Position numbers and translations under genes: made by a program
The notes under the pieces: generated by a model
What the model was told of the DNA's origin: nothing
Databases searched by the model: none
What the model saw: the letters and a program-made list of their open reading frames with translations, nothing else
Shown: in pieces, positions 1-64,000 of the stretch
Layout of the letters: every line of letters starts with the position of its first letter
Numbering within the stretch: position 1 is the stretch's first letter
Assembly (NCBI GenBank): GCA_018650795.1
Contig: JABIFG010000231.1
Span: forward strand, 1,153 to 65,152
Reading direction: 5' to 3'
DNA from: Fidelibacterota bacterium
GTDB lineage: Bacteria > Fidelibacterota > UBA8477 > JABMPR01
DNA: 64,000 nucleotides

Positions 1-22
1 AAACGATTCACCTGGAGCAGCC

Positions 23-946
23 GTGATGGTAATCCACAAGGGGGAAATCATGCTTGAACGTCATTATGGCCTGGCTAACATAGAACAAAAGACCGAGGTT
101 TCTTCAACGACGAACTTCAGGTTGGCTTCAGTCACCAAGCAATTTACTGCCATGGCGATTCTGCAGCTCATGGATAGTAATAGGCTGACATTTTCAACTG
201 GGCTCAAAGATGTGTTTCCCGAATTTCCTGACTATGCGAATTCCATCAACTATGGGCAACTACTTCATCACACATCTGGACTCATAAATTATGAAGACCT
301 CATCCCTGATTCCGCTACGATCCCCGTTAGAGATGCTGATATTTTGACAATATTAATCGCTCAAGATAGCACCTACTTCCCCCCTGGCTCTGCTTACCAT
401 TATAGTAATGGAGGATATGTCTTACTGGCACTTACCGTTGAACGCTTGTCTGGCCTGAGTTTTCCCGATTATCTTGAGCAATATATATTCGCACCAACCG
501 GGATGACAGGATCAGTGGCTTATGTCAATGGTACGAATAACATTTCCAACCGCGCCCTGGGTTATAATATTGTTAATAATGGGACTGAATTTAGTGACCA
601 GAGTATGACCTCCTCTGTTTTGGGTGATGGAGGTATCTATTCATCTGTGTCCGATTTGTACAAATGGGATCAAGCTCTGTACAAGTTCGAGCTTCTCTCG
701 GAAGCATGGCTTGATTCCGCCTATACACCGTGGTTAAAGAACTATGGCTGCGGTTGGCGCATTGAAGATTACAAGGGGTTGAAGCGTATTAGCCATACAG
801 GAGGCACCTGTGGATTTAGGACAGATTACATGAGATTTCCTGAATCTGAATTTTCAGTAATTGTATTGACAAATAGACGTGAACCAGGTGTACAGTATCT
901 TGCTGAAGCACTTACTGACATCTATTTATTAAGCGAAAATGACTAA
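23..946 (+). CDS. Serine hydrolase, beta-lactamase class C/AmpC-like family; 5' end probably cut off by the window edge
   Basis: SxxK (FRLASVTKQF), YxN (YHYSNGGY) and HTG (SHTGG) motifs, plus LLHHTSGL. The frame is open back to position 2 (NDSPGAAVMV). Confidence 0.9.
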   Translation: MMVIHKGEIMLERHYGLANIEQKTEVSSTTNFRLASVTKQFTAMAILQLMDSNRLTFSTGLKDVFPEFPDYANSINYGQLLHHTSGLINYEDLIPDSATIPVRDADILTILIAQDSTYFPPGSAYHYSNGGYVLLALTVERLSGLSFPDYLEQYIFAPTGMTGSVAYVNGTNNISNRALGYNIVNNGTEFSDQSMTSSVLGDGGIYSSVSDLYKWDQALYKFELLSEAWLDSAYTPWLKNYGCGWRIEDYKGLKRISHTGGTCGFRTDYMRFPESEFSVIVLTNRREPGVQYLAEALTDIYLLSEND

Positions 947-1488
947 TCCTCACTGAACCGGGGTTCTAACTCTATCCCCAAACCATCAGCCATACGATTG
1001 ACGAAGGCAAAATATGATGTAATGGCACAGATGTCATGTATACCACGGTCATCAAGATTTTGTGCCCGAAGGAGATCGATATCCTCCTTACTGATACTAG
1101 CAGGCGTTCGAGTCAACTTGACTGCATAGGTAAGTATGGCTTTATCCTGGGGATTTAAAGAGGGATGATCCCCTATCTCAATCAAACCAGATAATAACGA
1201 GTTAGGATTTTCGAAAGAAGTTCGTTTTGAGCTTAGAAGTCTGCGGAGCCCAGCCCCGTGGTGTTCAATTCAGTAGTGACACTCATTAATGGCAGATACA
1301 ACCACAGCAATCATCTCCCGTTGAATACGCGTCAAGGGACCTTTCTTGTACATCAACTCCTTATACAATGTAAAGTGATGGCGCATGACCTCGCTATGCA
1401 CTCCATGGATGCGCAGAATATGATCCTGGTCGTTCACGCGATTTGCTTCAGGAATATCACTTGGATCTACATATTTAATAAATGCCAT
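943..1488 (-). CDS. AhpD/CMD-like peroxidase-related protein, probable selenoprotein (181 aa, UGA read as Sec at codon 73, C-H-Y-U)
   Basis: ORFs 1270..1488 and 943..1185 are in the same frame, separated only by TGA at 1270-1272. Read-through gives REMIAVVVSAINECHY-U-IEHHG...YAVKLT...YFAFVNRMADGLG, a complete AhpD-like sequence with CxxCxxxH register. Confidence 0.85.
1244..1258 (-). promoter_or_regulatory. Candidate bacterial SECIS hairpin
   Basis: CGGGGC-UGG-GCUCCG, a 6-bp stem with a G-containing loop, starts 11 nt after the in-frame UGA. Confidence 0.6.
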
Positions 1489-1603
1489 GAAGTCTCTACC
1501 TTCTTTACCAGATTTTATTAAGTAGCTGATTCAGTATAGTACAAACAGTTTACGATTACAATAAGTGTGAAAGCTCGTACAGGTATTCTGGATTATGATT
1601 TTA

Positions 1604-2542
1604 TCAGTGATCAGCTCTGTCGAAAACACCTGCAGTATTCACTGCGATCATTAAATAAGGAGCTGGTTGAGTCCCGTCAGGAAAGCCATTTGAAGATGAC
1701 CATGCAATGAACGGCAAGCCCAATCTAATTTTAATGCTTTCCCAAAATGGTTTTGAGATTGCTAAATCTATTCCAGCTGATGATGAAGCAAGAATTCGTT
1801 TCTCACGCGTACCCGTCCATATGGAAGGAGGCGCAAGCAATTGTTCAGACTCCAGTTGGACAAATGGTGCTATGAAAATTGGATACCAAGTGTGTATTGA
1901 AGATGATATATGAATTACAGAGAGATGATCGCTGAGAATATTATCCTGAACAGCAGTGTTTTTCTGATATAACCAACTGACCGAGAGCGAACCCAATAAA
2001 TCAGGATTGAATTCAGCCCAGGGCATGGGTTGATTGTACAATAGCAAAATGTCGCCAGATGGACTTACTTCAGAAACAAAAGGGAATTCATCGTTGAGAT
2101 ATTTTGTTTGACCAGGTAGATTAATCTTAAACTGTGCATAAGCTCTACCTCTATTCCCCAGAGCCATTCTTAATCCGGTCGATAATCCGCCAGAGTATGA
2201 TATGGTTCTACTCTCTAGATAAGTTACCCTCTCCTCAAGGGAGCCGAGACCGCCATACCCGTTTATAAAAAGAACATTTCTGGGACTGATGGAGCGTGAC
2301 ACTTCAATGAAAGCATTCAGTTGGGGTCCATAATAAATATTGCCTGCAGGACCTCTATTCGAGAGCTGAACATCTGACATCCAATGCCAATTATTATCAC
2401 CCATTAAAGTGTTGGGCCAGTGCGCTATCCAATTGTTCATCAATGCTCCACCACCGGCTTGACCACTACCCACAGGCGAGCAACAAACCTGAGCATTTAC
2501 AGAGGTGGCCAGCAGCAAACCTAATAAAAGGTTTCTAATCAT
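1604..2542 (-). CDS. Hypothetical exported protein, possibly a beta-barrel, with an N-terminal Cys-Cys motif
   Basis: Signal peptide MIRNLLLGLLLATSVNA followed by QVCCSP. Alternating hydrophobic, strand-like segments. Start overlaps the upstream stop (ATGA). Confidence 0.6.
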   Translation of the reverse strand: MIRNLLLGLLLATSVNAQVCCSPVGSGQAGGGALMNNWIAHWPNTLMGDNNWHWMSDVQLSNRGPAGNIYYGPQLNAFIEVSRSISPRNVLFINGYGGLGSLEERVTYLESRTISYSGGLSTGLRMALGNRGRAYAQFKINLPGQTKYLNDEFPFVSEVSPSGDILLLYNQPMPWAEFNPDLLGSLSVSWLYQKNTAVQDNILSDHLSVIHISSSIHTWYPIFIAPFVQLESEQLLAPPSIWTGTREKRILASSSAGIDLAISKPFWESIKIRLGLPFIAWSSSNGFPDGTQPAPYLMIAVNTAGVFDRADH

Positions 2543-3579
2543 CCTGTAATAATCTCCACATCTGGATAAAAAGCAGCAACTGAAAACCAGTAGGCAATAT
2601 ACCCATTCCCTGCAACCAACCTTTCAGCCGGAGTCGGATTTGATAGCAATTGACCGGTGATGTCCCACTCTTTCCCCGTATCTGCCTGAGTCAGAACGAT
2701 TCCCGCTCCAGAAATATCCCAGCTTGAAATACTGATGGCCCGGGTCGTCTCAAAAGCTACCGCAATATTGTCTCTTCCGGATACAACTGCTTTGTATTGT
2801 GAATCCCCAACATCAACAGTAATAATCTGTGGATCAGGATAAGCATCAATATCCAGAGCCTTCACTACATCACCGTTAATTATAGTCAGAACTCGATTCT
2901 TGGCGGGTAAACGATTGTCCTCATGTGCTAATGGGAAATAAATGAAATCACCACAGGACAGAGAGTTGCAGGTGCGATAATTTCCATAAGGATAGCGACT
3001 ATAGTTGCGTGAGTAATTCGTTTCAGAATTCACTACCTTGGTTTCTGGAAAAAGTGCTTTCCAGTTACCCCAGCTAGTCTCTACAAGATTCTTTAGATGC
3101 AATTCTCCACCAGACCTGTCACCTGCTGCAGATCGGAGTAACATTTGTGGCCAATAACTTTCTGTCTCCCGATCATACATAATCAGATTGCTGTTAAAGA
3201 GCAGACCTGAAACGCCATATTCTCCTGATGTGGATAAATGAATTGCGCTACCGGTCAAAGGACAATACGAAATACTATAACCGGATTCGTTAATAATCTC
3301 ATGCCAATCCAGGATGGCGTGTGGGTATGCAACGTGTTCTGAACCATTCCATATTCCAACCACGAGATCATCATCATCCAGATAGCCCAAATTGGATCCA
3401 TCCGCTGAGGATCGATTTGGATTTTCAAGGCTGGGTATACAGTCTCGGCCATCATAACAGCCCTGCCGCATAAACTGTGTGTCAATGGTCCAGGTTAATC
3501 CCGAGTCATCAACTCCTACATCACTCTCCTGACATCCAATAAAGAACACAACCAGAGCTAAAGGGGTTAATATTCTCAT
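2539..3579 (-). CDS. DUF3179-family lipoprotein
   Basis: Lipobox FIGC. Family motifs AYPHAILDWHEIIN, SYCPLTGS, GVSGLLFNSNLIMYDRETESYWPQ and YWF...AFYP. ATG at 3579 follows GGAGG. Confidence 0.85.
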   Translation of the reverse strand: MRILTPLALVVFFIGCQESDVGVDDSGLTWTIDTQFMRQGCYDGRDCIPSLENPNRSSADGSNLGYLDDDDLVVGIWNGSEHVAYPHAILDWHEIINESGYSISYCPLTGSAIHLSTSGEYGVSGLLFNSNLIMYDRETESYWPQMLLRSAAGDRSGGELHLKNLVETSWGNWKALFPETKVVNSETNYSRNYSRYPYGNYRTCNSLSCGDFIYFPLAHEDNRLPAKNRVLTIINGDVVKALDIDAYPDPQIITVDVGDSQYKAVVSGRDNIAVAFETTRAISISSWDISGAGIVLTQADTGKEWDITGQLLSNPTPAERLVAGNGYIAYWFSVAAFYPDVEIITG

Positions 3580-3815
3580 CGGCACCTCCAATATTTGTTA
3601 TATTAACATTGGTTCATTTTGACTGAATATTATAGTTTCAAACAGCTATTGTGATTGTCTTCTGACCGACAATTGGGAGAAGATGTTAAATAGATTACCG
3701 TGCCTTTACGAACCAGAAATAAGACTTCTCAAATTCCCAGAACCCTGCATGGTTTCCTTGATTCATAGATCGAATTCTCTATCTTGATGTCAGTATTGAT
3801 TAATATGAATGAGGA

Positions 3816-4097
3816 GTGACTGTGGAGTGGAGAGCCAGCCATATACTGGTTAAAAATAGAAGTTTAGCTGAAGATTTATTTAAACGGATTCAGAAGGGAG
3901 CCCGCTTTGAACAGCTCGCCAAAGAATACTCGACCTGTCCCAGCAAATCTAAAGGTGGCGATCTTGGTTGGTTTGGCACTGGGCAGATGGTGAAGCCCTT
4001 TGAGGAAGCTGTCAAGAAGATGGGACGAGGACGACCCTCAAAGCCTGTCTCTACCCAATTCGGATATCACATTATTAAGAAGACCGGTGAGCGATGA
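3816..4097 (+). CDS. ppiC: Parvulin-type peptidyl-prolyl cis-trans isomerase
   Basis: ASHILV, AKEYSTCPS, GGDLGWF, MVKPFE and TQFGYHII motifs in a 93-aa protein. Confidence 0.95.
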   Translation: MTVEWRASHILVKNRSLAEDLFKRIQKGARFEQLAKEYSTCPSKSKGGDLGWFGTGQMVKPFEEAVKKMGRGRPSKPVSTQFGYHIIKKTGER

Positions 4098-5515
4098 ACA
4101 GTCAGTTCGAATCATATCGACACAAAACACGGGCGGTGGTATTTCTGATGTCAGCAGCCATAAAATCACTTTATGGCACCCAGAGGACACTCATTGTCGA
4201 CCACTCTTTTGGAGGCGGCTATTATTGCATCTTGAAAGAAGAAAAGAAGATTTCTGTCGATGTGTTGGATCAGATTTATAATAAGATGTATCAACTCCAA
4301 TTGGAAGCAAGGAAGATTAAGATCAGAGCCGCAAAGCCTGAGGATTGGAGACACCTGCTTGCTCCAAGAGTCCGAACCTCGCGACCACCTGTTCTCATGC
4401 TGGCTAATCATATCTCAGCCTCATATGAATTTACAAATCTTGATCTATCTGCAATTCCTCACTATGAACTCAGACCTTATGATAGAGGATTTCTACTAAG
4501 GATAGGTGAAAATGGTGATGAACTGAACGAATATACCGATTCACCAAAACTCTTTGGTATGATGAAAGAACACGAAAGATGGGGACGGATTCTTAAAGTG
4601 TCCTCGATTTATGATCTTAATAAACAGATCATGGAAAAGGGATTTAAACAACTTATCTGGGTCGCCGAAGGACTACATGAGAAACGAATTGCAGCTCTGG
4701 CAGATGACATTAGTAGCCAAAAAGGCACTCGTGTTATTTTTGTCGCAGGTCCTTCCTCTTCAGGAAAAACCACTTTCACTAAACGGCTCGCCATTCATCT
4801 CGCGGTCAATGGGATACAATCAAAGTATCTTTCCATGGATAACTATTTTCTAGACAGAGATAAAATTACACCCCAGGCAGATGGAACCCTGGATTTTGAA
4901 AATGTGAATTGTATTGATCTTGATACCCTGAAGCGTGAATTAATGCAACTTGTTAATGGACAGTCAGTTTTTAAACGTAGTTACAATTTTGTGGATGGCA
5001 AACAAGAGATCCTCAAAGACAAGATGTCACTCAAACGCAATGAGGTGCTTATCTTTGAAGGTATACACGGGTTGAATCCTCGCATTCATGAGGGTATGAT
5101 TGCTAAAAGTTACTATCGTGTTTATATAAGTGCATTAACACAGCTTAACATTGATAATACACATCCAGTCTCTACCTCTGATGGTCGTCTTATTCGCAGG
5201 ATAGTCAGAGATCATCAATATCGCGGATATAGCGCCGATGACACAATCAATAGGTGGAACTCTGTTCGACATGGAGAGTTACGTAATATTTTTCCATTTC
5301 AGGAGCATGCTGATATGATGTTTAATTCTGCACTGATCTATGAATTTGCCATTCTGAAAAGATATGCACTTCCCCTACTGAAGGCGGCGTCAAAAAATAC
5401 TATCAGGGATAGACTTATTACGCTCATGTCCCTTTTTCATACCATTCCCGATAGACATGTTCCTGGAACTTCTATCTTACGGGAATTTATTGGGAACAGT
5501 TACTTTAAGTATTGA
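4094..5515 (+). CDS. Nucleoside (uridine) kinase family protein, long form with N-terminal extension
   Basis: Walker A GPSSSGKTT, SMDNYF, IFEGIHGLNP, RLIRRIVRD, NIFPFQE and SILREFIG. Confidence 0.88.
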   Translation: MNSQFESYRHKTRAVVFLMSAAIKSLYGTQRTLIVDHSFGGGYYCILKEEKKISVDVLDQIYNKMYQLQLEARKIKIRAAKPEDWRHLLAPRVRTSRPPVLMLANHISASYEFTNLDLSAIPHYELRPYDRGFLLRIGENGDELNEYTDSPKLFGMMKEHERWGRILKVSSIYDLNKQIMEKGFKQLIWVAEGLHEKRIAALADDISSQKGTRVIFVAGPSSSGKTTFTKRLAIHLAVNGIQSKYLSMDNYFLDRDKITPQADGTLDFENVNCIDLDTLKRELMQLVNGQSVFKRSYNFVDGKQEILKDKMSLKRNEVLIFEGIHGLNPRIHEGMIAKSYYRVYISALTQLNIDNTHPVSTSDGRLIRRIVRDHQYRGYSADDTINRWNSVRHGELRNIFPFQEHADMMFNSALIYEFAILKRYALPLLKAASKNTIRDRLITLMSLFHTIPDRHVPGTSILREFIGNSYFKY

Positions 5516-5520
5516 CGGAA

Positions 5521-6159
5521 ATGAAAATCTTAATCGTATTAGCTGGCAGCCCTCCCAGCAAAGAGCTACTTGAACGTGAAATAAACGCAGCTGACTTTGT
5601 ACTGGCTGTTGATGGGGGTTTTAATGCCTTCAATGAATATCAACTTCAGCCAGATCTTATACTTGGCGACATGGATTCCGCAAATATTGATGAAATCTCT
5701 TCGACAGAGGTTCTGAACATATCGGATCAAGAGCTGACAGATCTTCAAAAAACTCTGGATTATGTATTTAGAACCCATCCAGTAAAGTCGCTGATATTCC
5801 TGGGAGCTGGCGGTGCTCGTACCGATCATTTGTTACATAATTTGCATATTTGCGCATCAATTGATCCATCAATAAGAGTCCAATTCATAAATGAGGTCCC
5901 AGTTGATGGAGACTTCTCCATGGAAAACATACAAAGAATTACTTCGCATTGTCACTTCAGCCTGAGTGTTAAAAGCGGTGCTATCTTGAGTGTTTTACCA
6001 ATTACAGAGTATACTGGCTTAACGTCAAAGGGACTCAAATGGGAGATCTCCAATCAAGATCGTTCTCACGGATTCATTAGTCAGAGCAACCTTGTAATTA
6101 AGGATGACCCCAGGTTCAATATTGAACATGGAGTCGCCTATATTACTGTGTATCAGTAA
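5521..6159 (+). CDS. thiN: Thiamine diphosphokinase
   Basis: AVDGG, PDLILGDMDS, DQELTDLQK, GGARTDH, GLKW and SN motifs. ATG at 5521 (the ORF track starts at TTG 5512). Confidence 0.9.
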   Translation: MKILIVLAGSPPSKELLEREINAADFVLAVDGGFNAFNEYQLQPDLILGDMDSANIDEISSTEVLNISDQELTDLQKTLDYVFRTHPVKSLIFLGAGGARTDHLLHNLHICASIDPSIRVQFINEVPVDGDFSMENIQRITSHCHFSLSVKSGAILSVLPITEYTGLTSKGLKWEISNQDRSHGFISQSNLVIKDDPRFNIEHGVAYITVYQ

Positions 6160-6175
6160 GTAATACTATATACTT

Positions 6176-7561
6176 ATGAATCTACATTTAGTTGATATTG
6201 GCCTCATATTAGTATATTTCATCGCCGTTTTGCTTGTTGGAATATACAATACTCGCACTGAATCAACCACCGACTATATGCTGATGGGGCGAAAATTGAC
6301 ACTCCCAGCTTTTGTGATGACTCTGGTATCAACATGGTATGGAGGCATTTTAGGTGTCAGTGAATACAGCACGAGTTATGGCATATCCAACTGGGTAATA
6401 TTTGGCCTCCCCTACTATGTGTTTGGTATTGCCTTCGCCCTAATGGTAGCAAAGCGAGCACGATCGCTGGAAGTCAACTCTCTCCCTGAAATATTGGCCT
6501 CAGACTATGGAATAAATGCCGGGAGACTGGCTTCTGTCTGGGTCCTGCTACTTGCCAGCCCAGCCCCTTACATACTCACTCTTGGGTTGATCCTAAACTT
6601 TTTCCTCGGTCTGAATCTAGTTATTGCAATTATTGCTGGAGCAGTATTCTCTTTGTTTTATATACTCAATGGCGGACTTACTTCTGTGATTAAAACTGAT
6701 AAAGTGCAATTCGTCCTCATGTTTCTCGGGTTTATGGTTATTCTGATTGTTCTTGCAGTGAGTTACATGAACCCCATCGATCTATGGCATACACTGCCTG
6801 AATCACATACTTCCTGGACAGGCGGTCAAAGCTTTGGTTATATCGTGGTCTGGTTCTTTATTGGGTCCTGGACAATGGTTGATCCAGGTTTCCATCAAAG
6901 AGTTTATGCGACTACAACACAGAGCATTGCCAAACGGGGTATCCTTTGGGCCGTCTTATTCTGGTTTATTTTTGATTTAATGACCACCCTAACCGGCCTA
7001 TATGCATTTTCATATCTCCCACCTGAAACAATTCCTACCCAGGCTTTTCTAGTTCTGGGAAATGCAGTATTGCCTTTGGGACTGCAAGGATTGTTTTATG
7101 TAGGCATTTTGGCAACTGTGATGTCAACCCTGGATAGCAATACCCTCGTTTCAGGAATTACCCTGGGAAAAGATATCATTGGTAGCTATCCTACGTTTAG
7201 AAACTATTCAACTAATCATCTTATTAAAGTAAGTATGGTCATTGTGTTACTGATCGGAATTATCATGGCTGTCTGGATTCCATCTGTTATAGATCTGTGG
7301 TATACCTTTGGAACCATCGCCATTCCCGCACTTCTTATCCCAACACTTATGAGCATCTTTAAGAAACCCCTGACACGCCAGGCCGTCTTTCTGAATTTAA
7401 GCATTCCCCCTATAGTATCATTTCTTTGGTTCCTTTTTGGAAAAATAGATGAATGGAGTTACTTTTGGGGGTTGGAACCATTCTATCCAGGTCTGTTTTG
7501 TAGTTTGTTGATTTTAATAGTATTTAAACGCTCTAGCAAGGAAGTATATATTGATGAGTAA
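6176..7561 (+). CDS. Sodium:solute symporter (SSS) family protein
   Basis: Many transmembrane segments. DYMLMGRKL, GGLTSVIKTDKVQF, DPGFHQRVYA and LATVMSTLDS motifs. Confidence 0.9.
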   Translation: MNLHLVDIGLILVYFIAVLLVGIYNTRTESTTDYMLMGRKLTLPAFVMTLVSTWYGGILGVSEYSTSYGISNWVIFGLPYYVFGIAFALMVAKRARSLEVNSLPEILASDYGINAGRLASVWVLLLASPAPYILTLGLILNFFLGLNLVIAIIAGAVFSLFYILNGGLTSVIKTDKVQFVLMFLGFMVILIVLAVSYMNPIDLWHTLPESHTSWTGGQSFGYIVVWFFIGSWTMVDPGFHQRVYATTTQSIAKRGILWAVLFWFIFDLMTTLTGLYAFSYLPPETIPTQAFLVLGNAVLPLGLQGLFYVGILATVMSTLDSNTLVSGITLGKDIIGSYPTFRNYSTNHLIKVSMVIVLLIGIIMAVWIPSVIDLWYTFGTIAIPALLIPTLMSIFKKPLTRQAVFLNLSIPPIVSFLWFLFGKIDEWSYFWGLEPFYPGLFCSLLILIVFKRSSKEVYIDE

Positions 7562-8330
7562 TCTGAAGCACAAAACCATTCTAATAACCGGCGCCAGTGC
7601 CGGAATAGGTCAAGCCTGTGCTCATTTATTTGCACGGCAGGGATCCAATCTTATCCTAACAGCCCGACGTGGGGAAAAGCTAGTTCAACTGGCCAACCAG
7701 CTTCAAGGTGAATATGATATCCAGGTTTATCCGAAACCACTTGACGTCCGCGATATGAATGCCGTTGATGAAATGATCTCGAATCTACCTGAATCACTTA
7801 AAAACATCGATGTATTAGTTAATAATGCTGGTCTCGTGCTTGGTGTGGAAAAGGCACATGAAACACCAGCAAATGACGTTGATATAATGCTGGACACCAA
7901 TGTTAAGGGTGTCTTGAATATGATCAGAGCTGTTGTTCCTGAAATGGTTTCAAAACAGCAGGGCCATGTGATCAATATTTCATCTATCGCCGGTCATGAA
8001 GCCTATCCTGGTGGCAGTATCTACTGTGCCAGCAAACACGCTGTGGACGCGCTCACCAAAAGTCTCCGCATGGATGTGGTGTCTACTCCCCTTCGAGTTA
8101 CAGCCATATCGCCGGGACTTGTAGATACGGAATTTAGCCTGGTTAGATTTAAGGGGGATGCAAAAAAAGCCGCAGCTGTGTATCTGGGGCTTGAAGCTCT
8201 GATTGCTGAAGATATTGCTGAAGCAGTTCTATTTGCTGCCTCCCGGCCACCTCACGTTCAAATTGCTGACATGATAATATTTCCTACTAAGCAGGCTGCT
8301 GCTACAGTTGTGCACAGGGAGAACAAGTGA
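7554..8330 (+). CDS. NADP-dependent short-chain dehydrogenase (YdfG-like)
   Basis: TGASAGIG, NNAG, YCASK and ISPGLVDTEFS. Confidence 0.92.
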   Translation: MSNLKHKTILITGASAGIGQACAHLFARQGSNLILTARRGEKLVQLANQLQGEYDIQVYPKPLDVRDMNAVDEMISNLPESLKNIDVLVNNAGLVLGVEKAHETPANDVDIMLDTNVKGVLNMIRAVVPEMVSKQQGHVINISSIAGHEAYPGGSIYCASKHAVDALTKSLRMDVVSTPLRVTAISPGLVDTEFSLVRFKGDAKKAAAVYLGLEALIAEDIAEAVLFAASRPPHVQIADMIIFPTKQAAATVVHRENK

Positions 8331-8475
8331 TTGCCCTCCTTCCATCAATTGCATATTTGTTAAAAAGGATGTATATCACATGCCTGAACGATTGTGCTCA
8401 GGCTCAAATTGCATTGCAATGTGAAAAACTATCTTCACAGCGTAAACACCATTAACCTCGGAAGGGGATTAAAAG

Positions 8476-10116
8476 ATGAAAACAACAACGTTGCGACTCG
8501 TACTTTTGATATGTGTAAGCCTACTATTTCTGACCAACTGTGAAGATATTCTCGATGAAAGTGATGTCTCTCCAGAGGATTCAGCAGCTGCGTCAGCCCT
8601 TACTGCAGATGCTAATGCATCTCTCCTCCTCTTAATGGGGGATTTGCTGAGCGCTGATCCAGATTCTGCTCATATGATTCTTAACAGTCTTGATCTGAAC
8701 GATCCTCATAATTTTTATGCACAAGCTCATGAATTGGATTGGCGGAATCAGGATGCCAATTTTGGACTAGGCTTTACCAGCGTCCTCATACTTTCCCAGA
8801 ATACTGACCTCAGTTCAACATATGGAACAAATGCGAAAGTATTTGAACCATTCCGCACTGAGGACGAGTCGTCCAATACTGTCGGATATGGCTTTGGCCT
8901 ACCTCTTTCAACAAATCGAGTTAATGGAATGATAGCCTCCTATTTTGAATTTCCATTGGCATCTGCCCGCATAAATTTCGAGCATATCGGTGCCTTCAAT
9001 GCCTTCCAGACCAATGTTGTTGATAATTTCTTACCCATGATTGATGCAGGTCTTTCAGCGCTTGATTCTCTCGACAATGATCCAGCTTATGTTTTCAATC
9101 TTGGAACAGGTGTTCAAGTTGCTCATATCGACATCATCGCCATGGAATCTTCACTGTTTGCCATTCAGGGAATCTTTAAGAGCTTGGCTGCCTATAATTA
9201 TGAATTGGATACACAAGATGCAGCAGGGATTATTGCAGGATTGTCACTGGGATCAAGTTTTGGCACTCTGAATGTTGATGGTGCCAGTCTGCTCAGCGAA
9301 GCCCACGCCTCTGCATTAACATCTATTGAGCGAGCTGAGACTGTTATAGGCATGCTTGAAGCTGAAACACCTGAAATAGATCACTTCTTTGTTCAATTCA
9401 ATCGAGATGCATTATCTCAGGCACATGCTGATTTAGATGGGCTAAATGGTGCTCTCTCTGGTACGATCATGGTGGAATATGGTTATTCTGATGAACGCGG
9501 TGACATAGCTATTGATGGTAGCGCATCAATAAATATCTCGCAGTATTATTTAAATTCCGTCACTGATTTTAAGACCTTGCTACCACTCTATAGCATGAGT
9601 ACTACCACAGACTACAATTACAATCAAGTCACCTTAAACGAGCAGATTAATTTTGAAGAAACAACAGTAACTCTCACAGGGCTCAACAACACACCCATTG
9701 CAATTAATATTCAGTATAGTGAAAGCAATGGTGACACTTCTGCAACCGTTTCACTGGGATTCTTAACCTTTAATTTGTTAACAGCAACTCAGAGCGACTT
9801 GCCGGTAGCAATCTGGGATCTTTGGGCTGAATTTCTGGTAACCGTTGGTGATTATTCGGGTGAACTCTTTAATTATCCGGAAATATCGTTCCAATGGAGC
9901 GGTTTTATCACGACAGGCTCGAGTCTTACTATTGATGGGAATATTGCAGTTGATTATCTGGAGCGAACATCATCATATACAGCACCGGATATCCAATGGA
10001 CTGCGAGTAGTTATGGTGAATGGCTGGCAGCTTGGGGTGACCCCACAGTACAGGGAATGTTTCCCGATTTTCTGGCTGAAGATTTAGCATATTTGCTAGG
10101 GATTACCTGGGAATAG
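8476..10116 (+). CDS. Hypothetical acidic lipoprotein
   Basis: Signal peptide ending FLTNC, then EDILDESD. 546-aa ORF with an upstream purine-rich RBS and a downstream terminator. Confidence 0.7.
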   Translation: MKTTTLRLVLLICVSLLFLTNCEDILDESDVSPEDSAAASALTADANASLLLLMGDLLSADPDSAHMILNSLDLNDPHNFYAQAHELDWRNQDANFGLGFTSVLILSQNTDLSSTYGTNAKVFEPFRTEDESSNTVGYGFGLPLSTNRVNGMIASYFEFPLASARINFEHIGAFNAFQTNVVDNFLPMIDAGLSALDSLDNDPAYVFNLGTGVQVAHIDIIAMESSLFAIQGIFKSLAAYNYELDTQDAAGIIAGLSLGSSFGTLNVDGASLLSEAHASALTSIERAETVIGMLEAETPEIDHFFVQFNRDALSQAHADLDGLNGALSGTIMVEYGYSDERGDIAIDGSASINISQYYLNSVTDFKTLLPLYSMSTTTDYNYNQVTLNEQINFEETTVTLTGLNNTPIAINIQYSESNGDTSATVSLGFLTFNLLTATQSDLPVAIWDLWAEFLVTVGDYSGELFNYPEISFQWSGFITTGSSLTIDGNIAVDYLERTSSYTAPDIQWTASSYGEWLAAWGDPTVQGMFPDFLAEDLAYLLGITWE

Positions 10117-10133
10117 ATAAATAAACTATGGTC

Positions 10134-10169
10134 AAAAAAAAGAGGGCAGTATCACTGCCCTCTTTTTTT
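10134..10169. terminator. Bidirectional intrinsic terminator
   Basis: A-tract, AGAGGGCAGT-atc-ACTGCCCTCT, T-tract, lying between convergent genes. Confidence 0.9.
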
Positions 10170-10186
10170 AACGCTGAATATCTTAT

Positions 10187-11089
10187 TTAAGACGCAGGAG
10201 GAGGATCTGGAAGTAAGTTAGCTAATTCCTTCTTGTAGCGATTAAGACCAGATTTTGAATACTCAAAGATTTTGTCATTTCCACTTACTTTAACCAACAA
10301 AAGTGCTCCGTTGGCTTCCTTGAGATGAAAAGTCAGTTTAACTTGGTTTCCGTTCTCAAAACCAAGCACCATATTTTGATAGAAAGTATTATTGACTTCA
10401 ATTTCAGAAGCAAAGTTGCTGGCTTTTAAATTTTCAAGGGGACGCAACATATTTACTACTTTTTCAAAATCAACCTGCTGACCATTATAAGTCCATACCG
10501 GTCCTTCGCGCTGCAGAACATAATTTATTTCACCTTTCAGTTGAACATGATTAATCTGATTCACGTCGAGGTGAGTCATGCTCCTATCCCAGAAATCATT
10601 CTGAGTCATTGTTTTGTACCGGCTCAAATTAGCTTTAACAGCATAGACTTCGTCTTCTGACATCTCTCTCACGAAGGTTTCCTGATAATTTGCACCTTGT
10701 TTACCGATAATCAGGCGAAGCAGCTCCTGGTCGCCTGCAGTTCTGGCAAGGACAACACCGCCTCCATCAGAAACTTCATACTTTGAATGCTTCTCTGGAT
10801 TCAGTGTGACAAGTCGATCAATTTGTAAATCTGAAATAAGATCCAGGAATTGATTCAGCTTCACCGTATCGACTGGATAGTTGTCCAAACTCCAGTTCCC
10901 ATTTGTTTGAATAAATCCGAGGACAACATCAGAGCTGTTTAGTTCAATCTCAGCAATCTCATTCTTATCAAATTCGAACTTATGGATATCGATGCTTTTA
11001 GTGTCTACAGCCCCAGTCTGTGTCAGATAATACAATAAGGCCAGTATTCCAAGAAATCCAGCTGCATAGAGGGTTTGATTATTTTTCAT
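10187..11089 (-). CDS. DUF4340-like periplasmic protein
   Basis: N-terminal membrane anchor and two repeated units (W...vD..K...l..l..L). LIIGK...TFVR...VYAV motif. Lies directly after a GldG-like gene. Confidence 0.75.
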   Translation of the reverse strand: MKNNQTLYAAGFLGILALLYYLTQTGAVDTKSIDIHKFEFDKNEIAEIELNSSDVVLGFIQTNGNWSLDNYPVDTVKLNQFLDLISDLQIDRLVTLNPEKHSKYEVSDGGGVVLARTAGDQELLRLIIGKQGANYQETFVREMSEDEVYAVKANLSRYKTMTQNDFWDRSMTHLDVNQINHVQLKGEINYVLQREGPVWTYNGQQVDFEKVVNMLRPLENLKASNFASEIEVNNTFYQNMVLGFENGNQVKLTFHLKEANGALLLVKVSGNDKIFEYSKSGLNRYKKELANLLPDPPPAS

Positions 11090-11091
11090 GA

Positions 11092-12678
11092 TCAGGCTCC
11101 AGCAAGATATTTTATTTTATTGCGCATATACCAGCGGATAACACCAAATAACACAATGAGTAGTGGGGCAAGAAGGATATTTATCCACTTCAGTGCTTGA
11201 CGTTTGCCACTCGTCATCTCATCTAGTTGAGAGGGCTGAACATTTTTCGAGCGAATAGATATCAACCCATTTCGGTCATGCAACCAGTCCACAGTATTCA
11301 ACAGAAAGGTGAGGCTGGCAGGAACCATGAATTGCTGTGATGTGAATGTGGCATTACCAAGAGCTACCATAACTGTAGGGGTGATGGATTCAGCCAGGTG
11401 CATTTCGGGAAATGAGATGGAATCAGGCCTGGTGCTTCCAAACCATGACGAATATTCACCCTCAAGTACTGCCGAAATTGTCTTAGCGCCCTCACGATAC
11501 ATATAATCTGGAATCTGCTGACCGGCAGAAATATTGATCGATCTGGTCCTTTGATCAGGCATAGCGAAACCAGTCATATCAGATGTATACATGAGTGGTG
11601 TGAAAGATACTTTGGTGGTATCACCGGTTCGTGAAACTTCATTCACAAAGAAAAAGCCCAACTCATTCAAACGATTTACAATGGGATTGTCTTCATTAAG
11701 ATTTGAGATACGCGGGGCAAAGGGATAATCCATGGCAACGGGAATCTGCATAAATCCCAGGTTTTGCATGGCCTGAACCTGATATGATGTTTTGTCGAGA
11801 AGTAGCTGGTTACCATATTTCATACCAAAATGTTCCAAAAATAGGAAAAGGTTACTCCCATTCTCCTGAACAGGCATGTACTGGTTTTGCATATCAATGA
11901 TTTTCTTATTCAGAAAAAGACCTAGCCGACCTCCTCTTAAAATGAACTGGTCCAATTTATAAAGATCCAGGTCATTGAATTCTGCTGTGGCTCCAGCGAG
12001 AATAAGCGTATTGATATCCTGGGGAATTTGCTCCTCTGAACTCAAGTTGAGTTCAACAAGCTCATAGTTCTTCTGAATTTCTCCAGTCGCCCGTGCAACA
12101 CCCTCCTGTCCCAGAGCCTGTTCACCATGACCAGTCAACCAACCAATTTTTGGAAGACTTCCCAGGCTTAGCTTCTTGATGGCACCAGTCATATCATATT
12201 CGAGTTGTTCTATTTGTTGTGCAAAAGGTATAACTTCTTTCTGGTCTCCATACAGGAATACAATTCCCAGATAGATTCTCTGTACTTTAATCTCATCACT
12301 TTCAGTAATATTAGCCTGGACGGGTTGAATGCCATAAGACATGGCTTCTTGCTCAAGTTCCTCATTCTCACCAGAGATCGGAATAAATTCATACTCCAGC
12401 GATGAACCAGCATAGGCTCTATATTCATTGAGCATATCCAGGACATATTGTTTTACAGATATAAGTTGACGTGGAAAATTCTCAGAGAAGTAGACTTTGA
12501 CAGTGATTGGTTCATCAATATCAGCCAGAATGTTTCGTGTGACATCACTGATGGAATAACGCTCATTTTCTGTCAAATCAAATCGTAAAAAAAGCTGCTG
12601 TGCGAAAAGATTTACCAGGAAAACAACACCGATAACAATAAGGGTAAAGGACCAGGTATTTTTTGTATTCATGATCAC
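11092..12678 (-). CDS. gldG: GldG-like ABC transporter auxiliary component
   Basis: RFDLTENERYSIS, LEYDMTGAI, GWLTGHGE, LDQFILRGG and FLLNTVDWL...LISIRSK. Transmembrane helices at both ends. Confidence 0.85.
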   Translation of the reverse strand: MIMNTKNTWSFTLIVIGVVFLVNLFAQQLFLRFDLTENERYSISDVTRNILADIDEPITVKVYFSENFPRQLISVKQYVLDMLNEYRAYAGSSLEYEFIPISGENEELEQEAMSYGIQPVQANITESDEIKVQRIYLGIVFLYGDQKEVIPFAQQIEQLEYDMTGAIKKLSLGSLPKIGWLTGHGEQALGQEGVARATGEIQKNYELVELNLSSEEQIPQDINTLILAGATAEFNDLDLYKLDQFILRGGRLGLFLNKKIIDMQNQYMPVQENGSNLFLFLEHFGMKYGNQLLLDKTSYQVQAMQNLGFMQIPVAMDYPFAPRISNLNEDNPIVNRLNELGFFFVNEVSRTGDTTKVSFTPLMYTSDMTGFAMPDQRTRSINISAGQQIPDYMYREGAKTISAVLEGEYSSWFGSTRPDSISFPEMHLAESITPTVMVALGNATFTSQQFMVPASLTFLLNTVDWLHDRNGLISIRSKNVQPSQLDEMTSGKRQALKWINILLAPLLIVLFGVIRWYMRNKIKYLAGA

Positions 12679-12684
12679 TCCTCC

Positions 12685-13404
12685 CTATTTACTTTTACGA
12701 CTTGCGAGAGCCGTACTGCTTATCAGTAGTGATGCAATTATCAGAGAAATGAAATACAACAGATCACGCGTATCCAGCACACCTCTAAAAAAGTTCTGAT
12801 AATGAAATCGAATACTTAGGTTTTCAAAAAGTGTGGCTATGAGGCCAGAACCATTCGCCATGCCGTTCATGAGGAAAAAGAAAGCTATGATGACAATGCC
12901 CATGATATATGCAATGATCTGATTACGCGTAAAGCTGCTAGCAGCTAAACCCATGGCCAGATAGGTGGCACCCAGGAAAAAGAAACCGATATAACTGCTA
13001 ATCACGATTCCAGAATCAAGATCACCAACAAATGAGATGGATATTGGGGCAACCAGAGTTCCACCAAGAATTATTGCAAAAATTACCAATGTAGATAAAT
13101 ACTTACCAATAATGATCTGCATATCAGTAATGGGCATAGTTACTAACAATTCCAGAGTATCCTGATGCTTTTCTTCAGAGATCAAACGCATGGATACTGC
13201 TGGGGCGATAAAAAGTAAAACAATGGCTCCGTAATCAAATATTCCCCGGATATCCGCAATGTTAATAGCGAAAAATGGATAATCACCATAATCAAAGAAG
13301 AGCCAGTTGGTGATGACGAGGAATGAGGATATTACGATGAAGGCGATAGGTGAATTAAAATAAGTCTTCATCTCTTTTCTATAGATGGCTAGAATTTCAG
13401 ACAT
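12685..13404 (-). CDS. gldF: GldF-like ABC-2 permease
   Basis: KEMKTYFNSPIAF, PAVSMRLISEE...TLELLVT, IIIGKY and RGVLDTRDLLYF. Confidence 0.85.
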   Translation of the reverse strand: MSEILAIYRKEMKTYFNSPIAFIVISSFLVITNWLFFDYGDYPFFAINIADIRGIFDYGAIVLLFIAPAVSMRLISEEKHQDTLELLVTMPITDMQIIIGKYLSTLVIFAIILGGTLVAPISISFVGDLDSGIVISSYIGFFFLGATYLAMGLAASSFTRNQIIAYIMGIVIIAFFFLMNGMANGSGLIATLFENLSIRFHYQNFFRGVLDTRDLLYFISLIIASLLISSTALASRKSK

Positions 13405-13415
13405 GCACAGGTTCC

Positions 13416-14345
13416 TTAATTAGTCAATTTTCTAAACACATCTTCAAGAGTGAATGAAGATGGAGAGGATTCAAGTATTTTCCATTGGTTGCTTACGGCA
13501 AGATCAAATAATTGTTCTCGAAGATCAACACCTGCATCTACTTTAAGAGCCGCTTCAAGATCACCGTTCTTTTGTAGTTTGATATCTTCCATATGAACTT
13601 GATCAATACCATTAACAACTTCTATGAATTTTGATTTATCGGCATCACGGAGCACTATATCAAGGTGCATCTGTCCAGCTACACTGGCTTTGAGCTCCTC
13701 AGCAGTACCCTGGGCGGCGATTTGACCCTGATCAATGATCAATACCCGATCGCTGGTTGCCTGGACTTCCTGCATGATATGAGTGGAGAATATTACGGTC
13801 TTACTTTCACCAAGCTCGCGGATAAGATTTCTAATCTCAATAATTTGATTTGGGTCTAAACCGGTGGTAGGCTCATCTAAAACCAGAATTTCTGGATCAT
13901 GAATAATTGCCTGAGCAAATCCCACTCTTTGACGGTATCCCTTTGATAATTCATGGATATCCTTGTGAATAACCTTGGAAAGTCCCGTGACTGAAATAAC
14001 CCGATCCATTGCCCTGCTACGGTCAGCGCCATTTACTTTGCGTACATCGGCTATAAAATGCAAATAATCGCGAACCCCCATCTCTTCATAGAGAGGTGTA
14101 GATTCTGGCAAGTAACCAATTTTTTTTCTAACACCCATAGAATCATTGATGACATCCAGGCCATCAACTGTAATTCTTCCACCTGTTGGAGGCATGTAGC
14201 AGGTAATCATTTTCATCATAGTGGTTTTTCCAGCGCCATTTGGCCCTAGAAAACCAAGAATTTCCCCTTGCTCCACTGAGAATGATACATCTTTTACTGC
14301 TTCAAATGCTCCATAAGCTTTGGTAACATTTTGTACATCTATCAC
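13416..14345 (-). CDS. gldA: GldA-like ABC transporter ATP-binding protein
   Basis: GPNGAGKTT, LSKGYRQRVG, LVLDEPTTGLDPNQ and STHI. Confidence 0.9.
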   Translation of the reverse strand: MIDVQNVTKAYGAFEAVKDVSFSVEQGEILGFLGPNGAGKTTMMKMITCYMPPTGGRITVDGLDVINDSMGVRKKIGYLPESTPLYEEMGVRDYLHFIADVRKVNGADRSRAMDRVISVTGLSKVIHKDIHELSKGYRQRVGFAQAIIHDPEILVLDEPTTGLDPNQIIEIRNLIRELGESKTVIFSTHIMQEVQATSDRVLIIDQGQIAAQGTAEELKASVAGQMHLDIVLRDADKSKFIEVVNGIDQVHMEDIKLQKNGDLEAALKVDAGVDLREQLFDLAVSNQWKILESSPSSFTLEDVFRKLTN

Positions 14346-15250
14346 GTGTTGTCTCCCTGATTAGATTTAACCTTTGTACGATTGACCAGATCAATAGCCA
14401 TAGTTAATGCCTTACCCGACTCAAGTTCATCGCTTTTTGCTTTGGCAAATTTGATAAAATCGGCTTTTTCTAATAATCCCTGAGTTTCGTTAATCATGTC
14501 TGTATCGAATTCACTTATGGAATTCATGGTAATGAGGAATTCTGATGTGGTTTGCTCAAGTGCATCCACGAGATAACGATTCTCATAATATTGTTTTAGA
14601 ATATAGGTCAGTTCTGAATAGAAGTCCTTGAACTGTTCAAAACGAATATATTTTGATCGTTTTAATGATTCAAAAGCCCTTAGTGCAATGACATGTGCTT
14701 CTTCTGGGGGCACTATTATTTTCAATTGACGGTTTTCTGCCTTCGATTTGAATAAGCGCTTAATTAGAAAATGAATCATATAACCGACTATGAGCACTAT
14801 AATAAATATCAAGGCATAGAAGAGATTAAGAGGTGTTCTTATTTCATGAATGCCTTTGATGTCTCTAAAGCTTGTATCGCTGGCTGTTAAAATAGAGGAT
14901 ATTTCAAGCTCAGGGCCACGCAGGAATAGACTATCCAGCCCATGTGCATCTTCAACATAGACGATTGTTGAGGGAAATGTGTATACTCCGACAGAGTCAT
15001 ATATAGCTGCGGCGTAGAGTAAATTCGAACCGCCCTCAATCTGGGTAAGATCCCGGTTGAGAACTTCAATACCAGTGCCTTCCAGATCAATTTCACTGAA
15101 AGTTATATTTGCTCCATCAGGATGGTGAATATCCCAGCTAAAAGATAGAATATCCCCCAGGGAGCCCTTTAAGCTATTTCCTTGAAATTGTGCATCCAGC
15201 GCAAACAACTGAGTCAGGCTCAATGCAAATATGATTACTCTCAAGCTCAT
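14342..15250 (-). CDS. Bat-operon-associated membrane protein (BatD/DUF4381-like)
   Basis: Signal peptide, RDIKG, one transmembrane helix, then FYSELTYILKQY, ALEQTTSE and ADFIKFAK. Follows DUF58. Confidence 0.7.
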   Translation of the reverse strand: MSLRVIIFALSLTQLFALDAQFQGNSLKGSLGDILSFSWDIHHPDGANITFSEIDLEGTGIEVLNRDLTQIEGGSNLLYAAAIYDSVGVYTFPSTIVYVEDAHGLDSLFLRGPELEISSILTASDTSFRDIKGIHEIRTPLNLFYALIFIIVLIVGYMIHFLIKRLFKSKAENRQLKIIVPPEEAHVIALRAFESLKRSKYIRFEQFKDFYSELTYILKQYYENRYLVDALEQTTSEFLITMNSISEFDTDMINETQGLLEKADFIKFAKAKSDELESGKALTMAIDLVNRTKVKSNQGDNT

Positions 15251-16125
15251 CGCCTTCTGGAAGCCCTCTTTCTAAAGAAACTGATCAATGAATCGACATA
15301 GGGCACATCAGTCCGGATTGGCAGATAGTCCAGTCCGCTTGATTTGAAGAATGCTTGTAATTTGTTAAACCGTTCCTGGGATTTGACTTGATAGGTCTGT
15401 CTCAAAGAAGCATTACCCGTATTGATCAGCGAAGTCTCGCCTGTTTCACCATCATGAATCTGAATGAGTCCAAGATTTGGTAATTCAATTTCCCAGGGAT
15501 CCTGTAGATGAAATGACAACATATCATGTTTTCGACTGGCCTGTTTTATACTTCTTTCGTAATCTTTATCCAGAAAATCCGAAATCATAAAGGTGACCGA
15601 GCGTTTTCTGATAACTCGACTCATAAATTCGAGAGCAGTATTAATACTGGTACCCTGATGTTCAGGTTCATGGTTCAGCACTTCACGAATAACTCTAAGA
15701 ACATGTGAACGCCCTTTTCGAGGCGGGATATATTTCTCAACATGATCAGTAAAGATGATCAGTCCAACTTTATCATTGTTTTTTACCGCAGAAAATGCCA
15801 GGACGGCCGACAGTTCGGCGGCCAGAGCCCTTTTCATCTGTACGCGTGTACCAAATGCGCCCGATGCAGATGCATCCACCAGAATCATGACAGTAAGCTC
15901 GCGTTCTTCCTCAAATAGTTTGACATAAGGAACACCGGTTCTGGCCGAGACATTCCAGTCAATGGTACGGATATCATCACCAGGACTGTATTCCCTTACC
16001 TCCGCGAATTCCATTCCGCGACCTTTAAATACAGAGTGATATTCACCACCAAACACCTCATTGACGAGGTGCCTCGTGCTTAATTCAATTTTCTTTACTT
16101 TTTTTAATAAATCACGGTTTAGCAA
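15247..16125 (-). CDS. DUF58 (vWA-like) MoxR-associated protein
   Basis: GEYHSVFKGRGMEFAEVREYSPGDDIRTIDWNVSAR, VDASAS and ISDF. Confidence 0.93.
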   Translation of the reverse strand: MLNRDLLKKVKKIELSTRHLVNEVFGGEYHSVFKGRGMEFAEVREYSPGDDIRTIDWNVSARTGVPYVKLFEEERELTVMILVDASASGAFGTRVQMKRALAAELSAVLAFSAVKNNDKVGLIIFTDHVEKYIPPRKGRSHVLRVIREVLNHEPEHQGTSINTALEFMSRVIRKRSVTFMISDFLDKDYERSIKQASRKHDMLSFHLQDPWEIELPNLGLIQIHDGETGETSLINTGNASLRQTYQVKSQERFNKLQAFFKSSGLDYLPIRTDVPYVDSLISFFRKRASRRR

Positions 16126-16191
16126 AAGCCATTATTCCTTGCGAAATAATATATAATTTGATCATTGTGAACGCTGGGAGTTGTGATTGGA

Positions 16192-17184
16192 TCATGGAAC
16201 TTCAGTAATTTCGAAAATCCGCTGTACAATATCCTCACTGCTGACTTCTTCTGCTTCGGCTTCATAAGAAACCAGGACCCTGTGCCTTAGAACATCCATA
16301 CCTATAGCCCGAATATCATCAGGTGTTACATAGCCACGTTGATTAATAAAGGCGTTGGCTTTTGCAGCCAGAGCAAGATTAATGGATGCACGCGGGGAAG
16401 CACCATATTCAATGAGTGGCTCAAGATCAACCAAGCCTGCCTTAGCGGGATCACGGGTAGCTGTGACCAGAGAAACTATATATTTGAAAATCTTATCATC
16501 GATATAGATCTCATCTACCACATTGCGGGCGTCAAGAATATCAGCTTTTTTAATAACGGGCTTGATATCAAATTTTGGTTCAGGATGGGCCATACGCTTG
16601 ATGATTTCAAATTCTTCATCATCGCTGGGATAATCAACCTTCAGCTTAAGCATAAAACGATCGACTTGGGCTTCAGGCAAAGGGTAGGTGCCTTCCTGTT
16701 CGATGGGATTTTGAGTTGCAAGCACAAGAAATGGCTCTTCAAGTTTGTAAGTGGAATCGCCAATTGTGATCTGCTTCTCCTGCATGGATTCAAGCAAGGC
16801 CGCTTGAACTTTTGCTGGAGAACGGTTAATCTCATCAGCTAATATGATATTCCCAAAGAGCGGTCCTTTTTTTACAACAAATTCACCATTCTTTTGATTG
16901 TAAATCAAGGTACCCAGCAAATCAGCCGGCAAGAGGTCCGGAGTAAACTGGATACGATTGAAACTTGTATCTATGAGTTGAGCCAAAGTTTTAATGGTAA
17001 GTGTTTTTGCCAATCCTGGAACACCCTCCAATAAAATGTGACCATTGGAGAGCAAGCCGATGAGGATGCGCCTGATCATCCCCTGCTGTCCAACAACAAC
17101 TTTGGCAGCTTCTGACTCTAGTGTTTTAAGGAAAAGGCTTTTATCCTTAATCTTCTCATTAAGCTGTGTAAGATCAAATGTCAT
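16192..17184 (-). CDS. moxR: MoxR-family AAA+ ATPase
   Basis: LLEGVPGLAKT, RIQFTPDLLPAD, LADEINR, ATQNPIEQEGTYPLPEAQVDRF and GASPRA. Confidence 0.95.
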   Translation of the reverse strand: MTFDLTQLNEKIKDKSLFLKTLESEAAKVVVGQQGMIRRILIGLLSNGHILLEGVPGLAKTLTIKTLAQLIDTSFNRIQFTPDLLPADLLGTLIYNQKNGEFVVKKGPLFGNIILADEINRSPAKVQAALLESMQEKQITIGDSTYKLEEPFLVLATQNPIEQEGTYPLPEAQVDRFMLKLKVDYPSDDEEFEIIKRMAHPEPKFDIKPVIKKADILDARNVVDEIYIDDKIFKYIVSLVTATRDPAKAGLVDLEPLIEYGASPRASINLALAAKANAFINQRGYVTPDDIRAIGMDVLRHRVLVSYEAEAEEVSSEDIVQRIFEITEVP

Positions 17185-17202
17185 GTTTGAAAATCCTGTG
17201 AA

Positions 17203-17913
17203 TTATGATGTCTTGCTGAGTAAATGTTGTAATTCAGGTATCTCTTCTAAAGATTTACCTAGATATTTCAATTCAAACTCAACCGAGGGAGCCATTTCAT
17301 GATCGGGATACTCTTCAATAAACTTTGAATAATATTTTGCGGCTGCGTCGTTTTCACCAAGTTCATTGGCATAAATGTATCCAATTGAGAATAAGGCCTT
17401 CGGGGCCTGTTCAGAATCAGGATATTCTGCAACAATTTCGCCATATACTTCAATGGCTTTTTTAAGGTTGAGCACATTCTTGTGATACACTTCAGCAAAT
17501 TCATATTTGACAAAAACTGCTTCGGCATCATCTGAATATTTTTCCAACCAGAGCATATACATCCGAACTGCAGATTTGTTGGCCTGTACAGCGAGTGCCT
17601 GTTTGGCAAGATCACGTAAATCACCAGCTGAGTAATCGGTAATATCTGATAGTGTCGCCAAATAGAATAGATCAGCTTGATCAAGATCCCTTAGATAATT
17701 TGCTGCCAGATTTCCAGCTTCAATATTTGCTGCAACACGCTGATCGGCAGTTTCTGCTTTATTAATAGCGTTTACATAGGATTCAAGAGATGCAGTATAA
17801 TCTTTTGAATTTTGAAATTCACTACCTTGTGCAAGATATTCATCATACGATTTTCCACACGAAATGACGAGCATGCTCAAAATGATAATTCCCAGAATAA
17901 CTAATTTCTTCAT
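17203..17913 (-). CDS. Tetratricopeptide-repeat lipoprotein
   Basis: MKKLVILGIIILSMLVISC signal with lipobox (start 17913; the ORF track extends to 17964). Repeated Y..I...YPDS..AP.ALF..G units. Confidence 0.8.
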   Translation of the reverse strand: MKKLVILGIIILSMLVISCGKSYDEYLAQGSEFQNSKDYTASLESYVNAINKAETADQRVAANIEAGNLAANYLRDLDQADLFYLATLSDITDYSAGDLRDLAKQALAVQANKSAVRMYMLWLEKYSDDAEAVFVKYEFAEVYHKNVLNLKKAIEVYGEIVAEYPDSEQAPKALFSIGYIYANELGENDAAAKYYSKFIEEYPDHEMAPSVEFELKYLGKSLEEIPELQHLLSKTS

Positions 17914-18040
17914 TGTTTCTTTTCCTCTTGTTTCTTTTTCCTTTGAAACGCTTTGTTTAGACACTTTTGAAACACGCTCCCCTGGTTCGTCGCATCTTCT
18001 ACGACCTATAAGAATTCATGTTCCCTGCATTATAATTTTT

Positions 18041-29432: not shown

Positions 29433-29947
29433 TCTTCCGTCATCGATTCAATTATGAAATCAATCAGTTTTTCAATCGTTTCAGTATACGCATCTTCGCG
29501 TATTAGTTTTTCCGCATCACTTCGTTTCGCATTTTCGTCTTCACTAAAGTAGGTGCTAAAAACCGTAAAATTCTTTTTAAATAACTCTGTCTCACGAATA
29601 TGGTCATACCAGATAACCTCTCCGCGGAATTCAAGACGATATTCTAAAATATTTTCGTTCTCATCAAAGCTATTAGGTTTATCTGTTATACTATTAATTT
29701 TGCCTTCAATATGAGAATCAGGAGATTCTTTTACGGAAAGAGATAGCAATTGTTCGTTGAGCATTCTTTCTGTTAGTGCCTCTTCAAGATCTGTCTCAAC
29801 AGCAAATTCTGTCGTCAAATTCTTAAATGTGACCAACTCCACATCGTGAAGATGATCAGGGATACTCCCTTTAAATGAATAGATACCGCATCCAGCCATT
29901 ATCAGAGCTGTGTATAAGATTGAACTAATTGTCTTTAACAATTTCAT
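29426..29947 (-). CDS. lptE: LptE-family LPS-assembly lipoprotein
   Basis: Lipobox MAGC followed by GIYSFKG, F.N.T, and a C-terminal W. Confidence 0.75.
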
Positions 29948-31157
29948 ACTCTTTTATCTTTCTGTAGAGTGTTCGTTCAGCCATTTGAAGCGCTTGCGCA
30001 GTCTTGCGTTTATTAAAGTTGAACCTTTCAAGGCTTCGGGTGATGAGTTCCTTTTCAACCTGAGCTGCAGTGAGTTCACCGAGCATCTGAGGATTCAATA
30101 TTGCAGGAGAATCATCGTTAAGAATTTCATGGGTTTGCTCATCAGGCAAAACTTCCAGAGCAGGATGATATTCCTCGCCAGTGCTCTCCCCAGCAGGTCT
30201 GGCGACCAGTCCCTGGTCAAGCTGCTCCTTCATTTCAGCAATTTCTCTGCGTAGCATGAACAGTTGCTGCAAAATAAGCTCTCGTTCAGCCTGGTCCACA
30301 TTACGATCAAGTTTAACTGGAAGTAGCGGATTAAGTTCAGTTGGGCTTGATTCAGCATTTAGATACCGATAAATCACTTCCGTTTTTATCACTCCCCCTT
30401 TTTCAAGGATCACCATACTCTCAATGAAATTCTTTAATTCCCGAATATTACCTGGCCAACGATGTTGGCTCATCACTTTCAGGGCACCCTCTGAGAACCC
30501 TTTAAACAGAATTTGATTTCGGATAGCACAGTCATTAGCAAATTTATTGGCCAATATGGGGATATCATCACGTCGGTTACGTAAGGATGGCACTGTAATG
30601 GTAATGGCTTTGAGCCGATAAAATAAATCTTTCCTGAATGAACCTGACTCTACCTCTTTTTCCAGGTTTCTATTTGATGCAGCAACAATGCGTACATCCA
30701 CTCTCATGCGAGTGGATGATCCAACTGGCAAAAATTCTCCTTGTTCGAGAACACGCAAAAGTTTTACCTGTGTCTCCAGCGGAGTTTCACCAATTTCATC
30801 CAGAAAAATGGTTCCCCCATCTGCAGCCTGGAAATAACCTTTGCGGTCACTTTGAGCCCCAGTAAAAGCACCTTTTTTATGACCGAACAACTCACTTTCG
30901 ATAATACCGGCGGGTATGGCACCACAATTAACAATTACAAATGGTTTATGAGCCCTGCGTGAATGCGTATGCAGTGCTGAAGCAACAAGTTCTTTACCAG
31001 AACCACTTTCACCTGCAATCAACACTGAAATGTCTGTAGGTGCCACCTGCTCAATGGTTTCGAGCATGGACTGCACTCCAGCAGATTGGCCCAGGATTCC
31101 AAATTTTTTCTGTAAAGTGTCAGTTCGACTATTCTCAAAATACATAGAACTACTCAT
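29925..31157 (-). CDS. Sigma-54-dependent Fis-family transcriptional activator with no N-terminal receiver domain
   Basis: GESGSGKE, ESELFGHKKGAFTGA, FLDEIGE, FRKDLFYRL and WPGNIREL, with a C-terminal HTH ([11 protein letters not shown]). Confidence 0.94.
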   Translation of the reverse strand: MSSSMYFENSRTDTLQKKFGILGQSAGVQSMLETIEQVAPTDISVLIAGESGSGKELVASALHTHSRRAHKPFVIVNCGAIPAGIIESELFGHKKGAFTGAQSDRKGYFQAADGGTIFLDEIGETPLETQVKLLRVLEQGEFLPVGSSTRMRVDVRIVAASNRNLEKEVESGSFRKDLFYRLKAITITVPSLRNRRDDIPILANKFANDCAIRNQILFKGFSEGALKVMSQHRWPGNIRELKNFIESMVILEKGGVIKTEVIYRYLNAESSPTELNPLLPVKLDRNVDQAERELILQQLFMLRREIAEMKEQLDQGLVARPAGESTGEEYHPALEVLPDEQTHEILNDDSPAILNPQMLGELTAAQVEKELITRSLERFNFNKRKTAQALQMAERTLYRKIKEYEIVKDN

Positions 31158-31162
31158 AATAT

Positions 31163-33154
31163 TTATCGTTTCATCTCATTTTCGACCTTTTTGATCTCAT
31201 CCCTGATCATGGCCGCCTTTTCAAAATCGAGACCTTCAGCCGCCCCAAGCATATCCTGTCGCATGAGGTCAAGGAGCTCGCCGGTGACATATTCTGTATC
31301 ATATTTCTTAAGACTTTCCTTGATAGCTTCTTCTTTGCTATGCATGGCATCTGCAACACTCGTGATTCCCATAATTTCTTCAGGGGTTTTGTAAATTGTT
31401 ATCGGCACGATTCCGTGCTCTTTATTATAAGCAATTTGCTTTTCACGACGGTCTTGTGTCGTATCAATCAAGTATTGCATGCTGGCGGTCATTTTATCGG
31501 CGTATAGTATGACCTTTCCGGAAGCATGTCGGGCAGCACGTCCAGCTATTTGCATCAATGAGGTCTTACTCCTCAGAAATCCTTCTTTATCCGCATCAAT
31601 AATGGCGACCAGGGATACTTCAGGTAGATCTAAACCCTCTCTCAAGAGATTGATACCTACCAGAACATCAAATTCACCGAGGCGTAAATCCCGAAGAATG
31701 GAGATCCGCTTAATACTATCAATTTCAGAATGGAGATAGCGAACTCGCAAATGATAATTAGTGAGATAATCTGTCAGATCTTCAGACATGCGTTTTGTGA
31801 GTGTGACGACAAGAACGCGTTCTTTATTTTCAATGCGTTTATGGATTTCTTCCATGAGATCATCAATCTGACCTTCACTGGAGCGTACATCAATTTCAGG
31901 GTCGAGTAGTCCAGTTGGTCTAATAACCTGCTCAATAATTACTCCTTCCGATTTTTCTAACTCATAATCAGCAGGTGTTGCAGTAGTAAAAATGACCTGG
32001 TTCATAGAGTTTTCAAATTCAGGAAGTTTGAGAGGGCGGTTATCCAAGGCAGAAGGAAGACGAAAACCATAATCCACCAGATTCCTTTTCCGCGAATAGT
32101 CCCCATTATACATTCCACGGAACTGAGGCAGGGTAACGTGGGATTCATCGATAATCATGAGGAAGTCATCTGGGAAGAAATCCAACAAGGTAAACGGCCT
32201 TTCGCCTGGTTGGCGACCAGTGAGATGGCGGCTATAATTCTCTATGCCAGAACAATGCCCAACTTCTCTTAACATCTCCATGTCGAACTTTGTACGCTGC
32301 TCAATTCGCTGTGCTTCAAGGAGCTGATTATTGATACGAAACTCCTGGACTTGTTCCTTCAACTCTTCTTCTATCTTACTTAAAGCCTTGGCAATATGCT
32401 CATCTGTGGTTACAAAATGCCTGGCAGGATAGACGACGCATACATCATCCTCTGAAACGACCTCTCCTGTAAGGGGATCAATTGTCATGATATCTGTAAC
32501 CTGGTTGCCCCAGAACTCTATACGAATAGCGTTTTCATTATAGGCTGGATAAATCTCAAGTACATCACCCCGGACCCTGAATTTTCCTCGCATAAAGTTG
32601 ACGTCATTGCGCTCATAATAGATATCAACCAATTTGCGCATGAGAGCACGTTGGTTATAACTTTGACCTTTGTTAATAATCACCAGTGATTTTTTGTATT
32701 CCTGGGGATCTCCCAAGCCATAGATGCATGAAACTGAGGCTACTACAATGACATCTTTGCGGGAGAGTAACGCACTAGTTGCCTTTAAGCGTAGTTTGTC
32801 AATTTCTTCATTCATCGACATGTCTTTCTCGATGAATGTATCCGTCACAGGTAGATAGGCTTCAGGCTGATAATAGTCATAATACGAGATAAAATACTCA
32901 ACAGCGTTCTCAGGAAAAAAGGACTTGAATTCACCATAAAGTTGGGCGGCTAGGGTTTTATTATGAGATACAATGAGAGTGGGCTTTTTAACAGCCTGAA
33001 TCACATTAGCTACAGTGTATGTCTTACCACTACCTGTTACACCAAGCAAGGTTTGGAAAGGAGATCCTGACTTTATCCCACTGATTAATTCTTCAATTGC
33101 TTCAGGTTGATCGCCACTGGGTAAATAATCTGTTTTTAGTTTAAATTCTGCCAT
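31163..33154 (-). CDS. uvrB: Excinuclease ABC subunit B
   Basis: [43 protein letters not shown] and a C-terminal UVR motif. Likely start MAEFKL at 33154. Confidence 0.98.
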
Positions 33155-33265
33155 ATTGACATAAAATATACATATATGACAGAGAATCAACACCCAAGAG
33201 TGCCAGAGATATTATTTTCTTCTTACTAAAACCTTCCATTTGCATTCACATCAGGATGCCCTAAA

Positions 33266-35053
33266 ATGCTACCTATGCCAGACAATCAAACGATCATCTT
33301 CTTCGCGATACTTATCCTCTCCATCATCGCCTTTATCCGAGAGTGGTTTCCTATTGAAGTCACTTCCCTTTTAGTGCTGTCCGCATTACTGCTCTCGGGT
33401 CTTATAGATAAGCATCAAGCCATTAGCGGTTTTTCCAATAAAGCCGTTATCACAATTGGTGCCATGTTCATTTTAAGTCATGCATTTACCAAGACAGGAT
33501 TTATACGCGTTTTTACAGTTTGGTTGGAGAATAATGGTCGGGGTAGAAATTGGTTGGTAACTACTCTATTTATGTTTTCAGTAAGTATATTTTCTGCATT
33601 TATCAATAACACGGCTACAGTGGCCATTCTTATCCCAGTTGCCACTGAGCTATCCCATCGCTTAAAAATTAGTGCCTCAAAAATAATGATGCCCCTCTCT
33701 TTTGCCGCTATTGTTGGAGGTACATGTACGGTTATTGGGACATCTACAAATCTGATCGTCAATGATATCGCATTTGAAGCAGGGTTTCACATAGGCGTTT
33801 TTGAATTGAGCAAGTTGGGTATCATCCTGGTTGCAGCCACCCTGGTATATATCTTGATCGCTCAGAGATGGATTTTGCCTTCACGAGTTCCTGTTTCTGG
33901 GCTTACCAAAAAATATCACCTGGGTACCTATCTTACTGAAGTCGTAATCCCAAAGGAATCACCATTGAATGGGCGTAATTTTATGGATTTAAACCTTGGA
34001 CAGGCCTATGAATTGACTGTTCTTGAAATAATCCGTCGAGGCAATCATATCACAACAAATTTGAGAAACATTGTTCTCAAGGAAGATGATATTCTCCTGG
34101 TCCAGTGTTCTGTTGATAAACTTCAATTATTCCGTTCGGAGCAAAAAGTTTTACTCCTGACAGATGTCAAAATGAATGACAACGAATTGGCTGATAATGA
34201 AAATATTCTTATGGAAGCCATGATCTCACCCAATTCAAGGCTGGCAGGCTCATCACTTATGGAGGTTGACTTCAGACGTCGGTATGGATTATTCGTTCTT
34301 GCTGTTCGCCGCTATCAAGAACTGATGCGGACCAAAGTCGCTCATGTTAAATTGAAGCATTTTGATACTCTGTTAATTTTTGGCTCTAGAACAAGAATGG
34401 CGGCTTTGAACACGGATCCCAATTTTATCATTTTGGAAGAATTAGATACAAAGCTTCACAAAATAAAATTTTGGTGGCTTGCAGTGGCTATTATACCAAT
34501 CGTCGTTGGTGTTGCAGCTCTAAATATCTTATCCATTATGGAAGCATCACTTCTGGGAGCGATTCTGGTAATGGCAACAGGTATTGTACCTTCTCAGGAA
34601 GCTTATAAATCCATAAACTGGACAGTTATCTTTTTAATAGCTGCTCTGATTCCTCTGGGAGATGCGATGGACACCATTCATCTGTCAGATAGAATTGGTG
34701 GGCTAATTACTTCAGCCAGCAGTCAATTTGGTGATATTGGACTCATTGGTATACTATTTTTTATAACCATGCTGATGACTTCTTTTCTATCTCATACTGC
34801 AACAGCGATCATCATGACCCCTCTTGCTATAAAATCTGCTGGTGTTTTGGGTCTTGACCCCATGCCCTTTATCATGACGATTATGTTTGCTGCATCGCTT
34901 TCATTCATGACCCCAAATGGATATCAAACTAATACCATGGTTTTCTCACCGGGTGGTTATCGTTATATGGATTTCATGCGGGCAGGTATCCCCTTACACA
35001 TCATTCTTGGAATCATAGGGGTTATCCTCATTCCAATTATCTGGCCTCTATAG
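33266..35053 (+). CDS. SLC13/CitMHS-family permease with two TrkA-C domains
   Basis: SGFSN, SAFINNTATV, GGTCTVIGTSTN and TPNGYQTNTMV...GGYRYMDF, with soluble RCK-C repeats in the middle. Confidence 0.92.
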   Translation: MLPMPDNQTIIFFAILILSIIAFIREWFPIEVTSLLVLSALLLSGLIDKHQAISGFSNKAVITIGAMFILSHAFTKTGFIRVFTVWLENNGRGRNWLVTTLFMFSVSIFSAFINNTATVAILIPVATELSHRLKISASKIMMPLSFAAIVGGTCTVIGTSTNLIVNDIAFEAGFHIGVFELSKLGIILVAATLVYILIAQRWILPSRVPVSGLTKKYHLGTYLTEVVIPKESPLNGRNFMDLNLGQAYELTVLEIIRRGNHITTNLRNIVLKEDDILLVQCSVDKLQLFRSEQKVLLLTDVKMNDNELADNENILMEAMISPNSRLAGSSLMEVDFRRRYGLFVLAVRRYQELMRTKVAHVKLKHFDTLLIFGSRTRMAALNTDPNFIILEELDTKLHKIKFWWLAVAIIPIVVGVAALNILSIMEASLLGAILVMATGIVPSQEAYKSINWTVIFLIAALIPLGDAMDTIHLSDRIGGLITSASSQFGDIGLIGILFFITMLMTSFLSHTATAIIMTPLAIKSAGVLGLDPMPFIMTIMFAASLSFMTPNGYQTNTMVFSPGGYRYMDFMRAGIPLHIILGIIGVILIPIIWPL

Positions 35054-35088
35054 CCTCAACCTCATATATATAGGAACACGCGCTATAC

Positions 35089-35116
35089 AAAAACACCCGA
35101 ATTAATTCGGGTGTTG
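35089..35116 (-). terminator. Intrinsic terminator after the GIY-YIG gene
   Basis: AACACCCGAA-ttaa-TTCGGGTGTT with a T-tract on the minus strand, between convergent genes. Confidence 0.75.
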
Positions 35117-35151
35117 AAGGTACTTCACCCGTAATAAAGCATAATTAATTG

Positions 35152-35391
35152 TTAGAAGTGTTTTGATGCAAATGCACTATCAGAATGTGACTTGAGATAT
35201 TTTTCGAAGATAATGGCTTTGTCTTCGGTTTCAAAAGTGATCAGTGTTTCGATTACCCATGGTTTATAACTGGCAGTACTTTTTACCTCACCATAATTGT
35301 GTTTCACTATCCTTTTAGAAATGTTAGTGGTATAGCCTGTGTAATGTCTCCCAGTGTATTTTTCAGATCGTAAGATATATACATAGCACAT
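35152..35391 (-). CDS. Small GIY-YIG nuclease family protein
   Basis: YVYILRS...HYTGYT...RIVKHN.G...T..YKPW...A..FEKYLKS. GGAG lies 8 nt before ATG 35391. Confidence 0.88.
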   Translation of the reverse strand: MCYVYILRSEKYTGRHYTGYTTNISKRIVKHNYGEVKSTASYKPWVIETLITFETEDKAIIFEKYLKSHSDSAFASKHF

Positions 35392-35523
35392 AACATAGTC
35401 TCCCATAGCCAGCCTGCTCGGGCGTAGTTCGAATGTAGTTGTCTTGGATAAATGTTTCCCGGCTTTGCTTTTAGCTACGCGCGGGGTAGTCTTCGTTCTT
35501 CATGTTATTCGAACGAAGCCTAG

Positions 35524-35606
35524 CGGAGGTGGAGAGACTCGAACTCCCAAGTCCTCACGGACGGCGGTTTTCAAAACCGCTGACTTACCAATTAGCCTAC
35601 ACCTCC
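35524..35606 (-). tRNA. tRNA-Ser (anticodon UGA)
   Basis: Acceptor stem GGAGGTG/CACCTCC with G73. Anticodon arm GCGGT-TTTGAAA-ACCGC, long variable arm, GTTCGAG T-loop. CCA not encoded. Confidence 0.93.
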
Positions 35607-35646
35607 AGTGTAGCAGTGTATCATTTTTTCGCCAGTAAATATGGGA

Positions 35647-35731
35647 AAAAATGCGGAGACGGTAGGATTAGCTGAGCGTCGTCCCTACGGGACTCCCTCG
35701 CTTTACTACGCTACGCTCCGTTTCGAACCTA
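35647..35731 (-). repeat. Duplicated 3' end of tRNA-Ser(GCU), interrupted in the T-loop by a 52-bp structured insert
   Basis: 35647-35669 is identical to 35776-35798 (AAAAATGCGGAGACGGTAGGATT). The match resumes at 35722-35731 (TTCGAACCTA). Confidence 0.85.
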
Positions 35732-35782
35732 TTATTCAAGCAATTTGTGCTTGTTCGAATATAAGATTCTCTGTCAAAAATG

Positions 35783-35869
35783 CGGAGACGGTAGGATTCG
35801 AACCTACGGTACGCCAAAACGTACAACGGCTTAGCAAGCCGCCGCCTTAAGCCACTCGGCCACGTCTCC
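35783..35869 (-). tRNA. tRNA-Ser (anticodon GCU)
   Basis: Acceptor stem GGAGACG/CGTCTCC with G73. TGGCCGAGTGG D-arm, GCGGC-TTGCTAA-GCCGT anticodon arm, long variable arm, GGTTCGAATCC. Confidence 0.96.
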
Positions 35870-35933
35870 GTATTGAAAAAGCGCGCAAATATAAACCTGC
35901 CCAATCTGAGGACAAATGAAAAGTGAGATGCCC

Positions 35934-36647
35934 CTATTTCAATTCGTGTTTTGGACCAAATCTCTGGCTGACATAGATAAATGGGGTATCGATAAATGCT
36001 ACAATAAGTTTTAGAATATAGGTTGTAAGTACTATCTCCCAGACGACGGACATCGGTAATACACTATCCGGATTTAAAAACAATCTTGGAAAAACGGCAA
36101 AGGCAAGAATTGCAAATGTAATGGAATCAATTAATTGACTGGAAGCCGTTGAAAGATTATTTCTAACCCAAAGTAATTTTCCTTCAAATTTATTTTTCCA
36201 AAAATGGAAGGCCCAGATATCATGCAGTTGTGATATCAGATAAGCAATTACACTCGCCAGAACGATACCAGGAGCAAAACTAAAGATAGTGTCCATTCCC
36301 GCAGAAGCACCCCAGTCATTTGGACTGGCAGTATAAGTAATCATAAATTGGGACATGACCAGATAAAACAATGTCGCTCCTAAGCCGATGAATACACCCT
36401 TACGAGCTGCTTCCTTTCCATAATATTCTGAAAGAATATCTGTACTGAGAAAAATTGCTCCATAAAGGACATTCCCACCTGTAGCCTCAAAGCCAAAAAG
36501 AGTGATGGTTTTAGTGACGAAAATGTTGGCCAGGACATAATTGACAGCAATTAAGGCATAGAGCCAGTTTTTGCCCATTCGAAATGCCATAAGAACCATA
36601 CCCAATCCAATTAGGGTCTGAATGAAAAATATTAATTCGTTACTCAT
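35934..36647 (-). CDS. Queuosine precursor transporter (YhhQ/VUT family)
   Basis: ANIFVTK, GNVLYGAIFLSTDILSEYYG, ASVIAYLISQLHD, RNNLST..SQLIDS and DTPFIY. Confidence 0.9.
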   Translation of the reverse strand: MSNELIFFIQTLIGLGMVLMAFRMGKNWLYALIAVNYVLANIFVTKTITLFGFEATGGNVLYGAIFLSTDILSEYYGKEAARKGVFIGLGATLFYLVMSQFMITYTASPNDWGASAGMDTIFSFAPGIVLASVIAYLISQLHDIWAFHFWKNKFEGKLLWVRNNLSTASSQLIDSITFAILAFAVFPRLFLNPDSVLPMSVVWEIVLTTYILKLIVAFIDTPFIYVSQRFGPKHELK

Positions 36648-37062
36648 GAGTCTGATTCCATTTCTTTTCAAGAACTTGTTTCAACGAATCTGGCATTCGT
36701 GTTGGTTTCCCATTCATTTTAACAAATGCGTGGATGGTTTTCCCCCGGTTTAATACCTTTTCCGGCTCATCATCATTGACCAGGGTGTAATGAATCTCCA
36801 TCTTCCCTTTGGGCCATTGTTTTACTTCAGTAATACAGGTTAAATGATCGTCAAATCCGGGTCCTGCGAAATAATCCGATTCACTACGCACCACGGGCAT
36901 CATAATACCCTCTGCTTCCAGTGCTTTATATGTGAGTCCCAAATCTCGCATCATGTCCGTTCTGGCAGCCTCGAAATATTCATAATATCTGGAGTAGTAC
37001 ATGACCCCCATCTGGTCAATATCTTTATACCGAACTTTAAAGTGATAGCCGTAATGGATCAT
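36640..37062 (-). CDS. Acyl-CoA thioesterase (YbgC/FadM hot-dog family)
   Basis: VRYKDIDQMGVMYYSRYYEYFEAART. Confidence 0.92.
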   Translation of the reverse strand: MIHYGYHFKVRYKDIDQMGVMYYSRYYEYFEAARTDMMRDLGLTYKALEAEGIMMPVVRSESDYFAGPGFDDHLTCITEVKQWPKGKMEIHYTLVNDDEPEKVLNRGKTIHAFVKMNGKPTRMPDSLKQVLEKKWNQTHE

Positions 37063-38018
37063 TCGCCTTCCCAGGCACCCATATTCTCAATCTTATTGAT
37101 TCGTTTTTTGATCATCTCATCTACGGAAATTTCAGATATAATATTGAGTTCTTCGAGGATAACATCTTTCAGTATCTTTGCAGTTCCCTTATAGTCACGA
37201 TGAGCACCACCCAGGGGTTCCTTAATGATTCTATCTGCAATTCCCATCTCCAGGAGATCTGTGGCTGTAACACGCATTGCCTCAGCAGCCTTTTTCTTCT
37301 GAGTAGCATCTCTGTAAAGAATTGATGCGCAACCCTCCGGAGAAATCACTGAGTACCAGGTGTTTTCCAACATGATAAGTCTATCCCCTACGCCGATACC
37401 AAGTGCACCACCGGATGCCCCCTCCCCAATGACAATGACAATAATGGGAACTGACAAATGACTCATTTCAAAAAGATTGCGTGCAATGGCTTCTGCCTGA
37501 CCACGTTCTTCAGCTTCCAATCCTGGATAGGCGCCAATTGTGTCTACTAATGTGACCACTGGCAAACCATATTTTTCTGCTAATTTCATATGGCGTAATG
37601 CTTTTCGGTACCCCTCAGGATAAGGCATACCAAAATTGCGGTACAGATTATCCTTTGTGGAACGTCCTTTTTGCTGACCTATCATGATCATGCGTTGATC
37701 ACCTATTCGGGCAATACCACTCACAATCGCCTTATCATCACCAAACAAACGGTCTCCATGAAGTTCAATCCAGGAATCACACATGAGGTCGATTAAGTCA
37801 AGAGCGTGGGGACGATCAGCATGACGTGCGAGCTCAACCCGCTGCCAGCGAGAAAGACTTTTATTTATCTTGATAGATTGTTCGACGAGTTTTTTTCGAA
37901 GTTTTTTAATCTCCTTTTTCATATCCACATTTGAGTCACCGGACATGATTTCCATTTCAATGATCTTTTGTTCCAGATCGTGAATTGGTTTTTCAAACTC
38001 TAATACTGTTTTACCCAT
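37059..38018 (-). CDS. accA: Acetyl-CoA carboxylase carboxyltransferase alpha subunit
   Basis: LEFEKPI, ELHGDR, NFGMPYPEGYRKA, GEGASGGAL and YSVISPEGCA. Confidence 0.98.
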   Translation of the reverse strand: MGKTVLEFEKPIHDLEQKIIEMEIMSGDSNVDMKKEIKKLRKKLVEQSIKINKSLSRWQRVELARHADRPHALDLIDLMCDSWIELHGDRLFGDDKAIVSGIARIGDQRMIMIGQQKGRSTKDNLYRNFGMPYPEGYRKALRHMKLAEKYGLPVVTLVDTIGAYPGLEAEERGQAEAIARNLFEMSHLSVPIIVIVIGEGASGGALGIGVGDRLIMLENTWYSVISPEGCASILYRDATQKKKAAEAMRVTATDLLEMGIADRIIKEPLGGAHRDYKGTAKILKDVILEELNIISEISVDEMIKKRINKIENMGAWEGE

Positions 38019-38019
38019 A

Positions 38020-40026
38020 TTACTTTCCTAAGAAGGCTTTAATAATAATTTCAAAATCAAGGAGAATTGAATGATTGTGGAGATAATAGTTCAATAACGA
38101 ATACCTCTCATCTTGACTTAGCTGCGATCCCCCTCGTACGGATTCAAGACTGAAAATGCCACGTTTTATATCCCATCCTTTATCCATCAGATCAATTGGG
38201 GATCCGACCAGGCTCAACTTTCCCCGAATCACAAGTGGAAGCAAGCTTAAATTACTCCAAAATGAGAGCTGCCCATTGGGCATTTTATAGGTAAAATACG
38301 TCTTGCCGTACATTTTTGTTTCAACAGTTAACATTGACTTTGAGCGAATAGCCAAGGCTTGAAATGGTCTCATGAAAAGATATACAAATGGTGATATGAG
38401 CATATCTTCCAGTCGCTTGACAATTCGAGAACCGGTATGGAAGTATTTGAAATCCATATCTACAAATTGAACGGTTTGTAAATTTTCAACTGCAGATTTA
38501 CCAACTATAAAGGACAAGTTACCAGGGACGAGCTTGATTTTCACTCCCTGTTGACTCAATGTAGGTAAATAATCAAATATTTGGCTTAGCTCAACGTTAT
38601 CCGAGGTAAATATGACATCGTCAATCCGATGATATTGTACCAAGGCCATCAAATCATCGAGATGTCCAACAATTCTTTCATCCTTGTGATCTGCACCATC
38701 AGTAGTAACAATGCCTACCGGTGTATAGCCTAGTGCGAGGTTGGTCATCAGTCGTGAAAAGATATCACTGGCACTTTGGAAATCACCAATGACCAAAGTT
38801 CGCTGGGTTCCTAATTCAAAATTCTCGGTTCTACGTGAAGAAGCAAATATTCTCCACCCAGAAATCCAGAAGAGAGCTCCAAAATAGCTAATCAACATCA
38901 CAATTCGTGAGAATGCATAATCCTTGAAGAAGTATGTCAACGTAACATTTATTAGGAAACCCAGAGTCGCCGCAAGAATGGAGCGACTGACTGAATATTT
39001 GTAAGTTCTATACAATCCTAAGCTGGTGATAACTGCCAGCCAACTTCCCAGATAGACCGGAAGTACAAAAACATACTGATCCAGTACGTCGAAAGTTCTG
39101 AACTTGATGAATATGGCAATTAATGTGATGATAAGCAGACCGCTTAGATCCAGCACATAACCCATGGCATTCTGGCTTAATTTGCTCAGAACGGAGAGAA
39201 CGTATCTCGTAAAAATGCCAAGGCGTAGCACCCAATGGATAGGAAATCTCCGAGAAGTCTTGAAATGTTTTTTGGCAAAAATATCCATCGCCCGGTAAAA
39301 GTGGGTATTAGTATCCCACATGGCAACTTTGGAAGATTCACCCTTGTAATGAATGATGCTTGTTACGGGTGTGTAATAGACCTTCCAGGCGGATTGCCCA
39401 AACCTGAAACACCAGTCTAGATCTTCACCATACATAAAGAAAGTTTCATCCAGATTCCCAACTTCATCGAGCGCTTCTCGACGAATAAACATACATGATC
39501 CACTAATCGCTTCTACTTCATAGGCTTCATTCGGATCCAGGTGGGTGAGATTATAGCGACCAAACCACCTTGATTTCGGAAATATTTTTGCCAATCCAAG
39601 TAGTTTAGTAAAGGCTACCCAGGGTGTCGGGAAACTTCTCCGGCAGGCTAATTGGAGACTCCCATCATCATTAAGGATTTTGCAGCCTAATAAACCAATC
39701 TTCTGATCTGCTTCCATCACCTCAATTAGTTTTTGAGGAGTGTCTTCCTGGATCAGAGTATCAGGGTTGAGCAGCCAGACATACTCCCCAGTTGATTGTT
39801 TGATTGCCTGATTATTCGCTTTGGCAAATCCCTGGTTATGCTGGTTTTGAATAAGTTTGATTTGAGGAAACTGCGTCTGAAGCATTTCTATGCTGCCATC
39901 AACAGAATGGTTATCTACTACAAAGATTTCTGTATCAATTGATTGCGTGGATTTGAGGATACTCTCCAGCGCCTGTTGTAAAAAGGCTTTTACATTGAAA
40001 TTGACAATAACAATGGAGAGCTTCAT
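38020..40026 (-). CDS. GT2 glycosyltransferase fused to a membrane region, a CoA-binding-like domain and a sugar-transferase-like domain
   Basis: IVIVNFN, VVDNHSVDGS, GFAKANN, LLNPD and FFMYGEDLDWC. Then transmembrane helices, IDDVIF, KRLED, GKLSLVG and SILLDFEII. Confidence 0.88.
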   Translation of the reverse strand: MKLSIVIVNFNVKAFLQQALESILKSTQSIDTEIFVVDNHSVDGSIEMLQTQFPQIKLIQNQHNQGFAKANNQAIKQSTGEYVWLLNPDTLIQEDTPQKLIEVMEADQKIGLLGCKILNDDGSLQLACRRSFPTPWVAFTKLLGLAKIFPKSRWFGRYNLTHLDPNEAYEVEAISGSCMFIRREALDEVGNLDETFFMYGEDLDWCFRFGQSAWKVYYTPVTSIIHYKGESSKVAMWDTNTHFYRAMDIFAKKHFKTSRRFPIHWVLRLGIFTRYVLSVLSKLSQNAMGYVLDLSGLLIITLIAIFIKFRTFDVLDQYVFVLPVYLGSWLAVITSLGLYRTYKYSVSRSILAATLGFLINVTLTYFFKDYAFSRIVMLISYFGALFWISGWRIFASSRRTENFELGTQRTLVIGDFQSASDIFSRLMTNLALGYTPVGIVTTDGADHKDERIVGHLDDLMALVQYHRIDDVIFTSDNVELSQIFDYLPTLSQQGVKIKLVPGNLSFIVGKSAVENLQTVQFVDMDFKYFHTGSRIVKRLEDMLISPFVYLFMRPFQALAIRSKSMLTVETKMYGKTYFTYKMPNGQLSFWSNLSLLPLVIRGKLSLVGSPIDLMDKGWDIKRGIFSLESVRGGSQLSQDERYSLLNYYLHNHSILLDFEIIIKAFLGK

Positions 40027-40051
40027 AAAATTAGGGTTTTAAAGAGAGAAC

Positions 40052-40771
40052 TTAAATTTTTCCCAACAAAGCCATTAGACGTAACCACCAAACGCGCCAA
40101 ATTGCCTCTCGAACAATGGCTTTTGACATTTTGCTCTGGCCAACCGTACGATCTACGAATAGGATCGGTACCTCTTTCACACGATCCGGGGCTTTTCTCC
40201 AGGCTCTGAAATTCATCTCGACCTGGAAGGAGTAGCCATTACTTCTAACTTTATCAAGATTTAGTTGCTTCAAAAAGGAAACCCGCCAACATTTAAATCC
40301 GCCAGTGCCATCGTTCACAGGCATACGGGTAATCATCTGAATATACTTACTGGCGAAATAACTCAGCATAAGCCGTTGAAGTGGCCAGTTTACAACACTG
40401 ATTCCGTTTAAATAGCGTGATCCAATAACCAGATCATTGGTTTCTATTTCTTTGAGAAATGTCTCAATGACTTCAGGATCATGTGAAAAATCTCCATCCA
40501 TCTGAACAACAGTATCATAGTCGTTCTCAATGGCGTAGGTAAATCCAGCGATATAGGCTGTTCCAAGCCCCAGTTTACCAGCTCTTTCCATGAGATGGAG
40601 AGCTGGGGAACTTTTCTGACGCTCCTTTACCAGATCGGCAGTACCATCTGGTGAACCGTCATCCACGATAAGAATGTCTGTTTTGACCTTAAGAGATAGA
40701 ACTTTGTCTATAACGAGAAGAATATTCTCTTTTTCATTATAAGTAGGGATTATTGTTAAATTACGCGACAT
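40052..40771 (-). CDS. Polyprenol monophosphomannose synthase (GT2, DPM1-like)
   Basis: IIPTYNE, VDDGSPDGT, GKLGLGTAY, QMDGDFSHDP, GYSFQVE and GQSKMS. Confidence 0.93.
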   Translation of the reverse strand: MSRNLTIIPTYNEKENILLVIDKVLSLKVKTDILIVDDGSPDGTADLVKERQKSSPALHLMERAGKLGLGTAYIAGFTYAIENDYDTVVQMDGDFSHDPEVIETFLKEIETNDLVIGSRYLNGISVVNWPLQRLMLSYFASKYIQMITRMPVNDGTGGFKCWRVSFLKQLNLDKVRSNGYSFQVEMNFRAWRKAPDRVKEVPILFVDRTVGQSKMSKAIVREAIWRVWWLRLMALLGKI

Positions 40772-41645
40772 CCATTTCTTCCTTTAACAGAGCGAGTTCT
40801 TCATCAATACTGAGGATTGGTACACCCAGCTCTTTGTTCAATTTTTCGCAAATCAGTCCACTCCGCAGAGGTCGAGGAGCTTTCTGATTTAAGTCTACCG
40901 TCGAAATTGCATTAATTAAAGCAGAGGACAACCCAAAAGTATCTGCAATTTTTAATGCAAAAGTATAACGAGACACAACCTCTTTTGATCCAAAATGCCA
41001 AATACCCCATGCTTTTTGATCTAAAACCAATCTTGTTACCCAGGCCAGACGGCGTGCATAGGTAGGATTATTGTACTGATCATCGACTATGCGAACGGAT
41101 CGTTCGTTTTTCAATTCATTTACCAGCCATTCTACAAAACTGCTACTTAGGTGTTTCCCATGACCATACATCACATTGGGTCGAATAACTGCAGCCTTTG
41201 CACCAGATTCCAATACAACAGTCTCTCCGGCAAGTTTGGATTCTGCATATTTGCCTCTGGCATCACACTGATCTGACTCAGCGTACGGACCGGAATCTCC
41301 ACTAAAGACATAGTCAGTTGATATGTGAACCAGCGGTATATCCAGATCAAGACAAATATTGGCAATGTATTTAGGAACCTCGGCGTTGACTGCGAAAGCA
41401 ATCTCATGATCATCCTCTGCCCGATCAACATTTGTATAAGCGGCAGTATGGATAATTTTACCAGGTCTTACTTGATTGATATGCTCACCTAAAGCATTCG
41501 TATTATTCAGATCCATTTGTTTGACATGGATATGGTCCAAATCTTCAAATATGCCTGGATTTAAATCCAGTCCAAATATCTCATGGTCGTGGCCATATTC
41601 TTGGACAAGATTCTGCCCGAGTAATCCATTAATACCTGTTATCAA
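40761..41645 (-). CDS. rfbD: dTDP-4-dehydrorhamnose reductase family; start probably 15 nt further upstream
   Basis: TGINGLLG, AAYTNVDRAE, HISTDYVFSG, YAESKLAGE, DQYNNPT and APRP. Confidence 0.88.
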   Translation of the reverse strand: MITGINGLLGQNLVQEYGHDHEIFGLDLNPGIFEDLDHIHVKQMDLNNTNALGEHINQVRPGKIIHTAAYTNVDRAEDDHEIAFAVNAEVPKYIANICLDLDIPLVHISTDYVFSGDSGPYAESDQCDARGKYAESKLAGETVVLESGAKAAVIRPNVMYGHGKHLSSSFVEWLVNELKNERSVRIVDDQYNNPTYARRLAWVTRLVLDQKAWGIWHFGSKEVVSRYTFALKIADTFGLSSALINAISTVDLNQKAPRPLRSGLICEKLNKELGVPILSIDEELALLKEEMDVA

Positions 41646-41671
41646 TACACTATTATTAATAGGACAAATCC

Positions 41672-42700
41672 TTAATCTGTTTGAAATACTTCAGTATCAA
41701 ATGTTCTGATGATGGTTTCCATTTGCCGGATATAAGGTAATTTGGCCTTCTCCGGTGCATGGACAATGCCTGAAACAAGATAAATGCGGTCTTTTACTGG
41801 TTCATAAAAACCATAAGCAATGAAGGGTCCGCCTTTGACTTCAGATTTTGATTCCCATAAACCGAAATACTTAAAAGCTGAATATTGCTTAAACCAAATC
41901 GACTCTGATGTCAAATAATCCCGATTCAATTGTACATCTCTGAGCTTGCGTCCAAAAGTCGAGGCCAATAAATTATTTAACTGATACTCAAGGGTAGAAT
42001 CACTGGGTTCTGCCCAGGACACTGATAACCACCGATATGGGAAATCACGACCTAACCAGACCAGTTTATCTTTTGGCCGATTTTCGATCTCAACGTAATC
42101 GTGCATCATTCTCAGGTAAAAGCCGTATTGGTCAAAGTACTTTTGAGCAAGCTCAAATTGCTCACCTGATCTATAGATGAATGCAGTATTCCGCTCATAC
42201 ATTTTATGCTCGATAAAATTGAAGATTTGATCCTGATTAATCTCAAGTTTATTGCGGAGATCTGCCAGCGATTTACCTACGACAACAACCAGGGCTTGAC
42301 CAGTTGCATAAGCGTCTCCTTGAAGATAGAAGCCTTTTGGGTTCTCTCGCATATTACTGATAGTAGAATCTGGGAGCATGGACCTGACTTGTGGAGTAAC
42401 CTTACTTTTTTCCTCAAGACGAGTGAGTATCAACAAATTTTTGTTCAATATATTTGCATTTAAATCATTTGGACTGATTCTTTGAAACGAGTAAAGGGTC
42501 TCTGTAGGAGGAGTTTGATAAACTTTGCCAAGCGTTTGTGCCAAAATAGGTTCGCAGGCTTCCCAGTTCCTATCATCACACACTACAGTGATGATATCAT
42601 CATATCCAATGGCTTTTTCCTTGGGTCTTTCACAAGATCCAAGGGTCAGCAAAAACACTAAACCAATTAGAGAATACTGAATAATATTAATCTTTCTCAT
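41672..42700 (-). CDS. DUF4837-like lipoprotein
   Basis: Lipobox LGSC, YATGQ, GLWE...GGPF and APEKAKLPYIRQME. Confidence 0.75.
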   Translation of the reverse strand: MRKINIIQYSLIGLVFLLTLGSCERPKEKAIGYDDIITVVCDDRNWEACEPILAQTLGKVYQTPPTETLYSFQRISPNDLNANILNKNLLILTRLEEKSKVTPQVRSMLPDSTISNMRENPKGFYLQGDAYATGQALVVVVGKSLADLRNKLEINQDQIFNFIEHKMYERNTAFIYRSGEQFELAQKYFDQYGFYLRMMHDYVEIENRPKDKLVWLGRDFPYRWLSVSWAEPSDSTLEYQLNNLLASTFGRKLRDVQLNRDYLTSESIWFKQYSAFKYFGLWESKSEVKGGPFIAYGFYEPVKDRIYLVSGIVHAPEKAKLPYIRQMETIIRTFDTEVFQTD

Positions 42701-42771
42701 GAAGCATACTCCCCTCTTTCACAAATAAAACGAAGCCTAAATTTATTATAGTACATAGTCTCTCACAGTTA

Positions 42772-44871
42772 TTATTTGTCTACTAACTCAAAATCTGCCA
42801 GCCCCTCAGAAATTGAGACTGACGCAACTTTTACTCTCACAGGATCACCTAAGCGGTACATTTTCCGTGTACGCCTGCCAGTGAGAGAGAAATTATTCTC
42901 TTCATATTCGTAATAATCGTCGGTGAGGTTGCCGGCATGCACGAGTCCATCAACAAAGCTTTCAGCCAGCTCAACAAAAAATCCAAAATTGAGAACACCA
43001 GAAATAACTCCTTCAAATTCCTGACCAATTCTTTTACTGAGATATTGGAGTTGTTTCATCTTCATGTGATCACGTTCGGCTTCAATTGCCACTCTTTCCC
43101 TCTGAGAACAGTGCTCAGCCAGTTTCTCAAGCGAGACCAGTGACGGTGGAGTTGCACTTGTCTGCTTGACATACTGTTTGAGGAGACGATGAACTGTCAA
43201 ATCGGGGTAACGTCTGATTGGCGATGTAAAGTGAGTATATGACTTAAACGCCAGTCCAAAATGTCCCTTATTTTCTACGGAATATTTGGCCTTGGTCATG
43301 GATCGGAGAGCAACTTTCTCAATAAAATGTCGATAAGGGCTCTCTCTCACAGCCTCGACCAACACCTGGTAGTCCTTAGGTCTCACAGGAGTCTTAATCT
43401 TTTGAGGTATTTTCAGACGGTCCAGGATCATTTGCAATTTTGTGATGTCATCCGATGAAGGTGTCTCGTGGATTCTATAAATTCCCGGCAATTTTGCTTT
43501 TACATATTTTTCATCCAGAAATTCTGCGGTCACACGGTTGGCTGCCAGCATGAATTCTTCGACCAGGCGATGCGCGGTCAGCCGTTTGGATGGTTTGATA
43601 TCATGCGGGAACCCAGTTTCATCCAGCATTACGATCGGTTCAGGTAAGTCAAGATCAATACTCCCGCGTGCTTTCCGGTTCTTGAAAAGGACTTTTCGGA
43701 GTTTTTCCATTTCAAGAATTTGGTCGGCATAAGTATTTGATTTCCCCAAAATGATTTCTTCAACCTCTTCATAGCTATAGCGCTGTTTCGAATGGATGAC
43801 TGAACTCATGATCTTTGATTTGATGAATTGTCCATCTCGTCCAATATCCATCAGACAAGTCATACTGAGCCTGTCGATATGAGGTTTAAGAGAGCACAAA
43901 TCTGAGGCCAATTTTTCAGGTAACATGTGAATGGCCGTTCCTACAAGGTATACGCTTGATCCACGCTTTCTCGCGCCCCTATCAATTGGACTTCCAGGCA
44001 CCACATAATGGGATACATCAGCAATATGGACACCAAGAGTCCAGCCAGATTTGGTTCGCTCAATCGAGACTGCATCATCGAAATCCTGGGCACTTTCTGG
44101 ATCGATGGTGAAACATGTGAGGTGTCTCAGATCTGTCCTATGTTCGATTTCATCCTGAACACTTTGCTCTGAATAAGATTCAGCCTGCTCCAATGATTTT
44201 GAGGTCCATGTTGTTGGCAAATCATGTTGTTGAACTATTAAAGCGATATCCACGCCTGGATCGCCAGGATAGCCGAGAACGTCTTTAATACTGACAAGTG
44301 GCTCTGGATGTCCTTCATCCCATTTAATGAGCTCAACGCTCACCATATGCCCATCTCTGGCTGTGCTTTGTCTGCCCTCATACACAGCAAATCTCACACG
44401 AATTCGTTTATCCTCAGGAACAACCCATTCTCCAAAACGATCCTGCTGATAGACACCCACAAATTCTGTTTGATGTCTTTTAATAACTTCAATGATCTGA
44501 GCTTCAGGCTTATCACCCCTTTGTTTTTTAAGAATCTGAACCCGGACGAGATCTTTATGAAAGGCGTGCTGCATATGCTGAGCACGAATAAATACTTCAC
44601 TGCCGTCCTGCAATTCAACAAATCCAAAGCCCCTTGAAGTAACTGCAAGGATACCGGTTTTCTGCTGTTGTTTGGGTTTGTAGGCGTACTGATGGCGACC
44701 TTTTTGTTCAATTTTCCCATTACGATATAACTCCAGCAAAAGAATCTTCAGTGTCCGGTAATCTCGATCTTTGATTCGCGCAGCTTTCATAATTGCACGG
44801 GGCTTATACCAGCGACCCTGGTTTCGTTGGAAAGTATCCATTATTTTCTTTTCGACTATTGATCGATCCAT
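42772..44871 (-). CDS. rnr: Ribonuclease R
   Basis: GFGFV cold-shock domain, FTIDPESAQDFDDA, HIADVSHYV, VEEFMLAAN, YTHFTSPIRRYPDL and a C-terminal S1 domain. Confidence 0.97.
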   Translation of the reverse strand: MDRSIVEKKIMDTFQRNQGRWYKPRAIMKAARIKDRDYRTLKILLLELYRNGKIEQKGRHQYAYKPKQQQKTGILAVTSRGFGFVELQDGSEVFIRAQHMQHAFHKDLVRVQILKKQRGDKPEAQIIEVIKRHQTEFVGVYQQDRFGEWVVPEDKRIRVRFAVYEGRQSTARDGHMVSVELIKWDEGHPEPLVSIKDVLGYPGDPGVDIALIVQQHDLPTTWTSKSLEQAESYSEQSVQDEIEHRTDLRHLTCFTIDPESAQDFDDAVSIERTKSGWTLGVHIADVSHYVVPGSPIDRGARKRGSSVYLVGTAIHMLPEKLASDLCSLKPHIDRLSMTCLMDIGRDGQFIKSKIMSSVIHSKQRYSYEEVEEIILGKSNTYADQILEMEKLRKVLFKNRKARGSIDLDLPEPIVMLDETGFPHDIKPSKRLTAHRLVEEFMLAANRVTAEFLDEKYVKAKLPGIYRIHETPSSDDITKLQMILDRLKIPQKIKTPVRPKDYQVLVEAVRESPYRHFIEKVALRSMTKAKYSVENKGHFGLAFKSYTHFTSPIRRYPDLTVHRLLKQYVKQTSATPPSLVSLEKLAEHCSQRERVAIEAERDHMKMKQLQYLSKRIGQEFEGVISGVLNFGFFVELAESFVDGLVHAGNLTDDYYEYEENNFSLTGRRTRKMYRLGDPVRVKVASVSISEGLADFELVDK

Positions 44872-46256
44872 GAAATACCTCCAGAATATTCAATGTGGAA
44901 AAAACTATTACTCAATTTAACTCCTTTATGTGAAGCAAGAATCAGTCTGATAGGACCTCTTCCACTTCGTAATTGAATGCCCAGACCATATCCCTGGAGG
45001 GCATCAATATCATTATCAGCATTATGCAAACCAATATCATAAAACGCAAGGATTTGCGATTGGCTCCCAATCATGAGATGCAGGGTGTTCTGCATGCTTA
45101 TTGTGTTTGGCGACCGTAAATAGGCTTCCTCGTAGCCCCTGACACTATTTACACCACCAAGCGGAACCAGAATAGATGGATCAGATTGTGATGTTGAATG
45201 GTTTTGGATGCTTGCCCTGGTTCTTTGTGAGACAAACAGATTATCAACAAGATTGATTTGAGCTTCAGAGCGAAGGGTAAACTTTCTGATTGCCTCCGGT
45301 TCAAAATTCATTTCCTGAAATAGCATGGTTTTAAGAGATAGTCCTCGATGCACTTGTGCATTTAAATTCGATTGCCGATATCCCAGACCTAACAAGCGCT
45401 TCTTATCAGGTTCCCATTCCGGAAAAAGTAAGGCTCCTTCATGAGTAATAATGGATTCATTCTTTTCGTATGAAAAATGAATGGATCGCTGCCAATCAAG
45501 ATCCCATTCCAACCCCAGACTAGTTTGAACAATCTGATAGTTACCATTTATGACTTCCCTGCCAAACTGAAAGGTTCCCGAAATGGGCAGCTCAAATATC
45601 CAGGGATACCGTAAGCCAAGATTGAAAGATTCAGAATTGGATTTGAGTCGTTCCCAGGAAAAATCAAATGATTTTCCCTTCCCATCAAAATTAGGAATGT
45701 TCACATTTATTTGACCATACCAGGCAATCGTGTCTGCAGTACCACTTCTGTTAAAACTAGCTAAGCCCTGGGCTTGCATCTCGGGAAAATTATTAACTTC
45801 ATAATCCATATGATAGTCACCATTGGAATCCTTAGTCAATTGAGCATCTCTGGACAATTGATATCCAAGATCTGTTATTTTACTTTCCGCGAGGGGTATC
45901 TGATTACTGGATATAGTTGATTTCCCCATTTTGAATTCTTTTTTCAGATAGTGCGAATCTTTGTCTTTTAATCCTGAAAAATGGACATATCGAAGTGAGA
46001 CAGGAATGCCAGGATTGATCCGGGCTTTGATAAAACCCGGTTTTGTTTCGTCAGTTGACAATTCGACTACTGCATCCCAATAACCACTCGCGGAAAATAC
46101 TGCTAAGCTACTCTCCAGAATAGAGTCAAGCTGTGCTGGTTGAACCATGAGAGTATCAGTTACATCAGGCTGTATGAGCACAAGCTGTATTTGTTGACCA
46201 GGCAAAGGTCCCATCAACATAGTTAGTGTATTTAATATGATGAATAGGCGTTTCAT
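44856..46256 (-). CDS. Omp85/BamA-TamA-family outer-membrane protein (short form)
   Basis: Signal peptide, POTRA-like region, YPWIF, LGGVNSVRGYEE, FYDIG and GYGLGI. Confidence 0.75.
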   Translation of the reverse strand: MKRLFIILNTLTMLMGPLPGQQIQLVLIQPDVTDTLMVQPAQLDSILESSLAVFSASGYWDAVVELSTDETKPGFIKARINPGIPVSLRYVHFSGLKDKDSHYLKKEFKMGKSTISSNQIPLAESKITDLGYQLSRDAQLTKDSNGDYHMDYEVNNFPEMQAQGLASFNRSGTADTIAWYGQINVNIPNFDGKGKSFDFSWERLKSNSESFNLGLRYPWIFELPISGTFQFGREVINGNYQIVQTSLGLEWDLDWQRSIHFSYEKNESIITHEGALLFPEWEPDKKRLLGLGYRQSNLNAQVHRGLSLKTMLFQEMNFEPEAIRKFTLRSEAQINLVDNLFVSQRTRASIQNHSTSQSDPSILVPLGGVNSVRGYEEAYLRSPNTISMQNTLHLMIGSQSQILAFYDIGLHNADNDIDALQGYGLGIQLRSGRGPIRLILASHKGVKLSNSFFHIEYSGGISWIDQ

Positions 46257-49200
46257 TAGAAGTGACTTCTGCCCTCCAACCGCAAATATTGTTCACTATT
46301 ATTACCCCCACGTTTTTGAATACTGTAGTTCATGGAGATTTGAAACATACTTGAAAAAGTATAGCGGCTGTTTGCAGAATATTTCCAGTTATTACCGGGT
46401 TGTCTACCTGAAAATACGGAGTATGGAATCACCTGTACATCTGCCTGTACATCGGAAAGCGATAATTGCTGATCAATTCTACCACGACGCTTGATACGCA
46501 GAGAATGATTTGCATAAACGAAGAGCTCTGCATAATCTTTATCTATCTGGTTGTCAGTCACCATAGAGTACTTAAATTCAAGTTTTAATTTTTGTTGCGC
46601 AGACATTTTTATAACATGATTTAAATAGGGTCTTGAGGATACCCAATGTTCATGGGCTAACGGATTGTATTCCAATTGTCGTTCTCGAGATTCGAACACA
46701 ACGCCCAGTTTAGATTGGTTACTGGGATTCCATAAGAAATCAGCTTCTGCACCATGCGACAAATATTCGTTCTCCTCGGTTCCATAGTTATATAATGTGG
46801 AACTATTCCTGGTGGATTTTCCGGCATATGCAATCTTGGTGAAGGAGATCGACTGACCCGTTTGAATATCGAAATTCATGCTTAGCAGAGACTGATTCTG
46901 GATTGTGGTATTGCTTTGAATCTCCTGTTTTAGTTTGGACTCATAGCCGAACCGACTTTTGAATGCAATTTCATTCATTTTCCCATAATTCTCAGAAGCA
47001 TATTCCAGTCGGGTTTTATTATCGTATTTCCTGACTTGTTCTTCTCGATCTGAAAAGATGCGTTGCCGAATAAACCGACCCCCGTGCAATGGGATATAAT
47101 CTTGAATAGCTGGATCAAAACTATAGTCGCCATAGCCTGTATCTACCTCAATATAGTGGTAATCGTATTTGGGGATATGCTCTTCATCCAATAGGTAATG
47201 TTCCTGAAACTTTAGTTTACCCTCTAATGCTTTTCCATTTAGCTGAAAATTGCCAAGATAGTACTTCTTCACGGCCCCACTGTCGCTTTGATGCTCGCGA
47301 TATTTCATATTGAGTTGACCCTGGGAGTTCAAGAAATCACTAAAATGATATTCTGTGACCCAGTCCTGACGCTGGTCAGACCATTTTTTAATATTCTGAG
47401 AACTCAAAATAGTCTGATTGGACTGGAAAAGTCTATAATCCAGTCTACGGTCATACTGGATCACAAATTTATGTTTTTCAGAATGTATATAGGATGCTTC
47501 CAGGCCTGTAGTCAGATGATCATTTGTAGCATAGAATGTGGAAGCCGATCCATCCTCAAGGTCGAAATTGAATCCAGTTGATATTTTTTTCCGATTATAG
47601 ACAGCTTCAAAATTATGTTGTTGACTCAGCGTACTATCCAGGTTGGTAAAAATGGCTGAGTAATTAGCAACCAGTGGCGCAGAGAGAGCTGATTTACCCT
47701 CAACCTGGACTTGCTGTCCCACGAGGACGTCTGATCGCTTCATCTGTGAGATAGATGTCTTGAGATAATTCTGCTGCCCTAGACGAATATGACCATATCT
47801 GAGTCGCTCCTCTTCAGCGATTCTGGCCTTTAGATGCCATCTGCGATAGTATTCTAATGATTCAAGAGCATCGTGACTGACATAACCTGACTCAAAATAC
47901 TTATCACCCCATCGAAACTCATAATTTGGTCGAGTGAAACCGGTATTGATGTCCCAGGCCAACTTTTGAACACCGCTGGGACTTGTGGCATATAAATTTT
48001 TGGTATCTTGAGATAAACCGATATCAAAATTGGCAACAAGTCCACCTGTACGAGCATGGCCAGAAAGAGAAAATATTGATAGAGCTTGAGGCGCTACAAA
48101 TTGCTGAGTAGGTAGATATTCGCCATTGTCCTCATCAAACACGTAGAACTGACCATCTGCAGCGAGTTCTTTACGATACTGTCCCCTGTCAAGACCCACA
48201 AAATTGAAATCTACTGTAAAATGCCCGAGCTGGTCCCCCATATAGATCAAGATCCCAGAATCATCCATATCATAATTACCGTTTGTTGAATCTGGCACTA
48301 TACCACTGATCTCTGATGTCGCATTGCTGGCACTGAGATCACCAAAGATGTCCTGGAGTTGGTCTGCTTCAACATTTCCCAGGGGATTGTTCTGATCATC
48401 CCTGATGTCTTGCCAGGAAGCTGAGATGAAAAATGGCGAATCAGTCCGATTGCCCAAAGCTACTTCCCCACTGATCAGTTGTTTCCCAAATGAGTAAGAC
48501 GCGAGGTAAATATCAGGTACGTACTCAAATTCAACGCTGATTCTTGAATTAGCTGAAAGAATATGACTCTGGGTAAAGTGTATCTCTGCTGCATTATAAT
48601 CAATGATGTAGTCATCATCTTCACCACGGACGAGCAGATGATCGTTCAGCTTAATCTTTTCCGAACCAGCTAATATGATGATAAACCTTTCACCATTACT
48701 GCCAGATAACCGGTAAGGTCCCTGTTTGCCATCCTTCCCTTGAATTTGGAGCAGATGATACTTTCCATAACTAAAACCTAAAGCACCCTTTAAACTACCC
48801 ATACTGGAATTGGTCTGGATACTGATTCCTTCTATAGATCGATTTACTTGACCGAATTTTCCATTTTTGAGCTGTAAGTCAATATCACCAATAGAAGCAT
48901 TCAAAGCTGGGCCATCAATTCGCACCATGACACGTTCAAAATCATTCAAACGCCTCGTATTGCCGATTGGTTGAAGTGGGGAAGTCTTGTCTGTCAACAC
49001 ACCCTGAACAGTATATTGATCACTCAAATTCCCCTTGATCTTGAGATACATACTTGATTGTAATGAAACGCTGGAGTTGCTGGATACTTGAATGCCCCTG
49101 GTAATACTTCCCACTGCATCAAGCCCGTGTTCCTCGGTTTTAGTAGATGATTCATGCAGCATATCGGGTTTAACAGTATCCCTGATAGATGAATATTCTG

Positions 49201-49288
49201 GATACTCAATTGAATACAAACGCTTCAGTTTGAGGGTATCATTTCCCACAATATATGTAATTGTATCAGATTTGGCGCCGACCATCAC
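46256..49288 (-). CDS. Large hypothetical outer-membrane beta-barrel protein; true start probably further upstream
   Basis: 1010 aa, with GSITRG...GNL, GKQGPYRL, GSEKI...DYIIDYNAAEIHF, amphipathic strands and a C-terminal F. Confidence 0.7.
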   Translation of the reverse strand: MMVGAKSDTITYIVGNDTLKLKRLYSIEYPEYSSIRDTVKPDMLHESSTKTEEHGLDAVGSITRGIQVSSNSSVSLQSSMYLKIKGNLSDQYTVQGVLTDKTSPLQPIGNTRRLNDFERVMVRIDGPALNASIGDIDLQLKNGKFGQVNRSIEGISIQTNSSMGSLKGALGFSYGKYHLLQIQGKDGKQGPYRLSGSNGERFIIILAGSEKIKLNDHLLVRGEDDDYIIDYNAAEIHFTQSHILSANSRISVEFEYVPDIYLASYSFGKQLISGEVALGNRTDSPFFISASWQDIRDDQNNPLGNVEADQLQDIFGDLSASNATSEISGIVPDSTNGNYDMDDSGILIYMGDQLGHFTVDFNFVGLDRGQYRKELAADGQFYVFDEDNGEYLPTQQFVAPQALSIFSLSGHARTGGLVANFDIGLSQDTKNLYATSPSGVQKLAWDINTGFTRPNYEFRWGDKYFESGYVSHDALESLEYYRRWHLKARIAEEERLRYGHIRLGQQNYLKTSISQMKRSDVLVGQQVQVEGKSALSAPLVANYSAIFTNLDSTLSQQHNFEAVYNRKKISTGFNFDLEDGSASTFYATNDHLTTGLEASYIHSEKHKFVIQYDRRLDYRLFQSNQTILSSQNIKKWSDQRQDWVTEYHFSDFLNSQGQLNMKYREHQSDSGAVKKYYLGNFQLNGKALEGKLKFQEHYLLDEEHIPKYDYHYIEVDTGYGDYSFDPAIQDYIPLHGGRFIRQRIFSDREEQVRKYDNKTRLEYASENYGKMNEIAFKSRFGYESKLKQEIQSNTTIQNQSLLSMNFDIQTGQSISFTKIAYAGKSTRNSSTLYNYGTEENEYLSHGAEADFLWNPSNQSKLGVVFESRERQLEYNPLAHEHWVSSRPYLNHVIKMSAQQKLKLEFKYSMVTDNQIDKDYAELFVYANHSLRIKRRGRIDQQLSLSDVQADVQVIPYSVFSGRQPGNNWKYSANSRYTFSSMFQISMNYSIQKRGGNNSEQYLRLEGRSHF

Positions 49289-49479
49289 TGTTATATCTGA
49301 CCCATATACAGAATCGATGGAACATCCCAGCGAGATGATAAGAAATGTGATTAGACCGTAGATGTGTCTACCAGGTCCTGCTGATAATATGTTTTAATAA
49401 ACCTAGCATCGTTATTCTGTACAAACTGGTAAACGATAGACAAGTCTAAATCGTTCCATATGACACACCAATTAATTAT

Positions 49480-50199
49480 CTACCAGGAATCTGCTAATAT
49501 GAGAAAATTATAAATAATATGGGCATAAACACTGATTCCATAACCCCGCGTATAAAAAAGACTTCCCAGGAGGATACCACCAACCACTCTCTGTGAAAAT
49601 ATAGGGAAGCTATAGACTTCCATGAATAAATGGAAGGCGGCAAACACAACAGCAGATAATACAATAGCCAGAGGGACTGAGTAGCGTATATCCATGGCGA
49701 TACCCCGTTCAAGAATGACAAGAATCGAGCTGATCACCACAAGTCTAAAAATGAGCTCCTCAAAAATGCCAGCACCAATAGCTAAATTGATGTTTGATAA
49801 CTTTGCTTCCATGGTAATCACCTGTAAGGGTAATTGAGTGAAGAGTTGGAGACCGATAAAAATGAGTCCACCCCAAAGCATACTCTCCAGGAGCATATAC
49901 ACAATATAATTGGCATGGATTCCAGGTTTTTTCTCAATTTTATATCCGCGAACCATCACAATAATGAAGAGAACTGACAAGATACCTGAGACAATAAGTG
50001 GATTGGTTAACCCAAGAGATTCAAACAGACTACGTAGCAGAATTTCACCACTATTTCTCAATTCAAAAAAAGAATTCCTGAATAGAAATATTATGCCCAT
50101 CTCGTAAATAGCCAGGACTGGTAGTGTTAGTATCAGACTATAGTGGAGCGATTTTGAACTGTTAAGATATTGGCGTAATGCAGAGACTTTTTTTGCCAT
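49480..50199 (-). CDS. CPBP (Abi/CAAX protease-like) intramembrane metalloprotease
   Basis: EELIFR, FAAFH and HIIYN motifs in a multi-pass membrane protein. Confidence 0.88.
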   Translation of the reverse strand: MAKKVSALRQYLNSSKSLHYSLILTLPVLAIYEMGIIFLFRNSFFELRNSGEILLRSLFESLGLTNPLIVSGILSVLFIIVMVRGYKIEKKPGIHANYIVYMLLESMLWGGLIFIGLQLFTQLPLQVITMEAKLSNINLAIGAGIFEELIFRLVVISSILVILERGIAMDIRYSVPLAIVLSAVVFAAFHLFMEVYSFPIFSQRVVGGILLGSLFYTRGYGISVYAHIIYNFLILADSW

Positions 50200-50241
50200 G
50201 TAAACTCTTTTGAACCTTTTTGGGCTTCCCTCAGGAACTAA

Positions 50242-52041
50242 TTAGTCATTGAGCTTCAATACTGCCAGGAAAGCATCCTGTGGAACTTCCACACGACCCA
50301 CTTGTTTCATGCGCTTCTTACCGGCTTTCTGCTTTTCCAGCAGCTTCCGCTTGCGTGTGATATCTCCACCATAACATTTGGCTGTAACATTTTTGCGCAA
50401 GGCTCTCACGGTCTCACGGGCAATGATTTTCTGACCAATCGAACCCTGAATCGGAACTTCAAATTGTTGGCGGGGAATCAACTCTTTTAATTTTGAACAT
50501 AATTTCCTGGAATGGTCATAAGCCTTTTCGCGGTGTACAATTTGGGAAAGCGCATCCACCCTCTCTGTTGCGATAAGGATATCCAGCTTTACAAGATCAC
50601 CCCTTCGGAAATCTATTGGCTCATAATCAAAAGAAGCATAGCCACGGGATGTGCTTTTTAGTTGGTCATAAAAATCGAAAATGATCTCAGCCAGTGGAAT
50701 TTCAAAATAAATCTGAACCTTGGATTCATCAAGATAGTGCGTTGATTTATAAATACCGCGCTTGTCAATAATGAGCTTCATCAAATTACCGATATAGGTC
50801 GGTGGCGTCAACACTTCAGCAGTGACATATGGTTCATCAATATGGTCAATTTCACCCGGTTCTGGAAGATCACTGGGCTTATCTACCATCGTATGAGAAC
50901 CATCCCTGAGATTTACTTTGAATTTCACATTTGGTTGGGTCGTGATGAGATCAATCGCAAATTCCCGCTCCAAGCGTTCCTGGACAATTTCCATATGCAG
51001 AAGACCTAGATAACCGACGCGAAAACCAAATCCCAGAGCACCCGAGGTCTCAGGTTCCCAGGTCAAAGCAGCATCGTTTAAATTAAGTTTTTCAAGGGCT
51101 GCCCTCAAATTGGAATAGTCATCTGACACGATTGGATAGACACCGGAGTAAACCATTGGTTTTACCTCGCGATAACCAGTTAGAGCCTCAGAGGCACCAT
51201 GTTTGGCTGTCGTAATCGTATCACCAACACGAATCTCGCTGATATCTTTGATGTTAGCAATGATATAGCCAACATCACCTGCTTTGAGCAAATCTCCCTT
51301 AACTTTTTTCAATTTGAAATAGCCCAGCTCAGCTACTTCATATTCCTCTTTGCTGGCCATAAAGCGGAGGATATCTCTAGATTTTAACTGCCCTTCAAGG
51401 ACACGAACATATGCCACAGCACCACGATATGCATCATAGGTACTATCAAAAACCAATGCCCGTAGCGGCAGATCTTCATTCCCTTCGGGAGCGGGAATTC
51501 TCTCAATCACGGCTTCCAATATCTCCTGAATCCCAATATCTGCTTTAGCTGAGGCTTGAATAATCTCATCCTCATCACACCCGAGAAGATCAACAATTTG
51601 TGACTTCACATTATCAATTTGCGCTGCCGGTAGATCAATTTTATTAATGATCGGGATTATCTCTAAGCCACTTTCAACCGCTAACATGGCATTGCTTACG
51701 GTTTGTGCTTCAACACCCTGTGCTGCGTCAACCAGGAGTAAGGCACCCTCACAGGCATCCAAACTTCTAGATACTTCATAACTAAAATCAACATGTCCTG
51801 GTGTATCAATCAGGTTCAGCACATATTCGATACCGTCTAAAGCTGAATATTTTACTTGAATCGGATGGGATTTAATTGTGATTCCACGTTCTCGTTCAAG
51901 GTCCATATCGTCAAGAACCTGGTTCATCATTTGTTTATCAGAAAGTGTATGGGTCTCTTCAAGTAAGCGGTCAGCTAGTGTAGATTTACCATGATCAATA
52001 TGTGCAATTATGCAAAAATTTCGAACTTCAGATCTCATCAT
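50242..52041 (-). CDS. lepA: Elongation factor 4
   Basis: [31 protein letters not shown] and [18 protein letters not shown]. Confidence 0.99.
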
Positions 52042-52114
52042 AGGGCGCAATATACGCTTGATTATCTCGTATCAAACAGGAAGGCAAAATTGAATTTAAT
52101 TGTTAATCAGCGGA

Positions 52115-54922
52115 TTAGAATTTTAAAAAGAAACTGTTCCCGCCTGTGGATGAGTCCTCGATGCCAACAGTGGCGTCATGTGCATTGGCTATTCGCTTAA
52201 CGATGGCCAGTCCGAGACCGCGCCCTCGCTTTTCTCCATCGCCGAGTTGGACATTTCTCTTGAAGATCGCTGCTCTCATTTCAGTGGGAATTGGTTTACC
52301 TGAATCATCGATTCTAAGAGTTACTGTTCCACCCTCTTCTCTTAAAATTAAATTTATGGTTCCACCATCGGAGGAATATTTGATGGCGTTGCTGATATAA
52401 TTTTTTGGTATCTCCGAGATGATGGGATTGGCCTTAATAATAAGTGAATCCGGAATATTTGTATTTAAAGTCATCGAGACATGGGATAATTGTGAAGCGA
52501 ATTCAGCTTTCATGTCCTCTAGAATTGGGACCAGATCGAGGTTCTCTTTGACAATATTTTCGCCAATGCTCAACTTTGATAACACCGTAGCGTTTTTGAT
52601 TACTTTCATCAAACTCTCAGCGCTACTCTGCAACAATTCGAACATTTCATTACCATCATCTTCTGAACTCAACATCTCAGTAACAGAACTAATCACACCA
52701 GCTGGATTTCTAAGATCGTGAGTGATCACATCCAGAAGCAATTCTTTCATACCATTGGCATTGGCGAGTTCATCAGCCAATTCCTCTAGGGCTACGGCTT
52801 TTCTAGTGCGATCGATGGTCAAAGCCACCTGAGCAGCAGCGAGATCCAGCAGTCTAACATCTTCTTCTTCATATTGTGTGAGACCATCGTACTCCTGGAG
52901 AACAAAGGCACCAATAACATCATCCTTCACTTTCAGGGGTATACCCAACCAGACACTGGGCAACTCTCCAGCAATGGTGACCTGACCACTATTGATCAAC
53001 TCGCGAATTTCAGTCTGCTTGATATGCAGTGTCCTTTTTTCTACGATAGTTCGTGCCGTGAGTGATCTTTCTGGATCGCAGGGAATACTTTCTGGTAGTT
53101 CTGATTTGTAATAATCTCTCTCATAAGGAAAGTAAAGGGTGTTATCCTCTTTGTTTAACATGGCCAGGAAAAAGTTACTGGTAGAAATAATCTCGCTAAT
53201 GAATTGGTAAATATTTTCCGAAAGACTCGTAACATCTTTAGCCTGTATAGCAGCTGTTGTAATGGCGTAGAGGACATCACGTAGTTTTTGATCTTTTTTA
53301 GCTCTTTCTGCTACCTTCTTCTGACGACTAATATCTTCAGTCAATCCCACAAAATGCGTGACAGTTCCATACGCATCACGAATTGGAGAAATAGATACTT
53401 TTCCCCAGCTAAGCTCACCATTTTTTTTCTTATTGATTATTTCATCAGACCAAACTGTCCCGCTTTTAATAGTATTCCACAAATTCTCATAGAATGCTTT
53501 ATCATGCTTACCGGATTTGAGCAGTCGGGGATTTTCACCGATAAGTTCATCAAGGCTATAACCCATTTTGGATAGGAATTCACTGTTGACGTACTGGATA
53601 TTCCCTTCCACATCGGTAATGATTGTCATCACCGGGCTTTGTTCTACCGCCTGACTTAATTTTTTCAATTCAAGATTCGCAATATTTTGTTCAGTAATAT
53701 CGAGAGTATGACCAACATTCTTGACGTTACCCTCGCTATCAACAAAAGAATTTGCAGAAATTAGAATATCTCGCATCTCACCGTTTGGTCTAAGAACATC
53801 CAGCGAATATTCTTGAGGAGCATCTTTGCCTGCCTGTCTGTCCTCATAATTCTTGATAACTCTGTCACGCGAAGGACCAAGATGTTCTGAAAATATAGAG
53901 CCCACCAATTCTTCACGGGAGCGACCAAATATTTCGCATAAGCGATCATTGACATAGACCAGCTTATAATTGTGATCAATAATGTAAATCCCAGTAGCAG
54001 ATTGCTCAACAATGGCTCTAATATGTGCTTCCGATTCAGCAGCCAGCTTTCGGGCTTTTTCCTGCTCCCTTTTCAATTGTGTATTTTTGATACTCTGTGA
54101 AATCAGGTGTGCTACATCCTTAATGACTGCAAACTCACTTCGGAAATTTGGTATACTCAGATTCCAGGTGAAGCCAAGGAGGCCCACAACACGCTCTTCA
54201 CCTCGAATAATTATCATAAAGCTATCTTCATCCAGGATGGTATTCATAAGCTCATCTGGAATCATCATTTTCTGATTCTCAAGGCTTTCCCGATCTCTCT
54301 TTTCAAGATATCGGTTAAAGACCTCCTTTGAAATTCCAGTAGATTGACTGGCAGCAATTTTATCATCATCGGACCAGAGCGCGATCCAATATTTTTCAAA
54401 AATGTTTGTTGTAGCAAAGGATGAGTGCAGCAGGGTTGCAATCTCTTCAATGCTACTTGTAGATTCAAGTCCACTATAGATCGAATCCTTTAGACCGAGG
54501 AGTTCATTTATTCTGAGCATCATCTGGTCAGTAGCAAATCGGGTTAGCGCAATCCTGATCATCGTCGATACAGCTTGTTCATCAATGGGCTTATGCAAAA
54601 ATCCATATGCATCGGCGTCCTGGAGAGCCTGGGTAATATGTGCCTCATCCCCATATGCCGTTGCAAAAATAACTGGAACTGCAAAATCTTCGTGAATGAG
54701 TTTGGCTGCCTCAATGCCATTCATTTTGCCCCGCAGTTGAATATCCATGAGTATGATATCAGGTTTGGTTTCGGCAGTTAATTTCAAAGCATCAGGACCT
54801 GTCCCCACAATACCTACAACACTAAAATCATTCTGTTTCAGGCGGATAGAAAGATCTTCGGCTGATAACCGCTCATCTTCGACTATCAAAATACGGATTT
54901 TATGTTGTGATTTACTTATCAT
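52115..54922 (-). CDS. Hybrid sensor histidine kinase (REC-GAF-like-PAS-PAS-GAF-HisKA-HATPase)
   Basis: ILIVEDE, DIILMDI, FLHKP, two PAS domains (YVN...ELVG and YVN...ELIGENPR), WLGIPL, THDLRNP, NAIKYS and GRGLGL. Confidence 0.92.
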   Translation of the reverse strand: MISKSQHKIRILIVEDERLSAEDLSIRLKQNDFSVVGIVGTGPDALKLTAETKPDIILMDIQLRGKMNGIEAAKLIHEDFAVPVIFATAYGDEAHITQALQDADAYGFLHKPIDEQAVSTMIRIALTRFATDQMMLRINELLGLKDSIYSGLESTSSIEEIATLLHSSFATTNIFEKYWIALWSDDDKIAASQSTGISKEVFNRYLEKRDRESLENQKMMIPDELMNTILDEDSFMIIIRGEERVVGLLGFTWNLSIPNFRSEFAVIKDVAHLISQSIKNTQLKREQEKARKLAAESEAHIRAIVEQSATGIYIIDHNYKLVYVNDRLCEIFGRSREELVGSIFSEHLGPSRDRVIKNYEDRQAGKDAPQEYSLDVLRPNGEMRDILISANSFVDSEGNVKNVGHTLDITEQNIANLELKKLSQAVEQSPVMTIITDVEGNIQYVNSEFLSKMGYSLDELIGENPRLLKSGKHDKAFYENLWNTIKSGTVWSDEIINKKKNGELSWGKVSISPIRDAYGTVTHFVGLTEDISRQKKVAERAKKDQKLRDVLYAITTAAIQAKDVTSLSENIYQFISEIISTSNFFLAMLNKEDNTLYFPYERDYYKSELPESIPCDPERSLTARTIVEKRTLHIKQTEIRELINSGQVTIAGELPSVWLGIPLKVKDDVIGAFVLQEYDGLTQYEEEDVRLLDLAAAQVALTIDRTRKAVALEELADELANANGMKELLLDVITHDLRNPAGVISSVTEMLSSEDDGNEMFELLQSSAESLMKVIKNATVLSKLSIGENIVKENLDLVPILEDMKAEFASQLSHVSMTLNTNIPDSLIIKANPIISEIPKNYISNAIKYSSDGGTINLILREEGGTVTLRIDDSGKPIPTEMRAAIFKRNVQLGDGEKRGRGLGLAIVKRIANAHDATVGIEDSSTGGNSFFLKF

Positions 54923-55006
54923 TGTAGATTATTCGATACACATTTCAGTTGTTTGAACTGAAATAATGAAAATATCCCAAAAGACTAAACAAATTTTAAA
55001 TACTGA

Positions 55007-56101
55007 CTACTCTATTTCTGAAGTATACTTGGCAATTCTTTGGCCCGCTTTGCCCTCCCACCCATCAATTGGGTAACCATCGATTTTATCACCCTCTATA
55101 ACAGAGACAATTTTTGATTCAATAGCCTGGATGTCAAATCCAATCAACGTATTGGTTCCCTTGGAGAGTGTAACCGGTCGGTTACTCGAGTTGCCAATTG
55201 TGAGACACTGCACTCCCAGAATGCTTGATTCCTCTTGCAAGCCTTGTGAGTCAGTCACAACAACAACAGCATGCTTCAGGAGTTTTAACAAATCGTGGTA
55301 ATTTTGAGAGGAAACGAATTGCAGATTGACACCGGGATCAAGCATGACTTCCGGCATATCTTCCAGGATCTGTAAAGTTTTTGGATGTAATATCATGCAT
55401 ATTCGCAGTCGTTCCGAAAGTCTTTCAAGCATGGTGAGAAATGAGCTAAGAAAATCAATATTCTTCAAAATATGGTCGTGGTGCATGGTTAACAGAATAT
55501 AGCTATTTTCATCCAGCCCAAAACGATCAAGTACGTTACTGTCCTCAGCATAGCCAAGGTTGGCAAATACCGCATCCGCACGAATATTGCCAACTTCAAT
55601 AATATTTTGATTGTCATATCCTTCTCGAATGAGATTAATCACAGCTTCCTCATTTGAGGTAAACAGATAGGCACTCAATCTATCGATGAGCATATCATTC
55701 CGCTCTTCATGGGGTTGATTGTCGAAAGAGCGTACTCCTGCATCGACATGGATAATCGGTATATGCGATCTTGAAGCTACCAACGAACAAGCTAGAGCAG
55801 AGTCAGAATTTCCAATAACCAGGACCATATCGGGCCGGTCAATGTGAACTTGATTCTCGTAAGACATCATCATTGAAGCCATTTTACCAATTCCCTCAAT
55901 CACATTGATATCGAGATAGCTATGGATTGAAGAAAGATGCAATTGATCAAGAATATCCTGATTTAGCTCAGGATCATAGTGTTGCCCTGTGTGGATAAGT
56001 CGAATATCCAGTATATCTTCGAAATCCTGAAATGAATTAAGGAGTGCCGATGCACGTATAAAATCGGGACGAATCCCGACAATAATATCAATTTTCTTCA
56101 T
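55007..56101 (-). CDS. UDP-N-acetylglucosamine 2-epimerase (WecB)-like protein with a divergent active site
   Basis: G.RP, HTGQHYD, HVDAGVRS, VGN, TDS.GLQEE, RPVT..GTN and WEGKAGQRI match the fold. Several conserved catalytic residues differ. Confidence 0.8.
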   Translation of the reverse strand: MKKIDIIVGIRPDFIRASALLNSFQDFEDILDIRLIHTGQHYDPELNQDILDQLHLSSIHSYLDINVIEGIGKMASMMMSYENQVHIDRPDMVLVIGNSDSALACSLVASRSHIPIIHVDAGVRSFDNQPHEERNDMLIDRLSAYLFTSNEEAVINLIREGYDNQNIIEVGNIRADAVFANLGYAEDSNVLDRFGLDENSYILLTMHHDHILKNIDFLSSFLTMLERLSERLRICMILHPKTLQILEDMPEVMLDPGVNLQFVSSQNYHDLLKLLKHAVVVVTDSQGLQEESSILGVQCLTIGNSSNRPVTLSKGTNTLIGFDIQAIESKIVSVIEGDKIDGYPIDGWEGKAGQRIAKYTSEIE

Positions 56102-56166
56102 AAATTCTCCAATCAGGGGTCATAACAAGGCTAAAGATAAGCATTCAGGATCATAATTAACATACA

Positions 56167-58491
56167 TTAAAAAATGTACTTCAACGTGAATCCGTAGTGA
56201 CGCGGATCTCCATAACTCATATATAGCTTATCTGCATAATCTGGAGGTTCCAGTCCAAAGTAAAAACCGCGACTGGCGTAATGTGTATCTAGCAGATTAT
56301 CGGCCCAGAATGAAATTTCCCATGCTTTGGACCATGAGTATGTGATCCCGGAGTTTATGAGATTATACGGCTGTGAGCGCTGATTATGACTTTCGGAAAA
56401 GTAAAATTCATCTTTACCGGCAATGGAAACCCGTATAGATATGTTTGGATTCAAACTGTAGTCAGCCCCCAATCGATATGAATAGTTCGGTGCATGGGCA
56501 AAGGCCCTATCACCAAGCATAACATATTGATCAGGTGCTACTTCAAATGAATATGCTTCTGTTTTAGACTCTAACAAACCCAGGGATCCTGAGATCTGAA
56601 ATCGCTGGTTGATTTCTCGACGAAATTCTAATTCTAAACCGTAAACATAGCCCTCTGAAGCATTCCCAATGTAATAGGTGAAACTATTTGGATCCATGGC
56701 ATCTTGCTGGCTGGAGAGCGAAACCTGCTGATCCATGCGGCACGTGTAAAAGGCCAGGATTGCAAGCATGCCCTGTTTGGATACCCCTCGGTATCCTATT
56801 TCATAATTATTGACGTATTCAGGAGAAAATGGACGATTAATATCAAGAATGCGGGGGTGCTGGTTGATGCCTCCTGCCTTAAAACCTCGTGCTGTGTTTA
56901 TAAAAGTTGTTTTGCGATTATCAATCTTATACAACATTGCTATTTTTCCACCATTTAGCTGGTCACTGAGACTGAATTGAGTGAATTTGTCATCCTCATA
57001 ATCAGTTTGGCGTTTTCCAACACGGATATTTGAGGTGAACGTAATTTTCTCTACAGGACTATAGTCTATTTGAGCATAGACCGAACGATTACTCAAATGA
57101 AATTCGCTCTCAAGCTCTGACTCATCACCACCAAATAAGTAACCCTCTGCATCATCCATTTCTATCAGGTCTTTATAATACGCTCCACCAATCACATCAA
57201 GCTTTTCACTCTGACTGGAATGGACAATTCTCAATTCATGGGTTTTGGTATCGCGAATGCGGGCAACTTTATCAAAGAAGTCATATCTCCAACCTTCAAC
57301 AGCCGGATTAAAATTGTATGGATCTTCAGCCCAAAATTCATCATTCCCCCAATCACTGTCATAACTATACTCCATCTCTGCATTGGACAGTGTCGTGATT
57401 GATTGAATTTCAGTTCTGTTAAATAGCTTATAATTTGCTCTCAACACGCCAGCATTTAAAGTCTGACTATCTTTACCAGGATTGTCCGTATAGGTTGTAA
57501 AACCTGCATTGTTGGGACTCCAGGCATCATAGCCATTATCCAGTATCACCGTAAGTAGAGTAGCTTTAAATTCCAGTTTTGGTTGAATGGACCAGATGAT
57601 TTTCAATCTACCCATCGACTCCAGGCGTTCATTGCTTTTAAAGTCATCGTGATATTCATTGTATTGAAAGCCATTATTGTATCCACGAAAAGCAGCGATA
57701 CGCGCTTTAAGATTTTGTCTGGTAAGAAGATTAAAAGCTGCCCCTATGTTTAGTGTGCTGGCATTTCCTATTGAAGCAGTGACATAACTATCCTGGTGTT
57801 TAGCTGGATCATTTGATTGTAAAATGATAAATCCTGCCAGGGCATTAGGACCGTATATAGATGATTGAGGTCCCCGAAATAATTCAACTCGGTTCACATC
57901 AAAGGTCAAACCAGACATACCGATTCCACTCAGGTCAAGATCATCGATGCTGAACCCCACGGAATAGTTTGGTGGACCATCCCCAGCGAACTGTGACCTC
58001 TCACCAATCCCGCGGATTTGGAAATATCGTGGCCTGGAACTTCCTCCCGCCCAATTCAGATTAGGGATGTTGTTGATTAATGTTTGAAAATGAGGTTCAC
58101 TGGTCGATGCAATTTCCCTCTTACTAATGACGGTGATGCCACCGGCTGATTCCAACAGCGATTGTGTTCTGAGAGCACCGTAGACAGCCACAACTTCGCC
58201 CTGCAACATAATTGGCACCAGTGCAATGACTTCAGTGATATCCCCTCTTTTAAGTGTTAGACTTTCATAGGCAATGTGCCTGAAGATGAGCTGTGTATCA
58301 AGTTCACCATGAATCGAGTATTCACCCAATTCATTGGTAACGGTACCTATTGTTCCAGAAATTATCTCGCAACCTTCTAGCGGTATGTTGGTGCTTGCAT
58401 CTACTACCCTACCAGTAATCTGGTCTTCTTGTGAAAGCACAATAGACTGAAGCATTAAAATAGAAATCAGAAAAGTTGTGAAGCGGTGCAT
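56167..58491 (-). CDS. TonB-dependent receptor, probably for thiamine or a precursor
   Basis: Signal peptide, carboxypeptidase-like N-domain, plug (IRGIG, VELFRGPQSSIYG), RGFKAGG, NLLD..Y and a C-terminal F. A TPP riboswitch is directly upstream. Confidence 0.92.
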   Translation of the reverse strand: MHRFTTFLISILMLQSIVLSQEDQITGRVVDASTNIPLEGCEIISGTIGTVTNELGEYSIHGELDTQLIFRHIAYESLTLKRGDITEVIALVPIMLQGEVVAVYGALRTQSLLESAGGITVISKREIASTSEPHFQTLINNIPNLNWAGGSSRPRYFQIRGIGERSQFAGDGPPNYSVGFSIDDLDLSGIGMSGLTFDVNRVELFRGPQSSIYGPNALAGFIILQSNDPAKHQDSYVTASIGNASTLNIGAAFNLLTRQNLKARIAAFRGYNNGFQYNEYHDDFKSNERLESMGRLKIIWSIQPKLEFKATLLTVILDNGYDAWSPNNAGFTTYTDNPGKDSQTLNAGVLRANYKLFNRTEIQSITTLSNAEMEYSYDSDWGNDEFWAEDPYNFNPAVEGWRYDFFDKVARIRDTKTHELRIVHSSQSEKLDVIGGAYYKDLIEMDDAEGYLFGGDESELESEFHLSNRSVYAQIDYSPVEKITFTSNIRVGKRQTDYEDDKFTQFSLSDQLNGGKIAMLYKIDNRKTTFINTARGFKAGGINQHPRILDINRPFSPEYVNNYEIGYRGVSKQGMLAILAFYTCRMDQQVSLSSQQDAMDPNSFTYYIGNASEGYVYGLELEFRREINQRFQISGSLGLLESKTEAYSFEVAPDQYVMLGDRAFAHAPNYSYRLGADYSLNPNISIRVSIAGKDEFYFSESHNQRSQPYNLINSGITYSWSKAWEISFWADNLLDTHYASRGFYFGLEPPDYADKLYMSYGDPRHYGFTLKYIF

Positions 58492-58494
58492 ATT

Positions 58495-58588
58495 TTCTCC
58501 CTACGCTGGCATGATCCAGATCAGGTTCATAGGGTTTGATCTCAGCCCGGCCCCCACGTTAGGGAGTCGCCGGACACCCCGGTATCCG
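58495..58588 (-). promoter_or_regulatory. TPP riboswitch (THI element)
   Basis: GGGGTG-[P3 TCCGGC/GCCGGG]-CTGAGA-..ACCC..GAACCTGATCTGGATCATGCCAGCGTAGGGA. Confidence 0.95.
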
Positions 58589-58623
58589 GTGCAATATAAA
58601 GTCATGATAGTCGAGAGGGGTAT

Positions 58624-58652
58624 AAAAAATGCCATCCCTGAGGATGGCATTT
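58624..58652 (-). terminator. Intrinsic terminator after trxA
   Basis: Minus strand reads AAATGCCATCC-tcag-GGATGGCATTTTTT. Confidence 0.85.
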
Positions 58653-58676
58653 CTAAATATTTAGCTTTGAAGGTGA

Positions 58677-59006
58677 TTAACCAATAACTGCATCAACCTT
58701 GGCGATAATCTGTGGCTTAGGTACTGCCCCAACCAGCATTTGAGCAACTTCACCATTTTTGAATATCAGGAGACTTGGAATACTACGAATCCCATATTTT
58801 TGAGCAACTTCTGGATTACCATCAACATCTAATTTTCCAACTTTCAACTTACCATTGTAATCAGTAGCAATCTCGGCAACAACTGGAGCAACCATCTTAC
58901 AGGGCATACACCATACAGCCCAAAAATCAACCAGGACTGGTACGTCAGACTCAATTACTTCAGCATTAAAATTGCTATCGGTAAATTCTTTCACATTTTC
59001 AGCCAT
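58677..59006 (-). CDS. trxA: Thioredoxin
   Basis: [19 protein letters not shown] and [12 protein letters not shown] at 59006 follows GGAG. Confidence 0.95.
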
Positions 59007-59049
59007 TATGTCTCCCTTGGCAATCAATTAAATATTTAAAAACCTGAAG

Positions 59050-59077
59050 AAGATAAATGTAGCTTCAGGTATGTCAA
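59050..59077 (-). promoter_or_regulatory. Putative sigma-70 promoter of trxA
   Basis: TTGACA-N16-TATCTT on the minus strand. Confidence 0.55.
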
Positions 59078-59099
59078 GAAAATCAATTCATCAAAATAG

Positions 59100-60332
59100 C
59101 TATGCTCTGATCCATCTATATATTTCTGGTAAAGTGATCCGTTTTCCGTAAAGCAAGATGCCTGTTCTAAAGACTTTCGCTGACAACCTGATGCTGCCAT
59201 ACACGCTGACCATCATCAATATAATTGTAGTAAGTACTTGAATATTAGTTGTTTCCCCTATCGCAATTTTGATCATCATAAAAAATGGTGTCACCAGAGG
59301 TATATAGCTTAATACATTTACAAGAGTGGAGTTGGGATTCTCTATAACCAGAGTCCACAGTACCATAGGAATGATGGCAATAAAGGTGATGATCTGGATA
59401 GCTTGTTGAGCTTCTTGTTCCGAATCAAATAGAGCGCCTACACCGATATAGATACCTGCATATAGTAGATACCCCAGAATAAAATAGGTGAAGTAAAGCA
59501 GCCCTATAGCTGGGGTCAAAATGGAGAGTTCATAGTAGTTACCTGCAAAAAAGGAAACCAGTAGATAAATACTTGATTGAGTTAAACCAAGTAATCCAAG
59601 TCCCAAAATCTTACCGCCCATGAGTTCATTGTAGCTGACGGTAGAAAGTAATACTTCTATGACCCTTGAAGATCGTTCTTCAAGTACAGCCCTGAGGAGC
59701 AATTGTCCCCCCGTAAAAATCCCAAGGAAGAGCAAAAACATAAATATGAAGGGTGCTATATAATCAGCAATGAGTTCATCTGTTTCACGTTCTTCAGAGG
59801 CTCCGACTTCAAAATGGGCAATATCAATGTCGAAAAATATCTCATCCAGGACCTCTGCGGATAAATCAAGATTAATCGCTCTCTCTTTGATAAGTAATTC
59901 TTTCAGCTCTGATTTAATTATATCAGTTGAACGAAAATTAGAGCTGGATCTAGAATAATTTCGAATCGTTGGATTGCTTAAGAAGTCATGTGGTAAAACA
60001 AAATAACCGTCCAGTGTTTTGTCATCGACTAAGGCATCAAACTGTGTCTGCAATGACTCATAGCTACCGTTCGTGACAGCAATTCTGAAAGGGGGAGCTT
60101 CTTTGTCTGCAAATCTTTTATCCAGAATATCTGTAAGTTGTTCACCATATCTGGCCGTTTCATCAATCATCCCAAAATGCTTGGTTTCGATACCAGCTCC
60201 TGAACCAGCCAGATAGCCAGTTCCCAAAGTGATAACCAAGATGAGTATGGGCATACCAAAAGTACCTATAATGAACCATTTCGATCGAATTCTACGACGA
60301 TATTCAAACCATGCTATTTTCCAGGCGTTCAT
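59100..60332 (-). CDS. ABC-2 permease (NatB-like)
   Basis: EYRRRIRSKWF, VLEERSSRVIEVLLS, LMGGKILG and KVFRTGILLYGK. Confidence 0.9.
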   Translation of the reverse strand: MNAWKIAWFEYRRRIRSKWFIIGTFGMPILILVITLGTGYLAGSGAGIETKHFGMIDETARYGEQLTDILDKRFADKEAPPFRIAVTNGSYESLQTQFDALVDDKTLDGYFVLPHDFLSNPTIRNYSRSSSNFRSTDIIKSELKELLIKERAINLDLSAEVLDEIFFDIDIAHFEVGASEERETDELIADYIAPFIFMFLLFLGIFTGGQLLLRAVLEERSSRVIEVLLSTVSYNELMGGKILGLGLLGLTQSSIYLLVSFFAGNYYELSILTPAIGLLYFTYFILGYLLYAGIYIGVGALFDSEQEAQQAIQIITFIAIIPMVLWTLVIENPNSTLVNVLSYIPLVTPFFMMIKIAIGETTNIQVLTTIILMMVSVYGSIRLSAKVFRTGILLYGKRITLPEIYRWIRA

Positions 60333-61213
60333 TATTGGGAGCCCTTCACGAGGTGAATGAATATTTCCTCGAGTCCTTGCTCAGCAACTCTTACAGTTTT
60401 TAAATCGATTGATTTATTCAATGTAGAGATAATTTCCTGTTTTGATTGGGTACCAATCTCAATGTAGATCGACCCATCCTTTTCGATGGAGTCGTATGCT
60501 GAGAAACATTTGTGAGTGAGGTCTTCCTCGTCAACTGGGGTAACCTGTAATTGTGGTAGTCCCTCAGATTTCATAATCGTAGACAAGTCCCCTGCAGTAA
60601 CGAGGTATCCGTGATTGATCAGGGCGACATCATCACATAGTTTTTCCACCTGATCCATCTGATGCGAGCTGAATATGATAGTTTTACCAGCCTGCTTCTT
60701 CTCTTCCAATATTTCTTTTAGCAGGAGTTGATTGACTGGATCCAGGCCAGAAAAAGGTTCGTCCAGAACAATATATTGGGGATCGTGAAGTATCGTATTT
60801 ATGAATTGGAGTTTTTGCTGATTTCCTTTGGACAGTTCACTTACTTTAGACTGAAGGCGCGTACCAAGATCAAAACGCTGGAGATAATCTTTTATCTTCG
60901 TATTAGGATCAGAAACATCTCTCAGGTGGGCAAAATACTGCAAGGTTTCGAACACTGATATTTTCTGATACAGACCGCGTTCTTCTGGAAGATAGCCAAT
61001 CTGGTTTGAGGGAGGTCTCTGACTAATCCCATCGAAAAGGATTGAGCCTGTATCGGGGATGATGATATTCATGAGCATGCGAATGGCAGTTGTTTTTCCG
61101 GCTCCGTTTGGACCCAGAAAACCATAAATTCTGCCTGCCTGAATTGTCATGTTCAGGTCGCTAACAGCTGCAATAGAATCATAAGTTTTGGAGATTCCCT
61201 GCAGTTCAATCAT
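60332..61213 (-). CDS. ABC transporter ATP-binding protein (NatA/YhaQ-like)
   Basis: GPNGAGKTT, GYLPEERGLY, LSKGNQQK and LDEPFSGLDPVN. Confidence 0.93.
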   Translation of the reverse strand: MIELQGISKTYDSIAAVSDLNMTIQAGRIYGFLGPNGAGKTTAIRMLMNIIIPDTGSILFDGISQRPPSNQIGYLPEERGLYQKISVFETLQYFAHLRDVSDPNTKIKDYLQRFDLGTRLQSKVSELSKGNQQKLQFINTILHDPQYIVLDEPFSGLDPVNQLLLKEILEEKKQAGKTIIFSSHQMDQVEKLCDDVALINHGYLVTAGDLSTIMKSEGLPQLQVTPVDEEDLTHKCFSAYDSIEKDGSIYIEIGTQSKQEIISTLNKSIDLKTVRVAEQGLEEIFIHLVKGSQ

Positions 61214-61270
61214 GTGGCAGCCTTCTTTTGTTGAGTAAATGTTTACAGAGTCTGTCTTTAAATGCTTCTC

Positions 61271-61341
61271 TCACAACGAATTTGACGAAATTCACGAAAA
61301 TATTTAATGCTATTTCGTAATATTCGTCAAATTCGTTGTGA
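61271..61341. repeat. Intergenic palindrome with perfect 19-bp outer arms and an internal 9-bp periodicity
   Basis: TCACAACGAATTTGACGAA (61271-61289) and TTCGTCAAATTCGTTGTGA (61323-61341). Confidence 0.85.
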
Positions 61342-61386
61342 AAACCGGTAATAGCATCTGCTTAAAACTAACTTTATAGACAAACA

Positions 61387-62598
61387 CTAATTATGATTAA
61401 TTCTGACAAATTTTCGTTTGCCTGCTTTAATCACAAAACTGCCTTTGATATTAAAGGGGAAAAATTCATCCTGGATTTTCTTATTATCAACACTTACGGC
61501 ATTCTGCTTAACGAGTCTACGAATCTCCCCTTTACTGGCAAATAGGCCACTCTTATCAAGCAATGACAATAAGGTTTCATCATCGGAATCTATAGTCAGC
61601 TCTGGCATTTCATCTGGAATGTCTTTTTTAATGAACAAGTTGTCAAAAGCCTCTTGAGCAGCCATTGCAGCATGATCATCATAATAGACTTTGACGAGTT
61701 CCCGACCAAGTTGTCTCTTGAAATCTCTGGGATTTGCCCCTGATTTCATCTTGGTATCAATCTCCTGAATCGCTCCCATTGACAGATTTGTCGTAAGCGT
61801 GAGGTACTTGACGATCATCTCATCAGGAATGGACAAGACCTTTCCAAACATATCTGCCGGTGTATCAGATAGTCCAATGTAGTTATCGTAACTCTTCGAC
61901 ATCTTTTCTTTGCCATCAGTACCTTCAAGAAGAGGTAAGGTCATAATGATTTGTTGGGCTTGGTTCGATTTTTTTTGTAACTCTCGTCCCATGAGGAGAT
62001 TGAACAATTGATCCGTGCCACCCAATTCAACGTCAGAATGCAAATACACGGAGTCTTGCGCTTGAGCTAGAGGATAAAGGAATTCATGTACTGAGATAGG
62101 CGTACCGCCCTTATATCTTTGCGAAAAGTCATCTCGCTCCAGCATTTGGGCTACAGTAACCTGTGCTGCAAGTTTTATAAGCTCAGAGAAATTCATGCTA
62201 TTTAGCCAGTCCGAGTTATGCACCACATCAAGTCTATCCGCATTAAGAATGATAGAAGCTTGCTCAAGATATGATTTGCCGTAGTCTCGAGCTTCATCCA
62301 GTGTGATGCTGGGTCTGGTTTTATTTCGGCCTGTTGGATCACCGATAGAAGCAGTGAAATCACCAATAATTAGTATAGCCTGATGTCCCAAATCCTGAAA
62401 TTGTCTTAGTTTACGAAGTACGACTGCATGACCAATGTGTAGATCTGGACGACTGGGGTCAGCTCCCAGCTTAATCTTCAGTGGTTTCCCTGATTTTGTT
62501 GATTTCTCAAGTTTTTGTTCAAGACCCTCTGGTGATACAAAGTCTTCTACGCCACGTGAGACTACATCTATCTGTTCTTTAACGGGTGGAAATTTCAC
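61387..62598 (-). CDS. tyrS: Tyrosine--tRNA ligase
   Basis: KLGADPSRPDLHIGH, IGDPTGR, ELGGTDQLFN, KMSKS and a C-terminal S4 domain. Confidence 0.98.
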   Translation of the reverse strand: MKFPPVKEQIDVVSRGVEDFVSPEGLEQKLEKSTKSGKPLKIKLGADPSRPDLHIGHAVVLRKLRQFQDLGHQAILIIGDFTASIGDPTGRNKTRPSITLDEARDYGKSYLEQASIILNADRLDVVHNSDWLNSMNFSELIKLAAQVTVAQMLERDDFSQRYKGGTPISVHEFLYPLAQAQDSVYLHSDVELGGTDQLFNLLMGRELQKKSNQAQQIIMTLPLLEGTDGKEKMSKSYDNYIGLSDTPADMFGKVLSIPDEMIVKYLTLTTNLSMGAIQEIDTKMKSGANPRDFKRQLGRELVKVYYDDHAAMAAQEAFDNLFIKKDIPDEMPELTIDSDDETLLSLLDKSGLFASKGEIRRLVKQNAVSVDNKKIQDEFFPFNIKGSFVIKAGKRKFVRINHN

Positions 62599-62616
62599 TG
62601 TCTTTCTCCGAATTAA

Positions 62617-63084
62617 TTATTGGCTGAGTTTTCTTGCTCGGTCCATTTCGCGAGTTGCATCACGCTTGAGGGCAGTCTGACGTTTGTCATGGACATTCTT
62701 ACCCTTTGCCAGGCCTAATTCAACTTTCAGTTTGCCTGCTTTAAAATATAGGGAGAGCGGTAATAAAGTATAGCCTTTGGCCTCAATTTCATGACTCAAT
62801 TTCCTGATTTCTTTTTTATGCAGTAACAAGAGACGTGGTCTGGTAGGATTGTGTTGATCATATTCATTGGCAGTTTCCCAGGGTGAAATGTACAAATTTA
62901 TCAAGGAGATGCTGCCGTTGCGCGGCCTTGCATAGGCATCACCCAAGTTCACCTTGCCAGCCCTAATGGACTTCACTTCGGTACCCTGCAGGGAAATTCC
63001 AGCCTCATATTTTTCTATTATTTCATATTCATAGTAAGCGCGTTTATTACGCATAACCAGTTTTATATGCTTATCGTCGTTCAT
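62617..63084 (-). CDS. smpB: SsrA-binding protein
   Basis: NKRAYYEY, EAGISLQGTEVKSIR, LLLHKKEI and AKGKNVHDKR. Confidence 0.98.
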   Translation of the reverse strand: MNDDKHIKLVMRNKRAYYEYEIIEKYEAGISLQGTEVKSIRAGKVNLGDAYARPRNGSISLINLYISPWETANEYDQHNPTRPRLLLLHKKEIRKLSHEIEAKGYTLLPLSLYFKAGKLKVELGLAKGKNVHDKRQTALKRDATREMDRARKLSQ

Positions 63085-63454
63085 GCCGAAAATTTATTCT
63101 CCCCATACCTGATAACAACCCCGCTTTTTCGCATAGTGCTACCAATTGAACTTCAAAACGATTTGCAAATTTCATGGGATTATATTGTGCCTTACGATAT
63201 TCACTTGTGAACCAAAACCAAGCTTTGCTTCTAATTTTAAGAGTTTAGAATTGAAAATGATGATGAAGTTATAGTTTAGCTTAATGGTTAATTGGTTTCA
63301 CCTCTAAAGGAGAGCTTTAATTGGAATAATTGATCAGTATTCAGTATCATTTCGTCCTTTTATTGCCATAATCCACCCTATATAGTAGGTTTATTTAGTT
63401 TCGATTTGGTTCCATATACACAGAAAAAAAGCTGGTTGAGATACTATTAATCCC

Positions 63455-63483
63455 TTGATGATCGTGTAATAAGGGATTATAAT
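63455..63483 (+). promoter_or_regulatory. Putative sigma-70 promoter of the MerR-family gene
   Basis: TTGATG-N17-TATAAT. Confidence 0.5.
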
Positions 63484-63535
63484 TAAAGTAATGGTTCAAG
63501 TGATTAACGTTGTTTTATTATAGGGTGAGTGGAAT

Positions 63536-63985
63536 ATGCCAAGGGAAGCCATAAAAAAACTATACTATTCAATTGGTGAGGTCAGCGAAGCAACTGACTT
63601 AAAGCAATACGTTCTACGCTATTGGGAATCTGAGTTTCCACAATTATCCCCTGCTAAAAACCGTGCTGGTAACCGTACATATCGTGAAAAAGACATTGAG
63701 CTGGTCAATTTTATTAAAACCTTACTCTATGAAAAAAAATATACTATTGAGGGTGCTCGTCAGAAGTTAAAGGAGCTCCAGGACAATGGTTTAGCCCTCA
63801 GCATTCTTAGTCTTGAAGATCCAATACCTGCACCCCCTGCAGCAGTTGTTGAGTCTGAGTCAAATATTAAGAGACCAAAATCATCTGTGTCACCCCAGGC
63901 AGCGATGACACCAGCGAGCTATAAGAAATTTTTAGTTAATCTGCGTACCGAACTAAAACAATTGATCGAGCTCATCGACTCATAA
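63536..63985 (+). CDS. MerR-family HTH transcriptional regulator
   Basis: YYSIGEVS...YVLRYWESEFPQLSP.KNRAGNRTY...LLYEKKYTIEGAR. Confidence 0.9.
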   Translation: MPREAIKKLYYSIGEVSEATDLKQYVLRYWESEFPQLSPAKNRAGNRTYREKDIELVNFIKTLLYEKKYTIEGARQKLKELQDNGLALSILSLEDPIPAPPAAVVESESNIKRPKSSVSPQAAMTPASYKKFLVNLRTELKQLIELIDS

Positions 63986-64000
63986 ACTTGTTTTATCCCT

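Follow-up and report, generated by a model that had tools for sequence, protein, structure and literature searches.

A UGA-interrupted AhpD-like gene of the TIGR01926 branch that almost certainly encodes a selenoprotein

Two short open reading frames, of 72 and 80 aa, follow one another on the minus strand of a 64,000-nucleotide stretch of DNA from a Fidelibacterota bacterium (this whole stretch, as analysed, is called the window). Does the locus hold two small genes, a broken gene, or a single gene in which an internal UGA is decoded as selenocysteine (Sec), and what would the product of such a gene do? The first-pass annotation had favoured the last possibility and proposed a Sec peroxidase of 181 aa. 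The elements of the locus are as follows:

943..1488, minus strand: the whole AhpD-like gene (TIGR01926, 'peroxidase-related' selenoprotein), 181 sense codons when translated with TGA as U
1488..1486, minus strand: ATG start of the 181-codon gene
945..943, minus strand: TAG stop ending the 181-codon gene
1270..1272, minus strand: in-frame UGA, codon 73, almost certainly read as Sec from the aligned-codon comparison; Cys at this place in 2oyo and 2pfx
1258..1281, minus strand: redox motif C70-H-Y-U73-I-E-H-H77 (CxxU...H), where helix 71-87 of the predicted model starts
1270..1488, minus strand: upstream piece, the 72-aa frame ending at the UGA, as a standard gene caller would report it
943..1185, minus strand: downstream piece, the 80-aa frame from an internal TTG, as a standard caller would report it
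1244..1258, minus strand: SECIS-like hairpin CGGGGC-UGG-GCUCCG, lying on codons H77-G-A-G-L-R82, 11 nt after the UGA
1533..1561, minus strand: weak promoter-like site, TTGTAA-17-TATACT, about 45 nt upstream of the ATG

The anatomy that had been proposed was borne out by translation with TGA as U. The two pieces do share one frame, the sole break in the 181-codon frame is the TGA at 1272..1270, and the 28 codons from this TGA to the TTG of the downstream piece are open, reading IEHHGAGLRRLLSS... The read-through product is 181 aa long, contains C70-H-Y-U73-I-E-H-H77 as expected and begins with MAFIKY, an N-terminus common to it and to full-length homologues. The hairpin is likewise present where it had been seen, its first base 11 nt past the UGA (1258..1244). 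A promoter scan of the region returned three promoter-like sites for 2.4 expected, which is not above chance.

We then considered how the genome treats UGA. TGA is an ordinary stop in the window, in agreement with the first-pass annotation: among the non-overlapping open reading frames of at least 200 aa (n = 41), 10 end in TGA, 5 of these 10 in an ATGA. Release factor 2 is encoded (509 bits), the sole tRNA-Trp has the anticodon CCA and the sole tRNA with a TCA anticodon is tRNA-Sec. Together these features argue against genome-wide recoding, as had been claimed. The machinery for Sec is present, with selD (370.6 bits, itself carrying a TGA), selA (507.2 bits), selB (346.1 bits, adjoining selA) and tRNA-Sec (72 bits, anticodon TCA, also called as tRNA-SeC by ARAGORN); the matches for selA, selB, selC and selD are all above curated cut-offs, and none of the genes on which the earlier proposal had been staked is missing. 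Moreover, selD and a deiodinase-like gene each have an in-frame UGA followed, 13-14 nt downstream, by a G+C-rich hairpin of 6-7 bp. With the AhpD-like gene this makes at least three UGA genes, and the marine lineage is confirmed as a Sec user. A naive genome-wide scan for UGA-interrupted genes was noisy (1747 candidates, of which a fold filter left 276).

At the codon aligned with codon 73, 192 of 196 related loci carry TGA, four carry TGT or TGC and none carries TGG, although these counts overstate independence because the loci are kin and partly overlapping (L029 and L042, for instance, are the same DNA). Cys or UGA was thus found at this position, as had been predicted for homologues. By source, TGA was present in all of the 80 best genome_contigs loci, whose record titles span about ten higher taxa and whose codon 73 was read by pairwise alignment, in 79 of 80 metagenome loci and, by hand count, in 73 of 89 matches from 301 genomes of the phylum. 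A search of 41 related genomes gave 20 matches, 17 of them with one TGA. Such recurrence at one aligned codon is, on the alignments, more than chance. In the PDB entries 2oyo and 2pfx codon 73 is aligned to the second Cys of CxYC, and in a protein alignment of homologues no variation is seen at Y72 and H77 and hardly any at C70 and H76. This alignment comprised 55 Cys-bearing homologues picked after hits with W, S, R or G were known; the invariance of Cys in its column 73 is there by construction, and evidence can be drawn from its other invariant columns alone. The TGA is also the only reading of the codon in the contigs of 4/4 public runs, and the sequence error that had been envisaged (TGC or TGT) did not appear. 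The runs are two DNA runs, possibly the source of the assembly, and two RNA-library runs, taken from two studies; all four are assembled contigs, which establish the presence of the TGA, not transcription, the ends of transcripts or the level of expression. One RNA-library contig covers no more than 993-1645, and no weight is given to the gaps that flank it.

Database proteins give a more varied picture at this position. Among the 80 listed relatives that contain the motif, the residue is C in 54, W in 21 and G in one. The first-pass annotation had considered that Trp in orthologues would refute its case; at the DNA level TGG is found in 0/196 loci, despite the 21 proteins with W. For one W-bearing protein, the 80 nearest relatives at the DNA level have TGA (79) or TGC (1) and never TGG. 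In an exact-match test of the W-bearing proteins against the DNA of the loci, no locus encoded any of them exactly, and the reading of W as TGA comes entirely from their DNA relatives. The likeliest source of the W and G letters would be the translation of short contigs by gene callers under codes 4 or 25.

A spacing of 11 nt from the UGA is the rule for bacterial SECIS elements, and the loop of the SECIS of Escherichia coli fdhF is GGUC. Like the fdhF element, the hairpin at 1258..1244 is a short stem-loop that lies within the coding sequence some 11 nt past the UGA and has a G in its small apical loop; unlike it, the window's own loop is UGG, and most orthologues have a 5-nt loop of the CGGGU type. 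Folded alone, the hairpin reaches -8.4 kcal/mol. The stability of the 61-nt stretch around it is not above that of shuffled sequence (z = 0.09), and support for the hairpin is therefore drawn from comparison across loci and not from folding energy. An Rfam scan of 900-1600 with E up to 10 gave three chance-level matches, none of them to a SECIS family. RNAalifold returned an empty consensus structure for the 96-sequence alignment, and pairs were then counted on a predefined structure. Over 96 distinct sequences, 84.4% of the pairing cells in the hairpin are paired, whereas sliding the partners gives 36-55%; five of the seven pairs show changes on both sides. This covariation exceeds that of all slid controls and of all 500 shuffles (0/500 as high), so that the covariation anticipated in orthologues is indeed observed. 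Of 179 distinct TGA sequences, 154 form the complete set of five core pairs and 17 others form four; in the four Cys-codon loci just two or three of the five pairs form.

The codons under the hairpin spell the conserved peptide H-G-A-G-L-R, so that constraint on the protein is confounded with conservation of the stem; synonymous-site and compensatory changes alone separate the two. Synonymous codon choice under the hairpin strongly favours pairing: GGR makes up 81/85 of the Gly codons at U+5 (42% elsewhere in these genes), CTC 83/96 of the Leu codons at U+8 (29% elsewhere) and CGT 69/89 of the Arg codons at U+9 (10% elsewhere). A hairpin of 5-7 bp is kept across relatives with compensatory changes, and its 15-nt core is nearly identical across about ten higher taxa. 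As judged from these aligned sequences, the element behaves as a SECIS stem-loop conserved as a structure would.

What kind of protein is encoded? The read-through protein matches the NCBIfam family TIGR01926, 'peroxidase-related enzyme', over residues 24-174 (107.3 bits, curated cut-off 81.8), the AhpD core domain TIGR00778 (43.6 bits, cut-off 27.8) and Pfam CMD (2.9e-11). Among PDB sequences it matches 2oyo, 2pfx, 3c1l, 2prr and 6k40 at 1e-21 to 1e-16. The predicted model (pLDDT 93.8, pTM 0.90) has eight helices and superimposes on these five structures with TM 0.78-0.86 (0.85 to 2prr, 2oyo and 6k40), pointing to the all-helical AhpD/CMD fold. Fold and active-site spacing are shared with all five, 6k40 being DR1765 of Deinococcus radiodurans, while identity in the structural alignments is just 25-33%; 2oyo and 2pfx have Cys where the window protein would have Sec, the PDB chains containing no selenocysteine. 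In AhpD the pattern C-x-x-C-x-x-x-H is preceded by a Glu, 12 residues ahead of its first Cys, and this arrangement recurs here. The AhpD core domain is shared with AhpD of Mycobacterium tuberculosis (1knc). Two narrower assignments were rejected. The model for AhpD proper, TIGR00777, gives 17.9 bits where its cut-off is 191.95, with TM 0.47-0.53 to 1knc and 1lw1; the (seleno)protein family NF041238, AhpD_rel_CFYUT, scores 54.8 bits against 175, with the C-terminal half of its 357-position model matched, and is a distant relative that also has CxxU. The protein is a member of the TIGR01926/COG2128 branch of the carboxymuconolactone-decarboxylase/AhpD superfamily, and it is placed there and not in AhpD proper because of the TIGR00777 score.

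To look for conserved neighbours, the longest frame between stops was taken on either side of the gene and compared with Pfam; 150 of 155 frames, from 78 of the 80 genome_contigs loci, were scanned and no recurrent partner gene emerged. PALP occurred four times, Glyoxalase_3, Peptidase_M28, EF-G, AAA_26 and a few others twice each, and DUF3179, Beta-lactamase and AhpC-TSA once each among the 150 flanking frames, many of which had no family, some in G+C-rich DNA being perhaps shadow frames. AhpD of M. tuberculosis works with AhpC and lipoamide (PMC8945050, in the part available); for the window protein the single AhpC-TSA frame in 150 lends no support to such a partnership.

Taken together, the two short frames are almost certainly, from the sequence comparisons, a single 181-codon gene whose in-frame UGA encodes Sec. 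Very probably this is an AhpD-like selenoprotein gene in which Cys70 and the UGA-decoded Sec73 have a redox role. In the mechanism that we propose, the genome provides selD, selA, selB and tRNA-Sec, and the G+C-rich hairpin in the coding sequence, 11 nt downstream, would recruit SelB carrying Sec-tRNA(Sec), which would compete with release factor 2 at codon 73 so that Sec is inserted. Sec73 would take the place of the second Cys of CxxC at the N-terminus of a helix and may serve as the nucleophile of a selenol/thiol couple with Cys70, with the conserved residues Glu58 and His77 assisting. In peroxide defence the protein would alternate between two states, one reduced and one a Cys-Sec selenenylsulfide, and possibly reduce hydroperoxides directly or re-reduce a partner peroxidase. 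Of the 'Sec peroxidase' of 181 aa, the selenoprotein gene thus stands (TGA in 192/196 loci, hairpin, Sec machinery); the word 'peroxidase' derives from family membership, from which we infer a probable peroxide-related function.

Other readings of the TGA fare poorly against these data. If it were a true stop, the locus would be a pseudogene or two separate small genes, in keeping with the two frames given by standard gene calling, with the normal use of TGA as a stop in this genome and with an additional stop in a few orthologues (one TAG in L025, one TAA in L205). A disabling stop would, however, not persist at one codon in 192/196 loci and about ten higher taxa; the protein is conserved on both sides of the TGA, which falls exactly on the catalytic Cys of homologues, and the 80-aa frame would begin 28 codons past it without an active site, all this in a genome with complete Sec machinery. 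We therefore hold this reading to be very unlikely. Decoding of the UGA as Trp, Gly or Cys, whether through near-cognate suppression or an alternative code, would accommodate the family proteins with W (21) or G (1) at the Sec position, but it is hardly credible given release factor 2, a tRNA-Trp with CCA only, a TCA anticodon confined to tRNA-Sec, TGA ending 10/41 long frames and TGG in 0/196 loci. An error of assembly or sequencing that turned TGC or TGT into TGA has a negligible probability: the assembly is fragmented (356 contigs), yet the contigs of 4/4 runs show no other letter at the codon and related genomes have the identical TGA.

The chemistry leaves more room for doubt. The protein could be a selenoprotein whose Cys-Sec couple performs another CMD/AhpD reaction, for instance reductive dehalogenation or some other thiol-disulfide exchange, which we consider possible, if rather doubtful. 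In its favour, most of the nearest relatives with a solved structure are structural-genomics entries named 'uncharacterized peroxidase-related protein', the debrominase Bmp8 matches the model at TM 0.75 (sequence E = 0.0057), no peroxiredoxin is a conserved neighbour, and the exact functions of such AhpD-like proteins are given as unknown in the consulted part of a 2026 review (PMC13188914). Against it stand the better fit of the peroxidase-related entries (TM 0.85 against 0.75 for Bmp8) and the phenotype of DR1765, the sole close homologue tested: in the available text of PMC8945050, which cites Zhao et al. 2020, the mutant is reported to be sensitive to H2O2 and its complementation to be CxxC-dependent. 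Also arguing for the preferred peroxide-related function is the conservation of the Glu/Cys/Cys/His set of AhpD, to whose residues roles are attributed in that enzyme. A more far-reaching proposal we judge improbable: that the family is not a peroxidase but a Sec-dependent reductase (for example with Bmp8-like reductive dehalogenation), here in a marine host with a deiodinase-like selenoprotein as well, and that the gene, as the near-identity of the 15-nt hairpin core in about ten higher taxa might suggest, travels between phyla as a self-contained 'UGA plus SECIS' cassette.

The gene is of an already known kind and nothing new, because AhpD-like CxxU proteins of COG2128/TIGR01926 have been in print since 2005. 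The first-pass annotation was correct that such selenoproteins had been reported: the consulted parts of the literature describe the family, with motif CxxU, from the Sargasso Sea in 2005 (27 sequences, PMC1088965), as 'AhpD-like 1' in the GOS data in 2008 (299 sequences, fourth most abundant, PMC2398784) and in the 2026 review, whose table gives CxxU for TIGR01926 (PMC13188914). Compared with the family as these parts describe it, the window protein is one more member, with no difference of substance: it scores above the TIGR01926 cut-off, has CxxU with Sec second, is followed just past the UGA by a hairpin of bacterial SECIS type with a G in a small apical loop, and comes from a marine habitat, judged from run labels. 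The family is among the most abundant marine selenoprotein families, and the gene adds no new lead on substrate or reductant.

Its main value lies in the annotation of genes split at the Sec codon. The active site is lost from catalogues because pipelines either split the gene or enter a W or G in place of Sec, the latter in 22 of the 80 listed relatives with the motif. That standard pipelines would split the gene, as had been foreseen, is apparent among the 120 listed database relatives, 38 of which are C-terminal fragments of at most 125 aa; 36 of these 38 begin within four residues of the HHG motif that follows the Sec position.

We examined an AhpD-like gene of 181 codons, laid out in the window as follows, the two shorter ORFs being those called with translation table 11:

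ATG at 1488 to TAG at 945..943, minus strand: whole frame, whose sole interruption is TGA at 1272..1270
1270..1488, minus strand: upstream ORF of 72 aa
943..1185, minus strand: downstream ORF of 80 aa, from an internal TTG
1258..1244, minus strand: hairpin CGGGGC-UGG-GCUCCG, beginning 11 nt past the UGA

The 28 codons separating the two ORFs are open, and translation with TGA as U gives 181 residues with the motif C70-H-Y-U73-I-E-H-H77. The first-pass annotation had described these ORFs, the single TGA, the open codons, the motif, the hairpin and its spacing correctly in every detail. It was also right to interpret the frame as a selenocysteine (Sec)-encoding AhpD-like gene with a putative peroxidase function. 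The feature is genuine, and it was known before. The Sargasso Sea report introduces an ‘AhpD-like protein’ with CxxU (COG2128) as a previously undescribed selenoprotein family of 27 sequences and shows its predicted SECIS (PMC1088965); ‘AhpD-like 1’ ranks fourth in abundance among the GOS families, with 299 sequences (PMC2398784), and a 2026 review has the entry ‘AhpD-like protein, TIGR01926, CxxU’ (PMC13188914). As far as these entries describe the family, the gene is a plain member of it.

A sequencing error at codon 73 would show as TGC or TGT in the reads. The codon is covered by contigs of two DNA runs and of two RNA-library runs (two studies) and reads TGA in all four, with no other letter; the two DNA runs may be the source, and all four, being assembled contigs, inform on sequence and not on transcription. 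Reassignment of TGA throughout the genome (4.42 Mb, 356 contigs, 91% complete) had already been dismissed in the first-pass annotation. RF2 is present (509 bits), the sole tRNA-Trp anticodon in the genome is CCA, and 10 of the 41 long ORFs of the window terminate in TGA. The codon thus serves as a normal stop in this genome, with recoding at certain sites. The machinery that such recoding implies was found in full: selA (507.2 bits) with selB adjoining it (346.1 bits), selD (370.6 bits) and a tRNA-Sec (72 bits, read by ARAGORN as SeC, anticodon TCA). Two other genes of this genome (G000) carry one in-frame TGA each:

G000:C121:52678-53601, plus strand: selD (L001), TGA in the context A-A-G-U-A-G-K
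G000:C232:35859-36416, minus strand: deiodinase-like gene (L203; PF00837, 85.5 bits), TGA in the context F-G-S-F-T-U-P-P-Y

Judging by its sequence, selD is itself a selenoprotein gene. Its UGA is followed after 13 nt by a G+C-rich hairpin of 7 bp, GUCCAGG-GGA-CCUGGAC, with a small G-containing loop; a 6-bp G+C-rich hairpin, also with a small G-containing loop, lies 14 nt past the UGA of the deiodinase-like gene.

The UGA is conserved. Twenty of 41 related genomes have a match. A single in-frame TGA is present in 17 of these matches, the most distant of them at 39% identity, and the other three (36-41% identity) carry none. TGA occupies the aligned codon in all of the best 80 of 589 relatives among the genome_contigs loci, whose named taxa are Acidobacteriota, Gemmatimonadota, Planctomycetota, Chloroflexota, Calditrichaceae, Ignavibacteria, Desulfosarcina, Synergistaceae, Lentisphaeria, Eisenbacteria, Fidelibacterota and Neomarinimicrobiota. 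In a 301-genome sample of the window's phylum, 80 genomes have a match (E 1e-10 or better); counted by hand, 73 of the 89 matches have one TGA and 16 have none, one of the latter being a fragment that does not cover codon 73. Nine genomes of this sample (G073, G076, G094, G145, G149, G279, G283, G290 and G297) have two TGA-bearing copies, one about 45-52% and the other about 32-36% identical to the query. Over 196 loci, codon 73 is TGA in 192, TGT in two, TGC in two and TGG in none; these loci are related to one another and overlap in part (L029 and L042 are one piece of DNA), and therefore are not independent events. A second stop, besides the TGA, was seen in four orthologues: TAG in L025 (G015:C4), TAA in L205 (G247:C151) and one other each in L050 and L091. 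Decay of these copies, errors in sequencing or overrun of the alignment may be the reason.

Tryptophan at this position in orthologues, which the first-pass annotation gave as a ground for refutation, does occur in database proteins: the 80 motif-carrying relatives listed have C in 54 (55 if the query is included), W in 21, S in two, R in two and G in one, yet TGG is absent from the 196 DNA loci. With the W-bearing protein P0003 as query against metagenome DNA, the best 80 relatives (48-85% identity) have TGA in 79, TGC in one and TGG in none. No locus among those compared encodes any W protein exactly; W, and G, at the Sec position probably arose where gene callers used codes 4 or 25 on short contigs. 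Split gene calls are a further class: 38 of the 120 database relatives listed (P0002-P0121) are C-terminal fragments of at most 125 aa, 36 of which start no more than four residues away from the HHG just past the Sec site. The AhpD-like family is thus widely mis-called in public protein sets.

Conservation of the hairpin was analysed on 96 distinct 48-nt sequences taken from the UGA on, for a named stem of seven pairs (columns 14-20 with 24-30). Pairing cells amount to 84.4%, a figure that drops to 36-55% if the pairing partners are displaced by 1-3 columns. Both sides change in five of the seven pairs, and double changes occur in 27 cells, compared with 10.7 in shuffles (0 of 500 shuffles reach 27). 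In some Planctomycetota sequences a stem is kept whose register is shifted and whose loop is of the GGUC type. Because the stem overlies a conserved peptide, H-G-A-G-L-R, codon usage at its synonymous sites was compared with that in the remainder of these 96 genes.

Codon choice at the nth codon after the UGA (U+n)
His at U+4: CAC in 89/96; elsewhere in the same genes, 63%
Gly at U+5: GGR in 81/85; elsewhere, 42%
Leu at U+8: CTC in 83/96; elsewhere, 29%
Arg at U+9: CGT in 69/89; elsewhere, 10%

All four biases are towards pairing. Of 179 distinct TGA sequences, 154 have the full set of five core pairs; each of the four loci with a Cys codon has 2-3 of the five. Three results speak against the hairpin: the 61-nt region around it is no more stable than shuffled sequence, RNAalifold returned no consensus structure for the hairpin alignment, and no Rfam family matches the region. 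In one Cys-form homologue (L040, G027:C3), the 63 nt past the Cys codon adopt another fold, long-range and highly stable (-29.4 kcal/mol), which bears no relation to the SECIS-like hairpin.

The 181-aa product contains a CMD domain (Pfam, 2.9e-11), scores 107.3 bits with NCBIfam TIGR01926 ‘peroxidase-related enzyme’ (cut-off 81.8) and also passes the cut-off of the AhpD core domain TIGR00778. AhpD proper (TIGR00777; 17.9 bits, 191.95 needed) and the CFYUT selenoprotein family NF041238 (54.8 bits, 175 needed) were ruled out. The closest solved sequences are 2oyo, 2pfx, 3c1l, 2prr and 6k40 (E = 1e-21 to 1e-16), with CxYC at the aligned site in 2oyo and 2pfx, the two alignments displayed. An AlphaFold model built from 55 homologues is of high confidence (pLDDT 93.8, pTM 0.90) and all-helical, and places residue 73 in the first turn of helix 71-87. 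Foldseek recovered the same five structures (TM 0.78-0.86), the debrominase Bmp8 (TM 0.75) and, at just TM 0.47-0.53, M. tuberculosis AhpD. Across the aligned homologues, H38, E58, Y72 and H77 never vary, and C70 and H76 hardly do; Cys is invariant at column 73 by construction, because Cys-bearing rows were selected.

SelB carrying Sec-tRNA would bind the hairpin and so insert Sec at codon 73; an 11-nt spacing is the rule of E. coli fdhF. Sec73 would then be the nucleophile of a Cys70-Sec73 redox couple, aided by Glu58 and His77, with residue roles as in M. tuberculosis AhpD. The protein would act in peroxide defence, a role suggested by the family name and by analogy with DR1765 of D. radiodurans (PDB 6k40). 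The DR1765 mutant is described as H2O2-sensitive, with CxxC-dependent complementation, in a paper citing Zhao et al. 2020 (PMC8945050).

Among the flanking frames of orthologous loci scanned with Pfam, no conserved neighbour hinting at a partner protein was found. In the window the gene is flanked by a convergent beta-lactamase-fold gene (2..946, plus strand), a 312-aa protein with no Pfam family, a DUF3179 gene and a PpiC rotamase. The beta-lactamase-fold gene lies tail to tail with the AhpD-like gene and their stop codons overlap at 943-946, leaving no intergenic space for a terminator. Upstream, on the minus strand (1604-3591), the 312-aa ORF and the DUF3179 gene overlap by 4 nt. DUF3179 also adjoins the orthologue in L056, and a beta-lactamase-fold gene flanks that in L042, as in the window.
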